This document shows, piece by piece, positions 1 through 64,000 of a DNA stretch of 64,000 bases; position 1 is the first letter of the stretch, and every line of letters begins with the position of its first letter. The notes beneath the pieces were generated by a model that was not told the DNA's origin, did not search any database, and saw nothing but the letters and a program-made list of their open reading frames with translations. The position numbers were made by a program, and so were the translations under genes. This stretch comes from Prasinococcaceae sp. CCMP 1430. Taxonomy: Eukaryota; Plantae; Prasinodermophyta. Location: the NCBI GenBank assembly GCA_013416795.1, contig RQSC01001240.1, forward strand, positions 7,356 to 71,355, in the 5' to 3' direction.

Positions 1-2
1 AG

Positions 3-1400
3 ATTGCCTGCTCGTCGCAGCCGCCCACCGACGACGACACGCAGGAAAGCGCGGAGGAAGAGGCAGCGCTTCTGGCGCTGTGGATGGAGGTGCAAGACGT
101 CGATGATCTCGACGCGACCCTGGATAAGCTGGGTCCGGCCGAGCTTTGGGCCCGGTTGACCTCTGACGTCGTGCTGGATCGGAGCGAGCTCGCCGCTTTC
201 CTCGGCGTGAAGCTCGACAACGCGCTGGTGTGCGCGATCTTTCGCGTGCTCGATGAGGATGAGAGCGGCGAGCTGTCGTTCGCCGAGTGGAGAGCGCTGA
301 TGCGTCTGATCGTCGGAGCGCACACAGAGAAGGGTGCGGACGTCGCCTTCGCCCTCTTCGATCGGGACGGGAACGGGGACATAGACGCCGAGGAGTTTGC
401 GTCCGTCCTACGCGCCAACTTGCGCGAGTCAGGCATGGACGAAACGGCTGTCGAGCGCCTCGACTTGCCTGCTCATTTCGCGCGGATAGACGTTGACATG
501 TCGGGCTCGGTTTGCAAGGACGAATTCTGCGCTCTGCTCGAGAGCCTAGGCATGGACCCCAAGGCGAGCGTCACCCCAGGTCGCGGGACCGCTCTGGAGA
601 GCTACCTCAGCGCGCGCGCCGAGCGCCTCAATCGCGTGCCGATGCGACAGGCGGTGGCTGATTTCGTGGCAGAGAGCACGCGCGACTTGGTCGCACTCGC
701 TTTCCAATCGCGAAAGCTTTTGCTGCTGTTCGGTGTGTACCTCGTCCTTCTCGCCTGCATCATTTGGGAGCGCCTCGAGTACTATTATCAGATCGTGCAG
801 CTGCGCTGGGCCTCGCAGGAGGGCGTGCCCAAGAGCCGCGTGACTGCCCAGCTCGTTGGTTTGCATTTCGCGTTCGTCTTTATTACCAAGTGCTCCCGCT
901 TCCTCGCCGCGGTCGGATCAACACCCGTGGGATCGTGGCTGCCTCTGAGCCGGCTGCAGCTCGTGCACAACTTCGCCGGGCTCGGAGGGGCGGTCGTCGC
1001 CGCCGCGCACATGTACTACCATTTCCACAATTTCTACTACCTCAGCGAGATGATGACGCCAATGCTCAACTGCTGGTTCGGCCTGGGACTCAGCGCGGGC
1101 GAAGACCTCACCTTCGCTGGCATGATGCTTGCTGTACCGACGCTCACGACCGGCCACCTGAGCACGGTGTTCTTCATGCTTCTGTTAGCGTTCGCATTGC
1201 CTGCTGTGCGGGCTCATGCGTACGGCGTCTTTCTGTGGGTGCACTACCTGTCGGGGTACATTCTGGTGACCCTGCTGTTCCTGCACGGCAGCATTGAGCT
1301 CGTCCAGGAGCCGCACTTTTGGTACTTCATGATCGGGCCGCTGCTGCTCTACACGCACGAGCGACTGCGCGCTCAAGACGATGTTACTGCGCCGCCATAA
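3..1400 (+). CDS. EF-hand-containing NADPH oxidase / ferric reductase (NOX5/RBOH-like), N-terminal and transmembrane part; frame open to window start
   Basis: Three EF-hand loops (DEDESGELSFAEW, DRDGNGDIDAEEF, DVDMSGSVCKDEF), then a ferric-reductase TM domain with heme-ligating His pairs (VHNFAG...AAHMYYH; WVHY...LFLHG) and the post-TM6 motif WYFMIGPLLLYTHERL. No stop in this frame from base 3 to ATG 84. Confidence 0.9.
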   Translation: MACSSQPPTDDDTQESAEEEAALLALWMEVQDVDDLDATLDKLGPAELWARLTSDVVLDRSELAAFLGVKLDNALVCAIFRVLDEDESGELSFAEWRALMRLIVGAHTEKGADVAFALFDRDGNGDIDAEEFASVLRANLRESGMDETAVERLDLPAHFARIDVDMSGSVCKDEFCALLESLGMDPKASVTPGRGTALESYLSARAERLNRVPMRQAVADFVAESTRDLVALAFQSRKLLLLFGVYLVLLACIIWERLEYYYQIVQLRWASQEGVPKSRVTAQLVGLHFAFVFITKCSRFLAAVGSTPVGSWLPLSRLQLVHNFAGLGGAVVAAAHMYYHFHNFYYLSEMMTPMLNCWFGLGLSAGEDLTFAGMMLAVPTLTTGHLSTVFFMLLLAFALPAVRAHAYGVFLWVHYLSGYILVTLLFLHGSIELVQEPHFWYFMIGPLLLYTHERLRAQDDVTAPP

Positions 1401-1872
1401 CTTCCGCGCTGGCGGCGACTACGCCGTCCAGAGGGCGCACCTGCTGTGGCTCGCGCCAAATCAGGCGACTTTTGACAGCCTGCGCCCAGCGCTCGAGGAC
1501 CTGGAGCGCCTGGACGCTGATGAGGTGCTCCAGCTCGACTTCGCCATCACTCGCGCAAAATCGAGCGGCGACGCGCGCGCGCTCATGCTCACGGCGGTCG
1601 ACAAGTTAGACAAGGAGGGCGGCTCAGGCGGCCTGATGAACTTCCGCCGGGCCAACGTGCACTTTGGAAGCTTCAAGAGTGAACAGATCATGCGCTATCT
1701 GGCGGATGCTGTCGAGAGCGCGGGCGCTGAGCTCCAGCTCGAGGGTGGTCGCAAGCCGCGCATCGCCGTCCAGACCTGCGGTCCCACACCCATGACGGCC
1801 GCCGTTTGGTCGTCAGCGCGGTCCCTGCAGCAGCAGGGCCACTTCCTGGACGTCTTCGAAGACATCTTTTGA
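1369..1872 (+). CDS. C-terminal NADPH-binding portion of the same NADPH oxidase, in a shifted frame; FAD-binding domain absent
   Basis: ALKTMLLRRH...AHLLWL...VHFGSF...IAVQTCGPTPM...FEDIF* aligns by eye with the NOX C-terminus (YFYWL...YGRP...GVFLCGP...KENF). HPFT, GPFG and GIGVTP motifs are not present between the two ORFs. Confidence 0.8.
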   Translation, partial: ALKTMLLRRHNFRAGGDYAVQRAHLLWLAPNQATFDSLRPALEDLERLDADEVLQLDFAITRAKSSGDARALMLTAVDKLDKEGGSGGLMNFRRANVHFGSFKSEQIMRYLADAVESAGAELQLEGGRKPRIAVQTCGPTPMTAAVWSSARSLQQQGHFLDVFEDIF

Positions 1873-1948
1873 AGTCTGGACCCTTCAGCGTCAGCATTGG
1901 CGGCGAGGACCACCACTGTGACGTCCTACTAAGTTAGCTAAAGTACAG

Positions 1949-1974
1949 TGTAAGTAAGTAAGTGCACTGTGTAA
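1949..1974 (+). promoter_or_regulatory. Putative TGTAA polyadenylation signals downstream of the NOX gene
   Basis: TGTAA at 1949-1953 and 1970-1974 in an AT-richer 3' region. The motif recurs after other stops (36562-36566 on +; near 60795 on -). UGUAA is the established chlorophyte poly(A) signal. Confidence 0.5.
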
Positions 1975-2359
1975 GTCTTTTGGCAGCAAGAAAGGGCCGG
2001 CGTGGTGCGAATGCATAACACTGTCCATTACGTCTACGCGAGTTCTGTCGCGAGTGGCTTGGATTGGCACCGCGATGGTGCTGCTTAGGATCGTTGTGTG
2101 TGTGTTGCATGGCTTAGGTGACTCGCTTTCGTGTCCGGTGGTGCGAGCGGACGCACGCGCGCGCGCGGCGCGGTCGCTCGTGTCGGCGGTGGCATGTGCT
2201 TAGCAGGTGGTGTCCCTGGCGGAGGAAGACAAAAAGCATCCTGGAAGGCCTGTCCATAGCTTGTCTAGTCGGGCCACTGAATGGAGATGCCTTCGTGGTG
2301 CTGACCTCACCACTGATGCCGCAGCAGAAGTGCGGGAGAGTGTACCTCTCTCGCTCTCC

Positions 2360-4383
2360 CTATGAGCGTGCGTTATGACTCGGATGATGGTACTGCGGCA
2401 CCAGGAAGGAGCCGCCCATCGAGCCTGGCATGTACACAGGCATTGCGTGCGGCACGCCACCGTTGGCGCGCGCCGCGGCCATCGCCACCGATGTGGCGCT
2501 CATATGAGGGGGCACATATGGCATGGTGGACGCGGTGGCTGTGCTCGACTTTACGCCGACGCCACTGGTCGCCTCTACGGTTGTCGGCCGCCCCGTGCCT
2601 GCATGCATGCCCGCAGAAGTCTCGTGGTGCACGGCGGCGCCATCAGCACAGCTACCAGCGTGCTTCTGGCGCGCGAGAGCGGCAGAGTGCTGCTGTCGCA
2701 TGTATGCCTGAGTGTGCGCATGCGCGTGCGCTGCGTGATGCACGGCGTGCTCGGCCATGGGTGACAGCTGCGGCGGAGGCGAGGATGAGAGGCGCACCGC
2801 CTCGGCGGTTTGCATGGCGACCGCCGCGTGCGTATCGATGCCCGCCATCGCCCCCGTCGACAGCACGCGCCCGCGGCCGGGCACGTAAAAGTGACGCTGC
2901 GCCGTGGTGCGCTGCATGTGGGCCATCGGCCCGCCGGTACCACCTCCGTATGCGGAGTTCAGCGGCATCGCGTGCGCGTGATGCGGGTACAGGTGGTACG
3001 CGTGTGGTGCGTACATCTGCGCCATCGCAAAAGCATGTGGGGGTGGGTATCCTCCCATGGCCATGGAGGGCGCAGCAACATCGAACTGGCGCGCGGCGAA
3101 GCGGTCGGCGAGCGCCCCCAGAAGTTCGGCGGCGCGCGGTGACACGCACTGAGTTGACACGCTCTCCGGGGCAGCGCTGCGCGCCTGGCGCTGCAGGCCG
3201 CTTGCGTCGCCACCGTCGCCGCCAACGGAGCTCATTGACCTGTCCGTAGCAGCATCAGGTCCCGCCACGACCACCGCTTCCATCGTGACCCCAGACGCAC
3301 GGTGGAAGCGCCAGAGCTTCTCCAGGCCGTATTCAAGGTCAAACTCATCGTTCAACCTCACGGCGAGGCGCTCGAAGTGGGCATAGAACGCGTCGCGACC
3401 GGCGGAAGAGCGCGAGCACGCGGTATAGAGGAAACGAATGACCCAAGTAGCGCCATGATCGGGGCGCACGTCGCCGCTGCCGCTCGTGAGGATGTGCTGC
3501 CTCGCGAGACCCCCGTGCTGCGCCCGCTGCGCCTGCTGTGCCTTGCCCGTCTGGGCATCGGCCAGAGCCTCACGGACGAACTCGTCAAAGGCGCCTTCGA
3601 GCTGCGGGTGCATGAGGAGCAGATTGGCCCAGAACTGGTAGAGATTGAGCTTTGTAAGCGCGCGGCGCCCATGACGCGACGAGGAGGATGTTGACGGCGC
3701 CTCGGCGGCGATGGGGCCGCCGCGCTCCCACCGCGGCGCGGAAGATGCCGCCGGGCACGAAGGCGGCGACTGGGGTGCCTCGGGCGACGCGCTTCCGTCC
3801 GATGCGCTGTCACCGCGCTCCGAGCCTCGGTGGCTGTTCGCGCGGGGGCTGCGAGCATGGCCCGTGGCGACGGCCGCGGCGCCACGCTGCGCGCCCGCCT
3901 TGCACGCGGCGACGAAGGCACAGTAGACGGTATAGTCCTCCGTGGCAGCTTCGGTGGGGAGGCGATCGCCCGGCGCGCGCACACGTTCCAAGGCGGGCGC
4001 GAGCGCCGCTGCCGCCCGGCGGGTGAACAGGCAGGCGACCTGCTTCGGAGGCGAGTAGCCTCCGATGCCCGCGCGGCGGGGCCCGGCGCCGCCGTTGCTT
4101 CTCAGGCCGCCGAGCGTCGCTTCCGTGATGGGGGACGCCGCGTGAGACGCCGCGGGCGCGGATGCGGGGCGGGGGCGTGCCTCATGCGGGACAGGAGATA
4201 GAGAGGGCGAAGGGGATGCGAATGGCGAGGCGGCGTTGGGGCTTGACTCGCCACCCGTGCGCTCCGCGACCCGCGGCGGTGCGGGCGTGACGACTCTTGG
4301 CTTGGCCTCCAACACGTCGCCGCCGCGCACCTCCCCCTCGCCGCCCTCGCTGCCCGCCGCATTCGCAAATGTCCGAGTCCTCC
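2360..4383 (-). CDS. DM15 (LARP1-type cap/TOP-binding) domain protein, 3' exon; 5' end runs into the N gap
   Basis: LNLYQFWANLLLMHPQLEGAFDEFVREALADAQ and FYAHFERLAVRLNDEFDLEYGLEKLWRFH match LARP1 DM15 repeats (LFRFWSFFL...YEEFKQLALEDA; YGLEKFWAF). Candidate intron 4748 (AAG|GTGCGG) to 4384 (CTGCAG|) joins in frame to AGGRGGGAK. No La motif is visible. Confidence 0.8.
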
Positions 4384-4785
4384 CTGCAGCGCGCGCGCAC
4401 GGGCCGCAGCCACGGACAGGCCGGGGGACAGGCGGGCGGGCGGATATGCATCGCGACGCGCGCGGCGCGCCAGCATGGCGCGTGGCGCGCCAGCGTGGCA
4501 TGTGTCGCGTACAGCCTGTCAGCGGCGCGTGCTCGCGCTCGCGCGAGGGAGGTCTCTGCCTGCCGCCGCAGGCAATCGCGGGCGGCTCGAGCTCTGGGGG
4601 GCGGGCGCTGCGTCCTTTCCTCCCTCCAGGCACGGCAGTTGATCTCTTCTCTCTCTCTTTCTCGCGCGCGCGTGGCCGCGGTCGCGCCTTCGGCGGCAGC
4701 GGGCGGGCGCCCCCCCCCCCACACCGCCCACACCTCCCCCACCGCACCTTTGGCGCCGCCGCCGCGGCCTCCGGCGCGGCGCGCG

Positions 4786-4985
4786 NNNNNNNNNNNNNNN
4801 NNNNNNNNNNNNNNNNNNNNNNNNNNNNNNNNNNNNNNNNNNNNNNNNNNNNNNNNNNNNNNNNNNNNNNNNNNNNNNNNNNNNNNNNNNNNNNNNNNNN
4901 NNNNNNNNNNNNNNNNNNNNNNNNNNNNNNNNNNNNNNNNNNNNNNNNNNNNNNNNNNNNNNNNNNNNNNNNNNNNNNNNNNNNN
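4786..4985. other. Assembly gap (200 N)
   Basis: Run of N. Other gaps at 27470-27506 and 61370-61401; single N at 6051, 8126, 46613 and 59196. Confidence 1.
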
Positions 4986-5920
4986 GGCGTCGCGCGCGAG
5001 GCGCGCGGCCGCTTTGGCCTGGGCTCGGGCGGCCGCGCGCGTCTCCCGCCGCTCGGCCTCGCGCTGCAGCCGCTCCTTCTTGGCGAGCTTCTTGTCGAGG
5101 CGCGCGGTGCGCGGAGCGCCCGTGATGGTCTCCAGCACGCTCGGGCGCTCCACCGCGCTCCACGACATAGTAGGCGCGCCGCCGCGCTCGTACGCCTCGG
5201 CGACAGCCTCCGAGCCCATCGAGCTCACCCACGCGTCCCAGATCTGCACGCACGCATGCGCGTCGAGCGCGGCGTACTCCTGCTGCGCGGAGGAGAGCGG
5301 GCGATCCTCCCAGTCGGAGCACTGCTGGCGCTTGTCAAGCGGGGCGCCAAGCGTCGCTCGCGCGAGGCCGCTCAGACCGCGCGCTCGGCGCACGGCGCCG
5401 GGGGCCTGCGGGCACGAGCGAGCGAGCGAGCGAGTGTGAGCGGGTGAAATGGAGGGAGAGAGAGGTGGAGAGATGGGGAGGGAGCGAGGGAGAGGGACAG
5501 GAAGAGCGCCAGCTGCTGCGCGAGGGACACCGCAGGAGCGCGCGCTATCGCCAGCGCTGTCGCGCACCTTGGGCCCCAGCGCGCGCGCCACGCGTGCGAG
5601 GTCTACGACGCGCGTCGCCCTGAGTCCCGCGAGCGACTCCGCCCGCGGGTAGGAGCTTGCCAGCCGTCTGAGGTCGTAGCCCACCACGTAGCCGACCAGT
5701 TGCGTGTCGTCTCCCTCGAAGAGCTCCCCGATTGCCGCGCCGACCCGCTCGACGCCCTCGTCGCCCTCCTCTGCGGCGATGCGGAAGAGGTCCACGAGCA
5801 CGCACGCGTCGCGCGACGCCAGCTGGCAGAGCGCGACGGGTCGCATTGGCTCCGCACGGTCGGTCTGTGGCCGCCACTCGCAATCGAGGCCCACCATCGG
5901 CGCGCCGCGCAGCGTCGTCA
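4986..5920 (-). CDS. DEDDy 3'-5' exonuclease (WRN-exo/EXD/Mut-7-like), 5'-truncated, one intron
   Basis: ExoI VGLDCEWRP, VALCQLA, ExoII region YDLRRL, then GLSGLARATLGAPLDKRQQCSDWEDRPLSSAQQEYAALDAH (ExoIII YAALD). Intron CCCAAG|GTGCGC near 5568 to CCCGCAG| near 5406. No stop before the gap. Confidence 0.9.
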
Positions 5921-6050
5921 GCGGTCGGCGCCAAGGTCGAGGTCATGTACACTGACGACGACAGCTGGTACGAGGCGACGGTGGAAAGCGGTAGCAAGAA
6001 TGGCATCGTGGTGGTGTACGAGTACGACGGCTCCAAAGAGAAGCTCACGC
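5920..6050 (+). CDS. Tudor-like domain fragment, head-to-head with the exonuclease
   Basis: VGAKVEVMYTDDDSWYEATVESGSKNGIVVVYEYDGSKEKLT fits the Tudor pattern (G..V......D..WY.A.V......V.Y..DG..E). Ends at the single N at 6051. Confidence 0.65.
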
Positions 6051-6207
6051 NCCCGCGCCCCCCCCCGCGCAGCAGCGCCCGTGTGGCGCGCGCGCGCTCG
6101 CGCTCGCGCGCACCTGGGGTTTTGGGTTAAGGTTTCAATTAAGGTTGAAACAACTCAGGGTTAAACATTTCAGTCGAGGTGACACGACTGCAATACGTGC
6201 GCATCGC

Positions 6208-7680
6208 TCAGGCACGGCCGCTACCGCCCCCGTGCTTGTGCGTAGACAGGACCGGAAAGGCCGGCATGACTCTGAGCGGCGGCCCGCCCTTCTGGTAGTA
6301 AAACTGGTGGAGGCTCGAAGAGCCGATGGCTTCGACCCCAACGCTGGCGTTGAGCGCGCTGAGCTCGGCCATGACGCAATCGACGCCGCGGCGCGCGCCG
6401 CCTCCGGCGCTGCAAAGCGTGCCAGCGAGCACGTTTTCGCTGCCGAATTTCTTGTCGAGGGCCCTCTTGACCACGGCCATGCACCTGTCGCTCGGCAGGC
6501 CGCACCGCCTTTCTTTTGGTTTTCGCGCTGCGAGGCGGTTTTGTTCCCTGAGAGTCCTGCTGCCGTCTGGCCCGACATCGGTCGCCAGGTACACCGCCCT
6601 CGCGCCGCGCTGCGCTCGCAGGCGCTCGGCTGACGCATTGACTTCCTGCACGAGGGCAGCGCAACGCGCGCGGGGCGAATCCAGCACGCGCCGGACCTTC
6701 GGCTCGTTCATCCATCCGCACAGGCGCTCCGTGCGCACCTGCAGACCTGCATACGCGTCGCGGCTCTCGCTCGGGAGCGCGGCGCGCACTTCCTTAATCG
6801 CCTGCCTTTGGAGTCCTTGAGCAAAGCTGAAGAATCCCGCTGGCGGTGGCTACATGTGGGACTTGGGGCCGATCGTCTTCGACTGCGTGCCGCTGCTCTT
6901 GCTGGCCGTGTGGTCGGAGGGTCTCTCGGCGCACAACAGCCTCCCAAATCTGGCCTCTTTAGACCTTGCATTGGACCGACTGCCGTCCCCGTTGCCATTT
7001 CTGTAGAGCCTCGCTGCGGCATCCAACTGCTCCGGGCTGATTCTCTGGTTCATCATGCCGCGCCACGAGGCCAAGTACACGCAGGCGGGCTGCCCGGTGG
7101 CGTTGAGGAGCGCTGGCGCCCGCGATTGGGTGTCGTGGGCGGCGAGCGCCGCCTCAGCAAGCAAGGCGGCCTCGCCACAGTCGGTGGCAGTACGGGTGCC
7201 ATGCGCGTACTCGCCGGGCGCGAACGCGTGCGCGTAGCTGCCCAGCTCTCGCTCCTTGCGCACGTCCTCCCACGGAAAGTGCCACCTCTCATATCCCACG
7301 ACATCGCACGCGGCGAGTGCCTCGCGCGCGGGCACCACTGGGCATCCAGCGAGCGACAGGAAGTCCCCCGCTTGTCGCGAGGCGTCGAACTCGCCGCCGA
7401 CAGCGCTCGACTCGTCCGCCGCGGCTCGCGCGTGCTGGGGCGACCCCTCCGGTGCGGCGAGCGCTGGCGTGTGCAGCAGCGGCTTCTCTCCACGGGACAT
7501 GGCCGGCGTGGCCAGAACGAAGCCTGTGTCGCGCGCGAAGGCGCACAGCTGCCCGAGCGATGCCAGCGCCATCCCCAGCTGCTCGCCCACCGAACCCACG
7601 ACGATCACGCCGCGCGCGTCCGCCAGGCGCATCTCGTCGGCGCGGGCACCGGCGGCAGCCGCCGCCGCCGCTGCGCACAG
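6208..7680 (-). CDS. O-fucosyltransferase-like (POFUT/GT65-68 fold) protein, 5'-truncated, with in-frame TAG at 6850-6852
   Basis: N-terminal GEQLGMALASLGQLCAFARDTGFVLATP; C-terminal YAGLQVRTE, VYLATD and AIGSSS motifs. The ORFs ending at 6850 and at 6208 share a frame and are separated only by the TAG. Confidence 0.6.
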
Positions 7681-8125
7681 AGCGGATTCTGACGACGAGG
7701 ACGACTTCGATGCAGAGGGTATCTCTAGCAGCAGTCCCCCCGCACAGCAGCGGCCGTGCACAGATACGAGGGCGTTGCGCGCTGCTGCTTCCGCTCCGAA
7801 GCGATGCGCGCGTTGCGTGATGGCGTTACGGCTCGCCTCGTCTGCTCTTGAGGCCGCCTTGCCGCTCTCGCAGGAACGCACTCTCACGACAGGCGATGCT
7901 GTCGTGCAGCTGAACGCTCTGCAGGCTTTGGGCACGTGTCTCGAGGCGCTCGCGCGTGTCGACGAGGCGATATCAGTGGAGCACAACATCGCGTCGCTGC
8001 TGGCAGAGCTCCAATTGAGTCCTGAGCCTCCGGAGGATCGCGTGGAGGCGCTCGGTGCGACGGACCATGCCGAGCTGCCACGCCTGCTGCCTTCAGTTGT
8101 GCTCGCGTGGCCAGGCGTCAGGGCG
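7680..8125 (+). CDS. Fragment of a HEAT-repeat protein resembling the C-terminal region of TTI1
   Basis: Acidic linker (DSDDEDDFD), then LEAALPL...VVQLNALQALGTCLEAL...PRLLPSVVLAWPGV, recalled as similar to TTI1 (IRLKVLDVLDLC...LLPLAHQAWPSL). Ends at the N at 8126. Confidence 0.45.
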
Positions 8126-8126
8126 N

Positions 8127-10315
8127 CCTCGCGGATGCGCTCAGGTGTGGAGCGCATTGCGAGCGCGAGAGTGCAGGGCGGGCGGGCACGCGCGGAGGGC
8201 GCTGCGCCCTGGGCGGTCGGCCTCGTCCTCGTCTCGGGCATGTGCTCGCTGGCGCTGGCGCTGGCCAAGGCGGCACTGCGGTGGCCGGCGCCAGGGCACG
8301 CGGGCGGTGCTGACGACGTGGAGGCCGGCCTATGGTGGGCCATGGCGGCGTGGACGGCCACGGCCGGGGCGGGCGCGCTGTGGGTCGCGCGCGCGCGCGT
8401 GCGCGCGCATGTCCGTCAGCGGTCGAGCGATCTGGAGGACCCGCTGCTGGGCGGGGAGTCGCAGGAAGGCTCCGGCGGCGGCCGAGCTGGCGCCGTGCGC
8501 AAGCTCGCCAAGCTGAGCGCGCCCGACTGGCACGTCCTCGCGGGGGCGAGCTTCTTCCTGGTGGTGGGCGCCGTGGCAAACGCGGCCGTGCCGCGCTTCA
8601 GCGGCGGGGTGGTCAACGCTGTCTCGTTCGGGTACGACCGCAGCGCCTTCCGCACGCAGCTGTGTCTGCTCACGGGCGCCGCCGTCGTGAATGGCATCGG
8701 ATCCGGCTGCCGCGGCGCGCTCTTCCTGATACAGATTGCCCGCTTGAACCGGCGCGTGCGAGAGCGCCTCATGGAGGCCTTGCTGGCCCAGGACCTCTCG
8801 TTCTATGACGTCACTCCTCTGGGGGACATCACCAGTCGCATGAACAACGACACCAGCAAGCTGACGGACACGCTGGGCCTCAATACGAACGTGCTGCTGC
8901 GCAACTTGGTCTCGATTGCCTTTCTCCTCGGCTTCATGCTGCACTTGGAGCCGCGGCTCACGTTGCTGACGTTCGCGGTGGTGCCAGTCGCCACTGTGAC
9001 GAGCAAAGTGTACGGAACATTCTATCGGAAGAAGACCAAGGAGACGCAGACGAGCTTAGCCGAGGCCGGTACGGTCGCTGACGAGACGCTCGGGGCCCTG
9101 GCGACGATCCGCTCGTTTGCCGCCGAGGAGCTCATGGCGGCCGCATATTCGGAGAAGCTCGAAACATTCTACGTACTGCAAAAAATCCAGGCCTATTGGT
9201 ACATCGCGTACATGGCCACGATGACCGCATTGCCACAGCTCAGCCAGGCGCTTGTGCTCTTGTACGGCGGACACCTGGTGCTGGAGGGTCGCACGCAGCC
9301 GGGGACGCTCGTATCGTTCCTGCTCTATCAGCAGACCCTCTCGAGCGCGTTCTCCAATTTGGGCGACGTCTACTCGCAGATGATGCAGGCCCTCGGTGCA
9401 GCTGACAAAGTGCTCGAGCTGCTCGAGCGCGTTCCTCTCTTCGACAACCGCTCCGGTGCCGTGCGTCCGTTGGAATGCCGTGGCGAGGTGGCGCTCGTGG
9501 GCGTCCAGTTCCAGTATCCTGGCCGTGACCGCGTCGTACTCAAGAACTTCAGCCTTTGCGTGAAGCCCGGGGAGTGCTGCGCGCTGTGTGGACCGTCGGG
9601 GGGCGGCAAATCGTCCATCGTCAAACTCATACAGCGATTTTATGAGCCGGACCTCGGGCGCGTGCTCTTCGACGGGCGTGACCTGCACACGCTCGACGCG
9701 CACTGGCTGAAACGTCAGATCGGGCTGGTGGGCCAGGAGCCTGTGTTGCTGGCGCGCAGCGTGCGTGAAAACATCCTTTTTGGGCTCGAAGGCGAGGGCA
9801 CTACTGAGGAGATGGAGGCGAGGATGATTAAGGCGGCGCAGAGGGCCAACGCACACGCCTTCGTGTCCGCGCTGCCCGACGGCTACGAAACTCAGTGCGG
9901 CGAGAAAGGGACGATGCTAAGCGGCGGGCAGAAGCAGCGCATTGCCATAGCACGGGCGCTCGTGCGCGAGCCGCGCCTGCTGCTGCTTGATGAGGCCACC
10001 AGCGCGCTCGATGCCGAGAGCGAAGCGCTCGTGCAGGCTGCTCTGGAGGAGCTCATGACGGGACGCACGACGCTGGTCGTCGCGCATAGGCTCAGCACGA
10101 TCGCGGCTGCCGATCGAATCGTGGTGGTCGAGGGCGGGGAAGTGGCCGAAGCTGGGACACACGAGGACCTGATTCGGCGAGATGGGACGTATGCGCAGTT
10201 GGTACGACGGCAGCTAGGCGGCGGCTCGAGCAGGGCGAGCAAGGCGTTGCTCATGGCGGGCGGCGAGCAGGACGACGAGGAAGGCGCCGAAGATGCGCCA
10301 CCAACGCTTGAGTGA
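8127..10315 (+). CDS. ABCB half transporter (TAP/ABCB9/plant TAP-like); true start probably lost at the N at 8126
   Basis: TM domain (LSFYDVTPLGDITSRMNNDT...FLLYQQTL), Walker A GPSGGGKS, Q-loop VGQEP, signature LSGGQKQR, Walker B LLLLDEATSALD, H-loop VAHRLST. Confidence 0.95.
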
Positions 10316-10411
10316 GCGGGTGTGCGCGCCGTAGCCAAGTGAACGCATTTGTATAGTGGAATTCTTTTCGAGATCTGTATGGTACGTATCGTACAAAGCC
10401 AACGCGCCACC

Positions 10412-13400
10412 TCACGGCGAGCCGTCCAGCACGACGAAGCTCCTGTCGTCCTCCTTGACCACAGTGTCCACTTTGGCGAACGCTCCTTCAAGCGCGCTGT
10501 TGGCTTGACACACGACGAGCACTGTGCCATAGCTCAGCCTACGGAAGAGGCGCGCGGCGGCGTGCATGCCGTCTTCGTCAAGGTGAGCGAGGGCCTCGTC
10601 GAGAACGAGGAGCTCAACGCGGCATGCTGCGCTCTCGGCGGCGAGCTCGCCGTACGCCAGCGCGAGCGCGAGCGCAACACGACGGCGCTCCCCGCCGCTG
10701 CACTGCTTGAGCGAGCGCGTCACCATCTCACCACTCTTTGAGCGTATGCGGATCTCCCTTCCGACGCGCTGCAGCGCGCCGCCCCTGGCGCTCTTGGACT
10801 GCGTCGTCGCGCTCAGCGCGAGCGTGATGCCGCCACCGCTAAGCTCGCGCAGCAGCTCGCAGCTGCGCGCGGTGAGAGACGAGAGTGCCTCATCGAGGAC
10901 AAACGACTGCACACCGCGCCGCCCAAACGCGACGTCGAGCTCTTTGCTGACCGCCTCCTCCTCCGCCAATGCCAATTCCGCCTTTTCCGTGCGTGCCAGT
11001 GCGTCCGCCTCGGACTTCGCGAGCGCACGGAGGCGTGCTTGCTCGGAGAGATGCGGGTTTGGAGTCAGCTCGCGAGCGCGCGCGTCCGCCTCTGCGGCCG
11101 CCCGCGCGTGCTCCGCGCGCGCAGCGCTGTCGACGCTCGTGGAAGCGCTGGCACACGCGCGATCAAGTGCGGTTGCGTACGCGCGCATGTTGGCCGGAAG
11201 TGCGCTCGAATCGACGGAGAGGGTCGCGTCGCCTGCCCTGGTTGTGTCATGACTGCGACAGCGTGCAGACGCGAGCATGGGTCAGCTGCTCTGTGCAAGC
11301 GAGCGAAGAGCAAGGCGGACTGCGCGGCGCGCATCCACGGGCACGCATGCGCGCCGCGGCCCGACCGCACGCACAGGATGTCGGCTGTCGATGCAGAATG
11401 GTCGAGTGCCCTCCCGATGGTGGACATCATCGAGTCCGCTCTGCGCAGCGCCGATTGCAAGGCGTCTCGCGCGGCTGCTTGCTCGGCGCCACGCGTCGCC
11501 TCTTCGCGCAAATCCTCGAGTTCTCGCCTGCGTGCATCCTCTAATGCTCGCGCTCGAGCGTCTGCGTCCGCACGCAGCGCGGCTGCTTCCTCCGCGAGCG
11601 CTGTCGCACGCGCTGCCACGCTTGCTACAGCAGCTTCAAGTTCGAGCCTTCCCGCGGTGAGCACTGCGGCATCCACGGGCTGAAGGCATCTGTCACACGT
11701 TGCCACGCTGTCTGCGCCACCCATTGCGTGGTCGAGACGATGGGCGAGCGCGCCCTGCTCGGCGACTGCCGCCGTTGCACGCGCCTCAGCGTCGGCGGCA
11801 ATATCTCGCGCGTGCGCGGCGTCAGCCTCGAGCGAACTGAGATGCGCATCTGAGGCGGATTGCGCGCCACCTTCGGCGCCCGCTCCCGTGCACGTGTTGT
11901 CACTGGCCTCGCAAAGAGTGGCTGCCTCGCCCATGATGCGATGGAGGCTCAGTCGCGCCTGCAGCAGCTCAGTGCACGTGCGCTGTGCCTCGACTTCGAG
12001 CTCGTTGGTGCGAGCCTGAGCGGCTGCGACCTCTTCTGCGCTTGCAGCGTCCCACGCGGCGGCGCGGGCGGCGCACGCGTCCGCCTCATCAGCGAGGCGT
12101 GCGACGAATTCAGCGAGTTTCGCGGACTCGGCAGCGGTGGCTACGCGAGATTCGCGCGCGCTCTTGAGCCTCGAGGACGCCTCCTCCGAAGCTGCCTCCC
12201 ACACGTCCATCGGCACTACCCGCATCATCGCACGCTTCATCTCCGTATCTGTCGAGTCGATCATGCAACCGACTGAGATAGTGTGCTGCCCATGGAAAGC
12301 GACGCTCGAGAGCAGGTCTGCAGGCAGCAATGCGCTGTCGATGGCCTCCTGCGTGAGCGCCATCTCCTGCGTCGTCATGTCGCGACCGCCGAGTGTGAAT
12401 GTGAGCGCCTTCTTTCCGCCCCGGCTCCTCGAGGTGATACGCTCGACAGTGAACGGCGTTCCATTGACAGCGCCCTGGAGGAGCACGCGTGCGCTCGTGC
12501 AGTTCTCATTAATCACATCAGCGCCGCTGAGTCCACGCATGGAGGATCCCTCCGGCCGTGGATCGGTTTCCCCGGAAAGTGCCCACAGCGGCGCCATCAC
12601 CAGCGAGGTCTTTCCGGCTGCAGAATTGCGATGCACGCGCGTCAGCCAATGCGTGCGCGGATACGCGTGCTGCGCGCGTGTAGGGGTGGCTCGTGCGCGC
12701 AATGCGCACTCGTACCGCCGTTCGATGACGATGACGTCAGCCCCCCCGCCTGCACTCCGGCTTCTCCGTCCCTGTTGCTGCCAGTCACCATACGCACTCC
12801 TCGATTTTCTAGTGGGTAAGTCACCTCGTTTGCAAACGGACCAAAGCCCTCTACGGTCACACTCGAGAACCTCACGTGCGTCGGAGGGCGCTCAGCCTCC
12901 CCCACGCCTTCCTGTGCGAGTGACTCGAGCAGCGCGAGGCCTTCTGAAAGCGCGTTCGGCGAGAGCGACATTTTTGTGTCGCTATTGCACTCAGCATAGG
13001 CGCGCAGCAGCGCGGTCGGTGCCATACGAGCCGCTCCCTCTATCCGTTCGGCGCGCGTCTCCGGTTTGCGCACGACGTCAACTGCCACCCCTGCCGCGCG
13101 CAACGCATCTACCATCTCCTGCGTAGCATCAGACTCAGCGACGCTCAAAGATCCCTCGCTTTCAAGCGTCATCCGCACGCGGTCGCCCTCGCGCGGAGCG
13201 CGCGGAGTGGCATGCACGCTGCGCCCTTCGCGCAGAGCGGTCGCGTGCGTTGCGCGACCGACCACTCCAAGCACGGCCTCGCTCGATGTGGCGCAGTCAG
13301 CGCCGTCGCGGTCTGTCACGGCACAATCGTCCAGCGCTGCCAGCGCGTCGCGCGCTTCCACGCTGAAATGCCGCGGGCCGATATCGAGCGGCAGCTCACC

Positions 13401-14690
13401 CACCCGCCTCCACTCAACCCCGCCATTTGTGCCGCTCGAGTCACCGGCCGCCCCTGGCTCCGGCCAAATCGATTCGAAGAGCAGCATGCGCTTGTCCTGG
13501 CCCTCCTCTGCGAAGGTGAGCTGGTATGGAGAGCCGATGTACTCAATGCGGGGGTGCGCGCCGCCAGGGTCGGCATCGATGGCCTGTGGCTTGTGATAGT
13601 GGCCGGAGTACACGCCGCGCACGTGACCTCCTGCCGCACCGAAAGCCGACGGCGCGAGGCCCAGCGCGCTCTGATGCGACTCGTTCACCGCGGCGCCGAT
13701 CACGTCGGCGTGGCAGAAGACCGCGGTCGGACCTCGCTCGCCGAGGGACTGCGTCCTGGCCGCAGCTTGCAGGGCGGCGACGATGTCCGAGTGACGCCGG
13801 CGGTATGGGAGAAAGACTGAGCCGAGCGCGGCGGTTGGCTCGTCTATGACACGGACCAATCCCGGAGGCGCCGCAGCGGCCAGCGCGTCGAGCGAGTGCA
13901 GGCGTCCGTCGAGCGATACCATGTCATGATTGCCGGCGAGGATGATGGTGGGCACCTCCCACTGCGCGAAGAGTCTCACGGCGTCTGCGAGGGGCGCGAC
14001 GGGGATGGCGCCCCGGGCGTGCCAGAAGTCTCCCTGTAAGTCGAGAGTCGAGGGCGCGGGAGCGGTCGTGGGTGCGTGCAGCGCGCGGGTGGTCTCGCGC
14101 GTCAGACGCGTCCCAGCCACGCGGAAGCGCCGGCGGCGGCGCGGAGGCGCCTGAGGCGCTGCGCCACGCACCAGGAGAAGAACCCCACCGCCTCTTGCGC
14201 GCGCGTGCTCGTGCGCGGCGCGCAGGCTCGCGCACGCGAGCGAGCGCGTGCGCGCACACATGTGCACGTCCGAGAGGGCCACCCACTCGCGCACGCGCGC
14301 AAAGCGCGCATCCGCCTCCAGCTCGTGCGTCGGAAGCGAGTCCGCTGCAGCCGCCGCGCCGTCCGCGGCGAACGTCCTGCGCCTCCGACGCGCGCGCAGG
14401 CCCGAGGCCCGTGTGCGCGAGGGAGGACGAGCGCGCGAGCGCGCGCGAGCTGGCGTGCCGCGGCAAGCGCCATGCTGCGCACGCGCACGAGCGCGCGCGC
14501 ACGGGCGCACAGGCGCGCGCCCTGCACCCAGAGTGGTCGCGCTCGTTGCGAGCCCGCCGTTTTGCGTGTTTCGCGCGCGCGCGGCCGAGTCGTCCGGCCC
14601 GCCCGGCGCGTCGCCACATTTCTCGCGCGCGGCGCGCAGGGGCCACGTGCTGGGCCCTCGCGCGTGGGGCACTCGTGCTGTTGCCTCCAT
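10412..14690 (-). CDS. Mre11/SbcD nuclease fused to Rad50/SbcC ATPase in one polypeptide; at least 3 introns (14171-14034, 12715-12618, 11374-11253)
   Basis: Phosphoesterase motifs SDVH, GDFWH, GNHD, FCHAD, GHYH. The same frame continues into VRFSSVTVEGFGPF. Walker A SNG|AGKTSL is rebuilt across a GT-AG intron. Also coiled coil with zinc hook CDRC, signature CSGGE, Walker B LVLDE and AHLD. ATG at 14690 is tentative. Confidence 0.9.
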
Positions 14691-14760
14691 TCGCGGTCCC
14701 ACTGCGCGGGCAGCGCCCGCGGGGGTGGGCGCGGCGGCCACCGTGCCCCTTCGCGAGGCC

Positions 14761-16089
14761 ATGTTCTCGTGCTGCCTCCCATTTGCGGGCTTCGGCGGCG
14801 CCGCCGCGGACGAGCCCCCTTCTGAGGAGCAGCTTCTGATCGACGCGGCGGAGGCACGCGTGGCGCGGAAGATCGCGGAGGAAGCGCGCGCCGAGGCGTC
14901 GACTGAGTGGCGCGACCGTGCACGCGCGGCTCTCGCACGCGCGCGCTGGCTCGTCGGCTATGAGGACGTGAGCGCAGACGAGGACAGCGACGAAGACGCA
15001 GACGCGGAGAGCAAACACGCACACCCGCCACCGAGCGATAGCGGAGTAGCTGGTGGCGCGCACGCCCAAAGAGCCGAGCCAGAGCACACGCACGCAGCGT
15101 GGCAGTGGCATGCATGCGAGCCCGACGCACGCGGCGACGACCAGCTCGCTCTTGCGTGCGCAGGCGCGCCCGATGCGTGCACGCGCAAGCACTTGGCTCT
15201 TGCGTGCGTCCTCGCGCACCCCGACACAAGCGCCCGCGCACGAGCGCGCGCAGCATGCGTGGACACGCACACGCGCGTGGCGGCGTACCGTGCCATGCGT
15301 GAGACGTTCGTGCGCACGCATGGCCTCGGCGAGCTACGCGTTCATGCAGACCCTCCGTCAACCAAATTCTGGTACGCTCTCGTGCGCGCAAACACTCGTG
15401 CGGCTTTGCGAGTACATCTGGACTAACGCATGCGCGCTCGGCGCGTACGCAGGACGTCGCGAGCCTCGACAGTCTTTGCTCGGCCCCACACGTGTGCGGG
15501 TGGTGAGAGCTGGCAGGGCGTCGCGCTCGCGTACGGGAGCACAGGTGGGTACTAGCAGATGGGCTGCCCATTTGCGTCATGCGCGCAGCGTGCGCATCTG
15601 CCTGCTGGACGTTGATGGCACTAGACTCAGCTGACACGCTCATTTTCGTACCCAGCCGAGGCGGTGGCGTCGGCGAGTCGCCTCACGTCGCATGAGCGCA
15701 CGTTGGCGTCCCCACGGACGACGCTACTCGTGCCTCCAGCGCGCAGGAACGCAAACCTGGCGCGCGCGCGCGCAGTTCTCGCGCGTGATCCCGAGAGCGG
15801 ACGGCTGCTCTGCCTCTACGACAACGACAGCAGCGACGCGCGCGAGAGTTTTGCTCGAGCGGCGAAGACTCGGAGGGCCTCCGCTCGCGCGGCGGTGTTA
15901 CATGCGGCGCGAGTCGACGATGCCTTTGTCGGCAGCGCTGCTGTGTCCGCGTGCGAGTATTACCTCGGCGCCGCGTCGGGCGACGCCGTGAATGCGCGCA
16001 AGCTCATGAGCGAAGACAGACGCTGGGAGGAGAGCCACGCGCGCGCACGCGAGCACCTGGGCTCAGCTGTGCTCTTGCCGCTCTCTTAA
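14761..16089 (+). CDS. Multi-exon gene of unknown function (starts MFSCC)
   Basis: ATG 14761 opens codon-biased MFSCCLPF...EEQLLIDAAE...DEDSDEDAD. Later coding-like segments YRAMRETF...PPSTKF (~15255-15370) and AEAVASASRL...LLPLS* (15656-16089, after a CTGAC...CCCAG acceptor). Exon phases are not fully resolved. Confidence 0.5.
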
Positions 16090-16101
16090 GCACCCTCTTT
16101 G

Positions 16102-18276
16102 CTAGCCTCCCCACCAATGCGCAGTCCCGGCGGCAATTTCGCACCCGCTGTATACGTTGGTGCCGGCATTGTACTGCACGCACTCGTTCATGCCGCGCAG
16201 CAAAGAGCGGCTGCGGTCGCGACATGCCCCTCGCACGACTGCAGCGGCTGCGCGTGCTGTGCGGCATTCGTGGGTCCCGTCTCCAAGCTCGGCCGCACGA
16301 AGCGCCGAGTCGCCTTCGTGGTCACCGACACGTCGGAGCAAGAGTTTGGGGACCGGGTAGAACGCCATTTCCGAGGGCTTGCAACAGAGCAAGTCGCACA
16401 CGCGCGCGAGTTCATCCGTGGCCACAACAGCGCTCGTCACGTCACCAGGAGGGAACGCGATGAGGGTCACCCGCGCGTACGTGCTGGCGACTACTTCGGC
16501 ACCGTCGCCTCCTTCGGCACGCGCACGCCCACTCGCTTGCTGGATGCGCGCGCTGTCGGCGCGCATCCTCTGCGCAAGGTCACGCACGCCCTCCATAGTA
16601 TCGATGAGGTCGAGCTGCTTGTGCGCGTCGCTGAGGTCGTTTTGGGAGCCAACGAGTCCAGAAGCTACGAGCGCATCGACGAACGCTTTTTCCATGTGCG
16701 CGTGATCGCCAGCGTTGAGCACGAGTTCCACCTCGCCTGCATGCACCCCGTCTGCGAGATGCCCGATGAGGTCGGTTATGAATTGCCTTTGTGCGCCGGC
16801 GCCCCCGACGGGAAGCAGCAAGCGCAGCGGTGCACACGCGTTGCAGCGCGCGAGACGCAACTCGCAGTCGGTGTATAGGTTGACGACCATGTCTCTCGGG
16901 ACCCAATGGCCGGCCAGTGAGATGCTCTCGGGCGGCACTCCCATGCGTAGCAGCTGGTGGTACGTCGCTGGCCCTTGCACCAGGTTGAGCGCGCCCGGCA
17001 CCACCACGAACCACTGTGCGTGGTTGTCGATCACGAGATTGATGACTTTGGAAAAACCTGCGGCGACGGCCGCGAGGCCAACCAGGCAGTGCGTCGCCAC
17101 TACGGGCAGATCCCGGGGCACGCCGTCCAGCAGCGGTGTGAGGTGCGCCGCTGCGATTAGTGCGGCGACGCGCAGCGCGTCAGGGTTGGCCGAACCCGCC
17201 CCATCATCGCCATCGCTGCCATAACTGCCAGCCGTCAGGGTTCCCCACATGTACTCAATCACCCCTCCCACCTCGCTCGCGACGCGCGACAAGCGCGAGT
17301 ACAGTCGCTCCCCGTCCCTCAGCACGCGCACGGCCTCGGGCTCGTCGCTGCTGCCGCGCGCTCGCCCGCGCTGGCCGGCTGCAGCTGGTTGCGCGTGCAC
17401 ATTGAAGCTGGGGCCGTCGAAAGCGGCGCTGGGGGCGAGGAAGTCAAAGATGTAGCTGCGCCTCGGACGCACCCCAGGACATTCTGCCTCGCTAGACGCA
17501 ACTCCGTTCGCATCGCTTCTGCTGTCATGGTCGCAGCACCACGATGCCAACGCCCTGGCGATGCGCAAATGGCCGTAGCCCATGCGCATTGTCCCCACGA
17601 GCACTGCCTCGCCTGGCTCGATGCCTGCGGACGCCATCGTGAGCGGACCCAGTGCTGTGAGGTGGTCTTTGGCGGCGGCGCCCGCGTCGTCGGTCTGCAG
17701 CGCGGCGAGGAGCGGCACGAGCACCGTAGAAACTTGCCACGGCGAGAGCGCCTCCGCTGCGAGGCCATTGCGACTGAGGTCGTCGCCCTCTGACGGGGCA
17801 GCCTCATCAACGCCGAGTGGCATTGCTTGACTGCATTGTTGCGGTTGTGACTGCCTGCTTCGCGCTTGCTGTTGTGGCCCACGGGGCGTGGTGATCGTTC
17901 TGAGGAGCAGAGCGCGCAGGGCGCCCAGCGCGCCGCGCGCCACGCTGCCGGTGAGGACGCGCATGACGAGCACGCACTTGCCGCGCGTGAGCGCCGATGG
18001 GCGCCGCGGGCGACCGTCCTCCTCTCCTTCTTGCCCTGGAGACCAACGCCCGCCAGGCTGGGCGCCCATGATGAAGTCGTCGATGTCAGCGGCGCGCGCA
18101 CCGAAATCCTCCAGCAGCTCGTCGTACTCGACGCTCAGTAGCAGGACCATCAGCAGCAGCGCCAGCAGCACTGCCCCAGCCACCAGGAGCGCGCCGACCG
18201 CCGCCGCTGCGACCGGCATCATCGCGACCGCCAGCGTCCTCGCGGCGCGCGCGAGGTCGCCCACGACGGCGTCCAT
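16102..18276 (-). CDS. GT-B-fold glycosyltransferase-like protein (MurG/MGDG-synthase-like) with N-terminal membrane anchor
   Basis: Hydrophobic N-terminus, MRMGYGHLRIARALAS (G.GH acceptor loop), VVATH, LLLPVGGAGAQ (GGxG nucleotide-sugar loop), DLLCCKPSEMAF (D.l.tKp motif), RRVGDHE. Confidence 0.7.
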   Translation of the reverse strand: MDAVVGDLARAARTLAVAMMPVAAAAVGALLVAGAVLLALLLMVLLLSVEYDELLEDFGARAADIDDFIMGAQPGGRWSPGQEGEEDGRPRRPSALTRGKCVLVMRVLTGSVARGALGALRALLLRTITTPRGPQQQARSRQSQPQQCSQAMPLGVDEAAPSEGDDLSRNGLAAEALSPWQVSTVLVPLLAALQTDDAGAAAKDHLTALGPLTMASAGIEPGEAVLVGTMRMGYGHLRIARALASWCCDHDSRSDANGVASSEAECPGVRPRRSYIFDFLAPSAAFDGPSFNVHAQPAAAGQRGRARGSSDEPEAVRVLRDGERLYSRLSRVASEVGGVIEYMWGTLTAGSYGSDGDDGAGSANPDALRVAALIAAAHLTPLLDGVPRDLPVVATHCLVGLAAVAAGFSKVINLVIDNHAQWFVVVPGALNLVQGPATYHQLLRMGVPPESISLAGHWVPRDMVVNLYTDCELRLARCNACAPLRLLLPVGGAGAQRQFITDLIGHLADGVHAGEVELVLNAGDHAHMEKAFVDALVASGLVGSQNDLSDAHKQLDLIDTMEGVRDLAQRMRADSARIQQASGRARAEGGDGAEVVASTYARVTLIAFPPGDVTSAVVATDELARVCDLLCCKPSEMAFYPVPKLLLRRVGDHEGDSALRAAELGDGTHECRTARAAAAVVRGACRDRSRSLLRGMNECVQYNAGTNVYSGCEIAAGTAHWWGG

Positions 18277-18558
18277 CGTCCTCTGCTTCGACGATGGAGC
18301 TCGCGCAGATGGCGCGCGTCCGGCGCGCGCCGCGTCCGGAGCGCGGCGCGCGCGCGCTCTGCCGCCTGGCGCGCCCTCGTGCGGTGCGTGCGGACACCGC
18401 ACACCCTCCGCCTGACCGCACATGCATGTGCCCCCCGTCGCCAACAGCCCACCGCCGCTGCCGCTGCCGCTGCCGATGCGCTGCACTCCGAGCTGGCGCA
18501 CTCAGCGCACTGCCTCATCGTCATGGTATCGTGTGACCATACGTCGTCTTCCCGGAGC

Positions 18559-18592
18559 GCAGCCCGGGGCAGCCCGGGGCAGCCCGGGGCAG
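18559..18592. repeat. 10-bp tandem repeat (GCAGCCCGGG) x3.4
   Basis: Read directly from sequence; lies in the intergenic region between divergent genes. Confidence 0.9.
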
Positions 18593-19498
18593 GCCTACGC
18601 AGCCCTGGCCCCTGAGGCCCCGAGTAAACCCACCCCCGCGTGAGCTGATCCGGGGGAGGGGGGGGGGCGTGGGGCACCCTGCCATTGGCCAGCGCCGCTG
18701 CGTGAGGCGCTGGGCTGCGTTCGGCGTGGCGGCGACGCCCAGCCGGTGCCCCGGCCAGCCGGTGGCGTTTGACGGCCGAGCATCTCCTTCGTACGGCGCA
18801 GTATCTTTATCGCAGAAGGCGTGGAATGTGATGGCGCCGGCCGGCGGCGTTGCTGTTGTTGTGATTGTGCGGTCGCGAGTGCGCGCCGCCGCGCATTTTT
18901 CCGCGCGCCACACAGCGCGCGGGCCGCCGCGGGGCGGCGCGGGGCGACGCGTCGTCGCGCCCTGCCCGTACGCGCGCGCTGTGGCAGGCCGAGTCGAATT
19001 TCGAACAAGCTTCAGTCAGGTCCCGGCAGGACCAACAAAAAATGGGACGTCAAGGGTTTCACCATCAAACAGGGTTTACAGTATTGTCAGTCAGCTCAAG
19101 CTCAGTCCCGTCAGCCTCTCCCGTCCGGTCATGAGTCGATCCACGGCGAAGATGATCCGGAATCCATCGGGGGTGCGCGCGGAGTCGGGGTGTGTGTCGC
19201 CTCGCTCTTCGCCGCCCCAGAAAGTCCCATTTGCGTCCGCGTCAATCAAATCGCTCGGCACGCGCGCACTCGATCGATCGATCGATCGAGCACGCCCAAA
19301 CGATCGAGCGAGCACGGCACAAACGAAGGGAGGGGCGGGGCGGCGCGCGGCCGTCGACGCGCCCCGCGGACGGTGGGGGGGGGGGCGTGCGACGCCTTCG
19401 TTCACACTCACCGCATTTTGTGGGTTGCTGCTACTCGCTTGGCGGTGCCGCCATCAGGCAGATACCACGGCCCGCCAGTGGCCGCGGCAGGCACAAAT

Positions 19499-22400
19499 AT
19501 GGACAGCGCCGTCATGGAGGAGGCTGAGGTGCTGGGCGGCGAAGGCGGCCGCGGTGGCGGTTCGAACGAGGGACTCGGAAGCGACGGTGGCGACGACGGG
19601 AGGCCCGCGCCGAGGAGCTTGCTCAAGGCACGCGCTGCGCTCTCCGATGGCGCGCTGGAGGGAGCCTTTGGCGGCGCGCGTGAGGCGCTCGGCGCAGCTG
19701 GCGGCGCCGAGGCGCTCGCCGCACGCGCGGCGGCCGCTGCGGACATGCTCCTCGACGCGGCCGAGGCGCGCGGCGCGCTCTCCAGAACGATTGCAGGCGC
19801 GGGGAGGCGGTTGCTCGGTGAGTGCGCGTGCGCCCGTGCGCCGCGACAGGCGCGCCCACATCAATAGTATTCGGCGTCGGGTGGCGCGCGCCCGGCCGGC
19901 TGGTTGAACAAAAGCGCCGTGGTGGCGCCCATGCATGTATCGTCACGCGCACTGCTGACACGCGCAACGCTCGCGCGCGCGCGCCCACAACACGCATTGC
20001 GCGAGCCAGACGCGCTGAGCGGCCTGGTAGCTGAGGTCTACGGCCGCTTCACCGCCTCGGGCATCAGCATCGAGGCGACCGCCATCTCATGGAAAAACGC
20101 CGCTCTCGAATCTAAGCTGGCTACCAGCGCAGCCACCGCCGCCGAGGCGCTCTCCGCGCGCGCGGCAGACGCATATGGCGCGCGTGCCGAGGCAGCCGCG
20201 GGCGACTTCAAGGCGCTCGTGAAACAGCGCGGCGTGTTCGCTGCCGCCGACCTCACCGCGGCCGCCTCCAAGTCACTGGAGAGCGACGAGTACGCCATCA
20301 GCGCCGACGAGGCGCGATCCAGGCTCACGGACGCCGCCACAGAGCTCGCTACCGTCGAGGGCGTCTCCGAGACGCTCGCAGGACTCAAGGAGGCTGCGAG
20401 TAGCGTAGGCATTGACGTCGAGGGCGGGTTCAAAGCCGTGAAGAGCCTCGTTGCGACTGTCAACGAGGATGTTGATGGCGAGGGCGAGAAAGACACCGAG
20501 GAGATGGATGGCCCGCCACTCAGAAAGAAGTCGTCGTCCATTGTGAACAGCATCGATGGCGTCGTCAGCAGCGCAGCGAGCGCCCTGTCATCAATGTCGC
20601 GCGACGATCTCCGCGGGCGGGCGGAGAGCTGGCTGCAGCGCCCGCTGACGCCTGCCGAAGAAGGCGTCGTTGACTCGGCACTGGCACTGTGGGACGAGCT
20701 CGCAAAGGCGCCACTGGCAGCTCGCTTTGGCAAGGCCTTCGTCGCCGCAGCGCGCAAGATGCGGCAGTACGCAAAAGAGGTGGAGGAGGCGGCTGCGAAC
20801 AAGACAGGGGGACCAGAGCTCAGTCTGCGGAGCGCTGCCAGCGGTGCCGGTGATGCCTGGGCACGCCTCGCGGACGAGCGCGCCGAGCTGTGCGAGTGTG
20901 TCCGCCTTCTTAAACCTTCTGCGCTCGCATTCGTGGACGCAATCAATGACGTCGCCTGCAACGAGTTGCTCCCGGGCCTCACCCTGCCACGCTTCGACGG
21001 CATCAGCGACTCGCCGATTGGACGCATTTGCTATCACGTGGGCTCACTCGAGTTTTCGAAGGTGAGCTTCGATCCCAAAATGGTGCGCCTCACGTTGCCT
21101 AGCTTCGGCGGCGGTGGACCCGGGTCAGAGAGTGCTTGTGGGGGCGACATCCGCAAAGCAGTACCGCACACCCCGTCGACAGCAAGCGCGGTGATGACGG
21201 CAGAGGAGGACTCGGTGGCAAAGATGGAAGGCGCCAGAGGCACTGCAACGACTGCTGCAACCTCCGGTGATGGCGCCGCGCCTGCGCGGCAGGTGACGGG
21301 AGGCGAGGCACCGACCGCAGACAGACAGTCCTTCGGCGAGCTTTTCGTCCCCGGCATAGGAGTGTGTCTCGAGGGCATTCGATGGCAGTACTCCAAGCGT
21401 GGCAACCCGTACGTGCCTCGTGACGATGGGCGCGCACGCGTGGATGTCTCTGGGCTGTCGTGTCGCATCGCATATGGCTTCAAGCTCCAAGGCACAACGC
21501 TCACGCTTTTGATTCGCTCCGTGACAGTTGAGACCGAGCGCTGCGACGTGCGGATTGGCACGGAAGGGGGGTCCAATGCGGTCATGTACAACCTGCTGAT
21601 GACCCTGATCTCCAAGCGCATGCGCGACGAAATTAGCAACCAGATCACGCTGCAGCTGGGAGGCCTCGTCGAAAGCATCTCGAACCTCATCAGGCCGTAT
21701 GCAGCGGGCGTGATCGAGGTCGCGCACACGCTCGAACAGCCACCACCAGAGCCGGTCTTCGTCTCGCCTTACCAAACGAAGCAGCTCGTCGCCGGGAAGG
21801 TCCATGTGCTCGACGACGTGGAGACAGGCCACTTCTTGAAGAGCTTGCCTGACCAGCCGCGTCTTGTATACTTTGCTCAGGCTGCGGATGGTGGCGACGC
21901 CGACACCACCCGCGGAGTGGCTCCCGAGTGGCTGTGCAAGCTGTCGGAGCGTCTCGGCGACGGCATGCTGATTGCGTACGTGCCCTTTGCAAACAAACGT
22001 GTGCGGCGGGAGCTCGGCGCGGCCTACTACGACACGCGCTCATTGCCTGAGGCGGTGCTCATGCCTCACTCCGCGCCAGGCGGCGAGCCGATGTGGGCTC
22101 GAGGAGCTGCAGATGCGGCGCCCGAGGCAATCGAGCAGCTGTGTGCTCCCTTCAGCTGGGCACCCAATCGCGTGGTTGCTATGGACAACACGACGAACGC
22201 CGACGTGCTGCTCGCGCGTCCCATGCGGCATGTGTTGGTGATAATGTTCACCTCGCAGGACCCGCCACCGAAGGCCTTCAGAGAGCTCGCTCGCCGCCAC
22301 GCCGAGCACGCCGCCGAATCAGAAGGCGCTGAGCTGGCGCCGGCGTTGTTTGCCAGCGTCCACGTGCCTACGCAGCCCGAGCTCGTCGCGCGTTTTGGCG

Positions 22401-23715
22401 TCGACAGGAGCCCACGCGTGGCCTTTGTACCCGCTGTCACCTCGCGCGCTCCGTCTGGACGCTCCACCAAGGTGCGTCGGCGCATGGTCGTGCCAGTGGG
22501 TAAATTGCCTTGCGCGCGGGACACGCCGCCACTGGCAGCTGCTCTGGCTGGCGCGTCTCCTCACTGTCCATTTTGCGCACGCATCGTACTGACGGCTGGA
22601 TGCCTGCGCGCCACGTCCCGCGCGCGCGCGCGCAGTACGAGTTCATGGAGATGCCGGTGACTCCGCGCAATGTCGAGGTCAGCCTGTCTGATTACGCGGT
22701 GCCGTACAGGCACGGTGTTGTCATCGTCACCGAGAAAAACGCCGAGGCATTCTTTTTGACGAAGGTGAACCGCTTCAAGCTGCTTGTCTGGGGAGACCGA
22801 GCCGAAGCTACTCCGGCAGTGCGAGAATTGCAGCTGCGCTATCCGAAGAAGCTCGTCGTTGGCTACTGTGGCACCGTCGGCGGCGACGATCTACGTGAGC
22901 GCTTCGGCTTGCCTCGTGCGGGCCCAGCGGCCATCGCGGCCTTGGGCCACAGGCTTATTGACATCAAGGCCGAGAAGGAGGCCATGCTAGCCGCTGGGGT
23001 GGACAAGCGCCTCGGGCGCGCGGCAAGCTCTGTCGGCGGTTTCTTTCGCAAGGCTAGCTCCTCCGTGCGCTCCATGACGCAAATCGGAGGTAGCGGGGGG
23101 GGCGAATCGGCAGGTGCCACCAGCGGTACCGCGGCGTCGGGAGTGGGCGCGTCGGCGGGAGCAGAGAGCAGCGGCGCCTCTCGCGGCGGCTTTGGCGGCC
23201 TCTTGCGGAAGGCGAGCAGATCGGTCAGCGGGGGTGTTGGTGGCATCCTGCGGAGCGCGAGCTCGGACACCAGCGGCGGCGCCCGAGGTGGCGGAGAAGG
23301 CACGGACAGTACGAGTCGGGGCTCATCGTCGTTGACGACGCTATTGCCACTCCAGCAGCCAGCCAAAGCTCTGTCGGCATCCCCCATGGCGGGGCAAGGG
23401 AGGGGCGAGTCACCCTCGAAGAACTTGGCGGAAGACATGGAGTCCGTGCGCCTGAGCGGTTCGGAGTCAGACGCGCCCATACCCAAAGACGAGGACGATG
23501 AGGAGGATGAGGCCGACGCGGAGCTGACAGTGCTTGGCGGCAGCACAGCTGCGGCTGACGCCGCAACTTGGCTCGCGGGCGGTGTGCCGTTCGAAGTTGA
23601 GCATTGCCCGCCACACGAGGCGGCATCCGCCAAGGGCCTCATCGCTTTTGCTAAGATCTATGCGAGGATGAAGCTGTCAAAGCGCCGCCTATCGAGACTC
23701 AATACGGGCACCTAA
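19499..23715 (+). CDS. Large protein with helical N-terminus, BPI/TULIP-like lipid-binding domain and thioredoxin-like folds; introns ~19818-20009 and ~22472-22634
   Basis: LPRFDG...YHVGSLEF...LEGIRWQYSKRGNPYV...GRARVDV...MYNLLMTLISKRMRDEI resembles a BPI/DUF4449-type TULIP domain. VLVIMFTSQDPPP...FASV...ELVARFGVDRSPRVAFV resembles redox-inactive Trx folds. GTGAG and GTGCG donors, GCGCAG acceptor. Confidence 0.65.
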
Positions 23716-23859
23716 ATGATGTGCGAGGCGGATTTGGCTGGGCAGTGCTTTCTGTCTGAGTGCGCCTCGCGCCGAGCTGAGTGAGACGAAGTTATACAGA
23801 ACTTATGGAACAAATATATATACAAAGACGAGCCGATCCGAGCACGTCGCGTGCGCACG

Positions 23860-26492
23860 TCAGGCCTCTGCGGATGCGTACCCGCTCGTGTCACTGTCGC
23901 TGCCGCCAGCTGCAGCCGCATGCGCCCCCCCTCTCGACTCAAGGTCGTGCATCGGCCAGTCGCCGCCGCCGGCCAGTAGGCCCGACATGTGCTCGCCCGG
24001 GGAGAGCGGGTCAAGGGCAGCCTCGCGCCAATTGGCGGGGATCGACGCACTCCTCTCCAACGAGCCAGGGGGCGAATGAGGTGCCCGGTCGATCGCGCCC
24101 ACCGACTGCTCGTGTCCGTGCCGCAGAGCCTGGCGGTGCGGCGACGAGTGCGGCGCGAGTGGCAGCTGCTCCGGGGTCGCGGTACCCACCCCTGACCTCA
24201 GCTGCGCGTCGTCGAGCTCCTCGGCGGCGCGCAACGCCTCCCGCGCGAGTGGTGCCCACCTCTTTGGCAGGTCCGCTCGCATGCCGAGCACGAGCCCCGT
24301 GCCCCAGAGTATCACCGACAGCCTGCTCACCCAGTTGAGTTCTTCTGGGCACTCCTCAAGAGGGTCCCTCTTTTCGAGGGACTGCGGATTGCACCCTTTG
24401 ATCGCCTCATTGCCCTGGTCAAGACGCAGGAGCACATGGCTCAGGATGACCTTGTGGTCGCCGTGGCGCGTGCGCACGCCGAGCTCGGTCGCTGCGTGCA
24501 CGATGGCGTCGCTGTCGCCAGCGTCCATCGCCAGCACCAGCCTGCACAGCGCGAGCCTCTGGCCGCGTCTGAGCTCCTTGACCTGCCCGTAGTCGATGAG
24601 GCCGATTGAGCCGCCCTCCATGAGCAGCACGTTCCCCGGATGGGGGTCGGCGTTGAAGAGGCCGTCCACCAGCACTTGGCGGCCGTGCACCGACACGAGC
24701 GCCTCGAAGAGCGCCGATGGGTTGATGGCGGGAAGGTCCTTGCGGTACTGCGCCTTGGTGCCCGTGGCGATCGAGTACAGCGCGATGCCGGTGTTGACGA
24801 ACACATTGGTGGTGCGCGCGTACGCGCGGTTAAGCCCCAGGATGAGCGCGACGGTAGCGCTCGATCCCAACCGGCTTGTTATGCCGCCCACGGCGCCGCC
24901 GCCACTCAAGCTGCCTTCGCTGCCACCAGCAGTCATGGCGTCCTTGCCCTTCTCGATGAGTTCCTCCAGCGTCATCCCCATGTTCTTGGCGATCTGCGCC
25001 AGGTGGTCCTTGACGCCGTCAATCAGCTTGACGCCACTGAAAAAGTCCATCACTAGCACGTGCTCGCTGGCCATGCCCGGCACCGGCCGCGGGATGGCCA
25101 CGCGCGGCGCGCCGTGCTCGCGCGGCAGCCGCGAGAGGTTGGCGGCGCAGCGCGCGAGGTTGGCCGCCTCCGTGCGGAAATCGAGCTCGCCGCTCACTGA
25201 GTTCTTCATGTCCTGGAGCGTGTCGGCGTAGTCGGGCTTGGCCAGCCTGCAGAACATGATGCAGCAGTCGAAGTCAAGGTCAAACAGCTCCTGCGCCTCG
25301 GGGTACTGCACCTTGACGACCACTTCGCGGCCGGTGTGCAGGCGCGCGCGGTGCGCCTGGCCGATCGACGCGGCGCCCAACGGCTTGTAGTCGAACTCGG
25401 CGAAGAACTTCTCCGGTGTGTCGCCCAGGGCAGCCACCACCATGCGTCGCACGGCCGTCTTCCCGCGCGGTGGCATGCCGTCCTGCAGCGGCTCGAACGC
25501 CGTGCAGTACGCCTTGGGCATGAGCACGTTGAACGTGCTCACTATCTGGCCCACCTTGACGAACCACCCGCGCAGATCGACCACGGCGCGGTAGGCGCGC
25601 GGCGCGTACAGCCGATGCAGCTCGTCGTACATTTCCTGCCGCTCCTCGTCCTCGAGCTCCCAGTGTCGGCAGTAGATCTGTGTGCCGCGGTAGTGCACGT
25701 ATATGGGCAGCACCCAAAGCAGGAAGCGCGCGTAGCGGCGCAGGCGCTTGTCCGCGAGCACGGTGTAGCCACCGCCGCCGAAGATGACCACCACGTAGAA
25801 GAGCAGGTAGCGCCCGGCGTACGGCATGCGGCCCAGCCACGCGCCGAAGAGCCCGAGCAGCGCCACCACGAAGAGCGCGACGACGGTGAGCGTGCGCTCA
25901 ATTGACAGCGCGCGCAGCTGGTGCATGCCGCCGAGCAGCACGATCGGCACCACGGGCGCGCACAGCACCATGTTCTGCAGCACCCCGACCACCATGGAGA
26001 TCAGGGCGGTCCAGAGCCACGCGGCGCCGCGCCGCAGCACGAGACCGCCCGCCAGCGCGCTCTCCACGGGCCATAGCATGCGCTGCAGGCCGATCGCCGC
26101 GCCCTGCATGCGCCCCTCGGCCGGCCGCGCCGCGCGCGAGGCGCATCGCGCTCGCCCTCCCCCTCCGCGCGGCCGGCCGCGTCGGCGCCCTCGTCCATGT
26201 CGTCGCGGGGCGTCGCAAGCGCCTCCGCGCGCTGCGCCGCGTCCGCGTCGGCCTCCCCCGTCGAATGCGGCGGGCCTGCCGCGCCCGCCGCTCTGTGCGC
26301 CCTCGCGTCGTGCGTGACGCTCTTGGTGAACTGCGTGACGCCGTACAGCTGGACGGAGAACGTGAGGTTGAGCACGATGGAGACCACGAGCAGCAGCGCG
26401 AGGAACTTGCGGCCGTGCACGTGCAGCGCCCCCGACGCCTTGTCGACGGCGCCCATCGCGTACGACGGCAGCGCCGCGGTGCCGGTCCCCAT
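23860..26492 (-). CDS. ABC1/UbiB (ADCK) atypical kinase with multi-TM N-terminal extension
   Basis: FVKVGQ, PLGAASIGQAH, VVVKVQYP, ELDFRTEA, VLVMDF, FNADPHPGN, LIDYGQ. The link between the first exon (ATG 26492, contains a TM helix) and the main ORF near 26104-26156 is unresolved. Confidence 0.9.
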
Positions 26493-27379
26493 GTCGCGCG
26501 CCGCGCACCGCGCGCGCCCCCCCCCACCACCACCACCTCCTCCTCCTCTCTCCCCCTCCCCCCTTCCCCTCCGCCTCTCCCTCGCCTCGGGGTCGCAAAA
26601 GAGCGCACACCTGCAGGGGGCGGGGGAGGGGGGCGCGGTCCCGCGCGCGCCGCGCGCGCCCCCTCCCCGCGCGCGGGCGGCGCCGTATCCGCGGGGCGCG
26701 AGGTGGTGTCCGAGGTGTCCCTTCCCCCTCCCCTCCCCTCTCCGAGCGGTTGCCGCCTCCTCCCCCCCCTCCTCTCCCCCAGGCGTTCGCCCCTCGCCGC
26801 CGCGCCGCGGGGCGTGCGCGGTGTGGTGTGGCGTGGAGCGGTGCGGTCCCGCCTCGCTCTCGCCCCGCCTACGGCGCGCGCAAACCCACCCAACGAACCC
26901 CGCGCTCGGCCCGCGCGCGCGCGCCCGCGCGCGCGTCCCCCGGCCAGAACCCACCTCCACATCCATTTCAAAAAAAAAACGCGCGCGAAACGAAGCGCGC
27001 GACGGGCGCCGTCGTCGTCGGTGTGTTGTTGTCGCCCATTCGCGTGATACCACGAAAGGGCCGAAATAAAAAAGAAGAAAAAAAAAAACGGGGGGAGGTG
27101 GCGCGGTGGCAGCGAGGGAGTCCCTGGGAGGGAGGGAGGCGCGGCGGCGGGGGAGAGGGGCAGCGCAGCGCCCGGCAAGCAGCCCCGCGCCCGCCTGCGT
27201 CTCCGCTCTGCGTCCTGCTCAGGGCTGCGGGGAGGGGGGGTGGCTGGGGAGGCCCGGGAGCGCCCCACGCGCAGCCGATGAGTGCCGCGCCGGCGCCCAC
27301 TCATTGGCGGCCCGTCGCTGACCGCCTGAATGGCGCGTTTGAAGAGCGGACGGAGGCTGCTGCAAGGCTGTGCGGCCGA

Positions 27380-27381
<2 letters not shown>

Positions 27382-27469
<88 letters not shown>

Positions 27470-27506
27470 NNNNNNNNNNNNNNNNNNNNNNNNNNNNNNN
27501 NNNNNN

Positions 27507-27588
<82 letters not shown>

Positions 27589-27590
27589 CA
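27382..27590. repeat. (CA)n microsatellite spanning an N gap
   Basis: Perfect CA run on both sides of N 27470-27506. Confidence 0.98.
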
Positions 27591-27971
27591 CACATGCACG
27601 CAACGCACCAACAACCGCGGCAAACCTGCGGAGTTGTTTTTCGGAGGCGATTTCCGATGGGTCGGTCCCGATGTGATGTGACGTGGGCTCTCTTATTGGT
27701 GGCGCGTGTGCGAGCGAGTGCGCGAGCGGCACTGAGTGCGTGCGGCGCCGGTGCCTGAGAGAGCCTCTGGACGTCGGCGCCGCGACGAGGGGCCACAGCG
27801 CGGGCGCGGGGCGGTGCAGGTGGGTGTTGGCGGGGGCGGGGGCGAGGGCGGGGAGGGGAGGGGAGGAGAGGGGACGGGAGGGGAGGGGGGAGCGGCGTCG
27901 GAGAGCCGGCGTCGGGACCTGGTGGGCTCGTGGCCGTCGCAGCGGGTGCGGCACTTGGCGAGCGGGCGGCG

Positions 27972-30900
27972 ATGTACGGGTGGATTCACCAGTGCGCGGA
28001 GGACCTGGTGTGCGGCCGCTTCGGCCACGACGCGTGGGCGCGCACGCTGCTCGAGGCAGGCTTCTCGCACGTCGGCCATGGCGGCTGGATCCGCGAGAAG
28101 TACTACGACGACTCGGTCATCTACTCGCTGGTGGCGGGCGCCTCAAAGGCCCTCGGCATCACCCAGGTGCAGGTGCTGGGGGCCTTCGGCACGCACTTCG
28201 TGCACTTCGCGGAGAAGGCCGGGTATGGCAAGCTCATGAGGAGCATGGGGGAGACCCTGGAGGATTTCTGCGATGGGCTGGACCGCATGCACCGACATCT
28301 GGCGAAGACCATGCCCGACATCGTCTTTCCCGCATTCTGGACGTCGCGAGATGCGGTCGGGGGTGAAGAGCGCCTCCTCGTCCACTACTCGTCGCTCAGG
28401 CCTGCACTCGCGCCCATGGTCGAGACCATACTCGTCGAGGTGGGTGCCTTGTATTTCGACACGCGCGTGAGCGCATCCATCGTGAAGCCGCAGGAGCTCA
28501 ACGAAGCCACCGGGGAGTACGAGAGCACCATCGCAGTCGTCGCTGAGAAGGAGGAGACGCCATCCAAATCGGTCGACAAGAAGCTCTTTCGAGCGAGATC
28601 TGGCAACGCGAAGGATGGCGAGGGCACCGCGGCCGACGCCAACGGGCATGGCGCTGCTGGCAACGACATCCTGCGCTGCCCGTTCTCGGGCGCGACGATC
28701 CAGTCCTCGTCCCTGCACGAGGGTAGTGCTACTACCGCCGGAGCTTCCTGCCCCGTGGCGACGAAAGCACGTGGTGGCCTGGCGCCCCGCTCGCCCGAAG
28801 CATCATCCGCCGCGCAGGCTGACTCGGAGTCCTCCGTGCTGAGATGCGATGCACCGGAGGCGGAACGAGGAGATGCGCAGCTGGCCGCCGAAGAGGTACT
28901 CAAGACGCTCCCCTACCACATCATGCTATGCGACGACACCATGGGAGTGAAGAGCGCCGGTCGCGAGCTGAAGAGGATGTACGCCGGGCTGCACTGGCGA
29001 GGCCCCCCGACGCCAATGCCCGTCGCCAAGGACTTCTTTACCGTCATCCATCTCTCGCACACCGTCGCCCACCACCGCGTCCACCCTCCGCAAAACGAGC
29101 CAGAGGAGGGCACCCTCGAGCCTGACCGGACGCAACTCCTGACGGTCGCCGAGCAGCGGAGCGAGTTCGTGGACGCGGTGGGGAGGTCCGAAAGCGGCGT
29201 CGCGACGATCGAACTCGCAGCACGGACCAAGCTGCCCGGGGCGACTCACCACCTGCGGCTTAACGGCCAGCTGTCTCGGCTCAGCAATGGCGACTGGCTG
29301 TTTCACGGAGTCCCTGCCGTCCTGACGGTGGAGAGCCTGCTCAAGCAAGGCCTCTCGCTCAACTGCCTGCCAGCGTACGCTTCGGGATTGGACCTGCTCA
29401 TGGTCGGCGAGAGCATGTTTAGGGCCAACGAGGACGCCAAGGCGCAGTTTTTGGAGCGCGATCGCGCGGCCACGCGTGCCACCAACGCGAGGCTGGCGAC
29501 TGCGCTACAGTATCTGTCGCACGAAGTCAGGAACCAGCTGGCGCCGGTCGAGGCGCTCGTCAGGACACTGCCTCTGGACGACGTAGGCGGGCGGGCGGCG
29601 TCGGACCGCGATGAGATCGTCACATCCCTACGCACTACGAGTGACATCCTGAATTCCGTCCTCGCGATCGCTAAGCTGACCGCCGGGACAATTGATGCGC
29701 CGCATTCGGTGTTCTCGCTCGCTTCGCTCGTCCACGCCACCGATAGCTACGCTGTCGCCAGCGTCGAGCGCAAAGGCCAGGACGTCATGCTCGAGAGCAA
29801 GCTGGTGATGAACACTGCAGACCGAGGCTGCATCGAGGTGCCAGTTTCGTCGTCCTACGAGGAGACGACAAAGGTGCCCCATCTCGATGAGCTGTATGTC
29901 TGCAGCTGCAAGTCATGGCTGATGCAGATCATCGTCAACCTGATCAGCAATGCGACCAAATTTACTGACCAAGGCGGCATCTTTCTTTCCTGGCGGATTG
30001 ACGAGTGCGCCCCGGGTGCTAGCCGCAGCGGCAACGGCGCTAGGGATGGGGTTGGGAGCGCGGCCATTGCCGATCCGACCACCAGTGCGAGCGTGGCGAC
30101 AGAAGACTCGACAGCAGCGGAGGACACCGCCCCGCTCCGAAGCGATGCACCCGCCAGGCAAGATGGCGCCGAAGCAGGCGGGGAGGTGGTCTCGACGTCT
30201 ACTACTAAGGCTGCTGCAACCATCCCAGTCGGCGGTGGCATGCGCACTTCCACGTGCGAGTGCGGCGGCTCATCAGCGGATGGCCCGGCGAAGGATGACG
30301 ACCGCGTTTTGCTCTCGTTGACCGTGACCGACACGGGCTGCGGCATTCGACCCGAGGACCTGTCCATTGTGATGGAGGAGTTCGGTCGCGTACGCACGGG
30401 CTCCTCCAGCCAGAGTGGCACTGGCCTCGGTTTGCCGCTCGCGAAGCGCATGATCGAGACGCTCGGGGGCACCCTTGAGCTGGAGAGCGAGTACGGTGTG
30501 GGAACGTCCATAACCATCACGATCTCTCTGCCTCGCATGCAAGAGCCCGCCGCCGACGACGCCAGTCGCCTTGACGTCTTTCAGGGCATCGAGCAGGCCG
30601 CCATTGACGCCATGGACCATTCTGATGCGTTGGATGCTGACGTGCTTGGGGTCGACGACAACAGTCTGCTCCTAAAGATGTACGCGCGGAAAGCGTTGAA
30701 GAGCGGACTCAGCTTCAAATCGGCCTCCGATGGTGACGCTGCCGTCGAGCTCGCACGCCAAGGCAAGCGCTACGGAATCGTTCTTATGGACAAGCAAATG
30801 CCCGAACTCACGGGAGATCTCGCATGCTCCTCAATGCGGCAGCTCGGATACAAGGGACTGGTCGCGCTGGTCACAGCGGACAACATGTCGGGAGAAGAGA

Positions 30901-31121
30901 AGGACAAGCTCATCTGCGAGTTCGGCCTCAATATGGTGCTCATCAAGGGCGAGGCGCCCTCGTGGATGGAGTGTCTCGACGCGTGGTCCAAGGGCAAGAA
31001 GGAAGCGCTGGCTTCCAAGCGGCAAACCGCGCCGCACGACCGGTCGCTCAACCGGACCCAGCCCCGAGCCGATCGCAGATCCTTCCGAGGTTTGTGCAAG
31101 TCACACTCTGTGGCGTTCTGA
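27972..31121 (+). CDS. H-NOX + HNOBA/PAS + HisKA + HATPase + receiver hybrid histidine kinase (1049 aa, intronless)
   Basis: N-terminal MYGWIH; proximal His in LDRMHRHL (H107); YxSxR (YSSLR, 139-143); HNOBA-like LRLNGQL...LFHGVP...LLKQGLSLNCLP; H-box YLSHEVRN (H517); N-box QIIVNLISNATKF; G1 TDTGCGI; G2 GTGLGL; receiver VDDN, LMDKQMP (D940), VTA, K. Confidence 0.95.
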   Translation: MYGWIHQCAEDLVCGRFGHDAWARTLLEAGFSHVGHGGWIREKYYDDSVIYSLVAGASKALGITQVQVLGAFGTHFVHFAEKAGYGKLMRSMGETLEDFCDGLDRMHRHLAKTMPDIVFPAFWTSRDAVGGEERLLVHYSSLRPALAPMVETILVEVGALYFDTRVSASIVKPQELNEATGEYESTIAVVAEKEETPSKSVDKKLFRARSGNAKDGEGTAADANGHGAAGNDILRCPFSGATIQSSSLHEGSATTAGASCPVATKARGGLAPRSPEASSAAQADSESSVLRCDAPEAERGDAQLAAEEVLKTLPYHIMLCDDTMGVKSAGRELKRMYAGLHWRGPPTPMPVAKDFFTVIHLSHTVAHHRVHPPQNEPEEGTLEPDRTQLLTVAEQRSEFVDAVGRSESGVATIELAARTKLPGATHHLRLNGQLSRLSNGDWLFHGVPAVLTVESLLKQGLSLNCLPAYASGLDLLMVGESMFRANEDAKAQFLERDRAATRATNARLATALQYLSHEVRNQLAPVEALVRTLPLDDVGGRAASDRDEIVTSLRTTSDILNSVLAIAKLTAGTIDAPHSVFSLASLVHATDSYAVASVERKGQDVMLESKLVMNTADRGCIEVPVSSSYEETTKVPHLDELYVCSCKSWLMQIIVNLISNATKFTDQGGIFLSWRIDECAPGASRSGNGARDGVGSAAIADPTTSASVATEDSTAAEDTAPLRSDAPARQDGAEAGGEVVSTSTTKAAATIPVGGGMRTSTCECGGSSADGPAKDDDRVLLSLTVTDTGCGIRPEDLSIVMEEFGRVRTGSSSQSGTGLGLPLAKRMIETLGGTLELESEYGVGTSITITISLPRMQEPAADDASRLDVFQGIEQAAIDAMDHSDALDADVLGVDDNSLLLKMYARKALKSGLSFKSASDGDAAVELARQGKRYGIVLMDKQMPELTGDLACSSMRQLGYKGLVALVTADNMSGEEKDKLICEFGLNMVLIKGEAPSWMECLDAWSKGKKEALASKRQTAPHDRSLNRTQPRADRRSFRGLCKSHSVAF

Positions 31122-31402
31122 GTCTCTGCTTAGTCTGCTTGCTTCAGCGCAGTGTCACGCTGCGCAAAACCCTTCTTCCACTAACATACACGTACTTAGA
31201 TGTACGTAGATCACGCATAGAATCAAGCCTCGTCGGCGTGCATTGGGCCGAGCGGAGAGCTGTGCTCGCACAGAACACAAATATGTATACGTAACTTTGT
31301 ACGGTTGATTATACTACAAGAAGTCCTTCAAGCACCGCCTGCTGTGTCCAAAAACACAGCGCACGTACTAGTACGGCCGCGCATTCAGACGAACGCGCTG
31401 CA

Positions 31403-33651
31403 CTACACGAACACGTCCATGACTTCGACGACTGGGCTCTGACAGAGAGGGCAGAGGTTGCGGCGCTGTTGGTTGCCGGTGGCGTCCTTGGGCGCCAGAA
31501 CCGAGCTCGCGCACCCCTTACATAGGCACAGATGCTTGCATGGCAAGAGCAGCGTGCATCGAGGAGAATCGAGGCACACGACGCAAAGGTGTTCGTCGGA
31601 AGCGCTCTTTTCATTGCGTTCCTGCCCCGTGTTAGGTGCGGTTCCAAAGGTCGTTGCAGCAGAGTGACTCCCGCTGGCGGCGGCTGCGTACGCGTGAGGA
31701 GGCTCTACCCGTGCGTTGGCGTGACTGGGTGATTCAGTGGCTGCGGCTGCACCGCCGAGAGCAACGCTCTGGGCCATCTTCTCTGCGAGAATCTCCGCCG
31801 CCCGCTCAGCGATCCGGTCCATGTGGGACGCATTGAAGGCGTGGCTTCCGCTGCCACTGATACCAACGGGCGTCGTCATGGCCTGCCTATCACAATCAAT
31901 GGCGGCAATCGAGGCCGAGGTCGAGGCCTCGCTTCTGCTCCCTTCGTGGCTGATAGCATTAGTGGGTTCAACTTGAAAGTCCCTCGCCGATGCGGATTCC
32001 CGCCTCCACACGTGCGAATGAAGCGCACCTGCTACAGGCTGGGCAGCGCGCGTCGGCGGTGAGGCGCGTGACGAGTTTATTGCGCTACTGTCGCGAGAGC
32101 TTTCGAACATATATGAAGACGCTGGATACACCGGTTGGACATTTGTGGTAGAGACGGCAGGTACAGTTCCACCAGTGGTAGGATCCATGCTCGGGAACTC
32201 GTTTTCCCGATGAATCGTGGGCCCCGAATATTCACTGGGTGTGTTGTCATCGCAGATGTCACCGCTAGTGTTGTTGGCGGCACCGCGCTCGCCAGAGCTG
32301 CCATGCAGTGTGAGGCCGGCAACACGATCGACGTGGCCATCCATCGCCGCGGCAAGCACACGCTCGCACTCTGCGTGGCCGTATTTGACGGCAAGGTCGA
32401 GAGGAGACTGGGCATTCCATCGGTCGCGCCCTCCCGACGGCGAAAGGTCCGCCCCAGCGGCTATGAGCATACGAAGCGTTCCCGAGTGCCCCCACCTGGC
32501 CGCCAGGCCGGCCGCAGTGAATCCGTGGTTATCTTCGTAGTCGAGGCTCATCACTCCTGCGTCAAGTAACAGCTGCAGCACTTGCTCGTGCCCATTGCTG
32601 GCGGCGTCGTGCACGGGGGTGCGGCCTAGGTGGATGGAGCGCGCGTCTGGGCACGCGCCTGCGTTGAGAAGGTCAGCCACCACGGCGATCTTTCCGAGGC
32701 GCGAGGCGTTCGCCAGCGGAGTCACGCCCATGGCGTCCCCGAGGGTCGGATCGGCACCTCGGCGCAACAGCAATCGCAGCATGGACCGCTGCTCGACCGT
32801 CGTAGATAAGTTCTTGCTCCACACTAGCGCGTGGAGCGTCGTACGCCCGCAACGACCTTTGCACTCGTCGGGCTGGTTTGGATCGGCGCCTCCAACGAGG
32901 AGCGCACGCGCGGTGTCTTCGTGACCGTGGTCCACGGCGTTGTGGAGCGCTGTCGAGCGTGCGTCACGCGGGTCACCGTAAAGATGGCGCAAGCAGGTGA
33001 GTCAATTATGAGAGTACAGCAAGACGTGCGCCGAGGCTGACACCGGCCACTGCGATTTTCATTCGCGCAAATAGGTGGGTGGGAGCACACACCTGGAGTC
33101 CCACCGGCGTCTCGCGTGGAAGGATCTATGCTTCCTCCAGCTTTGGACATAAAGTATTTCACGCGTTCGGTGTTGCCGAAGGCCGCAGCGTTCAAGAATG
33201 CCTCGCTCGGGGTCCACGTCGTGGGGCGCCGTCGGTGCCCGTCGTGCCGGTGCCTCGTGCTGTTGCGCCGCGCGGGCACCTGCTGCCAGTTCCCTGATGC
33301 TTCGTCGGTGGGGGCGCCGGAATGACGCTCGGACTCGGCATGCGAACGCGTTCCTCCGCTCCATGGCTGGCTATCGCTCGCGCCCCCGCCGCGCCACCCG
33401 GCCGCCGTGAGGTCAGGGCCGTGCGCGCGGCCGGCGCTTTGATGCCGCCCGCGCGAGTGCGGCAACGAGGACTGATGCCGAGGAGGCGCTGTTGCTGCCT
33501 CGCGCACGTGTTTCTGGCGGACCCAGTCGTCTGATTCGGCGCCCGCGTCGGCGTCGGCGAGGTCCCATGGGCTACTAGACGTCGCCGACGCCACTGACCC
33601 GCGCGCGGACGCGGAGCGCCCACCGGCAGCCGCAGGCGCCCACTCCGACAT
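31403..33651 (-). CDS. Ankyrin-repeat protein with C-terminal C3HC4 RING (XBAT/MIB-like E3 ligase); intron 33092-32950
   Basis: Splicing gives DAGGTP|ALHNAVDHGHED. Further ankyrin repeats TPLANAS, TPVHDAA, SPLDLAV. RING CVVCLDSPRCTLLLPCKHLCLCKGC...CPLC. Confidence 0.9.
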
Positions 33652-33749
33652 TGTTCTTTCCTCCGTCACGCGAGCGCTTTCTTCCGTATCGTACGGTAAC
33701 AGCCTTCTTTTGGCCGGTGGCGCAATCCGTCCGCGGGCGCGCACGTCGC

Positions 33750-34090
33750 CGCCCGGCGAGCGCCGCAGCTTGTAGGCACTGCCGACCGACATGCCGACCT
33801 GCCGCGCCGCCTCGGTCACCGAGCCGCGATCGGCCAGCGCCTCGATGAAGTCGCGCTGGCGCTCGGGGGACCAGCCATCATGCCGATGTTTCCGGCGCAC
33901 GGGCACCCATTCATAGTCGTCCGGGTAATGGCCGTGCTCATCGAGCGGCGTCAGCGGCCGCGCATCCGGCGGCGCAACGGCACCGCCCTGGGTGACGGCG
34001 GGAAGGTTGACGGGATCGATGCCGGCGGAGAGCGCGGGATCGAAGCGCGGCGGCGGCGGCGGCGGCGTGGCGACCGCGCCGCGCCGGAAA
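33750..34090 (-). other. Bacterial-type (sphingomonad-like) HTH gene fragment embedded upstream of the ankyrin-RING gene
   Basis: PLTPLDEHGHYPDDYEWVPVRRKHRHDGWSPERQRDFIEALADRGSVTEAARQVGMSVGSAYKLRRSPG matches a hypothetical protein family I recall from Sphingomonadales (RHDGWTPERQRAFIEALA...SAYRLR). It stops before the usual F..AWDAA continuation. Confidence 0.75.
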
Positions 34091-34544
34091 AAGTTACGAC
34101 TCGCAGGCAATGAGTGGCGCGCGACGACTCCGAGCGACGCGACGGAGGGACGGAACGACGCCGCCAAAAACGGGTGCCACTTTTGGCACTCCCGCGGGGC
34201 TGCAACGTGCGGGTGCGGGCCGTCGGACCCACGCGCACACCCGACGGGGCGTGGCTTCGTGTCTCGCGCTTAGGCTGGCACACTTTATGCCCAACGTCGC
34301 CTGCTTCTCGCCCGCACACGAAGCAACTGCACTCTCCCGCACAAGAAGAACGTAGGTCAAAACGAAGAGGAAAATCCACATCCATTCAATCTGACGTATG
34401 AATGATTCAAGCCGAGCCCGAGCCGTCACCTCGTTTATTTGGTTCTGAGGGCTCGGTGTCGTGTTGCCACCAATGTGAATTAGGCTGATTTTGATGCGCG
34501 TGGTCTGTTTGGGCGCGCCATACTCAGTCTGCAGGCTCGATTCC

Positions 34545-36489
34545 ATGGCGAGGCAGCAAAAAGAGGTGACAGCGGCCTCTTCCGCGCGGGCGGGGGATGC
34601 GGATTCCGCGCGGGTGATCAGCGAGCGCAGGCGCGCGCACGTGCGGAGCGGCTGCGGTTGGCGCACAGGCGGGGAAGGCGGGACGGTGCTGGCGCCGCGC
34701 GGCGTGCACGGCGCAAGCGCAGGGCGGGGAGGCAAAGGGGGTACCACTTGCCGCCGCCGCGGCAGCGGTGGCGTGCCTGCACGGCCAGGCGCGAAGAGCT
34801 GGAGAGTGAGCTCGCGAGATCGCTCGCTCGCTCGCTCGCTCGCTCGCTCGCTCGCGTGCTCGGTGCCAGTGGCTCATCAGCTGGCCGCAGGGCAGGCGGG
34901 GACGACGGAAGGTTCAGTCTGTGCGCGGTGGGGGAGCCGGCCACCTCGGGCTGTGACGCAATGCGCGCGAGCGCTGCCAGAACGGCGCGAGCGGCGCGGC
35001 GAGCGGCGCGGCCGCCCGCGCAGATGCTCTCCGCCGTCGCGACGGCACTCGCGGCATTCGTGGTGGCGGGAGCGATGGCGCGCACAGCGGACGGCATCGA
35101 CTCTGGCAGCGGTGCGGGAGATCAACCAGTCGGCGGGCGACTCGACGCGGCGGCGGTGACCGGCGGTGAGGCAGGACTTTCTCGCCTCGGGCCAAACACA
35201 ACGACGTCGGCGCGACCAGTGCTGCAGGGGCTGCAGAGCAGGGCTGCATCGAGGAGGAACCAGCGAGAGCCGCAGCCAGACAGTGGCCCTCCGGGCGTCG
35301 CAGTGGTCTGCATGCTCCCGGTTCAACACGACGACGCCAGGCTGGGCGCTTGGTTCGCCGCCAACCATCGCTGTGGGCGAGTGATTGTCATCATCGCCGA
35401 CCCGAACACACCGGAAGGGGAACTGACGACCGGCGCGCAGGGTGACCGATGCGGCGCGGCCGATCGCGCAGCCGAGCGCAGGCAGGCAATAGGAAGCGCT
35501 CAGCGGCAGCACCGGATGCAGTGCGCCACGGTGAATGTCGTCCTGCCTTCAGGGCGCGGCGAGTCATCGGACAACCTATGGGAAAAGCTCATGGCGTCGT
35601 GGTTGTGGATGGCACGCGCGCACGCGTCGGGGCACCGCATGCTGCGCGGCGCAAGGTGGGTGCTCAAGCTCGACATCGACGGCATCTTCCTTCCCGCCAA
35701 CTTCGAGAGACTCACGCGAGAGCAGGGCTGGGACGCCAACGCCACGACTCACCCGTGGTACCTCGGGCACACCAACACGTGGCGACTGAAGGGAGGGACC
35801 GGGCCGCCCTTCAACACGGGGCAGTATGCGCTCAGCGTGGGCGCCATGCGCGCGGTGGCGCCTCGCCTACGCGAGGCCATCGCCGCCACGGACGATCAGT
35901 CGGTGCTCGACGACCCCGCATTTCTCGCGTACAAGCAGTCTGCGGGAGTGCCTCGCATGGGGACAGAGGACTACTGCGCGAACGCGTGGGGTACGCACGC
36001 CGACGACTTGAATATCGCAGTGTGCCTCGCCCTCGTGGGCGTCAAGGCCACGCCCGCCGTTGACGCTATGGGGCGCGAATACTTCCTGCCGTTTGACCCG
36101 CGCGCGCACCGCTGGCTCGAGTACGCCGAGCGCGACACCGCAAAGCCTTGGAGGACGTGGTTCTGGGACGGGAAGACTCGGGAGCAGTCGCTTGAGAACT
36201 GCTGCGCGCCGCGGATCGCCGCCATCCACGGCTTCGCTCGGGAGCGCACGCTGCTCGAATGGGGCTGGGTGATCGATGTGCGTGCGCGGTCATGCGCGCG
36301 GCGCGCGCACTGCTGCTGCACCCACGAAGTGCGCGCGCGAGAGAGAGCGCGTGCTGACGCGCGGCATGCATGTACTGCCACCGACGACAGCTGGTACAGG
36401 TGGACAATTGGGCGACTCCGAGGGGGGGGCAAGGGAAGAGAATCACGCGACGGCTGCTGCGCGCGCCGCCGGGCAGGAGCGGGCGGTAG
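34545..36489 (+). CDS. GT31 beta-1,3-galactosyltransferase (C1GALT1/Fringe-like), type II membrane protein; introns 34806-35023 and ~36279-36399
   Basis: TM MLSAVATALAAFVVAGAM; NLWEKLMASW; WVLKLDIDGIFLPANF (DxD); WYLGH; DDLNIAVCL..VGV...D..GRE.F.PF; CC....A.H. The unspliced ORF would end at 36523. Confidence 0.85.
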
Positions 36490-37004
36490 TAGGCGCTGGC
36501 GCGCAGCCGATACGCATGTCTAGACTACCGGATAGTACGTAAAGTATAAACCCTCTTTTGGTGTAACCCTTTCAGTCCATGGATCGCATTGGCGGTGCGA
36601 GAGAAAAGGAAGTTTCGAAGTGCACACAGAAACCTCAGCCGCAGCTGTCGCATCGGCGCGGCGTCGCGGCGGCGCTGACAGCGCGCGGCGGCGCGGCGCG
36701 CGCCAAGGGCGGCGGAGCGCTGAGCGCCCGTTGGGTGCGGATGGGACCGCGGGCGGGAACGTGGCGGCAGGGACTGTGGCGGCGCGCGAGTGCTTTGCCC
36801 GTCTTCAGGCGCTGCATTGCGGCATCCCTGTCCGAGCGAGCGACGGAGCGAGCGCGCAAGGGGCGTGGGGAAAGGGTGGGCCCCAGCGAGCGCTTGGCGG
36901 GGCGGGCGCGGCGTGTACGGCGCCGCGGGGGGATCTGGCTGCGCGCGGCGGCCTGCGGCGGGTGCGCGGGGCTGGCCTCAGTGCGCGAAAGGGGCAGCAA
37001 GGCG

Positions 37005-38619
37005 ATGGCGGCGCGCGCGCGCGCTCTGTCCCTGCTCGCCACGGCGTTCGCGGTCGCCGTCGCGGCGGCGCGTGGGGTGTTCGCCGCCACCGCCAGCGAC
37101 GGCGGCACCGGCACCGGCGGCGTCCCGCGCCAGCACATCTTCGAGGCGCCCTCCGCTCCCGACGGAAGCGATGCGCTTGCCGCGGCAGGCGCGGCTGCAC
37201 TCTCTGTGCTCGAGCGCAAGGGACCCACTGCGTGCTGGCGGCACGCGCGCGAGCGCGTGCTCGCCTCATGCCGCGAGATCGAGGCCGACGACTCGTTGCA
37301 GCGGCTCCTTGCGGTGCAGCTGACCAATTGCCACCTGGCGGAAAGCGGTCTTCCTACACACGCCTGCGAGGAAGGCGACTCCGTGCTGGCCTGCACGCGC
37401 GCGATGAAGGCCAGCAACGATTTCGACGTTTACACGCAGTTCTTCAATATGGCGACGGCGCTCTGCTACTATCTGCAGGGTGTGTGCTCGCGCGTGCCTG
37501 CAACGCTCCCTCTCAGCCCGCGCGCGTGCGACTCGCCGTGCGCAAGGCAGTACCATCAGACGAACAAACTTGTGTGCTTCGTGTATGTACGCAGTGCGCC
37601 TCTGCTGACGACCGTGAGAGCCACACGCGCCCTTAGGTGCGCTCTTCCGTGAGGCCAGCGAAGCGGCCGTGAACCAGCTGCTAGGCGCGGCCAACTCAGC
37701 TGGGCGTGTGCTCGAGGGTGTCAAGTCGGTCTCCGACCGCGCGCTTGCATACCAACAAGCCCTCGCTGGAATGGCAGATGATGTGGCCGGTGCGCAGGCG
37801 TCGCTGGTGTACGGCGCCGCCGCAGCGCTCGCCTTGGTGGCGACACAGCCGCGCTCGGCGGCTGGTGCGCGGGCACCGCTGCTTGCGACACTCCTCGCGG
37901 CCAGCGCTGTCGAAAAGCTGGTCTTCTCAGGGTTCCTGCGAAGCTACGTGTCGATAGATGCGCTGCGTGCGTGCGTGTCGGCACTGCGAGGTGCGTGGGC
38001 CGTCCTCGCCGCTGCCGTCTGGATGTACGTGATCTGGCATTTCCGCGACCCCGCAAATGAGCTTCATCTTGCAAGGCTTGCATTCGAGCGGGCGCTCGCA
38101 GATGCGCACGCGCTCAGCGGTGTGAGCCCTGTCCGCGCATGTGGTGATGAGGAGGGTTACCGAGGCCGCACAGCCGGAGGCGCGACTACGCGAAAGGGAC
38201 AAGGTGCGATGGGTGACGACCCGACACTTCAGAGGCTACTTGAGCAGAATGAAGACGAATGGTGTTGGCCTGACGATGAAGGTGCCGATGATCCTGACTA
38301 CAGCCTCACAGACAGCGAGGCTGGATGCTCGCAGTGCGTGCGCACACGCGCCTACGCGCTGCGCCCCACGCGCGCCCGCGCGAAACGCCGAGCATCGGGA
38401 TCAGCATTCGACGCTCAGGGTAGGGGCGCGAGAGAGGCACTAGAGGAGCTCGTTGGCACACTCTGCTGCGACTCAACGCCCGCGGAAGATACAGTGGACG
38501 AGACAGACACGGTAAGCAACGGGCACACACCCAATGAGCTCTCCGATGACGCTGTATCGCAGCCCGTGTCGGGAAGTGAGCGGTCATTGGAGTGGTTGAG
38601 AGGGTCCCCTCGGTGGTGA
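37005..38619 (+). CDS. GEX1: GEX1/KAR5/Brambleberry nuclear-fusion protein; intron ~37480-37636; 3' end uncertain
   Basis: Signal peptide, then the Cys-rich domain CWRHA...SC...QRLLAVQLTNCHLAESG...C...CT..M....YTQFF....LCYYLQ. Next ALFREASEAAVNQL, three hydrophobic segments, and FRDPANELHL. Confidence 0.85.
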
Positions 38620-39048
38620 CACGATGGAGGCGAGGCGTGTCCGAACCTCGCCATGCCGTCGACAGTGACAAGCAAGGCGAGGACCCCAACTGCGCCGAGC
38701 TTGCCGTGAAGGCCTGCCAAGCTCTTCCGCGACTAGAAGATAGCCCGCTTCACAAGACGACGTTTCAGGGAGATCGTAAGATCGATGCAGCACCGTGGCC
38801 GAGCTCAAAGCCTTTGGTCTTGTCGTAGGCGCGTCGGGTGAAGCCAACGTGCCAGCCTTGCGCGCCTTCAAGGGCACGGTAGAAGTTGGCACACTGTCTA
38901 GGCTCCCACGCACGCGCGTCGGCATGCAAACTTGCGCGCGCGCATTTGTGTGCCTTTGCTTTCGCGTACGAAGCAGTTGTTCACCCTGTTCAGTAAGTAG
39001 TTCTTCTTCGAAGGGTGCGATAACAGTGCGATTAAAATCTTCGTATTT

Positions 39049-40900
39049 TTATAGTCCACAATTCCATATCAATTTGCACTCAACGCGCTTTGCTCGGGTT
39101 GCGCCCGACCTGGCACGCCGCTCCGCAGGCGGATGTGCGCGCGGGTCCGCATGCCAAGCAGGTCCGGCTCCGGCGCCTCCGGCGCCTCTTGCGCCTCGGG
39201 GACGCCCGGCCGGTCGGGCACCCGCACGCCCGGCCGCTCCGGCCGCTCCGGAGATGCCTGCTGCAGAGTGGCACGAGGGAGCGTGTGGGGCGTCCGGAGA
39301 GACGAGCGTCGACTGAAGCCCGAAGCGACGACACCAGGCCATGCAGTAGCCGCGCTCTGTGGTGCGAGGCATGAGCAGGTCTTGTGGGGAGCCGAAGCGG
39401 TCTCTGTAGATGGGGTGCGCGAACGTGCGATGCATCTCGTTGTCCTTGTGCAAGACGGAGTCGAGGCGAACGCGGTCCTCCGTTGTAACGGTTGAGAGGG
39501 TGAGGAGCTCGTTCTTGATGAGTCCGTCGACGGCCTTCTGCAGGGTGTCCACACGCTGGCGTTCGACACCCTGGGCCGTGCGCACAGGTCCACCAAGGGG
39601 GACATCCGTCACCTCTTCACCAACCGGGTCAAGCAGGCGGACCCAAGCCGCTGGCCGACGGGCAAGGTCTTTCGGGTCCTTGCCGACGGCCTGCACAGTT
39701 CATCGTCGGCATGCGTTCTCCGCGCGTGCGGCGTGCACACACACGACCGCCCCAGGCGCCGCTCTCGCGGCAGCGCTGCGGGCGGATAGCTAGCTTTCAC
39801 TCATGCCCTTACTTCTTAGACACACGCGCGCTACGCAACCTCGCGCTTGCGTCTTCTCGTACTGTAATCGCAACCTTTGCAGCAGCAGGGTGTTCTGGCA
39901 GACGGCAGCCGGGATTGACATGGAAGCTGGGTCGGCATTGGCGGGAAACGGTGGAGCCAAGGTCTCGTTGTCGGTGTTGATCATGGTGTGCAGGGCCTCG
40001 TACAGGGCAGCGCCCGCGGTGTCGGGGTGGGTGAAGTACTGCCAAGCGAGGGGGTGGCGTGTGGCGAAGGGAAGGACGGAAGTCCTCGCACCAACCCACG
40101 CCGGCAGGCGAACGGTGGAAGGGGCGCGCATACCGAACCCACCCTGGGAGATGGGAAGCCCGATGTGCTTCGGGAAGATCTTCGCCAGCGACCCAGTGCG
40201 GGTCGGAGTGTCGTCTGGCGGGACCTTGCCGAGTGCGCAATCCACCGTGGCCTGGAGCAGGGCGTGGTGACGCTTCACGAGGAAGTGTGTTGGCTCAGCG
40301 TACCTGTCCTGTTCGCCCTTGCCGCCCGGGAAGAGGCCGCGCAGGAGGTAGTCGCTGATGGGGTGGACACACGTGCGGAGTACCTTGAGCGCTGCGCTGT
40401 GGTGCCCCCACGCGGAGAACTGGTTGCAGGCGGTGAGCTTGCGATAGTACACCGCGTCCTTCTTCTCGAGAGCCCCTGCCACGAAGTCCTTGGTGCCGAG
40501 CGGGAAGCCCACGACGACGACGCCTTCAACCGCCCCTGGCGCGCAGCCAGCGGTGGAGGTGCGGGGGTCGGGGGGAAGGGAGTCGAGGTAGGCGACCACC
40601 GCCTTGCCGTCGCCCACGGTGAGCAGAGCCGCATCGAGGACGCAGTTGACGTCGGCGATCTTGTTGAAGAGGTCGTGGCCGAGCGCCTCCTTGCGAGCAG
40701 CGGTGAGCCTGTCAGGGTGGACGTGCATGCGCAGCTTGCGCTGCTGGGACTTGGCGAGCGCGACCACTTTGGCGGCGCGTCCACTCGCCCCGTTGACAGA
40801 CGCGATGCCGGCGCGAAGGCCCCTCGGAGCGATGTGTAAGCAGCGAAGAGCCGACGGCACGTCCTTGCAGCGCTGCTGCTCGAAGCGTTGCTGACTGCCT
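39049..40900 (-). mobile_element. Retrotransposon ORF segment (J-domain, RT thumb, linker), interrupted by an antisense copy at 39549-39884
   Basis: EGVVVVGFPLGTKDFV, ALKVLRTCVHPISDYLLR and LPISQGGFGMR are typical post-RT motifs of CRE-like elements. Removing the insert and one TSD copy (345 bp) restores the frame: VCQNTLQKAVDGLIKNELL...EDRVRLDS. Confidence 0.85.
39549..39885 (+). mobile_element. 5'-truncated copy (end of RLE + 3' UTR) flanked by 9-bp TSD GCAGGGTGT
   Basis: TSD at 39540-39548 and 39885-39893. The insert is nearly identical to 42172-42480. Confidence 0.9.
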
Positions 40901-40959
40901 TGCGAGCCAGGGGCTTTGCCGCGAGGCCCGAGGGCCCGCTCCCCCGAGGGGGCGGGTCG

Positions 40960-41203
40960 CGTCTCCCACGGCCCCCCAGGCTCGTGCCGCTGCCCGGTCT
41001 GCCGCGAGACCAAGGCATCTGCCAAGGAGCTCCGGGACCACTGGACCGCCAAGTGCGAGCCGGTCGGCGCCCCGCCCGCAGGCTGGAAGAAGGGCGACCC
41101 GGTACCCACACGCCTCCTGCCAGACTTGGCCACGGCCTGGCGCGACCATCCGGTCTGCCGGCTCACCCAGGCTGAGAAGGAGTCTATGGGCGCTCACCAC
41201 CAG
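40960..41203 (+). CDS. C2HC zinc-finger segment, probably the inverted N-terminal part of the same element
   Basis: CPVC-x12-HWTAKC at 40991-41056. N-terminal zinc fingers are typical of RLE elements, but assignment to this element is inference. Confidence 0.5.
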
Positions 41204-41916
41204 TGCTGCAAAGGGTGCGATTACAGTACGAGAAGACGCAAGCGCGAGGTTGCGTAGCGCGCGTGTGTCTAAGAAGTAAGGGCAGGAGTGAAAGCTAGCT
41301 ATCCGCCCGCAGCGCTGCCGCGAGAGCGGCGCCTGGGGCGGTCGTGTGTGTGCACGCCGCACGCGCGGAGAACGCATGCCGACGATGAACTGTGCAGGCC
41401 GTCGGCAAGGACCCGAAAGACCTTGCCCGTCGGCCAGCGGCTTGGGTCCGCCTGCGTGACCCGGTTGGTGAAGAGGTGGCGGATGTCCCCCCTGGTGGAC
41501 CTGTGTGCACGGCCCAGGGTGTCGAACGCTAGCGTGTGGAACTGGATGCGGTGGTGCTCGCAGATCTTCGCGTAGCGCTGGACGTGGACCTTGTAGAGGT
41601 GCTCCAGGCCTGCCGCCGTGGACGGGTTCGCGCCTGCCATGTTGACCTTGGCTGACGGATCCGTGAAGGTGACGTCGAGGCAGTGTCTGTAGCCTGTGTC
41701 GGTGTCGGTGATGACTAGGTCCGAGCGCAGGTCAGTGGGCTGGCCATTTTCGTCAGTACCGAACGAGTACTCGAACGAGTTGGTGGAGCTGGGGCCGTTG
41801 GTGTGCACGTGGTAGCCGGTGCGGCGAGCGACCTTCGCGAAGTTGCGCACGAGGCGGTTGTGGCGGTAGGTGCGCTCCCCTGCTGTCGACAAGCAGACCG
41901 TGGCGTGGGCGCCGTT
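41204..41916 (-). mobile_element. 5'-truncated copy encoding the complete restriction-like endonuclease domain plus 3' UTR
   Basis: HATVC...RTYRHNRL (end of CCHC, RHN), LRSDLVI (RxD), LDVTFT (D), YKVHVQRY (K), LAFDTLG; stop TAG, then ~100-nt 3' UTR. Confidence 0.9.
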
Positions 41917-43015
41917 TCGTACTGTAATCGCACCCTTTGCAGCTTGCGTCTTCTCGTACTGTAATCGCACCCTTTGCAGCTGCTGCAAAGGGTGCGATTA
42001 CACTCATGCCCTTACTTCTTAGACACACGCGCGCTACGCAACCTCGCGCTTGCGTCTTCTCGTATTGTAACATGGCAGGCGCGAACCCGTCCACGGCGGC
42101 AGGCCTGGAGCACCTCTACAAGGTCCACGTCCAGCGCTACGCGAAGATCTGCGAGCACCACCGCATCCAGTTCCACACGCTAGCGTTCGACACCCTGGGC
42201 CGTGCACACAGGTCCACCAGGGGGGACATCCGCCACCTCTTCACCAACCGGGTCACGCAGGCGGACCCAAGCCGCTGGCCGACGGGCAAGGTCTTTCGGG
42301 TCCTTGCCGACGGCCTGCACAGTTCATCGTCGGCATGCGTTCTCCGCGCGTGCGGCGTGCACACACACGACCGCCCCAGGCGCCGCTCTCGCGGCAGCGC
42401 TGCGGGCGGATAGCTAGCTTTCACTCATGCCCTTACTTCTTAGACACACGCGCGCTACGCAACCTCGCGCTTGCGTCTTCTCGTAACCGCGCGTGCGGCG
42501 TGCACACACACGATCGCCCCAGGCGCCGCTCTCGCGGCAGCGCTGCGGGCGGATAGCTAGCTTTCACTCCTGCCCTTACTTCTTAGACACACGCGCGCTA
42601 CGCAACCTCGCGCTTGCGTCTTCTCGTACTGTAATCGCACCCTTTGCAGCGTATTGTAATCGCACCCTTTGCAGCAGTACGAGAAGACGCAAGCGCGAGG
42701 TTGCGTAGCGCGCGTGTGTCTAAGAAGTAAGGGCATGAGTGAAAGCTAGCTATCCGCCCGCAGCGCTGCCGCGAGAGCGGCGCCTGGGGCGGTCGTGTGT
42801 GTGCACGCCGCACGCGCGGAGAACGCATGCCGGCGTACATGCGACATGCGGCCCTTGGAAGCTCGTGCCAGGGCGCGAAAGGACGCTAGGGGGTCGCACT
42901 GGGAGCACGGAAGATCTACAGCGGCATCCCTTGCGGGATGCGGCGAGTCTTACGGCACGCGGGGGACGCGGTATGTTCAGGGCGTTCGGGGAGCGCCTGC
43001 CAGCAGACTATAGCC

Positions 43016-44785
43016 TCACTGTGCTCTAGCGGAGTACGCCGAGAGGTCGGAAGGGGGCGCCGACCACTTGACTCCTTCGGCGCGTTCCACGATTCGACCG
43101 ACATCGAGCAGCATGGCACCCTGGACCTGACCGAATGGAACCCCGGGTGTTTTGACCACGCTGCACTTGACCTTCACAATCACGCCAAAAGGTCCACTTA
43201 GGTCGGTCGCAGCGCACCAGGGCATCTCGCTCACGCTCCATGGGGTTTGGATGACTTCCTTGTGTGCTCGCAGATACGCAAGGATGTCGTCACACAGGCG
43301 CTCGACGTGATCCATCGACTCCACATCGAGGCAGATCTCGTGCTCGAAGAAGCGATTGCGCGCGGCGGTGATGTTCTTGATGCCCCCTGGGTTGTTCAGG
43401 AGTACGTGGTTCGCAATCGTGTGCGGGGTCTTGGACACGCCCGTCCTAGTGAGCAAGGTGGTGCTGGACGCTCCGATGCCGATGACGGTGCCGTGAATGT
43501 CCTTGCCGACGTGGATAGTGTCACCGACCTGGAAGATCGGGCGCGTCAGAAGAGCGATGCCAGCGATGACGTCGGCGACTGCATCTTTCACGCCAAAGGA
43601 CAGCGCCACGCCGCCGATGCCGAGGAGACCCTGTCACATGCCGCGGCGACAAAGGCGGTGCAGGGAGTTTCGCTCCCGTCAGCGCCCTCGCTGCGTTCAT
43701 TGCTGATGTCAAACCCTAACCCTAAACATGCAATTCAATACTGCGAGCATGGACATCTGTCCATCTACGCACGTGCGATGCAAGGAGGCGCCAGGCTCTT
43801 AGACGCACCCAAACAGTGCTGAGGGCAATGCCCATAGAGTTGAGAAAAACAATGGTTCCGACACAGCTCACCACTGCCTGGATGACGTTGCAATTCCTGC
43901 GAAGTAGGCGCCTGCGTCAGGACGCGCGAGGTCGAACGCAACAGCTTGCGGCACCATGATGCTGCTAGCTACCACAGCAAATGCGGAACGCTGGTGCCGA
44001 TCAACTCACGTAGAAATCCGCGGTTCCAACTTGCGCGCTTCACCTCCAACGACGGCACAGGCCGCCAGCAAGCGCCTGCGGACCCTCTTGACGACTCTCC
44101 TGGCAAACCAGGCGCATGCCACGACGTACACCGGCCAGGGAAGCTGGAAGTTGGAGACGAAGCATCCCTTCGTGCCGATGAGCGTCACGTGCAAGGTCTT
44201 CGACATCCCCGTCGCCATGAGCAGGCGCGTGAGCTCGTTGGCCACGACCAGCAGCTGAAGGGGGCCAGAGAGCGCCGCTGCGACGCTTTGGTCGTATGTG
44301 TAGCTCTCGCGAGCTCTCGTTTTGATCTTGTCCGCGAGCCGCCTGTCCGCAGAGCTGAACGCGCGCACGGGGAGGAAGTGGCCGATGAAGTCGGTGTGGA
44401 AGACGCGCTCCTGCATGTGCCAAAAGAGTCGGCAGGCACGCGGGATGGCCAAGAAGATGACAGCGCCAACGAGGGTAGGCACTAGCACCTCAGCGTGGAA
44501 TTTGGCCTCGGTCAGCCCAACGGCGCTGCGAGCATATTCAAGCGCCGCGCCGAGAAAGGTAGGCGGGGCGATCGCCTTTGCTGCCAACAGCGCGGGGCTA
44601 CTCCGACCGCGAGCATCGGTACTAGGCGTGGCATGAGCATCGTCGTCGCTTCCCGGCACACCAGAGGAGGCCTCACAGCGACGCACACCCCTCGCCTTGG
44701 CAAATTTTCGCTTGCCTCTCCGCCGCGGCCTGCGGCTGTTGTGACCCGCCGCTGCCCCTAGCGGTGCCATCGCCGCAGCAGCCAT
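43016..44785 (-). CDS. MscS-like mechanosensitive channel, multi-exon, probable organellar transit peptide
   Basis: GLLGIGGVALSFGVKDAVADVIAGI...PIFQVGDTI...GTVIGIG...TTL...IANH (TM3 and beta domain). Ala/Arg-rich N-terminus from ATG 44785. Internal exons between ~43640 and 44046 are not resolved. Confidence 0.85.
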
Positions 44786-45447
44786 TGCACTGCCCCTGGT
44801 ACGTGGACGTGGCACTCGCCGAGGATGCCCTCAGTGCCGTGACCACGATATCGCGACGCCAGGCGCGTGCTGCGGCCACCGGGTGTACAGGCTGGGAGCT
44901 CCTGTGTAGTGACTTGAAATGTCTGCGGTCTGCGTCAGCTGTCTGCTCGTGGCTCCGCACACCATGTGGTCAGCCAGCGGCGCGGTGGGCGCGCGCGCGG
45001 TCGCGCAGGCGATGGGCCTGCCGCTCAGTGGCAGGTGGGCAGTGGCAGGCGAGTGCGCGCGAGACACAGGGCGCCCCACACCGCTGTGGCCCTGCGCTGG
45101 CAATTTGGCCGCACGTCGAACCATTCCGCGACAGCGCAGCGGGCGGCTGCCGCGACGCGCGCCGGCGTCCCTCGCCCTATGGCCCCGCCCCGACCTTCCA
45201 CCCGCCCGCACCTGATCGCGCCTTGTGTGCTGGTGGCGCGCGGTGGCTCGCAGTGGCGCTCGGCGGCGCGTGGGCAGCGGCGTACACCGGGTAGCTGCGC
45301 GTGCGCGGTGTGGGGCGCGGCGGGCGCGCGTTTTCCTCCTGCGCGTCCGCAAACTCACTTTTCCCTGCGCTGCGTGCACGGGGGGGCTGCGCTGGGGTCC
45401 AAAAGTCGCCTGAACGTAAGTATTTACACAATGGTGCCGACTGCGGA

Positions 45448-46503
45448 TCATCCCGGCGCACCTCTGCGCGGCTGCCACCTCCGCTCGCTCATGCACACGC
45501 CGCAGTACCAGGCCTCCTCAGGCACGTGATCGAGGCCCACGCACGCGACGTGCGCGGCGCCGGCCTCGCACCCGTCGCACAGCAGCAGCGATCCCTCGTG
45601 GCCACCCGATCCACAGATCGAGCACACGACCTGATCCAGGTTGAGCAGCTGCGCGGCTTCAATGGGCTGCCCAGCGGCTTGCAGTTGCGCGGCCTCGGCG
45701 GCCGCCGCCTCGGCATCCCAGACCACCTGGTCGCGGTCGACGAGTGCGACGCCGTCGAGGGAGCTCACGCGTACGCGGCACACCGGGCAGGTGTTCTGAC
45801 GCCGCAGCCACTCGTGTGCGCATCGGCGGTGGAACGAGTGGCCGCAAACCGGCAACGTCGAGACCAGCGACGAGGAGGACGAGCGCGTCGTTCTGCGGTC
45901 GCCTGGCTGCACGGCTGCGTGCGCGCCGCCGCCCGCGCCCACGCTGACGCCGGCGTCGTCGCGCTCAATGGCCTCGAAGCAGACAGCGCAGACGCTGTTG
46001 TCGGCGGTATCCCTGTCGAAGTGCGCGCTGCTCTTCTTCGGGGAGGCGGGCGGCGCGAGCGCGCGTTTTGGTCGTTTGGCGGGTCGCCACTGGCCGCTCG
46101 CGCGTACCCTCGTCGCTGCGCGCGGGCGCTGCGCTGCGTCGCCTCGCGGGGCCATCTTGCCGCCGCTGTCGTGCTCCCTCTCGTTCGGTTCCTCCTCCTC
46201 TTCGTCGTCGATGATCCTGATGTGGTCGCTCTCGCTACTGGTGGGCGTCGGGTAGCGCGCTGGCACACGCGTTTCCGCCTGCTTCTGCGCATGTGTCGAG
46301 CGGCGATCGCTGCCGAGCGGCGGCTGCGGCCCCGACGGCCGTCCGCGCGGCCGCAGGTGCGCGCCGCAGGCGCCGCCGACGACGGCCGCATCGCCGAAGG
46401 TTTGCGCATAGAGGGCGCTGAAGGCGACCCGGATCTCGTTGGCGTCCGGCTGAGAGCTCTCCCCCGTCCAAGCCGAGTGCGGCGCGCGGCCCCGTCGCGT
46501 CAT
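45448..46503 (-). CDS. RING + PHD finger protein (PHRF1-like)
   Basis: RING CAVC...CGHSFHRRC..EW.RRQNTCPVCR; PHD CSIC...LLLCDGC...HVACVGL..VP...WYC..C. Confidence 0.9.
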   Translation of the reverse strand: MTRRGRAPHSAWTGESSQPDANEIRVAFSALYAQTFGDAAVVGGACGAHLRPRGRPSGPQPPLGSDRRSTHAQKQAETRVPARYPTPTSSESDHIRIIDDEEEEEPNEREHDSGGKMAPRGDAAQRPRAATRVRASGQWRPAKRPKRALAPPASPKKSSAHFDRDTADNSVCAVCFEAIERDDAGVSVGAGGGAHAAVQPGDRRTTRSSSSSLVSTLPVCGHSFHRRCAHEWLRRQNTCPVCRVRVSSLDGVALVDRDQVVWDAEAAAAEAAQLQAAGQPIEAAQLLNLDQVVCSICGSGGHEGSLLLCDGCEAGAAHVACVGLDHVPEEAWYCGVCMSERRWQPRRGAPG

Positions 46504-46999
46504 GGTCGACGCGGCCGTCGGCGTCGCCGGTGCGCCGTACGCTACTTTTCCCGCCGCCGCCGCCGCCGCGGGGGCGGTCGCCGCCGCCGCCGCGGGGCGC
46601 GCACCCTGGCTGNCACCCGCACACCCGCCCTCTCCCCGCCACCCTGTCGTCGTCGCCCCGCGCGCGCGGGCGGGGCGCCGCGCAGACCGCGCTTTCCCGC
46701 CAAGACCAACCGAACGCAACCGCACCAAACCCAATCCATATCCCACACACAAACCACACCACACCACACCACATCATCGAAAGGTCCTGATGAGAGAAAG
46801 AGAGACCGCCAAAGTAGATTACGTAGCAAAACGGGAGCGCGCATCGCATCGCGCGCCGCTCCCTCTCCGCACGGCCTCGCTCGATCGACCTCTCGCCTCG
46901 ACCTCGACCTCGACCGCGACCTCGCTTCGCCGCTGCGCTGCGCTGCGCTGCGCCCGACCCACCGAGGGGGGGGTGCATGTGGCATGAGCGCGCGCGCCA

Positions 47000-49550
47000 A
47001 TGCCCAATGCCAATGGACGGGGCGGCGCCTCCGCTCCGGCTTGGACGAAACGGTTGTGTGTGTCTTGTCTGTTTGTGTGCTTGTCTGTGTGCTTGTTTGT
47101 CTGCCTCTCTGTGCGTTCGTGTGTTCGCGTTGGGCGGAGCCAGTGGGCGGACGGCGCACCCGTTCCCCGGGCGCGGCGGTGCCCGCGAGACGGAGCGCCG
47201 GCCGGCCGCGCACCGGAGGGGTCGCGAGCGCACGCGCCACACGCACGCCTCGCCCCGCACGCGAGCGCGCCCGCGCGCGTGAGAGCGCTGCTGGCGCTCG
47301 CGCTGTGGGGGGCGCTGCTGGCGACGTCCGCCGTCGGCGCGGGGGTGGAGTGCGCCGAGCCCGGCGCGGGTGACGGCGGCGCACCGACACGAGTGGGGGG
47401 GACGAGCGACGGCGGCGCGCCCCGCTCGCTATTGGGGATTCCAGATGAGGGCACCGGCGAGCACGCGAAGCTGTTCGGCCCCGCCGACTATCCCACTGAC
47501 GAGGACGCCAAGCTGGCGCTGTGCCGGTGCGCGGGCTTCTGGATGCGCGCGCGCACCTCCAAGAGCCTCCGCGACAGCGGCTACCCCGAGGCGGTCGCCG
47601 ACTGGGCGGCGTCACGGAGCGCGCTCCGGCTCGCCGAGGACTGCGAGTCCGTCCTCGCGCGCCCACCCGCGTCGTCGCCGCCGCCCGCGGGCATCTTCAA
47701 CGCGAAGCACGTAAACGCAGGCTACATCGCCGCCGCCGAGATGTGCGCGAGCGGATGGGAGTGGCAGGACTTGGAGGCCCTCGAACAAGCCCAGGCCGTC
47801 GACCCGGAGTCGAAAGCGCGCACGGTGCGTCGCGCAGCTCCGCACAGCCCCGCGCCTGCCGCAGATGCACAGAGGAGTGAGTGCAAGGATCCCGCAGCGC
47901 AGACGCTGCGACGGTGCGCTCGCGCGCGCGGTCCTGCCGCCATTCAATGCGCGCCGCTGTGCTGACCGCCTCGCGCCGCGCGCTGTGGCCCCGTTTTTCC
48001 CATCGCCATTCTGCGACTGACGACCCCTCCGCACGTCGTAGCGCACGCTGGCGTGGACGACGCATCCCAAGGGCGTATCGCACGCACTGCTGTCGCCGAC
48101 GCACGACCTCGTGAACATGCTCCCCGAGACCATGCTCACCTCCAAAGACACGCTCGCCAGCACGCTGAGGCGCTTCGGCGAGCGACGCGGCGCCGCATGC
48201 GCCGCGGGCCTGCAAGAGCACCTAGTCCCGCAGACCTTCGTGCTCTCCGATCCGGCGCAGTGTGCTGCGTTCGCATCGGCCGCGCGCGCCAACGTCGGCG
48301 CCATGTGGATCCTCAAGCCCGCGCAAGGGTCCCAAGGGAAGGGGCTGGCGGTGTGGCGGAGCGAGGGTGAGCTGGACGAGGTGACGGCTCTCTTCATCGA
48401 AGGCAATCGGTGCCCAGCGACGGCGAGGGGGGTCGCGCAGCGCTACATAGCGGAGCCGCTCCTCCTTGGCGGCAAAAAGTTTGACTTGCGCATGTATGCG
48501 GTCGTAGTGAGCGTCGAGCCGCTCATAGCGTACTACGCGCGCGGGCACGCACGCGTGGCGCTCGCCGACTACGATCCTGAAAGCTATGACAGAGGGGCTC
48601 ACCTCACCAACACCCACGTTGCGAGGCAAGGCGAGGCTTGGAGTGAGGTGCGGCCTATGGGCGCGTTGCGAAGCCAGCGAGTGCGTGATCGGGAAGGATC
48701 TCTCCCGACGCACCCACCGAAGTTTTTGCACTGGCGGCCGCGTTCGATGTCAGTTGCTGACGCCCCATCGATGTCACCGCTGCGCTCCTTCCGACGTCCC
48801 CGCGCTCAACGGCGGGCCCTTTGCCTCCGCAACACGCTCACATAGACCAACGAGGATCACGCATGGAGCTTACAGCGATTGCTCGACTTCCTGCATTCGA
48901 TTGATACCGATGGGCGGCACAAGGCGTTGGCTGGAAGCCTCGAGGCACGCATTCGAACGATGGCGGCGACGGCGATCTTGGCAGGCAAGGAGACGTGGGA
49001 TCTGGACAAGAAGGACGGGGCCTACTTTCAGGGTAAGCTTCAGTACATGCGCCGCGTCATATGGCCGCCCGACCCGCGTCCCGAGCGTCCACAGCGCTCG
49101 CGCTGCCCTCTCCAGCTCGCTGACACGAACGCGGGATGTCCCACGAATGCGCGCACCATGCCGTGTCGCTGCTTCTACGCCCACCTCAAACACCGCATGC
49201 ACTTGACGCTCGCAGTTATCGGCTTTGACTTCATGATCGATAGCGACTTGCGGCTGTGGCTAATCGAAGGCAACAAGAACCCACTCTTCTTCCCATCGAG
49301 CCAATCCAAGGAAACCACGACGCCCTCGTTGGTGCGCCACACGCTGAGGACGGTGCTCGCGCTGGCGGACGCGCGCATTGAGGGTAAAGATGCCAGCATC
49401 GCGCTCGCCGGCCACTTCAATGGTACGCTGCAGCCCCTCATCGACAACGGGCATTCTCTGGCGGGGCTCATAAGAGGGTGCGGCGAGCAACCGTTGCATG
49501 AGATTGCCGCAGAGGGCGTTGAGGGCAGCGCAGGGCAGGGCGGAGCATGA
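47000..49550 (+). CDS. Tubulin-tyrosine-ligase-like ATP-grasp protein with N-terminal signal/anchor; several introns (e.g. ~47825-48040, ~48647-48840, ~49033-49214)
   Basis: TSKDTL, PQTFVL, WILKPAQGSQGKG, VAQRYIAEPLLLGGKKFDLRMY, HLTN, GFDFMID, WLIEGN.NP. Upstream hydrophobic ALLALALWGALLATSAVGAG. Start codon uncertain. Confidence 0.85.
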
Positions 49551-49653
49551 AAGGCCTTCTCTTGCAACAGTACGTAATATTATTCCAACGCCGCAAGTCG
49601 ACCCCAAAAGCGAGCACGCATGCTGCGCGTGCGCCATGGGGGTGCAACCGCGC

Positions 49654-52139
49654 TTATTCGGCACCCATGAGCATGAGCACCGCCCTATCGGCATCGCCCG
49701 CGCACATTTGCAGCGCATCTCGAGCCTGTAGTCGATCAAATCCCATGTCGAGGAGTCCAGGGAGGGCTGCATGGGCGGCATCCTTGGCGGCTTGACAAGC
49801 AGGGCGTTCGCATTGCTCTGCGACGCCGTCCATACCGTCGTCTATGGGTACGCTGTGCGTTCTCAATGAGGCCTCGTGACGCCCCGGACTGTCGTCCGAC
49901 GCGGCGTCGCCGCCCATACCAGCCGCAGCTTCGTGGGCAGCTGAGCCAGCGCCATCGACCTCCATGGCCGCCTTTCCCATCGACATCGACGAGGGCGACC
50001 GTGACAGCACCTTTCGGGAGTCGCTGGTCACGCCATCGAGGTCGCTGTCGCGCGCACGCTTGCTCGTACCGGCACAACCAGTGGGCAGTGTCCTCTCCTT
50101 GGATATGCTGATGACCTTCATGGGCGTCACTGCATACGGCGCGAACGGTTGCCGGTGCTTGGGGTGCAGAGCATTCATCAAATCGCTCTCGATGAAGTTG
50201 AAGAGGTGAACGCAGCGCTGGTCGCACCCCTTCGTGAGATTGAGGAGAAGCTGCCGAAGGTTGTTGAGGTCGATGGGCCCCTCCTGTGGCGCGTCGCCTG
50301 CATCGCTCGCAGCTCCAGGAGTACATTTGCTCTTGGCCTTGGCCTTGTCCCCTGGCGTGCCCTTGTCCAGCCGCTTGGTCTTCTTCTCTGCCCCGGCGCA
50401 AGTGGCACCTTTCGAGCCCTCCTTGAGCTCAGGAACAATCTCACCGGGCTGCGCCTCGAGAAGGCCGCTGAGTCTCTCGACGGCGGCCTCCATCTGCTCG
50501 CGCGCATCATCGAACAGGTCCTGGACGCGCCGTTTGTCCCCATCGGCCATGGACGGGTCGCCGAAGTCACCGAAGGCGTAGAAAGCGAAGCAATACGCGC
50601 GCGCGAGCACGCGCCTGCTGCGAAAGAGCTGCTCGAGCCCCCCCCGAAGCCACGACAAATCGACCAAATGCGCCACGTCGCAGACAATGCCGCGGTCGCC
50701 AACACCGAGGCTTCCACTTTTGCCCCCGCTCCCCCCAGCGGCGCTACTTCCAACGGAGCACGACAGCCGCCCCGTCTCTGCGCTCAGCTCGATCGCTGCG
50801 ATTCGCCTTTCCAGCGCCGACTTGAGCTCCTCCTCCTTGTTCGCCGAGTCCATGTGGAGCTTGAAGCGATTGAAGAAGTGAAGGTAGCGTTTGTGCTGCT
50901 TGGCAGCGCTCTTCTCGCGCTGCTCCGCTTCTTCGCGGTATCGGCCACACGTGTGTCCTGATATGGAATTCCACGTGTGCGCGCTCCCGGTTTCCTGGCC
51001 GCACAGCCAGCACATATACGCACCGCATTTGCAGCGCACCTGGTTGCATCCGCCGTTCTTCTCCACGCTCGCCGAACACCGTGGGCAGGGCTTCGTGTGC
51101 GCGGCGAGCCAGGTGTGCGTCTCCGACTCGTCGCTGTTCTTGCGCTCCCACGCATCCCACATCTCGCAGGTCGCCGGCGCGTGTGGGACACTCCGACATC
51201 GGAAACAGAATGTCGTCCCACACGCGCAGCGAGGCTCTCCAACTGCGGATGCATCCAAGCCGGCCGGCGCGCGCACCGCCCTGCCACAGTGCGGCACGGA
51301 GGGGCACCATGCCATGCGCGGATTGTCGTCAACATACGACTCGGCCAGCGCTCGCTCAAAGCGCGTGAGAGCCAGCGGATCCCTGCGGCGAAGGATGCGC
51401 CTCACGGCGCGTTCGTCCACCGCAGCCGTACAGTCGGGTGCCATGCAGCTCAGTCGGCGACTCTGGCCCTCCGCGATGCGCGAGCGAAAATGGCCAGCCC
51501 AGCAGCTGTCGCAGAATGCGTGTTCGCAGCCCAGCCTCGTGGCCTGTGACGGCGGAACGTCGTCGAAGCACACCATGCACGAAACAGTGGCGCCGTCGCC
51601 GTCAAGTGTGCGCTCCTTCCGTAAGGGCGCGATGAAGAGGCCAGCATCGTCGAACAGTGCCTCGGGGCCGCGGTCGGTAAAGCCAGCGAGCACGTGCTGC
51701 TCGTTTGCGGGATGCGCGTGCACATTTTTCGTATGCGCGAGCGCGCGCGCGTGTGCGCGCGTGTGTCGCAGGTCGTCAGCACTCATTGGTCATACCGCGC
51801 GCGCAGCTCTTGATGGGATGGCGCACTGCGCACCTCGATGTTCCACCGGTGCTTCATCAGCAGCGTGCGCGCTTGCCACGTCTCGACGCCGAGCACATCC
51901 ACGAGTGCGCGCATTTCCTCGTCAGCCGCGGACGCGAGAGCGTCCGCTGGCACGACTTCGTACGGCGCCGAATCCATGGCTGCGCCATTCGTGGCACCAG
52001 CGGCCGCACTGCCAGGGCCGTCTCCAGCCATTCCACCGACGTCGATTCCATCCATGAGGCTGCCGTCGTCGCTGTAGAAACTGCAGTCGGAGGGGTCTTC
52101 GCCCCACCCGCTGCTGTCGTCATCGCCGCCGCCCGCCAT
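49654..52139 (-). CDS. Ariadne-type RBR E3 ubiquitin ligase with C-terminal UBA; intron near 51847-51710
   Basis: Acidic N-terminus and ARTLLMKHRWNIE; RING1 CMVC...CEHAFC..CW; IBR WCPSVPHC...CACG..FC..C...HAP..C; RING2 KPCPRC...KNGGCNQV.C.CG..MCWLC; Ariadne domain; UBA LLDMGF...A..AL....GD.DRAV. Confidence 0.95.
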
Positions 52140-52459
52140 CGCGCCCGCAGCGGGTCACCCGCACGGTCCGCGCGCAGACGCCACAAGGGGGCGCGGGCGA
52201 GGACGGAGCAAGCTGTTGGAGAGGCCCTACGTCGCGGTCGTCGTGGCAACCAACCCAGCCAGTGCACGCGGCGGTCGGGCCCTTGTCCCCACCGCCCTCC
52301 GCACCCCCTCCACTGCCTCCACCCCCTACACCCACCCACACCAAAAAAAAACGGGTGCGGGGGGGCAACCAAAGCACGCGCGCGCCGCCGCAGTCCCCGC
52401 CGCCAGCGTGGCGCCCGCGCCGCAACCGCCGGTCCGACCCCTCCGCCACCGCCGCGCCC

Positions 52460-52870
52460 GGCGCGGCGCGGCACAGGCGAAACGTGAGCGGCAGCGGCGT
52501 GCGCATGCACTCGCGCATCGCCGCCGCGTCAGCCGCGTCGCCGAGCACCGCGTCGTAGTACTGCCTGAAGAGCTCGGGGCCGAAGCCGCACTTGCGGAAC
52601 CAGAGCTCCGCCGCCTTGCTTGCTGTGCGCTGCGCGGCCTTGTGGGCGTTGCTCAGCGTGTTCACGCCGCCCTTGCCGACCCTGTCACCAGCGCGCTTCG
52701 CCTTGCCTCCCCGCTTCGCGCCGACGCCTTGCCCGAGCGCGGCATCGGCGCCGTCCGCACGCAGGCGCTTGCGTTGGTGGCCCTCCTGCTGAGGCACTCC
52801 ATCGCCGCTGTCGCCACCGCTCGCGGCGCCGCCACCCACGCGCACGACCTCGAAGCCCGCACCACCCCCT
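52460..52870 (-). CDS. N-terminal fragment of an NSUN2/Trm4-like RNA m5C methyltransferase
   Basis: FRQYYDAVL....AAMRECMRTPLPLTFRL matches the NSUN2/Trm4 N-terminus (F..YY......W..F.......LP.TFR). No catalytic motifs follow. Confidence 0.6.
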
Positions 52871-53053
52871 CCCTTCCCTCGCGCCGGACGCCCCCGCGCC
52901 CGCCTCGCTCGCTGCCTCGCTCGCCAGCGCTGCGCTGAGTGCCACTCTGAGTGGGAGCTGCCGACAGCGCGGACGAAAGCGACGGGAGCGAGCGCGGACC
53001 GAGCGCACACGAGATTCTCTGCGCGGGCTACGCATGCGTTTTGATAGGCCCAG

Positions 53054-53090
53054 TTCGGCTTCGGCTTCGGTTTCGGTTTCGGTTTCGGCT
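53054..53090. repeat. (TTCGGY)n hexamer tandem repeat, about 6 units
   Basis: TTCGGC TTCGGC TTCGGT TTCGGT TTCGGT TTCGGC read directly. Confidence 0.9.
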
Positions 53091-53402
53091 TTGCCGTGGG
53101 GCGTGCGCGCGCGGCTGCGCTGGCGGCGGGCGCTGCCTCGTTGGAGCGGCCTCCGATGCGACCCGGCGCGTCGGTCGGCGCGCCGGCCCCACGCGGCGGG
53201 GGCGGGCGGCGCGCGCAGCCGAGGCGGGAGAAAAGCTGCAAGCGAGCGCAATTGAGTGTGCAAACGGTCGGCCAACGCCCGTGCGCCGCACAAGATTGAA
53301 CCGAGCCGTGGCGCTGTCCCTTGCAAAAAGTCGCACCCTTGACACGCCGACGAGGGAAGAGCTGCTCGGAGCTCGCACTCTACTTTGTGTGTGGCTACGC
53401 GG

Positions 53403-56169
53403 CTAGGCTGGAGGGCTCGAGACGACCACGCGGCCATCGGCGGTGGCGCTGAGCGCGAGCGCGCTGGCGTGGTGCCAGTCGACGCTCGTGCAGCCGGCGG
53501 CATGGTAGAGCAGCGCACCGCGGGCGCCGCCGCTGCGTGCATCCACAAGCGGCGCGCAGGCGGCGCGCGACGTCATGAGCAGCAGCGGCGCACCACTGAC
53601 ACCGCCGTCGAGCCCGCGCGCCCATGCCATCTCGGGTGGCCGCTGCGTGCCGTCAATCGAACTCATGGCGCAGCCCAGTGGCGCCACCAAAGCCCGCGAA
53701 GTCACGCACGCGCCGCCACCAATAGCGCCCGAAGCACTGCCGCCGTCAAACACTCCACCGGCGACGCTTGTGCTGACGTTGCTGCCCATCCGCACGTCCC
53801 ATTCGAGGAGCTCCCCGTCAGTCGTGAGCACATGCAAAACGTCCGCGCTCTCACCGAAGCGCACGCATACGCCCGAACCAGTGCAACCTGCCGCGCCGCA
53901 GTCCAGCACGCCGCAGAAGGCACGAGAGCTCGCGTCAAATAGCCGCACGAGGCTGTCGTCTGATGCCACCGCGGCGAGCTTGCCGTCGACAGGCGACAGC
54001 CGCACAGAGCTGACACCAGGCGCGTCGTTGCCCAAGGGAAGTGTATGCAGCCTCTTGAGCGTGCTCGCCGACCACAGCGTCACCACACCACGCCTCCCGG
54101 AGCGCATTGCCGTGGGGCCCGGCAATGAGCAAGCGGCCGACACGAAGCACGGCTCGGCCGCCGACGGGCTCAGGTGCAGGTCGCACACGTATGGCGTGGC
54201 GGCGTCCACCGAGAGATCGCCCATGATACGCCGCGTGTCGGCGTTCCATGCCTTGATGGAGCGCTCGGCGGTGCCTAGCAGCAGGAGTCGATCGCCGCTC
54301 GACTCCCAGGCAAGTGAGAGTACGTCTGCGCCGCAATAGATGGTGGCGTTGCGGTCTGTCGAATCGTCGCCGATCGTCCACACGCGCGCGCTCTTGTCTG
54401 CGGAGGCGCTCGCGGCCGCCGCACCGCCGCCGGAGAGCCGACAGCATCGCGCAGCAGCAGAGTGCCCGCTGAAAACGCTGCGTCTCACGAAGCAGACACC
54501 ATCCGATGGAATGGAATCTACCCAGTCGGGGAGTCCCTCAGGCACGATACCATCCTCCCCCACCGTAACATTCTCGTAGGTCGGCACAGCTGCGGATGCA
54601 GACGGCGCGAATTTGTGGTAGGATTCATCAACCGCATGATTCAGGAGTGATGCATCACTCCCTTCGTCGCTGCCGCCCCCATCCTTGCTTGTGTTAGGGC
54701 CGCCTTCAGCGTGGCCTGTCTCGCCAGATGTCAGGCTTTCGACGTTCGTTTCCGGCGGGGAATCGCGAAGGCTACTCGCGATGAACGCTGCGTCTGCGTC
54801 GGCACCTGCACCGGCATGCGTTCCAGTTCTTGTGCCTGAAACCTGCGGAGTGCTTTCCCCTCCAGCGCCATCGACCGAGCCGACGGCGAATGGCACCGGC
54901 GATGGCAAGGAAGCATCCAGGGAAGAGCTTGACGCTCGGGGCGAGTCACCATCCGGCGCACCGCGTGGCAATGGTGTCGCGCGCGTCTCGATTGGTACGA
55001 GCGAAGTGCGCTGTGGCTGCGCGGGGGTGTGCACGTGCTCGTCCGTGAGCGGTTGCGCGTGCGACCCCGTCCCGGGTGTTTCGCTTCCATCGGGCCCATC
55101 CAAGCTCACGATGCGGCGCCGATGATGGTGGTGCATCGGAGCCTTCGCGCCACTGCCACTTGCGCGCGCCTCGCTCTGCGCTATGGTGCCGTTGCCGCTG
55201 TCTTTGGTGCCGCCGTCGCTGCCAGCGCTCGGCTGCGCCCCCCTGGGTGTTTCCAGCGAGCCACTCGACCCCTCCCCCATCCGTGCGAGGGAACTCGCAC
55301 GTGCGCCCCCGCCGCCGAAAGCACGCATGGCGGCACCGCCTTCGCCGCCCCCACGTTCGCTGGCGAGAGAAACCGCCCCCGCGGTGCTCGCGGCCCTGAG
55401 CTCAAGCATGCTTTTCAGGCGTGTCACCTCCGAACGCATGCCCTCGAGCTCCAGCTCCAGCGTTCTGCGGCGAACGCGCTCCACATTAAAACCGAGCACC
55501 GCCGGCGGGCGCACAGCTCCAAACACCTCGGTCAGGAGGTTGGTCAGGTCTGTTGCCAGCGCGTCGGTCCATGCGCGCGTGAAGTACGCACGGAATCGCG
55601 CATCGCGCGGCGCGTTGCTGCAGTATGGGAGCGAGAACCACGCCGCCCACTCGGCCGCGCCGCCCACCTCGGGCGAGAGAACCCCCTAAGCAAGCATAGA
55701 TCCAGTCAGACACAAGAGATAAAGTGGTTGTGGCGTGCAGTCCGCATGTCAGCGCTGACCCGCGCGCGCATGCGCCCGCTCGCGTGGGAACGGCCGTGAA
55801 CCGTGCTCTGGCGGGGGTGGGGCGTACCTGCAAGAAAGCGGTGAGCGCAGCCGTGTCCCCTGCGAACGCGCACATGCACATAAAGTGCTTTCGAAGCGCC
55901 GCCCAGAGCGCGGCGACGGCCTCGGCGAGCCGCTCGTCGAGCCTGGAGAAGAACCTCCTCTCTAGGAAACGCCACGTGTCGCAGAGCGCCGCGCGGTCGC
56001 GGCGTGCGCAGGCTGCGAGCAGCCGTTTTGCCACGCGGCGGGGCGGCGCCCCCGGCGGCGCGATGTCGGCGGCGAGAGCGGTGTCGAAGGATGCCAGGCA
56101 GCGGTCGAAGCCACGGAAGAGCAGGTACTCGCGAAAGAGCTCGTCCACATACTCGGTGCTTGACTCCAT
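53403..56169 (-). CDS. WDR91: WD repeat-containing protein 91-like; intron 55827-55686
   Basis: YVDELFREYLLFRGF (N-terminal motif), EWAAWFSLPY...FRAYF..AW...L...L.N.L, coiled coil, then C-terminal WD40 repeats (GHS...SASADKSARVW, TAERSIKAWN, SDDSLVRLFD). Confidence 0.9.
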
Positions 56170-56858
56170 CGCTCCCTCCCTCCGCGCCCCTCGGCTCCCG
56201 CGCCACCCCCGCTCTCGCTCCGTAGCGCGTGGGGCGCGGACGGACGCGCACACAGGCGCTCGGGGCGCAGCACGCGCGCGGCACGCGCGCGGCACGCGCG
56301 TGCGAGAGAGGTGCAGCGATGAAGGGGGGCAGAGGGCCGCGCCTGGTCGCCCTCCCCCTCCAGCGGGGGGGTGGGGGTGGGGGTGGGGGGGGCTCGCGTT
56401 GTGCCGCGCGCACGCAGAAGCGCCGTTCGTTTTCAACATTCAGGTTTTGATTTCGCAGGTTGCCAACCGACAAACGAGGCCTTGCACGGCGTGCGCGGCG
56501 CCTGATGTCCGCGGGGGCGCCACGCACCGTACCTCACACGACGGTGCGCGTGGTGCACGTCAGCAAGGGGGGGAGCCGAGTGCTCGGGCGCCGCACGCGG
56601 CGGCGCCGCATGCGTGCGCCTGCAAGCGCCACGCTCGCGGCCGTACCGCCACCGTTGGCACTGCTGCTGCTCGCGGGCTGGGCGCAGCGCAGACAGCCCA
56701 CCCGCATGATGGGCAGCCTCATGCGCAAAGAAGGGGATGAAGGACACAGGCGCGCGTGGGACCAGCGACGAAATAATTAATCTGGTCTAGCTCTACGTGA
56801 CACGGCTTTCCGCTGGCACGAGCGTCAGGGTGCGCGTCATCCACGCAGGAGCCAAGCC

Positions 56859-58577
56859 TCACTTGGTCGCAAGCTTTGCCTTCAGCTCGTCGCGCAGCTT
56901 CGTCGTGGCGAGGTTCGCCTTGATCCCGTTGGCCTTGGCGAGCGCCTGCAGTTCCTTCCGGTCCATCGAGTCAAGGTCCGCCGGGCCAGGTCCATCCTCG
57001 GCCTCGACCGCAGCGGCCTCGCCGCCAGCACGCGCGTCGGCCATGTCGGTATCTGCAGCTGCGCCGGCTGTGGCGTCCTCGGCACCGTCGGTGCCGGGCG
57101 GCACGGCCTCAGCGACCTGTGGCGCATCGTCTTCGCCGGGGGCGACATCCTGACCATCGCCACCGCCAGCAGCCCCGGCATCGGCGTCGGCGTCGGTGGC
57201 TGGTTCCTGCCCCTGCGCCTCCGTGCCGGCTCCCTCCCCAGCGTCCACACCCTCGCCAGTTCGTGCAATCTCCCCTTCCTCCGCGGCGTTGTCATCTTCT
57301 CCGGCATTCTTGCCGGCCTCGTCGGGCTCCGCAGTCTCGCCTTCGACTGGCAGGCCTGCCTTGATGCGCACCTGCCTCTCGGTGAGCACCTCGACCTCGA
57401 TGGCGTCCGAGGGATCCCTCGCGCGCTTCAGCCTCGCCATCTCGAGCAGCCTGTGCGGGTGGTGGAAGTCCGATCCCGGCGGCGGTAGGCGAATGCGCAT
57501 GGGGAAGACGAGCTCCTGCGGGAAAAAGGGGTCGTGCAGCCCAGTCGCACGATTGTTGTTGTCGGCGGGGATCTCGTGCATGAGGCTCTTTTGCAGCTTC
57601 ACCTGGCGGTGCTTGGCAGTGTAGCGCTTCCAGCTGTCCTCGCTGAAGTTGTAGTTGAAATAGTCGCTCACATCGGCTCCCAACCGCCGCCACGGCTTGT
57701 CCTCAAGCGCATCGATGTCAACCTCGAATACATTCTTGTACTGCACGTACGCAGGAACGGGCCCGCGACGCGGGCGCTGTGGAAGGGCGCCACGGTCACC
57801 GTATCCCCCTCCGCGCCCGCCGTATCCTCCCTCATCCCTCGGCGCATATCTATTCTGCTGCTGCTGCTGCTGCTGCGGCTGCGCGGCCGCGCTGTCGAAG
57901 CCCGCGAAAGGCACGCCGCCGCCAGCGCCGCTCTGAGGCTGCGACTGCTGCGGTGGCTGCGATGCCGAGGGCGGCGCCGACGTTGCAAGCTCCGGCCGCA
58001 CGTAGCGATTCGCGCTCGGCGCATAGCTGTAGTCCGCACGCTGTGCCGAGCCCTGCGGCGTGACCGCCGCGCCGGCCGCGCCTGCACCCGCCGCTGCGGC
58101 CGCGCCCGCGGCGACTGTGGCGGGCGCCTTCGCGGTGGGGTCCCACGCTGCGTCGTTGGCGATATCATCTCCACCGAGCACGATCTTCATGCCATCGTCA
58201 TCGCTGTCGCTATCGCTGTCACCGCCGCCCGCGGGGGCTGCTTTCTCCTGCTGCTGCTCTGCCCAGCGCGTGACGCCTGCGTCGCCGAGGCCGGGGAGGT
58301 TGCCGCCGCCACCTTGGCCGTCTGCCCGTCGAGCGCCAGGCAAGTCAGCGCACGCGCACAGCCGCGCACAGCCGCGCACGCGGCGCTCGCGCGCTCAGCC
58401 TCGGACTCTCTGCGCTCACGTACCCAGGACAATTTTGAGCCCGTCGTCATCGCTGTCGCTATCTGAGTCGTCCTGCGCGCCCGCGCCTCCTGCGGCACCC
58501 GCCGCCGCGTTAGGGTTGCCCCCGGCGGCGGGCGCGGGCGCCTCGCCGTACAGGCTCGCAAAGAGGTCGTCATCGCC
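56859..58577 (-). CDS. FIP1: FIP1 (pre-mRNA 3'-end processing factor) with C-terminal SAP/HeH-like motif; intron ~58422-58323; start exon unresolved
   Basis: DDDLFASLYG; DSDSDSDDDG.KIVL; Fip1 motif FEVDIDALEDKPWRRLGADVSDYFNYNFSEDSWKRY; C-terminal LDSMDRKELQALAKANGIKANLATTKL. Confidence 0.9.
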
Positions 58578-58994
58578 CTGCGCGGCGCATGAGAGAGTGC
58601 GATGGCGCGAGCGATCGCACGTGTCAGCGGTCCGCATCGCTTTCGAGCGTGGCGCGAGTGGGCGCTGGAGCGCGGCTGCGATGACGACGTGGGTCGGAGG
58701 CGGCGAGGCGCCCGCGCGCGCCCATTTTCGTGCTGCTCGCGAGAGCGCCGCGCGGCGGGCGGCGCTGCGCGGCCAGGGGCAGGGGTGGCGCGTCCAGGCA
58801 CTCGCAGAGCCCTCCCCCGCCCTTCCGATGCGCTCCGCAAACCCCCCGTTTCCCCCGCGATCGCGCGCGCTGCAGGCCGCCGCCGCGCCCCGCCGCCGAT
58901 GCGCAGCGCACCTCCTCGCCCCCCTTGGGCTCGCCCGCGCCCGGGCCGCCACCGCCACACACACACTCACTCCCTCGCGCGCGCGCGTCGTAGG

Positions 58995-59195
58995 ATGCTG
59001 CTGAGAGGCACGTACGGCCCAATATGGCGCGAGAGTGTGCGCGTGCTCTTTCCGCTCGCCATGAATGTCTTCTTGTTCGGGATGACGGCGTACTTCATCA
59101 AAACCGACGCGCTGTCGCCAGAGAGTCTCTTCTACACTATCTCGGCCATGCTCGTCCTGGCGGGCACTGCGACGGCGCTTCTCCAGGGCGGCGTC
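58995..59195 (+). CDS. Membrane-protein fragment with two TM helices, ending at N 59196; may not belong to the dipeptidase
   Basis: VLFPLAMNVFLFGMTAYFI and LFYTISAMLVLAGTATALL. In frame with the dipeptidase only across the N. Confidence 0.4.
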
Positions 59196-59196
59196 N

Positions 59197-60725
59197 GGCC
59201 GTGGGCGGCCGGGGTGGACAGAAGGGGCCGGCGGCCCGCGCTGCCCATTGGCAGCCGCGCCGGTCTGATCGCGCGCATCGTGGTCGTGGTCGCCGGTGCA
59301 CTCGTCCACGTAGCGCTCAAGAGGCGCGGCGGAGGAGGGGACGACGCCGCGCGCGCTGGCGAGGCATTCGGCGTGGGCGGTGGCGAGGCGGCAGCGGTGC
59401 TGCTCTCGGCGCATCCGCTGGTCGATGCTCACGCAGACACCCCGTGGGCGTGGCGCACCAAGGGAAGGCCTGCAGCTGACTTTGGAAAGCGCGGAGCGCA
59501 TGCGGGGACGCACGCTGACGTGCCCAGGTTGCGAGCAGGCGGCGTCGCGGGCGTCGTGTGGGCGGCGTACGTGGAGTGCGAGGGCGTTGACGAGGGCGAC
59601 GGGGCGCGCGCCGAGGCGGCGCTCACGCTGGCCTATGGGCTGCGCCTCGTCGCAGAGCACGCTCCCGCGCTGCGCCTCGCGACGTCCGCTGCGGATGTGC
59701 GCGCCGCGCACGCCGAGCGCGCGGCCGCCGTGGTGCTGGGCCTCGAGGGCGCGCACACGCTCGGCGGCGGCGGGGCGCGCGCGCTCGCCGACTTCGTCGC
59801 CCTGGGTGTGCGCGTGCTCACGCTGGCGCACAACTGCCACACCTCGCTCGCCGAGAGCTGCTGCGATGCGGGCGGAGGTGGTGGTGGCGGCGGAGGTGGT
59901 GGGCGCGGCGGCGGCTATGGCGGCGGCGAGTCCGAACGCGCGGCCGGCTGGGGCCTCACCGCCGAGGGGCTGGAGGTCGTTCGCGCGGCCAACGCGCTCG
60001 GCGTGTTGTTGGACCTTTCGCACACCTCGGACGCAACGGCGAAGGCCGTCCTTGAGGCGAGCAGGGCGCCCGTGGCGTGGACCCACTCGAACGCTCGCGC
60101 GCTCGCCGAGCACCCGCGCAATGTGCCGGACGAGCTGCTCGACAGGATCAAAGAGAATGGTGCGCGCCGCGCCTGCCAAGGCGCTTGCCGATGCGCGCCA
60201 CGTCGCGCCGCGCGAGCCGTTCGGGAAGAGCGCGCGTGCGCCGGCGCCCGTGAACTCGACGACCGATCGCTGACCTGGCCCCCCGCACGCCCCCGCGCCT
60301 GCCCCCGTGCGCGTGCGCTCGCGCACCCCGCGCGCGCGGTCTCCGCGCGCGCGTGCGCAGGCGGCATCGTGATGGCGACTTTCGTGCCGTCCTTCCTCGA
60401 GGATGGAGTTCGGCGAGCTACCGACCACGGTGTGCCGATGGCACGCGTGGCCGACCACGTCGAGTACCTCGCCGAGCGCGTGGGCGCGCGTCACGTGGGT
60501 CTCGGCTCAGACTTCGACGGCATAGCCTTCGCGCCCGACGGCCTCGGCGACGCGGCGGCGATGCCCGCGCTCGTCGCCGAGCTCCTCAGACGCGAGAGCC
60601 TCACCGAGGACGACGTCGCCGGCATCGTCGGCGGCAACTTCCTTCGCGTGCTAGAGGGCGTCGAGGCGGCAGCGGACGGAGCAGGCGCGGCAGCGGCGAA
60701 CGCCTCGGAGCGCGACGAGCTCTGA
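59197..60725 (+). CDS. Membrane dipeptidase (peptidase M19, renal dipeptidase family); intron ~60161-60360
   Basis: VDAHADTP, LGLEGAH, GVRVLTLAHN, GLT..G..VV...N.LG.LLDLSH, THSN.R....HPRNVPD, DH...HVGLGSDFDG, GGNFLRV. Confidence 0.92.
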
Positions 60726-61073
60726 GCGGCGCGAGCGGGTCGCGTGGCCCACTGCCTTGTGCCGTCGGGTGCGCGTTACTAAGAACTACCTTATTACAGT
60801 ACATTGTTATGACATGTCTCATGGCAGCGAGCGATGCTCGTGCACGCTTGCTGCTCGCTCTGACGGGGGCCCGCCCGTGCTGCGCCGCCCGCCGCTGCCG
60901 TGCGCGGCCGCGGCGCGCGCAGACGGATGGGTGGGTGGGTGGGCTGTCACGATGAGTGGTGCCGAGGGCCTGGAGGGGCGAGTCGAGCACGGTGCGAGGG
61001 CCGATGTCGCCGGTCGAGGAAAGGGGCGCGCGGACTCATCTCCGCATCGGGGTCCCGCCGGCGGTGCCGCGTG

Positions 61074-61369
61074 TCATTGCGCCCCGTGCGCGCACATCGC
61101 GCCGCTGTCGAGCAGCCCCTTCGCCGCGCCGAGCGCCTCGAGTATCCACTGCCGCTCGCACACCTGCAGCGCCTCGTCGAGGCTGTGCCACGACCGCGAG
61201 CGCGCCCCCTTCTCGGGCCACTCCCCGGCCTCCTCCGAGACGCACATGAGGTGCATGTAGACGCGCGTCGCCTTGGGCGCGCCCGCGCCTATCCCCCCGT
61301 CGCCGCTCTCGCTGCCGCCTCCGCCGCCGGCGCAACTGGCGCCGGCGGCACCGCCGCAGCAGCCGCCGC
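61074..61369 (-). CDS. C-terminal fragment of a NUDIX hydrolase (DIPP/NUDT3-type)
   Basis: YMHLMCVSEEAGEWPEKGARSRSWHSLDEALQVC..QW..EAL matches the DIPP C-terminus (WPE...R.R.W....EA). The Nudix box would lie in or beyond the gap. Confidence 0.7.
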
Positions 61370-61401
61370 NNNNNNNNNNNNNNNNNNNNNNNNNNNNNNN
61401 N

Positions 61402-61505
61402 GGCGGCCGGAAATTCCGGAACATGACCGCATAGCACTCGCCAGCCTGTTCGAAGCCATCGACCGGCTGGATCCGACATTGGGGCAGGAGCAAGTATGAA
61501 CGACG
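61402..61505 (+). other. Bacterial-looking operon-junction fragment at the gap edge
   Basis: ORF end EIPEHDRIALASLFEAIDRLDPTLGQEQV*, with AGGAG 5 nt before an overlapping ATGA stop/start. GC is lower than the flanks. Confidence 0.55.
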
Positions 61506-62420
61506 CCGCCGCGACGGCCGCGCCGCCGCGCGTGGCCAGCGCCACCTCGCCGGCGACTGGCACGACCGCTGGCGCGCGCACCCGGCGCGCCGCGAACTCG
61601 ATCGCTCGCTGGCGCTTTCTCCTCTCGTAGAGCTCGGCCTCGGCGGCGGTGAGCACGCCGCTGGCCTTGTACTCCTTGAGACGAGCGATGCGCGCGCGGA
61701 TGCGATGCTCGGCGGCCATCGCGGCGCTCAGGTCGGCAAGCTCGTCGCTGCTCAGATAGCGAGCGTATGGTCGCGCCGCGGCAGCCGCCGCGCGCTCCCC
61801 GGGGGACAGCCGCCGCTCTCGCGCCACGGCCGACGCGAGATCGAGCAGCCCGCGCTCCCTCAGGAAGGCCTTGCGCCGCGCCACCTCGCCCACGCCAACC
61901 GCCTGCGCCGCCAGCACGCGCTGCTCGAGCGCGCGGTGGTCAGCGCTGCTGGTCCCCGCGCCCGCGGCGGAGGCGTCGTCGCCCTCGCCGTCCTCGCCGG
62001 GCACGTCCATGTCGGCGACGGCGGTTTCGGCGTACGTGTCCCACTCGGGATCGAACTCTTCGCGTTTCGCATGGTACGTGGTGAGCGCCTGCAGGCTTCG
62101 GGCGCTGCTCGCGCCCGCGCCGCCGTTGGCGTCGCGCCGCGCCGCGTCGCCGCCGCTTTGGCGCCCGCTGCGGTCGCTGCCGCCGCTCCGGTTCCGTCCT
62201 CGTCGCCGCGAGTCATCGCGTCTGCGCGCGCCGTCCTTGCCACCCTGCTGCGACTGCGCCTCTGCGCCCCCAGCGCCAACCGGGGCGCCCTCGCCCGCGC
62301 CGACCGCCTCTCCCGGCTGGCCGCCCTCGAGCTTCACCCGCTTGACGTCCGGCCCCGCCTCCACCGCCGCCGCCTTCGCCGGCGGCGCCGCGGGGACCGC
62401 GACCGAGACCGCAGAAAAAA
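61505..62420 (-). CDS. ADA2: Central fragment of transcriptional adapter ADA2 (ZZ/SANT and SWIRM parts not present)
   Basis: YHAKREEFDPEWDTYAE..VADM, RRKAFLRERGLL, RPYARYLS, EHRIRARIARLKEYKASGV....EAELYE..KR match the ADA2b middle region. Confidence 0.85.
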
Positions 62421-62499
62421 AACGCCATGCGATTTGATGGCGCAGCACCGCGCGCACTCGATGGAAGCATGGTTGTGCCCCGTTTCGTTGCGTGGTTTG

Positions 62500-63320
62500 C
62501 GCCGCGCACATGTGCGCGCGACACACCCCATCGGATCGGATGGCGGGTCCGAATCGTCGTTGATTTTTGTCGGTTTGCATTTCGCCGCGCACGTGCGCGC
62601 GACACACCCCATCGGATCGGATGGCGCGTCTGAATCGTCGTTGATTTTTGTCGGTTTGCGTTTCGCCGCGCACGTGCGCGCGACACACCCCGTCGGATCG
62701 GATGGCGGGTCCGAATCGTCGTTGATTTTTGTCGGTTTGCATTTCGCCGCGCACGTGCGCGCGACACACCCCATCGGATCGGATGGCGCGTCTGAATCGT
62801 CGTTGATTTTTGTCGGTTTGCGTTTCGCCGCGCACGTGCGCGCGACACACCCCATCGGATCGGATGGCGCGTCTGAATCGTCGTTGATTTTTGTCGGTTT
62901 GCATTTCGCCGCGCACGTGCGCGCGACACACCCCATCGGATCGGATGGCGCGTCTGAATCGTCGTTGATTTTTGTCGGTTTGCGTTTCGCCGCGCACGTG
63001 CGCGCGACACACCCCGTCGGATCGGATGGCGCGTCTGAATCGTCGTTGATTTTTGTCGGTTTGCGTTTCGCCGCGCACGTGCGCGCGACACACCCCATCG
63101 GATCGGATGGCGGGTCCGAATCGTCGTTGATTTTTGTCGGTTTGCGTTTCGCCGCGCACGTGCGCGCGACACACCCCATCGGATCGGATGGCGGGTCCGA
63201 ATCGTCGTTGATTTTTGTCGGTTTGCGTTTCGCCGCGCACGTGCGCGCGACACACCCCGTCGGATCGGATGTCGCGTCTGAATCGTCGTGGCTTTTTGGT
63301 TTGCGTTTGGCGTGCGCCGC
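62500..63320. repeat. 81-bp tandem satellite, about 10 copies
   Basis: Units start at 62521, 62602, 62683, 62764, 62845, 62926, 63007, 63088, 63169 and 63250 (last degenerate). They differ at a few recurring variable sites. Confidence 0.97.
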
Positions 63321-63329
63321 GCAGGTCTC

Positions 63330-63480
63330 CTTTTTCTGTTTGCTTTTTTTCTTTTTCTTTTTCTTTTTCTTTTTCTTTTTTCTTTTTTCTTTTTTCTTTT
63401 TCTTTTTTCGCAACCAACCAACCGCGCAGCCGACGACCCCCTCGAGCCGCGGGGGGGGGGGGGGGGGGGGGGGGGAAGAA
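63330..63480. repeat. T-rich (TTTTTC)n tract followed by poly-G run
   Basis: Low-complexity pyrimidine tract ~63330-63410; G run ~63451-63475. Confidence 0.9.
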
Positions 63481-64000
63481 CCTGGATCTTGATCTCCAGC
63501 ACGCACGCACCACACCCACGGACGGTGGTCGTCACGGGCCTGGACGGCGGAACTTGATTGACCTTGATTGACCTTGATTGGGGTGTGCGAGCGCCGACGG
63601 GGCACGGCGCGAGCGCGCGCCCCCTCGCTCGCCTCCCTCCCTCCTCCCTCCCTCCCTCCCTTTGCTTGTTGGATCCATCCATCGATCGATGGGCCGCTCC
63701 CTCGCTCTGGTTGGTCGGTCGGTTGGGTCGGTCGGTCGGTCGGTTTGCCCATCGATCGATCGCTCCAACCGACCGAGCGCATCGCGTCGCATCCGCGTTT
63801 GTCGTTGCGTTGGCGCGTTCCCCTTCCGCCCGCCGTTCCCCGAGCGACCGACCACACCGAAAGCCAGGCAAACAGGCAGAGAGAGCCGCCAACCCAAAAG
63901 CAAAAGAGAGTGTGCATGCTGGGGCCGGCCGGCAGGCTGGCTGGCTGGAGGCGCGGCGTCTGGCTGGCTGGCCGGCCGGCGGGCGAGCGGGCGGGCCATC

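What the first reader, a model, noticed from the sequence alone, without database searches (positions are those of the whole stretch)
27972..31121. Eukaryotic gas sensor: sGC-type H-NOX/HNOBA module wired to a hybrid histidine kinase
Seen: a single intronless ORF with H-NOX (proximal H107, intact YxSxR), a PAS/HNOBA-like region, HisKA (H517), HATPase (N, G1, G2 boxes) and a receiver with all conserved residues (D940). The position equivalent to sGC beta1 I145 (the O2-stabilising Tyr of O2-binding H-NOX) is Met149, and position 9 is Ala. Known: animal sGC and Chlamydomonas CYG proteins link HNOB-HNOBA to a cyclase, while bacterial H-NOX mostly act in trans on separate kinases. Inference: an NO/CO-responsive, O2-excluding heme sensor feeding a His-Asp phosphorelay in one eukaryotic polypeptide. 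I know of no description of this, and it is the strongest candidate for a new system here.
Basis: partly seen in the sequence, partly recalled or inferred. Interest (0 to 1): 0.9.

Follow-up and report, generated by a model that had tools for sequence, protein, structure and literature searches.

The report
Algal gas sensor fused to kinase
A marine alga has one gene that joins the heme-based gas-sensing front half of the animal nitric-oxide receptor to a bacterial-style histidine kinase relay instead of a cGMP-making enzyme. The design recurs in other protists, and I found no description of it, so it is a testable candidate for how phytoplankton sense NO or CO.

Summary
Observation confirmed. 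Window 27972-31121 (+) is one uninterrupted 1049-codon ORF.

The gene is eukaryotic and native. It lies between an ABC1 kinase gene and an ankyrin-RING gene, an independent assembly shows the same order, and GC3 matches the neighbours. Strain differences fall almost entirely outside the folded domains.

The H-NOX is the sGC beta1 / Nostoc type: non-polar distal pocket, no distal Tyr. The AlphaFold model's best PDB matches are human sGC beta1 chains. One continuous helix (471-532) runs from the PAS domain through the phospho-accepting H517.

The design is not unique. A search of 1.84 billion representative proteins gave 16 H-NOX-kinase fusions, from chrysophyte, MMETSP and marine metagenome or metatranscriptome sources. 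None was in the bacterial-type clade, and I found no paper describing the fusion.

All 16 also share an unreported Cys-Pro-Phe motif, resembling a heme-regulatory motif, in the disordered linker.

Best reading: a homodimeric NO/CO-sensing hybrid histidine kinase. Ligand, sign of regulation and Hpt partner are inferred. It is a new variant of known kinds.

The scan noted this same stretch once before in an overlapping window (s1-396475), not on other DNA.

The parts
27972..31121 (+). Complete intronless CDS (1049 aa plus stop) of the H-NOX/HNOBA hybrid histidine kinase
   Evidence: ORF list and translation. Five Pfam families lie on one ORF. A second assembly carries a 99% identical gene.
27972..28544 (+). 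H-NOX (HNOB) heme domain, residues 1-191. It holds the proximal H107, Y139-S141-R143 for the heme propionates, P120, and a non-polar distal pocket (I5, A9, F76, M149).
   Evidence: Pfam HNOB 7.8e-30. PDB sequence matches: Nostoc Alr2278 H-NOX 2e-23 and sGC beta1 2e-22. AF2 pLDDT about 95. Foldseek TM 0.87-0.90 to Nostoc H-NOX. Residue table.
28545..28880 (+). Disordered low-complexity linker, residues 192-303
   Evidence: AF2 pLDDT below 50 over 197-200, 209-238 and 244-303. Four of the 13 strain amino-acid differences fall here.
28674..28685 (+). Arg-Cys-Pro-Phe motif (residues 235-238) inside the linker; a candidate heme-regulatory (CP) motif
   Evidence: C236-P237-F238 are invariant in 15 H-NOX kinases that average 25% identity. 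The motif is present in 16/16 kinase-fused, 12/28 cyclase-fused and 16/39 other long H-NOX proteins. The IRP2 peptide TPILCPFHL binds heme (PMC10377097).
28881..29345 (+). HNOBA PAS-like core, residues 304-458
   Evidence: Pfam HNOBA 1.3e-9. AF2 gives a PAS-type alpha/beta fold with pLDDT about 90, apart from the loop 364-387. The top Foldseek hits, sGC beta1 chains, align across H-NOX, PAS and the helix.
29382..29681 (+). Signalling helix continuous with DHp alpha1 (residues 471-532, with the phospho-acceptor H517 at nt 29520-29522), followed by DHp alpha2 (540-570)
   Evidence: AF2 models one unbroken helix 471-532 and then a hairpin helix 540-570. The H-box aligns with GacS MSHEIRTPLNG. The spacing from the PAS exit to the His is exactly 50 residues in all four members of the window's family.
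29706..30539 (+). Catalytic ATP-binding domain (residues 579-856) with N, G1, F and G2 boxes. A disordered insert at residues 685-773 (nt 30024-30290) interrupts it.
   Evidence: Pfam HATPase_c 3.4e-19. PDB alignments to GacS and YycG cover the N box and G1-G2. AF2 fold and insert. N656, N660, D787, G789, G791, G816, G818 and G820 are invariant in 15 relatives.
30636..31028 (+). Receiver domain (residues 889-1019), with phospho-acceptor D940 (nt 30789-30791), D895/D896, T968 and K992
   Evidence: Pfam Response_reg 1.6e-10. PDB matches include the ShkA, RcsC and SLN1 receivers. AF2 gives an (alpha/beta)5 fold. Residue table.

Best explanation
This is a cytosolic, homodimeric, heme-based sensor of a diatomic gas (NO, possibly CO) in a eukaryotic alga. 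The output of a soluble guanylate cyclase has been replaced by a hybrid histidine kinase. Shown by sequence and model: an sGC-beta1/Nostoc-type H-NOX with every heme-binding residue and a non-polar distal pocket; an sGC-type PAS (HNOBA) domain; one continuous helix from the PAS exit into the DHp helix that carries H517; an intact ATP-binding domain; and an intact receiver with D940. Inferred: ferrous heme on H107 binds NO or CO. As in sGC, the H-NOX/PAS rearrangement is then passed down the coiled coil. Here that changes the register or bend of the DHp bundle, and so the balance between autophosphorylation of H517 and phosphatase activity. The phosphoryl group moves from H517 to D940, then to a separate Hpt protein and a response regulator. 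The sign of regulation is unknown; in bacterial H-NOX/kinase pairs, NO-bound H-NOX inhibits the kinase. The Hpt partner is also unknown. A conserved Cys-Pro-Phe motif in the disordered linker may add a second, heme- or redox-dependent input.
For: Five domains lie on one ORF. H107, Y139, S141, R143 and P120 are present in the window protein; H107, Y139 and R143 are invariant and S141 and P120 nearly so across 15 relatives. Position 149 is always hydrophobic (M/I/L/V/C), never Tyr, and position 76 is always Phe. The closest solved sequences are the NO/CO-binding Nostoc H-NOX and sGC beta1. The AF2 model's best PDB matches are human sGC beta1 chains (E about 1e-18), then Nostoc H-NOX (TM 0.87-0.90), then the hybrid kinases ShkA and GacS. 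Helix 471-532 is continuous through H517. The PAS-to-His spacing is fixed within each family: 50 residues in 4/4 of the window's family and 55 in 8/11 of the other. All kinase and receiver catalytic residues are conserved. Two strains differ at 24 synonymous and 13 non-synonymous codons; 12 of the 13 lie outside the folded domains and the other is a conservative L980I. The setting is eukaryotic in four independent contigs. Relatives come from transcriptomes (MMETSP, EukProt, MERC), so the fusion is expressed in other species. A distal Tyr is required for O2 binding in H-NOX proteins (review PMC8738867).
Against: No biochemistry was done: heme binding, ligand preference and kinase regulation are all untested. 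The HisKA Pfam score is below threshold (18.7 against 26.9 bits), and the kinase core sits on a very long branch (2.29 substitutions per site), so its activity could be altered. The sGC helix-start motif DLPxHxxxRD is degenerate in the window's family (CLPAYASGLD). No transcript evidence was obtained for this particular gene. No Hpt partner was found, because only this window could be read. AlphaFold modelled a monomer without heme.
Confidence: 0.72

Rival explanations
1. It is an oxygen sensor, like the Tyr-containing H-NOX of obligate anaerobes or the atypical sGCs of flies and worms, reporting O2 tension to the phosphorelay.
For: The H-NOX fold can bind O2 in some family members (review PMC8738867). 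An oxygenic alga sees large O2 swings.
Against: There is no distal-pocket Tyr. Position 149 is Met here and hydrophobic in all 15 relatives, position 76 is Phe and position 9 is Ala. The nearest solved relatives are the O2-excluding Nostoc H-NOX and sGC beta1.
Confidence: 0.07
2. It mainly senses heme availability or redox state, not a gas. The conserved Cys-Pro-Phe motif, or a heme-free H-NOX, would respond to labile heme or oxidants and set kinase activity.
For: The CPF motif is invariant in all H-NOX kinases examined and sits in a disordered linker, as heme-regulatory motifs do. Some relatives carry 2-3 tandem copies. The IRP2 CPFH peptide binds heme (PMC10377097). Vibrio cholerae H-NOX can act heme-free as a redox sensor (abstract of PMC7108781).
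Against: The canonical heme pocket is fully conserved, which argues that heme is a stably bound cofactor. The CPF motif also occurs in cyclase-fused relatives, so it belongs to the sensor module and is not a separate sensor. Its function is untested. This could be an added input and need not replace gas sensing.
Confidence: 0.13
3. It is an evolutionary relic or pseudo-kinase: the domains are recognisable, but the kinase no longer signals.
For: HisKA scores below the Pfam threshold. The kinase core is on a long branch. There are large low-complexity inserts. No transcript evidence was obtained for this gene.
Against: All catalytic residues of the H, N, G1, F and G2 boxes and of the receiver are intact and conserved among four lineages that share only 40-60% identity. 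Strain differences avoid the folded domains. The ORF is open over 3.1 kb.
Confidence: 0.05
4. It is bacterial contamination, or an assembly or gene-model artefact that joins two genes.
For: Two-component kinases are typically bacterial, and the gene has no introns.
Against: The flanking genes are an ankyrin-RING gene and an ABC1 kinase gene, and other readers noted retrotransposons in the window. An independent Logan assembly has the same gene order. GC3 is 0.79, within the neighbours' range of 0.67-0.84. Homologues lie beside SET/zf-MYND, dynamin and gamma-tubulin-complex genes. A scan of 185,579 bacterial and archaeal genomes found no relative beyond generic ATPase-domain matches. All five domains share one uninterrupted reading frame in the window and in the other three family lineages (P0002, P0003, P0110).
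Confidence: 0.02

Closest known systems
Soluble guanylate cyclase beta1 (animals) and the Chlamydomonas/volvocine CYG-type H-NOX cyclases
   Same: The sensor half is the same: H-NOX with a proximal His and YxSxR, an HNOBA/PAS domain, and a coiled-coil signalling helix. Human sGC beta1 chains are the best structural matches to the model, and the sequence match is E 2e-22.
   Different: There is no cyclase domain. The helix runs straight into a DHp/H-box, then an ATP-binding domain and a receiver. The protein is probably a homodimer, unlike the alpha/beta heterodimer of sGC. It has long disordered inserts and a CPF motif that the animal and green-algal sequences examined lack.
Bacterial H-NOX / H-NOX-associated histidine kinase pairs (HnoX-HnoK of Shewanella, HqsK of Vibrio, Silicibacter)
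   Same: The logic is the same: a heme-NO sensor controls histidine kinase autophosphorylation and a His-Asp relay (abstracts of PMC4436077 and PMC6759604).
   Different: In bacteria the H-NOX is a stand-alone protein of about 180 residues that acts in trans from a neighbouring gene. Here the sensor is in cis and uses the eukaryote-type H-NOX-PAS-helix module. On the tree, its H-NOX lies in the long, multidomain clade, separated from the clade of 49 short, stand-alone (bacterial-type) sequences with 99% support.
Nostoc sp. PCC 7120 Alr2278 H-NOX
   Same: It is the closest solved H-NOX by sequence (E 2e-23) and fold (TM 0.87-0.90). H105/H107, Y134-S136-R138/Y139-S141-R143 and M144/M149 correspond.
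   Different: The Nostoc protein is a single-domain bacterial protein.
Heme-based sensor kinases with the sensor in cis (FixL heme-PAS, DosS/DosT heme-GAF)
   Same: One polypeptide couples a heme gas sensor through a helix to a histidine kinase. This rests on established knowledge and was not tested here.
   Different: The heme domain is unrelated (PAS or GAF, not H-NOX), those proteins are bacterial, and FixL is an O2 sensor.
H-NOX-HNOBA-protein kinase of Chlamydomonas sp. UWO 241 (KAG1669245.1, P0188)
   Same: The same sensor module is fused to a non-cyclase output in an alga.
   Different: The output is a Ser/Thr/Tyr-type protein kinase, not a histidine kinase, and there is no CPF motif.

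Membership tests
H-NOX / HNOB (PF07700) | Profile match above the curated threshold | tested here: met
   104.4 bits against a cut-off of 25.5, covering residues 2-168 and model positions 1-161 of 163.
H-NOX / HNOB (PF07700) | Proximal histidine and the Y-x-S-x-R heme-propionate motif | tested here: met
   H107 and Y139/S141/R143 align with Nostoc H105 and Y134/S136/R138. H107, Y139 and R143 are invariant and S141 nearly so in 15 relatives.
H-NOX / HNOB (PF07700) | H-NOX fold | tested here: met
   AF2 pLDDT about 95 for residues 1-191. Foldseek TM 0.87-0.90 to Nostoc H-NOX structures.
H-NOX / HNOB (PF07700) | Binds heme and a diatomic gas | not testable with these tools
   This needs expression and UV-vis spectroscopy.
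NO-selective (O2-excluding) H-NOX subclass | No distal-pocket Tyr or H-bond network | tested here: met
   M149, F76 and A9; no Tyr at position 149 in any of the 15 relatives. The Tyr requirement for O2 binding is stated in PMC8738867.
HNOBA (PF07701) | Profile match above threshold, lying between the H-NOX and the output domain | tested here: met
   38.4 bits against a cut-off of 23.4, residues 303-487. AF2 gives a PAS-like fold followed by a helix.
Soluble guanylate cyclase | C-terminal class III cyclase catalytic domain (PF00211) | tested here: not met
   Pfam finds no Guanylate_cyc match; HisKA, HATPase_c and Response_reg take its place. Cyclase-bearing relatives such as P0120 and P0117 do score for that family.
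HisKA-type histidine kinase | HisKA/DHp profile match above threshold | tested here: inconclusive
   18.7 bits against a cut-off of 26.9. However, the H-box LSHEVRNQLAP aligns to GacS, and AF2 gives a two-helix DHp hairpin.
HisKA-type histidine kinase | HATPase_c domain with N, G1, F and G2 boxes | tested here: met
   69.8 bits against a cut-off of 26.4. The boxes align to GacS and YycG and are invariant in 15 relatives.
Hybrid histidine kinase | C-terminal receiver with the acidic pair, phospho-Asp, Thr and Lys | tested here: met
   Response_reg 41.6 bits against a cut-off of 30.2. D895/D896, D940, T968 and K992 are present.
Hybrid histidine kinase | Downstream Hpt protein and response regulator | not tested
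   Only this window could be read. No Hpt domain lies on this polypeptide.
Bacterial H-NOX/HnoK two-component system | Stand-alone H-NOX encoded next to, and acting in trans on, a separate kinase | tested here: not met
   Sensor and kinase are one ORF. The H-NOX lies outside the clade of short, bacterial-type sequences. No bacterial homologue was found among 185,579 genomes.
Heme-regulatory (CP) motif | Cys-Pro followed by a hydrophobic residue, in a flexible region | tested here: met
   RCPF at residues 235-238 lies in a segment with pLDDT below 50. It is invariant in 15 relatives. Compare IRP2 CPFH.
Heme-regulatory (CP) motif | Transient heme binding through the Cys thiolate | not testable with these tools
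   This needs peptide or protein hemin titration.

The most novel reading that the evidence does not exclude
H-NOX-HNOBA hybrid histidine kinases are the main NO (or CO) receptors of several algal lineages with red-alga-derived plastids: chrysophytes and the still unidentified lineage of this window. Their invariant Cys-Pro-Phe motif in the disordered linker is a working heme-regulatory site. It could be a second, labile-heme or redox input, or a switchable sixth ligand or heme-loading arm for the H-NOX pocket. The protein would then combine gas and heme/redox status before committing to a phosphorelay. This would be a natural sGC sensor read out by phosphorylation, with a regulatory element that animal sGC lacks.
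Probability: 0.25. Interest if true: 0.8.

Novelty: new variant of a known kind. Interest (0 to 1): 0.62.

Why it matters
NO is an established signal in phytoplankton stress, bloom decline and alga-bacterium or alga-virus interactions (my own knowledge). Yet a 2022 study states that chlorophytes were the only protists previously known to have metazoan-type sGCs (bioRxiv 10.1101/2022.02.14.480389), and a survey of eukaryotic histidine kinases mentions no heme or H-NOX input (PMC6324907).

This gene and its relatives give a concrete, expressible receptor candidate. They also show that the sGC sensor module is a portable cassette: through one signalling helix it can drive a cyclase, a histidine kinase or a Ser/Thr kinase.

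A probably homodimeric H-NOX-PAS-helix-kinase with a simple phosphorylation read-out could serve as a tractable model for how ligand binding at the H-NOX heme is passed along the coiled coil, a question still studied in sGC. The conserved CPF motif is a new handle on heme loading or redox control of H-NOX proteins.

Tried and rejected
1. Bacterial origin or contamination is rejected. The flanks are eukaryotic, an independent assembly shows the same gene order, GC3 is native, and a scan of bacterial and archaeal genomes gave no hit beyond generic HATPase matches.

2. The word-indexed protein search found only three relatives, even with region 1-190 and with a 15-sequence profile. Taken alone, that would have wrongly suggested near-uniqueness. 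The exhaustive representative search showed a wider family.

3. The metagenome contig scan added nothing useful.

4. One origin of the fusion is not settled. The kinase cores favour a single clade: the constrained tree is 28.7 lnL better, p-AU 0.865. The H-NOX domains do not reject one clade but fit it worse: 61.6 lnL lower, p-AU 0.088. Both one fusion followed by output swapping and two independent fusions remain possible.

5. The species could not be identified. Exact-sequence look-ups of two other window ORFs found nothing, and earlier notes say only 'GC-rich marine alga'. No member of the 90% identity cluster carries an NCBI, UniProt or MMETSP accession, so I do not name a species.

6. The literature searches (10 of 10 used) found no description of an H-NOX-histidine-kinase fusion in eukaryotes. 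Two of them were badly framed and uninformative. The library lacks most subscription-journal papers, and InterPro architecture tables could not be consulted.
Full report
**What is there**

Window 27972-31121 (+) is a single open reading frame of 1049 codons, from ATG to TGA. Pfam finds five families in order:
- HNOB, residues 2-168, E 7.8e-30
- HNOBA, 303-487, E 1.3e-9
- HisKA, 510-572, E 0.0018 (18.7 bits, below the 26.9-bit cut-off)
- HATPase_c, 781-854, E 3.4e-19
- Response_reg, 891-993, E 1.6e-10

The kinase boxes align with solved kinases such as GacS and YycG: H-box LSHEVRNQLAP, N box NLISNATKFT, G1 DTGCGI and G2 GTGLGL. The receiver has D895/D896, D940, T968 and K992.

**It is a native eukaryotic gene**

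- Downstream on the minus strand lies an ankyrin-repeat/RING-finger gene; upstream lies an ABC1 atypical kinase gene. An ABC transporter gene is elsewhere in the window, and other readers noted non-LTR retrotransposons there.
- An independent Logan assembly (SRR22824304, L001) carries a 99% identical protein with the same ankyrin-RING neighbour. It aligns to the window at 97.4% over 5.9 kb.
- GC3 of the gene is 0.79, inside the range of its neighbours (0.67-0.84).
- More distant family members lie next to SET/zf-MYND and dynamin genes (P0002), or next to gamma-tubulin-complex genes (P0003).
- A pattern scan of one genome from each of 185,579 bacterial and archaeal species found only generic ATPase-domain matches.
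- The two strains differ at 24 synonymous and 13 non-synonymous codons. Twelve of the non-synonymous differences lie outside the folded domains, in the linker, the insert in the ATP-binding domain, the stretch before the receiver or the tail. The remaining one is a conservative L980I. This is the pattern expected under purifying selection on the domains.

I could not identify the species. Earlier notes of this scan call the genome a GC-rich marine alga. The 90% identity cluster has 13 members, all from ENA or Logan assemblies (the ENA ones probably marine metagenomes), and none has an NCBI, UniProt or MMETSP accession.

**Type of sensor**

By sequence, the H-NOX is closest among solved structures to the Nostoc Alr2278 H-NOX (E 2e-23) and to sGC beta1 (E 2e-22). 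H107 matches Nostoc H105, Y139/S141/R143 match Y134/S136/R138, and M149 matches M144.

Across 15 H-NOX kinases that average 25% identity:
- the proximal His, the Tyr and the Arg are invariant, and the Ser nearly so;
- position 76 is always Phe;
- position 149 is always hydrophobic and never Tyr.

A distal Tyr is required for O2 binding in H-NOX proteins (PMC8738867). The pocket is therefore of the NO/CO-binding, O2-excluding kind. That is an inference from residues, not a measurement.

**Predicted structure**

An AlphaFold2 model was built from a 47-row alignment (mean pLDDT 76.6). It contains:
- a confident H-NOX (residues 1-191, pLDDT about 95);
- a disordered linker (197-303);
- a PAS-like domain (306-458);
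- one unbroken helix (471-532) that contains H517;
- the second DHp helix (540-570);
- an ATP-binding domain (579-856) interrupted by a disordered insert (685-773);
- a receiver (889-1019).

Foldseek against the PDB ranks human sGC beta1 chains first (8hbf_B, 6jt0_B and others, E about 1e-18). Nostoc H-NOX structures follow (TM 0.87-0.90), then the hybrid kinase ShkA and GacS.

The distance from the conserved Pro at the PAS exit to the phospho-accepting His is exactly 50 residues in all four members of the window's family. It is 55 in eight of eleven members of the sister family. A fixed spacing is what a rigid helical transmission element would require.

**Mechanism proposed**

- Shown: the sGC sensor cassette (H-NOX, PAS, signalling helix) is joined, helix to helix, to a DHp domain.
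- Inferred: gas binding at the heme reorients H-NOX and PAS and alters the coiled coil, as in sGC. Here that shifts the kinase/phosphatase balance at H517. The phosphoryl group then passes to D940, and on to an Hpt protein and a response regulator encoded elsewhere.
- Unknown: the sign of regulation, the physiological ligand (NO or CO) and the partners.

**How widespread it is**

The word-indexed search found only three relatives. The exhaustive search of 1.84 billion representative proteins with the H-NOX domain returned 1065 hits, of which the best 150 are listed.

I classified 151 proteins with local profile searches and Pfam: the 150 listed, plus P0002 from the first search.

| Class | Count |
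|---|---|
| Histidine kinase core present | 16 |
| Cyclase domain present | 28 |
| Ser/Thr/Tyr protein kinase (P0188, Chlamydomonas sp. UWO 241, KAG1669245.1) | 1 |
| Shorter than 260 residues, stand-alone | 67 |
| Fragments, or outputs not recognised | 39 |

- Besides the window protein, nine of the 16 kinase-bearing proteins show all five Pfam families.
- Sources of the kinase fusions include EukProt (for example the chrysophyte Epipyxis sp. PR26KG), an MMETSP transcript, a MERC entry that I take to be from a marine metatranscriptome, JGI and Logan. None carries an NCBI or UniProt accession within its 90% identity cluster.
- Where longer contigs exist, the neighbouring genes have a eukaryotic look (protein kinase, sugar transporter).

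**Phylogeny**

On the H-NOX tree, 49 of the short, stand-alone (presumably bacterial) sequences form one clade. The other 80 rows, mostly long multidomain proteins, form the other side, with 99% SH-aLRT support. The long clade holds animal sGC beta1 (krill, mite, tick), a volvocine cyclase, a diatom cyclase and all the kinase fusions. The window protein forms a 99%-supported trio with P0003 and P0110.

On a tree of kinase-plus-receiver cores, the H-NOX-linked kinases form two clades, both outside a 95%-supported clade of 80 generic hybrid kinases. Forcing them into one clade gives a better likelihood than the free search found (+28.7 lnL, p-AU 0.865).

For the H-NOX domains, a single clade is not rejected but fits worse (-61.6 lnL, p-AU 0.088). 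Either one old fusion followed by output swapping, or two fusions, remains possible.

The window's family has a very long stem branch in the kinase core (2.29 substitutions per site). This probably explains the sub-threshold HisKA score.

**An unreported motif**

All 15 aligned H-NOX kinases share an invariant Cys-Pro-Phe, usually preceded by Arg or Lys and followed by Ser or His. It lies about 35-70 residues after the H-NOX domain, in an otherwise unalignable, disordered linker. In the window protein it is RCPF at residues 235-238.

Counts of proteins with the motif in that region:

| Output class | With CPF |
|---|---|
| Kinase-fused | 16 of 16 |
| Cyclase-fused (includes the diatom Chaetoceros debilis protein) | 12 of 28 |
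| Other long H-NOX proteins | 16 of 39 |
| Animal sGC beta1 and green-algal proteins examined | none |

- Some proteins carry two or three tandem copies.
- Its form and setting match heme-regulatory CP motifs. The IRP2 peptide TPILCPFHL binds heme with sub-micromolar to micromolar affinity (PMC10377097).
- Whether the motif binds heme, acts as a redox or nitrosation site, or helps load the H-NOX pocket is untested.

**Comparison with what is known**

- The protein works like an sGC in its sensor half. It is not an sGC, because the defining cyclase domain is absent.
- It works like a bacterial H-NOX/kinase pair in logic. It is not a member of that system, because sensor and kinase are one polypeptide and the H-NOX is of the eukaryote type.
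- It is a hybrid histidine kinase by its ATP-binding domain, H-box and receiver. The HisKA profile score is sub-threshold.

**Literature**

- Full-text searches for H-NOX or HNOB combined with histidine kinase and algal or protist terms found no description of the fusion.
- A survey of eukaryotic histidine kinases lists three in one haptophyte and does not mention heme or HNOB at all (PMC6324907).
- The search library is incomplete and InterPro could not be consulted, so an existing database-level listing cannot be excluded.

**Verdict**

This is a new variant built from known modules and belongs to a wider, undescribed protist family. It is not a categorically new system. The same stretch was noted once more by this scan in an overlapping window (s1-396475); the scan did not find it on other DNA.

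Noticed in passing
window 28674-28685 (protein residues 235-238); also P0114, P0122, P0124, P0234, P0157 and others: An invariant [R/K]-Cys-Pro-Phe-[S/H] motif sits in the disordered H-NOX-to-PAS linker. It is present in 16/16 kinase-fused and about 40% of cyclase-fused or other long protist H-NOX proteins, and absent from the animal and green-algal proteins examined. Some proteins have 2-3 tandem copies. It resembles heme-regulatory CP motifs such as IRP2 CPFH.
   Followed up: partly
P0188 (KAG1669245.1, Chlamydomonas sp. UWO 241), 978 aa: HNOB and HNOBA are fused to a Ser/Thr/Tyr protein kinase domain in place of a cyclase. This is a third output type for the sGC sensor cassette.
   Followed up: no
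P0117 (Chaetoceros debilis, MMETSP0149/EukProt), P0121, P0133, P0135, P0170: sGC-like HNOB-HNOBA-Guanylate_cyc proteins occur in a diatom transcriptome and in environmental or unnamed data (P0121, P0133). A 2022 paper says chlorophytes were the only protists known to have such an architecture.
   Followed up: partly
P0134, P0137, P0004 (Symbiodinium 'gcy-35'), P0212, P0213, P0235, P0242, P0246: These are long (600-820 aa) proteins, apparently eukaryotic (P0004 is from Symbiodinium), with an N-terminal H-NOX and C-terminal regions that match no Pfam family, or only weak sub-threshold TIR_2 or HET. They may be further, unknown outputs.
   Followed up: no
L009 2692-6945 and L010 2688-6941: In relative P0265 the receiver domain is called as a separate 439-aa ORF starting 19 nt after the kinase ORF ends. 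This suggests an intron, a frameshift or a real split of kinase and receiver in that species.
   Followed up: no
window 167-256 (+): ARAGORN calls a 90-nt tRNA-Glu (TTC) inside a 438-codon ORF (84-1400) near the window start. The length is unusual for a tRNA, so this may be an intron-containing gene or a false call.
   Followed up: no
window 16105-18501 (-): A 799-aa ORF gives strong matches to DUF6937 and DUF6938, two domains of unknown function that occur together.
   Followed up: no

Follow-up and report, generated by a model that had tools for sequence, protein, structure and literature searches.

Nested insertions of a predicted RLE-type non-LTR retrotransposon at and near its own 3' ends between genes of a marine alga

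The stretch of DNA analysed here (the window, 64 kb) stems from the GC-rich genome of a marine alga and contains, in a 3.8 kb gap between single-copy genes, a cluster of retrotransposon pieces. The cluster is best read as at least eight separate target-primed insertions, mostly severely 5'-truncated and nested in or abutting earlier copies; this count takes the copies M0 and S3 as one event if both derive from a single RNA. Insertion sizes range from 22 nt to 1.66 kb. A pile-up of 3' ends of one family at 39011-42832 had been proposed in a preliminary description of this DNA, and it is borne out by the family's terminus. This 26-mer, CGTACTGTAATCGCACCCTTTGCAGC, occurs six times with at most one mismatch in the whole window, where none is expected from 100 shuffles, and all six occurrences are confined to 39858-42675. 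Self-BLAST of the 64 kb window revealed no family copy outside the cluster. The cluster itself is free of unrelated transposons and consists only of the family and a relative with the same terminal 13-mer.

Judged from its motifs and a structural model, the element is a non-LTR retrotransposon with a putative restriction-like endonuclease (RLE), and the earlier assignment to this type is upheld by the RLE fold model, the CCHC/RLE motifs, and reverse transcriptase (RT) motifs in overlapping fragments. The alignment shows C..C..H..C, RHN, RSDLVITD and CLDVTFTD, that is, a C-terminal PD-(D/E)xK RLE behind a CCHC motif. The RLE ORF was modelled with a pLDDT of 61; the seven best Foldseek matches are R2 proteins throughout (E 5e-4 to 4e-3), and in VIA-align R2 C-terminal regions (Z 8.5 and 8.2) are followed by Hjc resolvases (7.7). 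No Pfam match was obtained for the RLE and RT-C-terminal ORFs, no match in PDB sequence searches with the RLE ORF, M0 and P0037, and no significant similarity by BLASTP between the RLE ORF and the C-terminus of P0037. Of the RT, only the portion beyond motif 6 lies in the window, and the non-LTR type of the enzyme was recognized through overlapping fragments. Residues 127-285 of M0 are similar to the post-RT region of P0037 (E 2e-14), while the metagenome fragment P0031 overlaps the N-terminus of M0 with 91% identity and resembles, in its own N-terminus, RT motifs inside the RVT_1 region of P0037 (E 1e-7). In addition to P0037 (RVT_1), RT motifs were located in the overlapping fragments P0031 and P0026. 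A J-domain-like segment is present between RT motifs 6 and 7, and locus L012 prolongs the element 530 nt upstream of M0. A search of 1.84 billion proteins yielded fragments and one distant RT-RLE protein of 839 aa, and no full-length ORF. Copies are 5'-truncated with a common 3' end, variable target-site duplications and no LTRs or TIRs; the tail is a short GCAG-rich repeat and not poly(A).

The terminus was also considered as an RNA. Rfam matches at the gathering threshold were not obtained in the whole window, indicating no ribozyme or known RNA, and no terminal RNA structure is claimed because the predicted fold of the last 126 nt is no better than shuffles (z = -1.0). A pattern scan of JGI metagenomes for the terminus gave no matches. 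That the terminal 21-26 nt are a co-carried host target, such as a spliced leader or snRNA, could be ruled out, as they are present in solo copies with unrelated flanks and absent from empty sites.

The left end of the cluster (39011-39252, minus strand) is a 3' tail fragment, F2, ending in ...AATCGCACTGTTATCGCACCCTTCGAAG. It had been counted in the pile-up, but holds the tail of a second, related family. The same tail is found in L006 (2260-2350), with only about 39011-39100 common to both, followed by a GC-rich stretch; 38800-39236 is covered by one Logan contig at single-copy depth. Next is M0, an internal copy on the minus strand, whose downstream part M0b (39253-39548) covers the linker that joins the RT thumb to the CCHC/RLE region, and whose upstream part M0a (39885-40908) specifies a J-domain-like HPD segment and the RT thumb. 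M0b breaks at element position c (39252/39253), and M0a is 5'-truncated at about 40908; Logan contigs of other family copies read on through both points. Position 39885 onward directly continues M0b in contiguous copies at L003 (8216-8629) and L001 (10000-10191). In the window the two parts are separated by S1 (39549-39884, plus strand), a 5'-truncated copy of 336 nt inserted into the M0 coding region in the opposite orientation. It is flanked by GCAGGGTGT at 39540-39548 and 39885-39893 or, if its tail is taken as GCAGCAGCAG, by the 5 nt GGTGT. The empty form of this site, joining 39539 to 39885 with nine shared letters, was detected in other copies in Logan contigs from two organisms. Contrary to the earlier account, M0 is one longer internal copy split by S1 and not a 3' end.

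Single-copy host DNA (40909-41204) separates M0 from S3, and contigs for 40959-41131 and 41103-41232 cover it at near single-copy depth and with zero mismatches in runs X1 and X5. S3 (41205-41916, minus strand) is a copy of 712 nt with CCHC, RLE, 3' UTR and complete terminus, and its 5' end is located exactly at c. It is followed by two terminal fragments on the plus strand, S4 (27 nt, 41917-41943) and S5 (37 nt, 41944-41980), the latter head-to-tail behind S4 and tail-to-tail with respect to S6. The minus-strand segment S6 (41981-42002) represents the last 22 nt of a copy M1. Its remainder is S11 (42676 to about 42835, minus strand), a 5' part of about 160 nt without the last 20 nt, and the end of S11 (...CGTACT) and the start of S6 (TGTAATC) rejoin as one copy with an overlap of 0-2 nt. 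Another copy, P0, is inserted within M1, 21 nt from the M1 end. Its body S7 (42003-42070, plus strand) ends in ...GTATTGTAA and lacks the final 16 nt of the terminus, and the last 25 nt of P0 form S10 (42651-42675, plus strand); S7 and S10 overlap by 9 nt and both carry GTATTG, a rare variant. Between them lie, also on the plus strand, S8 (42071-42485), a 415 nt body that has no tail of its own and stops 22 nt short of the terminus end, with an extra A at 42486, and S9 (42487-42650), a copy of 164 nt that has a complete tail of its own, a private T variant and GTA on both flanks. Host DNA resumes at about 42832-42835, where Logan contigs spanning 42803-43200 show no mismatches in runs X1 and X5. 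Further on, the site gcagactata/gcctcactg (43000-43020) is empty in the window and holds a family copy of 590 nt in the orthologous Tara scaffold L004. After small coordinate corrections, the earlier segment map agrees with this one; its junctions 41943/4, 41980/1, 42002/3 and 42070/1 are each real, and 42485/6, 42650/1 and 42675/6 have been added.

The view that these pieces are nested insertions in their own right, rather than products of one duplication, holds on account of their own target-site duplications and differing variant markers. Duplications were detected for the inner pieces S1 (GCAGGGTGT), S8 (GTATTGTAA) and S9 (GTA), and split copies rejoin with duplications of 0-9 nt. Because variant markers differ, as between S8 and S9, neighbouring pieces must come from different source copies; in total, the markers indicate at least four to five source sequences. 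Breakpoints in the cluster are mostly located from about 22 nt inside the terminus to about 15 nt past it, in both orientations. Templated insertion of the polymerase-theta type was considered for the pieces of 20-40 nt and ruled out, since each of them runs to the true terminus and has a tail variant of its own, instead of ending in arbitrary local sequence.

Further loci of the family (L002, L003, L005, L006 and L008) show the same behaviour, in line with the earlier interpretation. A 38 nt piece is found in L006 within the tail of another copy, flanked by an 8 bp duplication, CCCTTAGC. In L005, exactly the point at which the tail of piece X meets its flank is occupied by piece Y, with a duplicated TGCCT, and a 25 nt fragment with a duplication of its own lies 17 bp beyond the copy end. 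Two micro-inserts with the duplications GGTG and GGTGTCG are present in L003, one internal site with two inserts in L002, and a second fragment behind the (CAG)n tail of the first in L008.

How far the element selects itself can be estimated from 13 duplication-delimited insertions. Eight of the 13, at loci sampled around known copies, lie no more than 25 nt from the terminus of an older copy, while about 12% would be expected (P ~3e-5). The proposal that the family's own sequence, especially its 3' terminus, is the preferred target is supported by this strong enrichment near termini, but the preference is not exclusive. The other five delimited insertions interrupt copies at internal positions distant from the terminus, internal coding sites being targeted as well, and solo insertions occur, such as copy 2 of L004 in a site empty in this window. 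Among contig loose ends (Logan), at least four unrelated flanks were detected. A sequence-specific RLE, also suggested before, is not borne out: a motif search at the 13 delimited cleavage sites revealed none in common, only a GCAG/CAGCAG stretch that precedes about five of them by 0-6 nt. Nor is there one conserved host target cut at a fixed position, as the 13 targets share no motif and the solo flanks are mutually unrelated. The cluster looks like real, though non-exclusive, homing to the element's own tail, resembling known tandem-insertion behaviour. Whether arrays of this kind serve as the safe harbour proposed earlier would be a matter of conjecture.

It appears reasonably probable that a young RLE non-LTR family inserted here repeatedly by target-primed reverse transcription, new copies being drawn to the family's own 3' end. 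M1 (S6 and S11) would have inserted first, followed by P0 (S7 and S10) into M1, S8 into the P0 tail, and S9 into the same tail. S4 and S5 would then have been placed at the end of the M1 tail, before the arrival of S3 and M0 and, finally, the insertion of S1 into M0. The ribonucleoprotein may locate old copies via the terminal sequence ...TGTAATCGCACCC and the GCAG-rich tail, a step in which base-pairing between the 3' end of the RNA and the nicked tail of the old copy probably plays at least some part. Cleavage itself would have little sequence preference, and many insertion attempts would abort after 20-40 nt. S8 could be a cDNA primed in register on the P0 tail; the old copy would then have been cut 9 nt further on and its tail be shared by the new body. 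This one junction, S7/S8..S10, suggests that RNA-DNA pairing helps to choose the target. A bolder version is put forward only tentatively: the RNA 3' end might pair with DNA copies of the element and bring a weakly specific RLE to nick nearby, sometimes with in-register priming, which would amount to homing without a dedicated protein-DNA code.

M0 and S3 would be two cDNAs from one RNA. The end of M0 and the start of S3 coincide at element position c (39252/3 and 41916/7) with 296 bp of host DNA between them, which fits one RNA and two nicks. In twin priming of L1, one RNA gives rise to two cDNAs that join at an internal breakpoint common to both, and the arrangement proposed for M0 and S3 resembles this. 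Unlike twin-primed L1 copies, M0 and S3 have the same orientation and are 296 bp apart, and the two nicks should therefore be on the same strand and not one per strand.

Such an arrangement also agrees with a different reading of the cluster as a few composite target-primed events, in which the RT jumps between RNA templates and primes at more than one nick, so that a sloppy polymerase and not target choice would be responsible. Template-switch mosaics are common in the family, and internal segments are joined non-collinearly in L008, L010 and L011; from these mosaics at other loci it follows that the RT switches templates. With the tailless S8 and its extra A pointing in the same direction, composite events might underlie some of the junctions in the window. 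As an account of the cluster, this reading is rather unlikely. Template jumping does not generate the duplications of surrounding sequence that border the inner pieces, adjoining pieces belong to different subfamilies, and inverted pieces require a further mechanism. Moreover, the 25 nt fragment of L005 is absent from the ortholog L009 (94% identity over 3.9 kb), indicating an event separate in time.

Still less probable is repeated use of a target site or a regional hot spot without recognition of the element, either because the duplication regenerates the target or because the intergenic region is permissive. Tandems formed by double insertion are known for R1 arrays, jockey, P and others (McGurk and Barbash 2018, PMC5932611). 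As in those tandems, a copy of the target duplication is found between two tandem elements in L005 (X/TGCCT/Y/TGCCT) and L003 (B/GGTG/A/GGTGTCG, GGTG being contained in GGTGTCG), and these are likewise tail-to-internal junctions of 5'-truncated non-LTR copies. A new copy exactly at the old tail/flank junction with a flank duplication between is this known mechanism. The intergenic region upstream of an MscS-like gene received independent insertions at different positions in the window and in L004, which also fits a permissive region. However, double insertion leaves the hits within the terminus unexplained: at the junctions M1/P0, S7/S8 and S8/S9 and in L006, insertion was into the terminal 25 nt of the old copy and not into regenerated flank. 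The delimited targets have no common motif to be regenerated, and the window cluster contains no transposon apart from this family and its relative. The cluster differs from the published tandems in its many insertions within the last 25 nt of an old copy, in both orientations, in fragments as short as 15-40 nt, and in at least eight events at one locus. An assembly artefact or a rearrangement at the DNA level (repeats mis-joined or collapsed in assembly, or short repeats that slipped or underwent unequal exchange) is very improbable, for although the pieces are repeats 98-100% identical and read support consists of short Logan contigs, which break inside repeats, the nesting is self-consistent down to the rejoining of split copies, neighbouring pieces carry different markers, the host-DNA junctions 41204/5 and about 42835 are found in contigs from two organisms, and like structures exist in independent Tara scaffolds.

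Homing to the 3' end of earlier copies has parallels among array-forming elements. HeT-A/TART, the RLE-bearing MoTeR of Magnaporthe, GilM/GilT of Giardia and the Zepp clusters of Chlorella build head-to-tail arrays by successive insertion beside earlier copies, and base-pairing between the 3' end of their RNA and the target probably aids priming. Array growth is alike here, but the window cluster is located between ordinary single-copy genes and not at chromosome ends or telomeric repeats, and inverted and nested pieces are common. With R2, R4, CRE, NeSL/Utopia and HERO the family shares a predicted C-terminal CCHC and RLE, the model being closest to the R2 RLE, and an upstream RT. Truncation at the 5' end, a single 3' end, target-site duplications of varying length and the lack of poly(A) are likewise found in R2 and other RLE elements. 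In contrast to the site-specific RLE lineages, there is no single host target (rDNA, spliced-leader/snRNA genes, or microsatellite), and cleavage positions are not fixed. The J-domain-like segment also distinguishes the family from R2 and other RLE elements; the sequences recovered for the element do not extend to its N-terminal DNA-binding part.

RLE retrotransposons such as R2 are model systems for target-primed reverse transcription and are studied for inserting genes at safe-harbour sites, and targeting of the R2 type is usually ascribed to protein-DNA recognition of a host gene. A family that homes to the terminal 25 nt of its earlier copies would offer a natural system for assessing the share of RNA-primer pairing in target choice. 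If pairing guides the targeting, RNA-guided retrotransposition would exist here in a natural and reprogrammable form. The family would, in addition, illustrate the way in which interstitial repeat arrays can start and expand among the genes of a gene-dense algal genome.

Comparisons among strains revealed that the window and L004, and also L002 and L003, have flanking genes in common with different sets of fragments, and the fragment sets at orthologous loci in Tara Oceans scaffolds are polymorphic. These strain differences suggest recent or ongoing activity of the family in ocean populations. The only trace of telomeric sequence, a short TTAGGG-like stretch, was observed next to one copy in L003.

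The repeat family clustered in the window is a recently active retrotransposon with a restriction-like endonuclease (RLE), which shows a marked, non-exclusive tendency to insert into its own 3' end or beside it. The window contains six matches to the 26-mer CGTACTGTAATCGCACCCTTTGCAGC (one mismatch at most), all of them lying between 39858 and 42675, while 100 dinucleotide-preserving shuffles gave an expected count of zero. The region 39548-42835 is linked by families of direct and inverted repeats, and a self-BLAST detected no family member in the rest of the 64 kb window. The junctions 41943/4, 41980/1, 42002/3, and 42070/1, which had been proposed from inspection of the sequence, are real, and further ones were found at 42485/6, 42650/1, and 42675/6. 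Thus, the pile-up of 3' ends noted in the preliminary description was borne out.

Searches of Pfam and PDB sequences with the two long ORF pieces yielded no match, and no full-length ORF of the family was found. The element is nevertheless identifiable from its endonuclease, from the region following the reverse transcriptase (RT), and from RT motifs. The ORF of S3, one of the family pieces, comprises 205 aa, and relatives were found only in Tara Oceans metagenome scaffolds; their alignment displays a CCHC motif, RHN, RSDLVITD, CLDVTFTD, and AFDTLGR. For an AlphaFold model made from this alignment (mean pLDDT 61), the best seven Foldseek matches are all R2 retrotransposon proteins (E 5e-4 to 4e-3). 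VIA-align placed R2 C-terminal endonuclease regions first (Z 8.5 and 8.2), followed by archaeal Hjc resolvases (Z 7.7). As modeled, the fold of the S3 ORF is that of an RLE. A 341 aa piece encoded at 39886-40908 (minus strand) matches P0037, a metagenomic protein of 839 aa with an RVT_1 domain, in the part directly past this domain (E 2e-14). Two metagenomic protein fragments, P0031 and P0026, overlap its N-terminus with 84-91% identity and carry it upstream into RT motifs 4-6 (E 1e-7 against P0037). Between RT motifs 6 and 7, a J-domain-like HPD segment is located (window 40560-40870, minus strand; 1990-2150 in the Tara Oceans scaffold L008), reading HPDR in the window and HPDK in L008; compared with P0037, a distant relative, this segment is an insertion.

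On the left-hand side of the cluster, 39885-40908 (minus) continues straight into 39548-39253 (minus). Since copies in scaffolds L003 and L001 are contiguous there, the two parts constitute a single longer copy, M0, truncated at its 5' end at about 40908. Its coding region is interrupted by S1 (39549-39884, plus), both flanks of which read GCAGGGTGT; the uninterrupted form of this site is found in contigs from two organisms, with nine letters shared at the joint. M0 is followed by an island of host DNA (40909-41204) with single-copy depth in contigs; an ORF in this island (40916-41257, plus) weakly resembles a C2H2 zinc finger (E 0.056). Region 40022-40908 of M0 is matched at 95-99% identity by seawater metatranscriptome contigs from one run, X17, and by contigs from two further runs, possibly of RNA; these matches may reflect expression of the family in seawater, or they may stem from DNA carry-over. 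The tail of a second family, found at 39011-39100 (minus) in the window and at 2260-2350 in L006, lies within 39011-39252 (minus). Both families end in ...TGT(A/T)ATCGCACCCTT, and what they have in common is limited to the terminal ...AATCGCACTGT(A/T)ATCGCACCCTTCGAAG. Just upstream of this tail, L006 contains an ORF of 236 aa (2352-3062, minus) for which no Pfam match was obtained. The second family may be a partner using the RT of the main family.

The right-hand nest appears, from its junctions and variants, to resolve into ordered events. The pieces S6 and S11 are one minus-strand copy, M1, S11 ending in ...CGTACT and S6 starting with TGTAATC. The whole block 42003-42675 is inserted into M1 in opposite orientation, 21 nt from its end, and at the end of its tail S4 (27 nt) and S5 (37 nt) are located. 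Because the GTATTG variant, which is rare, occurs in both S7 and S10 and the two overlap by 9 nt (GTATTGTAA), they represent one copy of about 90 nt, P0. Between them lies S8, 415 nt in size and without a tail of its own, as would be expected if its RNA had paired in register with the nicked P0 tail and the top strand had been cut 9 nt farther downstream. The 164 nt piece S9, with a complete tail of its own and a private T variant, sits in the P0 tail with GTA on each side and one extra A at the 5' junction. At a position 84 nt from the end, S1, S7, S8, and S11 have A, and S3 and S9 have C; GCAACC was found in S1 alone. These markers indicate at least 4-5 source sequences, and neighboring pieces are not copies of each other. 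Short Logan contigs from two organisms support the host junctions 41204/5 and ~42835, not the internal order of the nest. The self-consistent nesting, different markers in adjacent pieces, and similar structures on independent scaffolds speak against an assembly artefact.

Such structures were detected at several loci. L006 contains a 38 nt terminal fragment within the tail of another copy, with an 8 bp duplication (CCCTTAGC), and in L005 one copy sits exactly on the tail/flank junction of another, with TGCCT on both sides. In L003, two micro-inserts (47 and 15 nt) interrupt the part of another copy that encodes the RLE, and the order GGTGTCG-B-GGTG-A-GGTGTCG shows that insert A came after B, at the end of the tail of B. 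Two fragments are present at one internal site of a copy in L002 (duplications of 7 and 12-13 bp), one within an older copy in L001, and in L008 the (CAG)n tail of one fragment is succeeded by a second fragment. Short TTAGGG-like repeats, direct and inverted, adjoin the truncated end of a copy at L003 7900-7970. Copies assembled from internal segments in scrambled or inverted order occur in L008 (1973-2742), L010 (2414-3374), and L011 (590-986). The J-domain and RLE regions meet there at four different breakpoints, an arrangement that suggests frequent template switching or deletion.

Comparisons of orthologous loci point to insertions that took place at different times. L005 and L009 align over 3.9 kb with 94.4% identity, but only one of them contains a terminal fragment of 25 nt, which has a duplication of its own and lies 17 bp beyond the end of a copy. 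The window and L004 have an MscS-like gene region in common (~98% identity over 3.6 kb), and their fragment sets are wholly different. A 590 nt copy in L004 (841-1434), with tail TTAGCAGCAGCAG and a duplication of ~5 bp, corresponds to an empty site at ~43010 in the window, upstream of which the two haplotypes are unrelated. L002 and L003 share a flanking gene and differ in their mosaics; at the orthologous positions L002 5381-5400 and L003 9338-9400, element 3' ends adjoin the same TTACT..GCGCGCGC flank with differing 3' UTRs, which could reflect a third tail type or replacement.

Thirteen insertions delimited by their duplications were used to assess terminus preference. Eight are located no more than 25 nt from the terminus of an older copy, in zones making up ~12% of the sampled family DNA (binomial P ~3e-5). 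The self-targeting proposed in the preliminary description therefore holds as a preference, but it is not exclusive, since solo insertions are present at unrelated sites and the other five delimited insertions hit internal sites. Each locus was selected around one known copy, and together the loci hold at least 25 more pieces, none of them farther than about 1.5 kb from the copy used for selection; this clustering is far above any plausible random density, the genome-wide figure being based on a genome size that was assumed. Although it does not amount to a copy number, summed contig depth (~150x for single-copy flanks) points to a few tens of 3' ends in each genome, of which the gap in the window may contain a considerable fraction. 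The 13 cleavage sites have no common motif; about five have GCAG or CAGCAG at a distance of 0-6 nt upstream, reminiscent of the GCAG-rich tail. We favor recognition of the terminal sequence with a contribution of RNA-DNA pairing, in-register priming being supported by one junction only. The self-targeting reading is further limited by template switching, apparent in L008, L010, and L011, and by head-to-tail pairs with a flank duplicate in the junction, which are the known double-insertion pattern (PMC5932611). The pile-up resembles known array-building and double-insertion behavior.

M0 breaks off at exactly the element position where S3 begins, between ...GGCGCCGTT and GATGCC...; the breaks are at 39252/3 and 41916/7, respectively, and 296 bp of host DNA separates the pieces. 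Other family copies run straight through this position, and no break was found there at other loci. We infer that M0 and S3 may originate from one RNA primed at two same-strand nicks: its 3' end would have been primed at one nick and an internal position at the second. Such an event would parallel twin priming, with both nicks on one strand.

Follow-up and report, generated by a model that had tools for sequence, protein, structure and literature searches.

A non-LTR retrotransposon that encodes a putative restriction-like endonuclease (RLE), and that is represented by a dead copy in 64,000 nucleotides of DNA from Prasinococcaceae sp. CCMP 1430 (contig RQSC01001240.1; this whole stretch is termed 'the window' below), carries a large insertion between domains 6 and 7 of its reverse transcriptase (RT). 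The inserted module is a real and fixed part of the RT, in frame with the domains on either side of it and located upstream of both the thumb and the RLE. It contains a His-Pro-Asp (HPD) tripeptide, and the initial annotation had proposed that the surrounding segment is a J-domain, with which the element would recruit Hsp70 on its own behalf. That identity is not supported by the analyses described here: tests of sequence and of fold were either below threshold or uninformative, and the single Pfam match is lost on an intact-ORF variant. We lean towards a functional, element-specific helical accessory domain, whose likeness to a J-domain would be superficial.

The copy in the window includes an open reading frame (ORF) of 458 amino acids (aa) on the minus strand (39790-41166), which contains DVPSALRCLHIAP...KSQQRKLRMHVHPDRL...HDLFNKIADVNCVL...AYLD and in which the codons cac-cct-gac (40719-40711) encode the HPD in frame (Table 1). 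The G+C content of the window is approximately 66%, and long spurious ORFs are found in every frame, so that the frame of the HPD needed confirmation from relatives. A single minus-strand frame runs from DVPSAL through GVVVVGFPLG, and the latter motif begins 19 residues after AYLD; the quoted string, its in-frame HPD and its distance of about 20 aa from GVVVVGFPLG had all been reported correctly. The same motif had been described as part of the thumb. Its position is as stated, but its identity is not: it corresponds to RT domain 7 (the xLGxxxG block that follows YxDD and domain 6), and the thumb comes next. Domain 7 and the thumb region in the window match residues 282-437 of P0019, a relative that has no module (BLASTP, E 4e-14).

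Homology to the family, as traced by tblastn of the related proteins P0002 and P0003, ends abruptly at position 40908, and the DNA alignment of the copies diverges upstream of the sequence GGCTCG. Contigs from three runs (X15, X17 and X18) continue past this point into sequence encoding KLERRAAATN, as in longer copies and in the protein P0145. The loss of everything 5' of 40908 is an ordinary 5' truncation. Further disruption affects the 3' part of the element, in which the thumb and the post-thumb linker are parted by an insert and the endonuclease-encoding end of the element is displaced; position 41916, at one end of that fragment, is joined to 39256 in one X17 contig. The RT core was absent from the entire window by tblastn. 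The window element is a dead copy, 5'-truncated, rearranged and devoid of the RT core, among approximately 3.8 kb of scrambled element fragments.

Table 1. Features of the element copy in the window (nucleotide positions) and of the intact protein P0145 (residue numbers).
Feature	Position	Strand	Remarks
Window: retained part of the RT insertion module	40531..40908	-	ORF residues 87-212; 5' truncation at 40908
Window: J-like core, DVPSAL to AYLDSLPP	40570..40863	-	ORF residues 102-199; Pfam DnaJ E 0.15-0.22; four to five AlphaFold2 helices
Window: basic 'helix II' GRAAKVVALAKSQQRKLRMHV	40720..40782	-	AlphaFold2 helix; hhalign match to DnaJ helix II
Window: HPD tripeptide	40711..40719	-	Predicted loop between two long helices
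Window: amphipathic 'helix III' TAARKEALGHDLFNKIADVNCVLDAALL	40621..40704	-	Hydrophobic positions kept, polar positions hypervariable among copies
Window: RT domain 7, GVVVVGFPLG	40495..40524	-	Aligns to GVVICGVPVG of module-less P0019/P0144
Window: RT domain 7 and thumb region, dead copy	39892..40506	-	P0001 residues 7-211, 89% identity (tblastn)
Window: post-thumb linker of the same copy	39265..39549	-	P0001 residues 211-305 (tblastn)
Window: 345-bp insert parting thumb from post-thumb linker	39540-39884		Joint 39539->39885 seen in X17, X18 and X9 contigs
Window: displaced 3' family fragment, RLE and C-terminus	41302..41916	-	P0001 residues 310-514, 88% identity (tblastn)
P0145: IRPVG	residue 15		
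P0145: ATQGC	residue 155		
P0145: SIIDD	residue 192		YxDD equivalent
P0145: GLDSDK	residue 228		Domain 6
P0145: HPD	residue 354		Within the long extra stretch
P0145: VVVGFPLG	residue 421		Domain 7; thumb with GGFG block after it
P0145: Cys/His stretch and ERTYRHN	~741		
P0145: DLVITD	residue 793		
P0145: LDVTFTDPSAK	residue 807		

Word-indexed and exhaustive protein searches with the ORF yielded only close relatives, which share 60-94% identity with it and come from short contigs of marine metagenomes (Tara Oceans and JGI), together with a few distant RT relatives; a scan of metagenome contigs recovered one short locus. A cluster look-up of the family protein P0001 gave two long ORFs, P0145 (932 aa; EukProt Prasinoderma_coloniale PRCOL_00006251-RA) and P0156 (812 aa, on an ENA contig), both of which are free of stop codons through the RT motifs, the module, domain 7, the thumb and the RLE. 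Judged by its motifs, the order of P0145 (RT, then RLE) appears to be that of the R2/CRE/NeSL non-LTR retrotransposons. The RT is highly diverged: the Pfam score of P0145 against RVT_1 is only 14.3 bits (E 0.034), as compared with 56 bits for the distant relative P0144/P0019 (E 4.9e-15 for P0144), to which P0145 aligns on each side of the module (E 3e-14 and 6e-11). The putative C-terminal nuclease of P0145, which is visible as a pattern of residues, has no match in Pfam or NCBIfam.

The features that the element shares with the RLE group of non-LTR elements (R2, CRE/SLACS, NeSL, R4 and Hero) comprise a single long ORF, the RT domains, the xIDD motif, a GGFG thumb, a Cys/His knuckle with RHN after it, a D...D-x-K pattern suggestive of a nuclease at the C-terminus, clustered 5'-truncated copies and a zinc-finger N-terminal fragment nearby; this likeness is one of motifs and domain order, and the element differs from the group in its extra module of ~157 aa between RT domains 6 and 7. 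Truncation at the 5' end, as expected of target-primed reverse transcription, is found not only in the window copy but also in L011 and L004 (inside the module) and in L010 (inside the RT). Most of the metagenome copies are dead, as a result of a frameshift (L006), a TAG stop codon (L007 and L008), a 4-nt insertion (L004) or internal deletions.

The placement of the module can be read directly from a comparison of P0145 with P0144, which gives two collinear BLASTP matches: residues 87-197 of P0145 pair with 347-457 of P0144 (through the xIDD motif), and residues 417-574 pair with 520-675, a match that starts at domain 7 and enters the thumb. Between these matches P0145 has 219 aa but P0144 only 62, and P0145 thus possesses approximately 157 additional residues. 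The module is missing from the nearest detectable relatives (P0144/P0019, P0016 and P0022); in the distant relatives P0016 and P0022, domain 6 gives way to domain 7 within a few dozen residues. Wherever a member of the family spans the landmarks the spacing is the same: HVHPD lies 125 aa after domain 6 and 72 aa before domain 7. The module is found in all 13 of the copies that cover the site (the window copy, L001, L002, L004, L006, L007, L008, L010, L011, P0145, P0146, P0155 and P0158), so that the lack of it from other copies, which had been named as an outcome that would speak for a one-off capture, is not what was observed. Its tripeptide is HPD in 12 of the 13 and HRD in P0155. Independent contexts are provided by L001, L002, L004, L006, L007, L008, L010 and L011; the RT core is contiguous with the module in three contigs, and two long ORFs span all of the parts. 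The suggestion that the segment lies within the RT was therefore correct, with the intact ORFs P0145 and P0156 reading RT domains 1-6, module, domain 7, thumb and RLE.

Comparison of the module with known domain families gives a sole match in Pfam, which is to DnaJ (PF00226; gathering cut-off 27.8 bits), at 12.1-12.8 bits (E 0.14-0.22) and over positions 18-53 of the 63 in the profile, a range that encompasses helix II, the HPD and helix III. This match is limited to the window copy (12.6 bits, E ~0.15, some 15 bits below the cut-off) and P0005; Pfam returned no DnaJ match for P0006, P0008, P0145, P0156 or P0147, and in the intact-ORF variants among these (P0145, P0156 and P0147) the helix reads LLDKI or LFMKI, not LFNKI. 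The positive J-domain signals are all sub-threshold, and the Pfam match is easily lost through natural variation among family members. On the other side of the argument, the six-frame translation of the window holds eight HPD tripeptides, and when each was scanned against Pfam with flanks of 50 residues only one of the eight segments matched anything (DnaJ) and the other seven matched nothing; the resemblance therefore exceeds that of a bare tripeptide, while remaining far under the cut-off. Low Pfam scores are, moreover, normal for this family, given that the element's own RT is likewise sub-threshold.

More focused comparisons gave signals of a similar kind. A profile built from 41 bacterial DnaJ J-domains scored the module at 8.0 bits over 19 residues, and in a search of the six-frame translation of the window with the same profile the module ORF ranked at the top (E 0.71). 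An hhalign comparison with the same J-domains returned a probability of 32% (P value 4.7e-4), but its alignment spans just 17 columns (KSQQRKLRMHVHPDRLT against RKAYKRLAMKYHPDRNQ). All members of that set share at least 69% identity with E. coli DnaJ, a narrow range that makes this test less general than that of Pfam. Within the aligned block the agreement with E. coli DnaJ extends to basic positions of helix II, L, M and HPDR, and the matching residues are those that contact Hsp70 at the DnaJ-DnaK interface. The local correspondence can be written as L-x-M-x-x-HPDR and F/L-x2-I-x5-VL. When the two sequences are anchored on the HPD, however, the module has Gln where DnaJ has Tyr25, and in helix III Val-Asn stands in place of the Ala-Tyr of DnaJ; the helix II aromatic residue and this Ala-Tyr are conserved features of J-domains. 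A full alignment, extended to helices I and IV, requires three indels of about 17, 3 and 7 residues.

Broader searches were negative for J-domains. The family profile detected no J-domain chain at E<=10 among 177,635 PDB sequences; phmmer of the module against the PDB found no J-domain, its only match being a herpesvirus triplex protein (E 1); exhaustive phmmer against 1.84 billion representatives found no J-protein and no relative of the module outside the family; and a search of NCBIfam with the module returned nothing. A metallo-beta-lactamase look-alike that appeared in the comparison of the family profile with the PDB (HxHxDH; HVHADH against HVHPDR, E 0.42) was dismissed because the module is helical and has none of the rest of that fold. 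An ESM feature search placed a DnaJ cluster first for the window variant (0.87, with 124 of 256 features shared), a result that is only a lead by the calibration of the method, and returned nothing for the P0156 variant.

Structure prediction was similarly indecisive. AlphaFold2, supplied with shallow alignments of near-identical copies, gave all-helical models of a 131-aa construct (pLDDT 46.2) and of a 103-aa construct (pLDDT 56.7); in the latter the HPD is situated in the loop that separates helix 34-47 from helices 59-87, and shorter helices flank this arrangement. This predicted topology of helix, HPD loop and helix is compatible with a J-domain, yet is common to many helical hairpins. 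A Foldseek search of the PDB with these models gave nothing below E 1.5, and a shape search of the Atlas with the AlphaFold2 model recovered no J-domain cluster. VIA-align, run against 48,161 chains, matched unrelated helical bundles best (Z 6.0) and ranked the mouse J-domain 1wjz eleventh (Z 4.8, 82 of 94 residues at 4.7 Å), which lies within noise for helical models. Of the ten neighbour sets of the Atlas ESMFold model of P0156 residues 183-285, one was a DnaJ cluster (TM 0.40) and another a J-domain cluster (TM 0.44), alongside sets that include ABC-transporter, CorA and other helical proteins. The failure to predict a J-domain fold, which the initial annotation had held would tell against its proposal, does so only weakly, since no confident fold of any kind resulted.

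A true but highly diverged J-domain, in which the HPD loop and the basic helix II would dock onto host Hsp70 and trigger ATP hydrolysis, and by which a newly made RT/endonuclease polyprotein would recruit its own chaperone for folding, for RNP assembly or for target-primed reverse transcription, is in our judgement an unlikely explanation, with perhaps one chance in several of being right. In its favour are the unique DnaJ match in Pfam, the hhalign block, the predicted position of the HPD between two long helices, the retention of the tripeptide in nearly every copy and the appearance of DnaJ clusters in two independent ESM-based look-ups. It is opposed by the shortfall from the Pfam cut-off and the disappearance of the match on intact-ORF variants, by the negative profile and phmmer searches, by the substituted residues of helices II and III, by the indels, and by low-confidence models from which Foldseek and the Atlas drew no J-domain signal. 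All of the positive signals derive from one short feature (basic helix, HPDR and amphipathic helix), and because very many windows were screened, sub-threshold DnaJ-like matches that arise by chance in odd places are to be expected.

The pattern of substitution among the copies bears on whether the module has any function at all. Pairwise Nei-Gojobori comparison gives a pN/pS of 0.27-0.85 in the J-like stretch and 0.66 in the N-terminal part of the insertion; the corresponding values are 0.34 (RT core) and 0.10-0.36 (domain 7 plus the thumb). When variant codons from nine copies were each counted once, 28 were synonymous and 52 nonsynonymous, an excess of synonymous change relative to a neutral nonsynonymous share of 0.74 (one-sided p 0.047). 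The block KLRMHVHPD has undergone no amino-acid change among the copies despite synonymous changes there, including changes inside HVHPD, and nowhere in the module is conservation higher than in the HPD block. In 'helix III', 6 variant codons are synonymous and 22 nonsynonymous; its hydrophobic positions (L, F/L, I/L, V, C, V and L) are nonetheless kept while its polar positions are hypervariable, a combination that points to a folded amphipathic helix. At the equivalent of the basic helix in P0145 (residues 333-353) the net charge is +6, with no acidic residues. The element genuinely encodes the module, which is under weak constraint and probably folds as amphipathic helices.

These data also bear on a functionless spacer, in the form of expanded or captured sequence that the RT tolerates in a permissive loop on its surface and in which the HPD and its flanks are coincidental. 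This we consider improbable, and slightly more so than a diverged J-domain. Constraint on the module is weaker than on the RT core and the thumb, the codon counts of 'helix III' are compatible with neutrality, relatives are lacking outside one young family, the composition is Ala-rich and GC-driven, and confidence in the AlphaFold2 models is low, all of which a spacer would accommodate. It accords less well with a length that is constant and in frame in every copy, the 812-aa and 932-aa open ORFs included, with the synonymous excess and the invariant nine-residue block, or with the selective retention of hydrophobic residues in helix III.

Finally, a one-off chimera or an internal deletion confined to the window copy, such as the joining of an N-terminal J-domain to the thumb that had been offered as an alternative, might be imagined from the missing RT core and the 3.8 kb of scrambled fragments around it, but it is almost certainly wrong in view of the 13 copies on different contigs with the module at the same place, the three contigs in which RT core adjoins module, the intact ORFs, the P0145-P0144 alignment and the constant spacing, the window copy being merely 5'-truncated.

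The reading that we prefer, that of an accessory domain, would make the segment part of a lineage-specific insertion domain of ~157 aa, predicted to be all-helical, in an element that would represent a single RLE non-LTR family, one that occurs in Prasinoderma coloniale and in close relatives from the environment. The centre of the module would be formed by a strongly basic helix, the HPD loop and an amphipathic helix. The whole may serve as an accessory subdomain on the surface of the RT, and the basic helix might contact nucleic acid or a protein partner. The likeness to the hairpin of J-domain helix II, HPD and helix III may be convergent or due to chance. Several observations were weighed against this preferred reading, namely that DnaJ is the only Pfam match, that DnaJ and J-domain clusters occur among the weak ESM neighbours, that VIA-align matched 1wjz, and that hhalign found agreement at helix II and HPDR.

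A 959-nt contig of X17 and a 511-nt contig of X18, both of them metatranscriptomic libraries, cover the module and extend into upstream family sequence; the X17 contig also reaches the thumb. Because DNA can occur in metatranscriptomic libraries, these contigs suggest, rather than prove, that module-bearing copies are transcribed.

Set beside the J-domain of Hsp40/DnaJ proteins, the module is alike in its basic helix, HPD loop and amphipathic helix; it differs in its Pfam score, in its lack of the helix II aromatic and the helix III Ala-Tyr, in the long indels needed to align the outer helices, in the want of a confident J fold and in the failure of its profile to find a J-domain in the PDB. 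With the N-terminus of the polyomavirus large T antigen it shares fusion to the replication protein of a selfish element, although the module is internal to an enzyme domain whereas that J-domain is N-terminal. The P protein of hepadnaviruses needs Hsp90, Hsc70 and Hsp40, but it recruits them in trans and lacks a J-domain of its own; it is the conceptual precedent for an RT that requires chaperones of the Hsp70 system, and a chaperone need of the algal RT is hypothetical. Literature searches found no J-domain or DnaJ domain encoded by a retrotransposon, in agreement with the statement of the initial annotation that no precedent was known.

What the analysis establishes is that a non-LTR element of putative RLE type carries a large insertion separating RT domains 6 and 7. 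To our knowledge, large insertions seldom interrupt the catalytic RT of non-LTR elements; where they do, they mark the gain of an extra activity or partner. The idea that such an element recruits Hsp70 for itself is a testable long shot and not a finding. If the module were a true J-domain, a retrotransposon would for the first time be seen to encode its own recruiter of chaperones, and this would be a counterpart, in a eukaryotic element, of the J-domain of the polyomavirus T antigen; the retrotransposon would itself hijack the Hsp70 cycle, and transposon activity would be linked to the heat-shock system. If it is not, the case serves as a warning that, in a GC-rich genome, an HPD together with a basic helix is enough to yield a 12-bit resemblance to a J-domain, and what remains is an uncharacterised accessory domain of the RT in a little-studied, deep-branching green alga.

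The locus in the window is rearranged, since a contig from an RNA library (X17) joins position 41916, at the edge of the displaced endonuclease part of the element, to 39256, which is the arrangement expected of an unbroken element. The same library, together with a second metatranscriptomic library and a further one (X18 and X9), also contains contigs in which 39539 is joined directly to 39885, so that the 345-bp insert of the window copy is absent.

Position of the element parts, junctions and flanking genes
Feature	Sequence	Position	Strand	Remarks
Sequence recurring as junction partner	Window	38306-38689	-	Matches P0003 170-288 and the P0008 tail (relatives of the window ORF)
Insert (345 bp) in thumb/linker region of the window copy	Window	39540-39884
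Cys/His zinc-finger-like fragment (CPVC...H...C)	Window	40916-41206	+	Coding motifs
Element's endonuclease region, displaced (upstream of the copy with the module)	Window	41302-41916	-
Junction	L002	From about 1422 onward
Host genes beside the dead copy	L004	3-1805 and 3120-5618

The zinc-finger-like fragment, which lies head-to-head with the truncated window copy, probably encodes the N-terminal DNA-binding region of an element belonging to the same family or a related one. Other copies (metagenome locus L001, 1552-2260) run on beyond the point that corresponds to 41206 and include a second C..C...H...C motif there, and contigs from two libraries (X9 and X15) have loose ends at 41206.

A truncated form of the J-like module, the insertion between RT domains 6 and 7 that is predicted to be helical, is joined to the recurrent partner sequence in three metagenome contigs (L002, L007 and L008), with two different break points in the module; candidates for what that partner represents are a target site, a further repeat and a polymorphism between strains at the window locus. 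The host ORF that flanks the window element (43016-43609, minus strand) is also present on the Tara contig L001 (80-298), where the element fragments beside it are arranged differently than in the window, which suggests that natural strains are polymorphic for insertions or rearrangements here. Elsewhere, in L004, a dead copy is flanked by host genes: one, a 600-aa ORF, looks like a methyltransferase, and the other, a large ORF, resembles a cytosine-C5 DNA methyltransferase in its C-terminal part and also contains a chromodomain-like stretch.

Among 13 copies of the module, the HPD tripeptide is changed only in P0155, where residues 15-19 read HVHRD, whereas HVHPD is found elsewhere. When the whole intact ORF from Prasinoderma coloniale (P0145) is compared with Pfam RVT_1, its RT scores only 14.3 bits (E 0.034), and this retrotransposon family would therefore be overlooked by standard annotation.
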